NCBI RefSeq assembly: GCF_006345805.1
Contig: NW_021827801.1
Span: 1 to 9,875, forward strand
Source of the DNA: Octopus sinensis
Lineage: Eukaryota
Length of the DNA stretch: 9,875 nucleotides
Direction of reading: 5' to 3'
In this document: one piece after another, positions 1 to 9,875 of the stretch
How positions within the stretch are numbered: the stretch's first letter is position 1
Layout: the number at the start of each line of letters is the position of its first letter
The notes under the pieces: model-generated
What the model saw: the letters and a program-made list of their open reading frames with translations, nothing else
Database searches by the model: none
What the model was told of the DNA's origin: nothing
Made by a program: the position numbers and the translations under genes

Positions 1-136
1 AAGAGAGAGAGAAATAGAGAGAGGGAGGGGAGAGAGCGAAAGAGAGAGAGAGCGAGAGAGAGAGAGAGCGAGAGAGAGAGAGTGAGAGAGAGCGAGAGCG
101 AGAGAGGGAGAGCGAAAGAGAGAGAGAGAGCGAGAG

Positions 137-212
<76 letters not shown>
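1..212 (+). repeat. (GA)n polypurine microsatellite with GAGC interruptions
   Basis: Direct reading: near-continuous AG dinucleotides, pure from about 150 to 212; may extend upstream of the window. Confidence 0.98.
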
Positions 213-217
<5 letters not shown>

Positions 218-353
218 AGAAAGAGATCAAAAGCATTGCAAGTTATATACATATCCTCTGGAACATTCACCATACACATATGTGAAGAACTATAACGACA
301 TACGAACATAGAGCAATCAAAGATAACACCTTTTGGTAATGGAAACGAACGGC

Positions 354-371
354 AAAAAAAAAAAAAAAAAA
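354..371 (+). repeat. A18 homopolymer
   Basis: 18 consecutive A. Confidence 0.95.
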
Positions 372-511
372 CGGTGTGCAAGGAATGCATTCGGTTCATT
401 TTGGATTATGCTAATCCCACTTGGGCTCTTAATCGCACCAAAGAACTGCGCACGAAGCACCACAACAAGCTGCACACGAACCATTTTCTCGAAGACAACT
501 GAAGCTCACAA

Positions 512-566
<55 letters not shown>

Positions 567-609
567 TAATGATGATGATGATGATGATGATAATGATTTA
601 ATAAAGGTA

Positions 610-654
<45 letters not shown>

Positions 655-753
655 TGATGATGATGATGATGATTATGATGATGATGATGATGATGATATG
701 ATATTAATAATAATAAATAATAATAATACTAATAATGAGGAGAAGAAGAAGAA

Positions 754-784
<31 letters not shown>

Positions 785-839
785 AAAGAAGAGAAGAAGA
801 AGAAGAAGAAGAAGAAGAAGAAGAAGAAGAAGAAGAAGA
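512..839 (+). repeat. Compound trinucleotide microsatellite (AAT)n-(GAT)n-(AAT)n-(GAT)n-(AAT)n-(GAA)n
   Basis: Direct reading; the (GAA)n block spans about 741-839. Confidence 0.98.
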
Positions 840-1165
840 CATCAACGTCCTCTCAACGATTAGCCGGAGATGGTTTTTTTTTTAAATGAGAATATCTGAA
901 ATAAACTCGACTGTTCCTAGAAACGAGGATACTAAAAATGAACTCTTAAAATTTAAGTAAAAAACAGGATAAATAATCTTGAATCCTTGTCCGGTACCGG
1001 ATTAATCTCAAACTTTAATCAGTTCGTGTCAGTCACGAGGCCAAACATCCCTGAAAGGTTCATCTGAATCCATCCGGCAGTTTTTGAGATGTCTTGTCCA
1101 CAGACAGACAAATAAACAAACACACTGAAAACTATATCTCCGCCTTCGCTAAGGCGGAGATAATA
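839..1165 (-). mobile_element. Helentron-associated non-autonomous element (DINE-1/HINE-like), copy 1, 3' terminus missing
   Basis: Perfect 12-bp hairpin tatctccgcctt-cgct-aaggcggagata (1135-1162), short GACA/AACA microsatellite at about 1099-1125, and body colinear with 4657-4830 and 5002-5202. Class assignment is from architecture. Confidence 0.7.
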
Positions 1166-1321
1166 AAAGACCACAAGGATATACGAGGGGGGCACAGTTT
1201 GTTGTCGGAACAAGTTACAGCACCCAAGGATTCTGCTGTTTGGTTGGCTTGTATGGTTAATATGGCGGATGAGGTTTCCGCAACTTTTTGCCGAACAACC
1301 TGCACAGATGGTTGGTTTCTC

Positions 1322-1675
1322 GATTGGATTGGATTGGATCGCCTGTGTTCAGTCCACTGCTGGATAAAGGCCTCAGCATTTTCCCTTCACCAACCACGGT
1401 CGGATGTGGAGGCTGTGAATTTGAGCCTGAGATCATAACGGATTAATTTGTTTACGGTGAGCAAGTCTTTATGCCATAGATGACCTCCTCTCTCCATCAA
1501 AATCGGCATTACCTGTACAGGTGCATGGAGTGGCATAGTCAGATGTTGAAGTGATCGTGGAGCAACATGAGGTAAAGTGTTTTTTTGCTCAAGAGCACAA
1601 TCCATAACCCAGTCCGGGTATCGAAACTACAATCTCGCGATCATGAGTGCAATACTCTAACCACTAGGCTACTTT
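1322..1675 (-). mobile_element. tRNA-derived SINE (family 3 head) with RTE-like 3' tail
   Basis: Minus strand: Box A TAGCCTAGTGG (1671-1661), Box B GTTTCGATACC (1627-1617), tail GAGGCCTTTATCCAGCAGTGGACT (1374-1351) resembling recalled RTE-clade 3' ends, then terminal (ATCCA)n (1339-1322). The 5' boundary is approximate. Confidence 0.75.
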
Positions 1676-1942
1676 CCTTGACAGGGTTAATATAATACCT
1701 AAAATACTGAATTTTACAAATTTCATGTTTGCAATCCGATTTATAAATCTCATTAGCCATAAATTTGTGAATTTACATACCTGCGCCTAGTTGTGGATAA
1801 CAAGTTTACGTCTTAAAAAATTATGGCGATTTTCCTAAAATATGAATATTAATTTATCGATTTGTGTAATGCATTTTACGTGGATTTTTTAAAATACGTT
1901 TATCTATTGTATAGATATGCACTTTCGTGTTGTTTCCTCTTC

Positions 1943-1981
1943 TACTTGTTTCAGTCATTTGACTGTGGCCATGCTGGAGCA
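1943..1981 (-). mobile_element. Isolated 3'-tail fragment of SINE family 1
   Basis: tacttgtttcagtcatttgactgtggccatgctggagca matches the tail of the copies at 3552-3983 and 6892-7297. Confidence 0.85.
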
Positions 1982-2046
1982 TGATGTGCAAGATATGTGT
2001 GTGCATGTATATATGTGTACATGTATATACACATATATTCTTTTAA

Positions 2047-2426
2047 TTGTTTCAGTCATTTGACTGCGGCCATGCTAGAGCACCGCCTTTAGTCGAGCAA
2101 ATCAACCCCAGGACTTATTCTTTGTAAGCCTAGTACTTATTCTCTCAGTCTCTTTTGCCGAACCGATAAGTTACGGGGATGTAAACACACCAGCATCGGT
2201 TGTCAAGCGATGTTGGGGGGACAAACACAGACACACAAACGTATACACACACACACACAAACGTATACACACACATATATACATATATACGATGGACTTC
2301 TTTCAGTTTCCGTCTACCAAATCCACTCACAAGGCTTTGGTCGGCCCGAGGCTACAGTAGAAGAAACTTGCCCAAGGTGCCACGCAGTGGGACTGAACCC
2401 GGAACCATGTGGTTCGTAAGCAAGCT
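2047..2426 (-). mobile_element. SINE family 1 (octopus tRNA/CORE-type, OR1/OK-like), 5'-truncated
   Basis: Colinear with the other family 1 copies; Box B GGTTCAGTCCC, CORE-like CCTTGGGCAAGT (2377-2366) and internal (CA)n/(TA)n present; Box A end absent. Family name is from memory. Confidence 0.9.
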
Positions 2427-2504
2427 TGCATGTTTTTTACAGCTGTGATTTCTGATGCGTTTGTTGCAATGTGTTTCTTCTTCTTGTTCTATGAGTTAGT
2501 CTAA

Positions 2505-2571
2505 TCCGGCTAATCGTTGAAAGGACGTTGGTGTTGCATTGGTGGAGGTTTGCACTCTCTGAGTACTCTTG
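2505..2571 (+). mobile_element. 3'-terminal fragment of the Helentron-associated element, copied within arm A
   Basis: Identical to the reverse complement of 4616-4682; contains the sub-TIR ggtggaggt and the stem-loop gcactc-tct-gagtac, ending CTTG. Confidence 0.75.
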
Positions 2572-2661
2572 ATTATAATACATTACAAGTACTAAATACT
2601 CTCTATGCAAGTCAGTAACTCTCTTCCTTTGAAGCTCCTGGGTTAGATGTGTATATGAACA

Positions 2662-2924
2662 AGGCGGCGAGCTGGCAAAGGCGGTGAGCTGGCAAAGGCG
2701 GCGAGCTGGCAGAAACGTTAGCACGCCGGACGAAATGCGTAGCCGTATTTCGTCTGCCGTTACGTTCTGAGTTCAAATTCCGCCGAGGTCGACTTTGCCT
2801 TTCATCCTTTCGGGGTCGATTAAATAGGTACCAGTTACGCACTGGGGTCGATATAATCGACTTAATCCGTTTGTCTGTCCTTGTTTGTCCCTTCTGTGTT
2901 TAGCCCCTTGTGGGTAGTAAAGAA
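2662..2924 (+). mobile_element. SINE family 2 (octopus tRNA-derived, OR2-like) with 15-bp TSD and triplicated 17-bp head
   Basis: TSD atgtgtatatgaaca at 2647-2661 and 2925-2939; Box B GTTCAAATTCC at 2771-2781; three aaggcgg(c/t)gagctggca units at 2661-2711. Confidence 0.92.
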
Positions 2925-2938
2925 ATGTGTATATGAAC

Positions 2939-3551
2939 ATTGTTAGGATATCCGCTTTTAATTAACGTTCGTTTTATCCTCTCGTTTTCCAAGTAGGGAT
3001 TTTAATACCGTAGAAATCTCTGTAAACATTCGCTAACACAATCTAAATGAAGTCATTTTCATTTGTCATTGGTATATACGAACAAGATATATTCGTTGTT
3101 TACTAGCTGAACATTTGTCTGGAAATGACGTCATCGCATTGTTAGAGGATTTATCAATGCTGTTTTGAATGTTTTCTAAAGTCTTTTTGTTTTCAATTAC
3201 TTGAAGTTTCCCGTTGATTCCATTACAGAAAAATATATCCTCCACAAACCTGGTGCATATCGTATATTGACTTTCTACAATGTTGCTCTGTATTGCTTCC
3301 GCATAAAATGCAGCAAATCTGGGTCTTAAGCGAGAACCCATGGCTGTTCCATCTTGTTTACACGATTTGTATTGTAGACCACAAAAGGATTCTCTTGCTT
3401 ATACTGTAGACTTTAATTTCTACATTATATTATCTGGTTTCACAGGTGGTTTAATCTGTAAGCATTTTTAAACATTATTAAATATGGATCCTTTTGTTTC
3501 TGCCACTAATGTGTTAATGAACAGCATTTGTACGTCTAAAGCGATGTTAGC
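2939..3551 (-). pseudogene. Decayed Penelope-like element reverse transcriptase fragment (Penelope/Poseidon-type)
   Basis: Minus-strand translations in the expected order: IALDVQMLFINTLVAET (cf. SLDVESLFTNVP), KQDGTAMGSRLRPRFAAFY (cf. QxDGVAMGSPLGPxFANFY), CTRFVEDIF (cf. RYVDDIF), SFPDK (cf. PFLDV), HLDCVSECLQRF (cf. CLNxxSECPxRY), ERIKRTLIKSGYPNN (cf. ERIKQxLINNGYPN); stops and frameshifts present. Consensus motifs are recalled. Confidence 0.85.
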
Positions 3552-3983
3552 TTTACTCTTTTACTCTTTTACTCTTTTACTTGTTTCAGTCATTTGACTG
3601 CGGCCATGCTGGAGCGCCGCCTTTAGTCGAGCAAACCGACCCCGGGACTTATTCTTTGTAAGCCCAGTACTTATTCTATCGGTCTTCTTTTGCCGAACCG
3701 CTAGGTGACGGGGACGTAAACACACCAGCATCGGTTGTCAAGCGATATTGGGGGGGGGACAAACACAGACACACTAACACACACACACACACACACATAT
3801 ACATATATATACATATATACGACAGGCTTCTTTCAGTTTCCGTCTACCAAATCCACTCACAAGGCATTGGTCGGCCCGGGGCTGTAGCAGAAGACATTTG
3901 CCCAAGATGCCACGCAGTGGGACTGAACCCGGAACCATGTGGCTGGTTAGCAAGCTACTTACCACACAGCCACTCCTGTGCCT
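3552..3983 (-). mobile_element. SINE family 1, full length
   Basis: Minus strand: 5' AGGCACAGGAGTGGCTGTGTGG (Box A 3972-3962), Box B GGTTCAGTCCC (3929-3919), internal (CA)/(TA) microsatellite, (GAGTAAAA)n tail; no clear TSD. Confidence 0.93.
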
Positions 3984-4182
3984 TTGTTGTGTAGTTTCGT
4001 GATGTCTTCTCATGAACAAACTGTAAACAGTATATCACCGTTGTATATCGTTTGATAATGTTGTGTACTTGTTTAGTAGAGCATTAGTATATTTGAAATA
4101 TGTATGTCTACTCATTATGTAGTTGACACACGAACGTCAAATTCAGGCTCTTTCCCGTAGATTAAAAATAATGAACAGCTTT

Positions 4183-4241
4183 ATCGATTTCCCCCTTCTT
4201 ATTGAGGTCTCATCAGAGGTGTTTACATCACCTGACCGGTC
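4183..4241 (-). ncRNA. Degenerate type III hammerhead ribozyme, probably PLE-associated
   Basis: Minus strand: gaccg-GTC-aggtg(atgtaaa)cacct-CTGATGA-gacctcaataagaagggg-GAAA-tcgat; perfect 5-bp stem I hairpin, GUC triplet and both core boxes present; stems II and III imperfect. Confidence 0.65.
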
Positions 4242-4264
4242 TTAGAGCAGCGAGTAGCCAATCC

Positions 4265-4682
4265 GTTCATATACACATTTCTTTACTACCCACAAGGGGC
4301 TAAACACAGAAGGGACAAAAAAGGACAGACAAACGGATTAAGTCGATTATATCGACCCCAGTGCGTAACTGGTACTTATTTAATCGACCCCGAAAGGATG
4401 AAAGACAAAGTCGACCTCGGCGGAATTTGAACTCAGAACGTAACGGCAGACGAAATACGGCTACGCATTTCGCCCGGCGTGCTAACGTTTCTGCAAGCTC
4501 GCCGCCTTTGCCAGCTCGCCGCCTTGTTCATATACACATCTAACCCAGGAGCTTCAAAGGAAGAGAGTTACTGACTTGCATAGAGAGTATTTTAGTACTT
4601 GTAATGTATTACAATCAAGAGTACTCAGAGAGTGCAAACCTCCACCAATGCAACACCAACGTCCTTTCAACGATTAGCCGGA
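4265..4682 (-). repeat. Inverted duplication, arm B
   Basis: Reverse complement of 2505-2938; includes non-SINE flank, TSD and the Helentron terminus. Confidence 0.97.
4279..4524 (-). mobile_element. SINE family 2, duplicate of the 2662-2924 insertion
   Basis: Same TSD (4265-4278 and 4525-4539) and same diagnostic bases (aaatgcgtagccgtatt); two 17-bp head units instead of three. Confidence 0.92.
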
Positions 4683-5202
4683 GATGATTTTTAAAATAAG
4701 AATATCTGAAATAAACTCGACTACTCTCACAAACGAGAATAGAAAAAAATGAACCCGACTGCTCTCAAAAATCAAATAAAATACCAGAAAAACAATCCAG
4801 AATCCTTGTCCGGTACTGGATCGATCCCAATAGTGGTCATGGAATGTGGAGGAGGCTGTAGAAAATTTAATAACAATAATAAATAGTTTATCCTTATCTA
4901 ATACAAGCCAAAGTTAACAAATTCGCCGTTCAAAATAGTTACAGCGTAAAGGGAGATAATTGAGAAAGACTTGAAAGTGAACGTAAGATCGTAATCATGT
5001 GAAGTAAAAAAAATATAACAAATAATCCAGAATCCTTGTCCGGTACCGGATTGATCCCAAAATCTAATCAATTCATGCTAATCACGAGGGCAAACATCCC
5101 TGAAAATTTCATCCAAATCCATCCAGCGGTTCTTGAGATATCTTGTCCACAGACACACAAACAAAGAAGCACGACTAAAAACAATACTTCCACCTTCGCT
5201 AA
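4616..5202 (-). mobile_element. Helentron-associated non-autonomous element, copy 2, with internal 40-bp duplication and filler
   Basis: Stem-loop gtactc-aga-gagtgc (4621-4635), sub-TIR acctccacc (4638-4646), body homologous to 839-1165; only one arm of the terminal hairpin remains (about 5186-5202). Confidence 0.7.
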
Positions 5203-5419
5203 AAATGCTAAAATAAGACATATTCTTATTAATAAGAAAACACAAGCATGTAAGTCCGTAAAACAATAACCGATGTGGTTAAAAAAAATCTGATTGCACA
5301 GGAAACTTTATCATTTTATTGTTCACCTCTTCACCATTACTATTATTTATTTTCTCAGCAACCACATACCGGATGTGTCTATTCACCTCCAACAATATTT
5401 CATTTCATGACGGCTACCT

Positions 5420-5503
5420 CTGATGAGCGCAAGGTTACATAATCGGATTGTTACCTTACACTCCATTTAATCCCTAACACGAAACCGATTGATAAGATCG
5501 GTT
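5420..5503 (+). ncRNA. Possible hammerhead-like relic (type I order), stem I not in register
   Basis: CTGATGA (5420-5426), G...C closing pair, GAAAC (5481-5485), stem III ccgat/atcgg, GTT triplet; stem II is degenerate. Confidence 0.3.
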
Positions 5504-5552
5504 GTAATGAATATATAGTACTGTACATTTCGAATAATATGCTCACTCTGTT

Positions 5553-5572
5553 TGTGTGTGTGTGTGTGTGTG
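5553..5572 (+). repeat. (TG)10 microsatellite
   Basis: Direct reading. Confidence 0.95.
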
Positions 5573-5573
5573 C

Positions 5574-5794
5574 AAGGTGAGGTAGCAGAATCGTTAGAAC
5601 GCCGTGTAAAATGCTTCGCGGCATTTCGTCAGTCTTTTAGATTCTGAGCCCAAATTCCGCCGAGATGGCTTTGCCTTTCATTTTTCTGGGGGCAATAAAA
5701 TTGGTACCAGTCGAACACTGCGATCCACGTAATCGACTTACCCCTTCCTCCGAAATTATTGGTCTTGTACCAAAATTTGAAATCGTTATTTATT
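5574..5794 (+). mobile_element. Older, diverged relative of SINE family 2 with a different 3' tail
   Basis: gcagaatcgttagaacgcc...aaattccgccgag...ctttgcctttcat...ggtaccag...taatcgactta aligns to family 2; after cgactta it switches to ccccttcctccgaaattattggtcttgtaccaaaatttgaaa. Confidence 0.8.
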
Positions 5795-5955
5795 GGCTAT
5801 ACAACGCTTTCTGGCATACAATAAATAACAAACGCAAAGAACTCATAACGTATTTTGCACACAGCTTCTTCGACTGAGTTAAAAAAAAGTTCCAGGAATT
5901 TGTCGGAATGCGACCGCGGGTTGTACTGTAGGAGTAAATGACAGTCTGGTAAACG

Positions 5956-6546
5956 ACTCTCTTTACTCTTTTTACCTCTTTACTTGTTTCAGTCATTTCA
6001 CTGTGGCCATGCTGGAGCACCGCCTTTAGTGGAGCAAATCGACCCCAGGACTTATTTTTTGTAAGCCTATTCTATCAGTCTCTGTTGCCGAACCGCTAAG
6101 TTACGGGGACGTAAACAAATTTATATAATAGGACAAATTTATATTATTTAATCACAACCGAAGCAAGGCTCGATAACCTCACTACCTCCTCCTGGTCCGA
6201 AAGAAAAATGTGGAGGGGATCTCTAATAAACCAGCCTCTCAGTCCACAAAAAAGGGACGATTCTTCCTCTTCCGGGGGCGTAAACACACCAGCATCGGTT
6301 GTCAAGCGATATTGGGGGGACAAACAGACACAAACACACACACACACACATACACACACATATATATATATACATATATACGACGGGCTTCTTTCAGTTT
6401 CCGTCTGCTGCCAAATCCACTCACAAGCTTTGGTCGGCCCGAGGCTATAGTATAAGACACTTGCTCAAGGTGCCACGCAGTAGGAATGAACCCGGAACCA
6501 TGTGCTTGGTAAGCAAACTACTTACCACACAGCCACACCTGCGCCT
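5956..6546 (-). mobile_element. SINE family 1, full length, interrupted by a 155-bp insertion
   Basis: Tail part 5956-6117 and head part 6273-6546, ending cctgcgcct; 7-bp deletion near 6068. Confidence 0.92.
6118..6272. mobile_element. Unclassified 155-bp insertion with 14-bp target-site duplication
   Basis: cggggacgtaaaca (6104-6117) and cgggggcgtaaaca (6273-6286), 13/14 identical; other family 1 copies have this motif once. Confidence 0.7.
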
Positions 6547-6891
6547 GCAGGATATAGGCGTGATGTTTTTTGTGTACGAACATTCCGGGTAAGTACCATA
6601 TGGGATTGCGGGTGTAGTGCAATTTCGCACCTCTCCTTGAAAAATGCATTTCTTTTAAAAAATTTTTTTCGGATTCCTGCGTTTTTGATGTCAGAGATTA
6701 CGAATATCAAAAAAAAAAAATTAATTTCATCCCCTCCCCCATTAAAATTTTTAATTTTGTTTACTTTAAAGAGGTCGTAGCGAATTGACGAACAACAGCA
6801 AATCGAAATTAAATACAGACAAAAACATTAACGAGAAAAGAATTTGAGTTTTACTTGTGTTTGCCTTAAATAATCGTAAATAATAATTTAA

Positions 6892-7297
6892 TACTCTTAC
6901 TCTTTTACTCTTTTACTTGTTTCATTCATTTGACTGCGGCCATGCTGGAGCACCGCCTTTAGTCGAGCAACTCGATCCCGGGACTTATTCTCTTTGTAAG
7001 CCCAGTACTTATTCGATCGGTCTCTTTTTGCCGAACCGCTAAGTGACGGGGACGTAAACGCAACAGCATCGGTTGTCAAGCAAGGGGAACAAACACAGAC
7101 ACACAAACACACATACATATATATATATACATATATACGACAGGCTTCTTTCAGTTTCCGTCTACCAAATCCACTCACAAGGCATTGGTCGGTCCGGGGC
7201 TATAGCAGAAGACACTTGCCCAAGATGCCACGCAGTGGGATTGAACCCGGAACCATGTGTTTGGTTAGCAAGCTACTTACCACACAGCCACTCCTGT
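6892..7297 (-). mobile_element. SINE family 1, nearly full length
   Basis: Box A, Box B, CORE-like segment and (TACTCTT)n tail present; short internal deletion before the microsatellite. Confidence 0.92.
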
Positions 7298-7423
7298 AAA
7301 TTAAATGTACTCTTTTTTGTGAGAAACAAACAATATTTAATAACTAATGTTATAAAGTTTAATAAGGGGCTCAAATTTCACTCCCTCCCCCTATTTTAAA
7401 TTTTGAACTTTTTCATCCATTTA

Positions 7424-7637
7424 ACTCATGATCGTAGGGTTGTGGTTTCGATTCCCGGACCGGGCAATGCGTTGTGTTCTTGAGCAAAACACTTCATTTT
7501 CACGTAGCTCCAGTCCACTCAGCGGGTAAAAATGAGTAATCCTGCGACGGGCCGGCGTCCCGTCCAGGTGGGGAATTTCTACATTACTGAAACCGGGAAA
7601 CCGGCCCTTATGAGCCTGGCGTGGCTCGAGAAGGAAC

Positions 7638-7638
<1 letters not shown>
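7424..7638 (+). mobile_element. tRNA SINE with family 3 head and a CORE/V-like body, 5'-truncated
   Basis: actcatgatcg...GTTTCGATTCC (7445-7455)...ttgtgttcttgagcaaaacactt...gtagctcca aligns to the head of 1322-1675; then ccagtccactcagcgggtaaaaatgagtaa and cctgcgacgggccggcgtcccgtccagg. Confidence 0.75.

Positions 7639-7640
<2 letters not shown>

Positions 7641-7684
<44 letters not shown>
7641..7684 (+). repeat. (AT)22 microsatellite
   Basis: Direct reading; abuts the SINE 3' end. Confidence 0.97.
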
Positions 7685-7686
<2 letters not shown>

Positions 7687-8054
7687 GCCGAAAAAGGCAT
7701 TTTTTTTCCAAATACGCCAGCTAAACTAAGTTGTACTGTCTATAGTCGTAAGACACCCGCTGTTTTTGTCCTGTTATTACTATTATTGTTTTTTGTAGTT
7801 ATATTCGTGTGGCATCGTCCGTTTTTCTGTCCTTGTTTCGTATACATTCGATGCTTTTCCCAAGAAATATAATGCTCGTAGCTTAGTTTTTCTTTGGGGC
7901 TGACCAGATTGGAGCAATCTCAAGATTAATCAGCCGAAATTGCGAGGATGATCCGGTTCTTGACTGAAGATTGAAAGCTTCGAATGTCGCGTCCGTGTTT
8001 TTTGCATAGTCTTCTAAATGTTTTACGTTCTTGTCCCAGTTTGTATTTTTCTAC

Positions 8055-8175
<121 letters not shown>

Positions 8176-8250
8176 AAGCCTTCTTCTATCATACTCTCAA
8201 TTTTGGTCAACTTGCGCCGCAGGGTCTCGGAGGAGACAGTATTAGTTGAA

Positions 8251-8850
8251 GGCGGCGAGCTGGCAGAAACGTTTGCACGCCGGGCGAAATGCTTAGCGGT
8301 ATTTCGTCTGCCGTTACGTTCTGAGTTCAAATTCCGCCGAGGTCGACTTTGCCTTTCATCCTTTCGGGGTCGATTAAATAAGTACCAGTTACGCACTGGG
8401 GTCGATGTAATCGACTTAAAACCTATGTCTGTCATTGTTTGTCCTCTCTATGTTTAGCCCCTTGTGGGTAATAAAGAAATAGGTATTTCGTATGCCGTTA
8501 CGTTCTGAGTTCAAATTCCGCCGAGGTCGACTTTGCATTTCATCCTTTCGGGGTCGATTAAATAACTACCAGTTACGCACTGGGGTCGATGTAATCGACT
8601 TAATACCTATGTCTGTCATTGTTTGTCCCCTCTATGTTTAGCCCCTTGTGGGTAATAAAGAAATAGGTATTTCGTATGCCGTTACGTTCTGAGTTCAAAT
8701 TCCGCCGAGGTCGACTTTGCCTTTCATCCTTTCGGGGTCGATTAAATAACTACCAGTTACGCACTGGGGTCGATGTAATCGACTTAATCCGTTTGTCAGT
8801 CCTTGTTTGTCCCCTTCTATGTTTAGCCCCTTGTGGGCAGTAAATAAATA
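8251..8850 (+). mobile_element. SINE family 2 trimer (one head plus three 184-bp bodies) inside a single 14-bp TSD
   Basis: TSD agtattagttgaag at 8238-8251 and 8851-8864; bodies start ggtatttcgt at 8298, 8482 and 8666. Confidence 0.93.
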
Positions 8851-9494
8851 AGTATTAGTTGAAGACTACCAAACCCGCCACACACAGACAACTTCAGCTT
8901 TATATATATAGAGAGAGATTAAGAATAAAGTCATCAGTTCTTGTGTTACTTATCTTAATTTTTGCTGCAATTCAGAAGTGTTTAGAACATTGCAAAGTAA
9001 CCAACATTTTATTGAAAAAAAGAAAAATAGTTTTTCCTAACAGGTCACATATTTAAAAAAATTACTGTACTGACACGTAGGTAGGAGTTGCAGCTGTTGT
9101 TAGCCCAACATCGCTACCATCATTATCACAGGCTAAAGAACAAAGGAACCAGAATGCAAACGCCGTAGATTTGACCTCCATCCACAAAGCATCTCTTGAT
9201 GGCAATAGCATCTACTGCACCGGCATCCTTTGTTTCTTAAGATGCCCATTGAGGTGTCATGGAACTTACTGAACACTTCAGCAGTATGCCAGCTGCAACT
9301 GTTATAACAACACTGGGACACTGCTGTTCAACCAACACAGCAGTGCACTCTTAAAATTTTACGTGAAGAAAGCAGATTGAACGTAAGAGCTGGCGAATAA
9401 ACTGGCTCATTATGGGCTACTTACTATTGAGGCGAAGGTTCGCTGTGTTTGCGTTCGAATCCTATCTCTGCTCCAGCTAAATTCTAAAATTGTA

Positions 9495-9875
9495 AAATTC
9501 CGCCGTGGTCGACTTTGCCTTTCATCCTTTCGGGGTCGATGAATTAAGTACCAGTTACGCACTGGGGTCGATATAATCGACTTAATACCTATGTCTGTCA
9601 TTGTTTGACCCCTCTGTGTTTAGCCCCTTGTGGGTAGTAAAGAAATAGGTATTTCGTCTGCCGTTACGTTCTGAGTTCAAATTCCGCTTAGGTCGACTTT
9701 GCCTTTCATCCTTTCGGGGTCGATGAATTAAGTACCAGTTACGCACTGGGGTCGATATAATCGACTTAATACCTATGTCTGTCATTGTTTGTCCCCTCTA
9801 TGTTTAGCCCCTTGTGGGTAGTAAAGAAATAGGTATTTCGTATGCCGTTACGTTCTGAGTTCAAATTCCGCCGAG
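9495..9875 (+). repeat. Second tandem array of the 184-bp family 2 body, running off the window end
   Basis: Partial unit 9495-9647, full unit 9648-9831, partial unit from 9832; same aagaaata|ggtatttcg junction as the first array. Confidence 0.93.

What the first reader, a model, noticed from the sequence alone, without database searches (positions are those of the whole stretch)
2505..4682. Recent inversion with a ~420-bp inverted duplication: staggered-break signature
Seen: 2505-2938 and 4265-4682 are reverse complements with only 6 substitutions and 2 indels, and include flank sequence, a TSD and part of a second element, so these are not two independent SINE insertions. Each arm has one native and one new junction. 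Arm B continues natively into the Helentron-type element at 4683, while arm A cuts it at 2505. Arm A continues natively into the PLE RT at 2939 (15-bp TSD intact), while arm B stops at 4265. Inference: the ancestor was 1-2504 + revcomp(2939-4264) + arm B, and a staggered break inverted 1.3 kb and duplicated the arm, as established for Drosophila inversions with inverted breakpoint duplications. aatcc at both 2503-2507 and 4260-4264 would rebuild a palindromic aatccggatt ancestral junction (speculative).
Basis: partly seen in the sequence, partly recalled or inferred. Interest (0 to 1): 0.7.

Follow-up and report, generated by a model that had tools for sequence, protein, structure and literature searches.

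The report
Young 418-bp inverted duplication among transposons
A 418-base stretch of transposon-rich, non-coding DNA has been copied once in reverse orientation 1.3 kb from the original; this is an ordinary small rearrangement, and the window alone cannot show whether the DNA between the copies was also flipped.

Summary
Bases 2505-2938 and 4265-4682 are reverse complements that differ by 6 substitutions, a 1-nt indel and one 17-nt tandem unit. Each arm carries the same composite:
- 68 nt of the end of a DINE-1/HINE-like element (X)
- 74-75 nt of anonymous flank
- one SINE with both copies of its 14-nt target-site duplication

So this is one duplication, not two SINE insertions. Arm B runs on natively into X, because a second X copy at 839-1011 aligns straight through 4682/4683.

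- The argument that arm A's inner junction is native rests on one base, which is better read as the SINE's first base.
- The "PLE RT" in the spacer has no detectable homology.
- Both new junctions are blunt. This favours break-and-join over microhomology-primed template switching, but does not settle the polarity.
- Assembly error and mobility of the composite could not be tested, because no collection held this genome.

One oddity: the inner boundary of the repeat falls exactly on the outer edge of the SINE's target-site duplication. Interest is low to moderate.

The parts
2505..2938 (+). Arm A of the inverted duplication (434 nt); the SINE is in sense orientation on the + strand
   Evidence: Its outer junction 2504/2505 is new, because it cuts element X 68 nt from X's end.
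4265..4682 (-). Arm B of the inverted duplication (418 nt), the reverse complement of arm A
   Evidence: Its outer junction 4682/4683 is native, because X copy 1 aligns straight through it.
2505..2572 (+). Terminal 68 nt of the HINE-like element X inside arm A, including the conserved motif GGAGGTTTGCACTCTCTGAGTACT at 2544-2567
   Evidence: The exact 24-mer occurs in 13 metagenome contigs, next to X-like architecture.
2573..2646 (+). Anonymous flank inside arm A (74 nt); counterpart in arm B is 4540-4614
   Evidence: No other copy in the window. A 27-mer from it is absent from genome contigs and viral contigs.
2647..2660 (+). 5' target-site duplication ATGTGTATATGAAC in arm A; counterpart in arm B is 4526-4539
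2661..2924 (+). SINE1 copy in arm A (264 nt), with three copies of a 17-nt 5' unit
   Evidence: 92-94% identical to SINE1 copies at 8249-8486 and in the 184-nt arrays. TRF gives 17 nt x 3.0 at 2661-2711.
2925..2938 (+). 3' target-site duplication in arm A; its outer edge is the inner end of the inverted repeat
2939..4264 (.). Spacer M' (1,326 nt): unique sequence with a nested SINE2 copy at 3552-3985 and a 91-aa ORF on the minus strand (3066-3341) that has no detectable homologue
4265..4278 (-). 3' target-site duplication in arm B, directly abutting the spacer at 4264/4265
4279..4525 (-). SINE1 copy in arm B (247 nt), with two copies of the 17-nt unit
   Evidence: TRF gives 17 nt x 2.0 at 4492-4525
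4615..5215 (-). Element X copy 2/3 (DINE-1/HINE-like, 5'->3' on the minus strand); its last 68 nt (4615-4682) lie inside arm B
   Evidence: Aligns to X copy 1: 839-1011 with 4653-4830, and 959-1152 with 5008-5202. Architecture compared.
2427..2504 (.). Left flank L: 78 nt of unique sequence between a 5'-truncated SINE2 (1922-2426) and the new junction 2504/2505

Best explanation
A real and evolutionarily young rearrangement duplicated a 418-nt composite segment D in inverted orientation, in a single event with two new junctions (2504/2505 and either 4264/4265 or 2938/2939). D consists of TSD-SINE-TSD, 75 nt of flank and the last 68 nt of a HINE-like element. In that model the ancestor was L - M - D - R, where L is 1-2504, M is the reverse complement of the spacer M' (2939-4264), and R is 4683 onward. 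A double-strand break at L|M and two single-strand breaks on opposite strands either side of D (or the equivalent breaks on sister chromatids) released M+D. The 418-nt overhangs were filled in, and the ends were rejoined by non-homologous end joining. That gives L - D' - M' - D - R (a prime marks the reverse complement), an inversion flanked on one side by a duplication. Shown: the duplication, its composition, the native D|R junction, and the blunt new junctions. Inferred: that it is not an assembly error, that it was one event, that the spacer was inverted, and the break chemistry. The sequence has no evident function. Its likely consequences are a long hairpin if it is transcribed, and a spacer prone to flipping by recombination between the arms.
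For: The inverted repeat is 418/434 nt with 6 substitutions and 2 indels. The shared flank, the X piece and the identical TSDs exclude independent SINE insertions. D|R is native. The 5 substitutions inside the SINE, polarised against other SINE1 copies, fall 2 in arm A and 3 in arm B. All 6 substitutions are 4 transitions and 2 transversions. Arm A also has an extra 17-nt unit that carries its own substitution. This is the pattern of two copies diverging independently, not of read errors. The junctions have 0 nt of microhomology, or at most TCC at 2505-2507, which fits end joining of preformed ends. The size and the one-sidedness fall within the documented range for staggered-break inversions (PMC1885836). 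Inversions flanked by a duplication are a recognised class in human structural variation (PMC5338099). The left flank of arm A (2493-2507) resembles the left flank of arm B (4252-4264), with 12 identities ending exactly at both junctions. The nominal p is 0.003 and is uncorrected. That match would place a quasi-palindrome at the ancestral L|M breakpoint.
Against: Nothing in the window shows which inner junction is native. The 1-nt TSD extension is better read as SINE sequence. No outgroup, second allele or reads could be reached: exact look-ups of 12 window ORFs and DNA scans found nothing from this genome. The rebuilt palindrome folds no better than shuffles, at -1.7 kcal/mol with z = -0.02, and its similarity is not significant after about 10-40 implicit comparisons. 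The documented Drosophila cases are chromosome-scale inversions; this one would be 1.74 kb. The inner boundary sits exactly on a TSD edge, which a random-break model does not predict.
Confidence: 0.45

Rival explanations
1. Inverted copy inserted, with no inversion. The ancestor was L - M' - D - R, that is 1-2504 joined directly to 2939-9875. A break at 2504|2939 was repaired by taking in a reverse-complement copy of the nearby segment 4265-4682. The copy came either from capture of a fragment released from the sister chromatid, or from a switch-and-return of DNA synthesis (four-point type 1-4-3-2). Both junctions of arm B are then native, and both junctions of arm A are new.
For: It needs the same number of new junctions as the inversion model and explains the same sequence. 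Template-switch events that create an inverted repeat without inverting the spacer are slightly commoner than those that invert it, at 31% against 23% of human-chimp events (PMC5453318). The similarity between 2493-2504 and 4252-4261 could then be decayed direct repeats flanking an old insertion M'.
Against: Both arm A junctions are blunt, with no microhomology to prime copying. Described short template switches are tens of bases long, not 418 nt copied from 1.3 kb away. The flank similarity reaches its junction-anchored form only if TCC (2505-2507), which in this model belongs to the insert, is counted. Anchored at 2504 the score is 0.
Confidence: 0.3
2. Assembly artefact. The second arm is a misplaced allelic copy or the product of a chimeric read, so one or both new junctions do not exist in the animal.
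For: The arms differ by 1.4%, which is in the range of allelic differences in a heterozygous invertebrate. The region is dense in SINEs and microsatellites, which are hard to assemble. No independent data could be reached.
Against: Foldback read artefacts give palindromes with no spacer, whereas here 1,326 nt of unique sequence separate the arms. A heterozygous simple inversion contains neither 4264/4265 together with 2504/2505 nor two copies of D, so a wrong path through its graph would still need a join found in neither allele (inference). There are no gaps or Ns. Differences are spread along the arms, and the 5 polarised ones fall on both arms.
Confidence: 0.12
3. Multi-step history. One version: a longer inverted (fold-back) duplication R' - D' - M' - D - R was later trimmed by a deletion that created 2504/2505. 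Another version: a duplication was followed by gene conversion between the arms.
For: It cannot be excluded from one sequence. Gene conversion between 418-nt arms is expected and would make the 1.4% divergence a minimum age.
Against: It needs more events. No remnant of further inverted similarity exists beyond either arm end: the comparisons of flanks give p = 0.26-0.28. The spacer is not flanked by a TSD that would suggest insertion into a pre-existing palindrome.
Confidence: 0.08
4. The 2.2-kb unit is a transposon with long terminal inverted repeats (foldback-like), or the 418-nt composite is itself a mobile unit.
For: Long inverted ends around a 1.3-kb core look superficially like a foldback element.
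Against: Arm B's end is not an element end, because X continues through it. No target-site duplication flanks 2505-4682 (leftA_vs_rightB p = 0.81). The arms are a patchwork of three unrelated sequences including a SINE with its own TSDs. There is no other copy of the flank in the window.
Confidence: 0.03

Closest known systems
Inversions with inverted duplications at the breakpoints (staggered-break model; Ranz et al. 2007, PMC1885836)
   Same: An inverted duplicate of sequence that includes non-repetitive flank. The 418-nt duplication lies within the reported range of 46 bp to 1.9 kb (median 321 bp). It is one-sided, as in 12 of the 18 inversions described. Blunt rejoining is compatible with fill-in followed by end joining.
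   Different: Those inversions are chromosome-scale and were polarised with outgroup species. Here the inverted segment would be only 1.74 kb, the ancestral arrangement is unknown, and the duplicated segment is mostly transposon sequence.
Inversions flanked by a copy-number change in human structural variation (dupINV / INVdup classes; Collins et al. 2017, PMC5338099)
   Same: The same topology: an inverted segment with a duplication at one end and two novel junctions.
   Different: Those were detected as polymorphisms of kilobases to megabases from read pairs. Here there is one assembled sequence and no population data.
Template-switch mutations, four-point model types 1-3-4-2 and 1-4-3-2 (Loytynoja and Goldman 2017, PMC5453318)
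   Same: A reverse-complement copy of nearby sequence creates an inverted repeat, with or without an inverted spacer. The two types correspond exactly to the two candidate ancestors.
   Different: Described events are short-range, within one replication fork and usually tens of bases. Here the copy is 418 nt over 1.3-1.7 kb, and no microhomology is seen at the switch points.
DINE-1 / HINE non-autonomous Helentrons (Thomas et al. 2014, PMC4067079), for element X only
   Same: A palindrome nested at one subterminal repeat (1138-1159). An adjacent microsatellite-like tract. An inverted match of that repeat near the other end (4640-4647). No coding capacity. Internal repeats. A widely conserved terminal sequence.
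   Different: The inverted subterminal match is only 7-9 nt, against 11-13 nt in the published families. The 3' stem-loop, the TT target and an autonomous partner were not established.

Membership tests
Inversion with inverted breakpoint duplication (staggered-break signature) | Inverted duplicate of an ancestrally single segment at the two ends of the rearranged interval | tested here: met
   Arms 2505-2938 and 4265-4682 are 98.6% identical in aligned positions and include 143 nt of non-SINE sequence.
Inversion with inverted breakpoint duplication (staggered-break signature) | Each copy keeps one native junction and has one new junction, on opposite sides | tested here: inconclusive
   Arm B's outer junction is native and arm A's outer junction is new. 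Which inner junction is native cannot be told: the only argument is 1 nt at 2939, which is better read as SINE sequence.
Inversion with inverted breakpoint duplication (staggered-break signature) | An uninverted single-copy arrangement exists in an outgroup or another allele | not testable with these tools
   No collection held this genome or a relative.
Inversion with inverted breakpoint duplication (staggered-break signature) | Duplication length within the observed range | tested here: met
   418 nt against 46 bp to 1.9 kb, median 321 bp.
Template-switch mutation (four-point model) | A fragment copied in reverse complement from nearby sequence | tested here: met
Template-switch mutation (four-point model) | Short range and short copied fragment (tens of bases) | tested here: not met
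   The copy is 418 nt (type 1-4-3-2) or 1,744 nt (type 1-3-4-2), taken from up to 2.2 kb away.
Template-switch / microhomology-mediated replicative repair | Microhomology at the switch junctions | tested here: not met
   0 nt at 4264/4265 and at 2938/2939; 0 nt, or at most 3 nt (TCC), at 2504/2505.
Transposon with long terminal inverted repeats / foldback element | The inverted repeats are the element's ends and are flanked by a target-site duplication | tested here: not met
   X runs through 4682/4683. The flanks 2477-2507 and 4683-4712 show no similarity.
Two independent SINE insertions | Different target sites and flanks for each copy | tested here: not met
   The same 14-nt TSD occurs four times, and the arms share the same 143-nt flank.
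HINE / DINE-1-like non-autonomous Helentron (element X) | Subterminal inverted repeats (11-13 nt in published families), with a palindrome nested at the 5' one | tested here: inconclusive
   The palindrome CTCCGCCTTCGCTAAGGCGGAG lies at 1138-1159. The inverted match CCTCCACC at 4640-4647 is only 7-9 nt. The same layout is seen in metagenome contig L006 (hallmarks).
HINE / DINE-1-like non-autonomous Helentron (element X) | Central microsatellite or repeats, a 3' stem-loop, insertion at TT, and an autonomous Helentron partner | tested here: inconclusive
   A microsatellite-like tract lies at 1103-1128, and there is an internal repeat (4774-4830 against 5006-5060). The stem-loop, target site and partner were not established.
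Penelope-like element (spacer M') | A recognisable reverse-transcriptase domain | tested here: not met
   Pfam found no RT family even at E <= 10. The word-index search found nothing. HMMER against 1.84 billion representatives gave only a bacterial Ig-repeat protein at E = 7e-6.
Penelope-like element (spacer M') | Hammerhead ribozyme motif in the terminal repeat | tested here: not met
   Rfam search at E <= 10 over 2300-4900 gave no hammerhead match.

The most novel reading that the evidence does not exclude
The rearrangement may have been started by the SINE's own integration. The inner end of the inverted repeat lies exactly on the outer edge of the SINE's 3' target-site duplication. That is the position of the last nick to be sealed in target-primed reverse transcription. 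If the nick persisted into S phase, it would collapse a replication fork at exactly that base. The broken sister chromatid, already carrying the new SINE, could then be rejoined in inverted orientation. That would make this a retrotransposition-coupled inverted duplication, a way for SINE/LINE activity to reshape flanking DNA beyond simple insertion.
Probability: 0.07. Interest if true: 0.55.

Novelty: new member of a known kind. Interest (0 to 1): 0.25.

Why it matters
If it is real, this is one more small inverted duplication in a repeat-dense intergenic stretch, with no gene or recognisable coding sequence involved. Its value is as a clean example. Both new junctions are readable to the base. 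They are blunt. One of them falls on a retrotransposon target-site edge. A genome-wide count of such boundary coincidences could test whether retroelement nicks seed local rearrangements. The 418-nt arms also create a potential long double-stranded RNA if the locus is transcribed, and a spacer that can flip by recombination between the arms. That makes the locus a candidate polymorphic micro-inversion for population data.

Tried and rejected
1. Independent data for this locus.
- Exact look-ups of two junction-spanning ORFs found nothing, and exact look-ups of ten window ORFs found nothing.
- DNA scans with a 27-mer of the anonymous flank and a 30-mer of SINE1 found nothing in genome contigs or viral contigs.
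- Three sequence strings searched in the paper library found nothing.
- So the assembly-artefact and mobile-composite tests could not be run.

2. Identity of the spacer. These searches were all negative or spurious:
- Pfam
- word-index protein search
- full HMMER search
- Rfam at E <= 10
- tRNA scan

The motif-level resemblance of the ORF at 3066-3341 to the MGS...P / ..VDDIF region of reverse transcriptases is my own recollection only.

3. Metagenome scan with a 24-mer from the arm. It hit 13 contigs. These share only about 30 nt with the window and come from other eukaryotes. The result redefined the end of element X but says nothing about this rearrangement.

4. One-step retro-insertion of arm A plus the spacer, with the flank similarity (2493-2507 against 4252-4264) as its TSD. 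Rejected: the two copies differ at 3 of 15 positions, while the arms made at the same time differ by 1.4%.

5. Fragile palindrome at the ancestral L|M junction. The rebuilt 46-mer folds at -1.7 kcal/mol, z = -0.02. The anchored similarity (nominal p 0.0002-0.003) does not survive correction for about 10-40 implicit comparisons.

6. A second, decayed inverted duplication at the other breakpoint. None found.

7. Timing the duplication against the SINE insertion from differences shared by both arms. The other SINE1 copies in the window are mostly units of two tandem arrays and are not independent, so this was uninformative.
Full report
**1. The observation**

The window is almost entirely repeats: long microsatellites, at least three SINE families, and three partial copies of a non-coding element that I call X.

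The claimed inverted repeat is real.
- The repeat finder returns it as three gapless blocks at 98-99% complementarity.
- A gapped alignment joins them into arm A (2505-2938, 434 nt) and arm B (4265-4682, 418 nt).
- The arms differ by 6 substitutions, a 1-nt indel in an A run, and a 17-nt indel.
- Self-BLAST gives E = 3.5e-158.
- The 17-nt indel is a copy-number difference of a tandem unit at the SINE's 5' end: three copies in arm A and two in arm B. Only one other SINE1 copy in the window includes the 5' end (8249), and it has one copy.
- Identity ends abruptly at both ends of each arm.

**2. Anatomy**

Read on the + strand, arm A consists of:

| Coordinates | Content |
|---|---|
| 2505-2572 | Last 68 nt of element X |
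| 2573-2646 | 74 nt of anonymous sequence |
| 2647-2660 | ATGTGTATATGAAC (target-site duplication, TSD) |
| 2661-2924 | SINE1 |
| 2925-2938 | ATGTGTATATGAAC again |

Arm B is the mirror image: TSD 4265-4278, SINE 4279-4525, TSD 4526-4539, flank 4540-4614, X piece 4615-4682.

The spacer M' (2939-4264) is unique in the window, apart from a nested SINE2 copy at 3552-3985. The left flank L ends with 78 nt of unique sequence (2427-2504), which follows a truncated SINE2.

Both arms carry the same TSD on both sides of the SINE, plus 143 nt of identical non-SINE sequence. They are therefore copies of one locus, not two SINE insertions.

**3. Which junctions are native**

X copy 1 (839-1011) aligns to 4653-4830 with no interruption at 4682/4683...GATTAGCCGGA|GATG... 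appears in both. So arm B's outer junction is ancestral, and arm A's outer junction (2504/2505) is new.

All three SINE 5' ends in the window begin AAGG (2661, 8249, and the related copy at 5576). The A after the 5' TSD copy is therefore best read as the SINE's first base, which makes the TSD 14 nt in both arms. Nothing else distinguishes 2938/2939 from 4264/4265.

Two ancestors therefore fit:
- **(A2)** L + spacer + D + R, with arm A an inverted copy inserted at 2504|2939.

These are exactly the four-point types 1-3-4-2 and 1-4-3-2 of template-switch mutations, which make up 23% and 31% of human-chimp events (PMC5453318).

**4. The junctions themselves**

I compared each new junction with the sequence that each partner would have had natively. 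This gives 0 nt of microhomology at 4264/4265 and at 2938/2939. At 2504/2505 it gives 0 nt, or at most the 3 nt TCC. There are no filler bases.

Blunt joins favour end joining of preformed ends over microhomology-primed copying. That tilts me slightly towards break-and-join models. It does not separate A1 from capture of a free fragment under A2.

**5.

GAGTTAGTCTAATCC (2493-2507) and GAGTAGCCAATCC (4252-4264) share 12 identities, and both end exactly at the junction.
- A junction-anchored score gives p = 0.0002 against shuffles and p = 0.003 against random pairs from unique parts of the window.
- I looked at about ten flank pairings and several offsets, so this is suggestive only.
- Under A1 it rebuilds a quasi-palindrome of about 28 nt at L|M.
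- That palindrome folds at -1.7 kcal/mol, no better than shuffles, so a hairpin-driven break is not supported.
- Under A2 it could be decayed direct repeats around an old insertion, but only if TCC, which then belongs to the insert, matches by chance.

**6. An unexplained coincidence**

The inner end of the repeat falls exactly on the outer edge of the SINE's 3' TSD. The region holds a dozen or so comparable landmarks in about 2.2 kb, and there are three breakpoints. I estimate the chance at a few per cent (inference).

That edge is where the last nick is sealed in target-primed reverse transcription (established knowledge of LINE/SINE integration). A break seeded by the insertion itself is therefore conceivable, and I give it a low probability. 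It could be tested against genome-wide SINE1 consensus sequences.

**7. Identity of the neighbours**

*The spacer.* The "PLE RT" label could not be confirmed.
- Pfam finds no reverse transcriptase.
- The word-index search finds nothing.
- A full HMMER scan of 1.84 billion representatives returns only a bacterial Ig-repeat protein.
- Rfam finds no hammerhead ribozyme.

- A 24-mer from the arm (2544-2567) occurs exactly in 13 metagenome contigs from other eukaryotes. These share only about 30 nt with the window.
- Three of those contigs (L006, L007 and L009) show the layout that X has on its minus strand: a microsatellite-like tract, a conserved core, then this motif near the far end. L006 also shows the subterminal palindrome and its inverted partner.
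- These are hallmarks of DINE-1/HINE elements (PMC4067079). The inverted match here is only 7-9 nt, and no autonomous partner was sought.
- X therefore ends at about 4615-4620, not at 4655 or 4683.

**8. Age and reality**

- Within the SINE, 5 substitutions can be polarised against other copies: 2 are derived in arm A and 3 in arm B.
- All 6 substitutions are 4 transitions and 2 transversions.
- Arm A's extra 17-nt unit carries its own change.

This looks like two copies diverging, or two alleles, not read error. Divergence between the arms is 1.4%, against about 7% between these SINEs and other SINE1 copies in the window. The duplication is therefore young relative to the family, and gene conversion could make it look younger still.

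If the genome is an octopod, the published calibration (JC distance 0.065 at about 18 My; PMC13282606) would put it at roughly 2 My. The octopod origin is my recollection of these SINEs and is untested: the sequence strings were not found in the paper library.

An assembly artefact cannot be excluded. The 1.3-kb unique spacer, and the need for a join that exists in neither allele of a simple heterozygous inversion, argue against it.

**9. Comparison with known cases**

The topology is a known kind.
- One-sided inverted duplications of 46 bp to 1.9 kb mark many Drosophila inversions and were explained by staggered breaks (PMC1885836).
- Inversions flanked by a duplication are a named class of human complex variants (PMC5338099).
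- Small-scale template switches create inverted repeats with or without an inverted spacer.

This case differs from the first in scale and in lacking an outgroup. It differs from the last in size and in its blunt junctions.

**10. Verdict**

| Explanation | Probability |
|---|---|
| Inversion with duplication | about 0.45 |
| Inverted insertion | about 0.30 |
| Assembly artefact | about 0.12 |
| Multi-step history or mobile unit | about 0.11 |

Novelty: a new member of a known kind. Interest: 0.25.

Noticed in passing
window 8298-8856 and 9495-9875 (the second runs off the window end): The 3' 184 nt of SINE1 forms head-to-tail tandem arrays of 3.0 and at least 2.1 units at 95% identity (TRF). 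The first array follows on from a full-length SINE1 with TSD GTATTAGTTGAAG. This looks like a SINE-derived satellite in the making.
   Followed up: partly
window 2540-2567 and 4620-4647; loci L001-L013: A motif of about 28 nt (..GGAGGTTTGCACTCTCTGAGTACT) near the end of element X is exactly conserved in 13 metagenome contigs. These contigs come from other low-GC, gene-poor (eukaryote-like) genomes whose flanks are otherwise unrelated. This points to a strongly constrained terminal signal of a widespread DINE-1/HINE-like repeat family.
   Followed up: partly
window 4774-4830 and 5006-5060: Element X copy 2 contains an internal 57-nt direct repeat (84% identical) bracketing 175 nt (4831-5005) of unrelated sequence. 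This is either an insertion with an unusually long duplication or two tandem X units, as seen in contig L005.
   Followed up: no
window 2493-2507 and 4252-4264: The sequences immediately to the left of the two arms resemble each other (GAGTTAGTCTAATCC / GAGTAGCCAATCC). The nominal p is 0.003 and does not survive correction for multiple comparisons. Its meaning depends on which ancestor is right.
   Followed up: yes
window 1922-2426, 3552-3985, 5956-6545, 6887-7297: Four copies of a second SINE lie on the minus strand. Each has a tRNA-like head at its right-hand end and an (AC)n(AT)n microsatellite core. The copy at 5956-6545 carries an extra segment of about 150 nt at 6118-6270. ARAGORN and Rfam do not recognise the head.
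   Followed up: no
window 1558-1653 and 7419-7512: A pair of inverted copies, 76% identical, of a third tRNA-like SINE head.
   Followed up: no
window 2-212, 512-839, 7640-7684, 8057-8174: Long compound microsatellites are present: (AG)106, (AAT)76 running into (AGA)33, (TA)22, and (ATA)12-(AT)n-(TG)32. They are assembled without gaps, which suggests a long-read assembly.
   Followed up: no
window 3066-3341, minus strand: A 91-aa ORF in the spacer has no detectable homologue in 1.84 billion representative proteins. Any reverse-transcriptase ancestry is too decayed to detect.
   Followed up: yes
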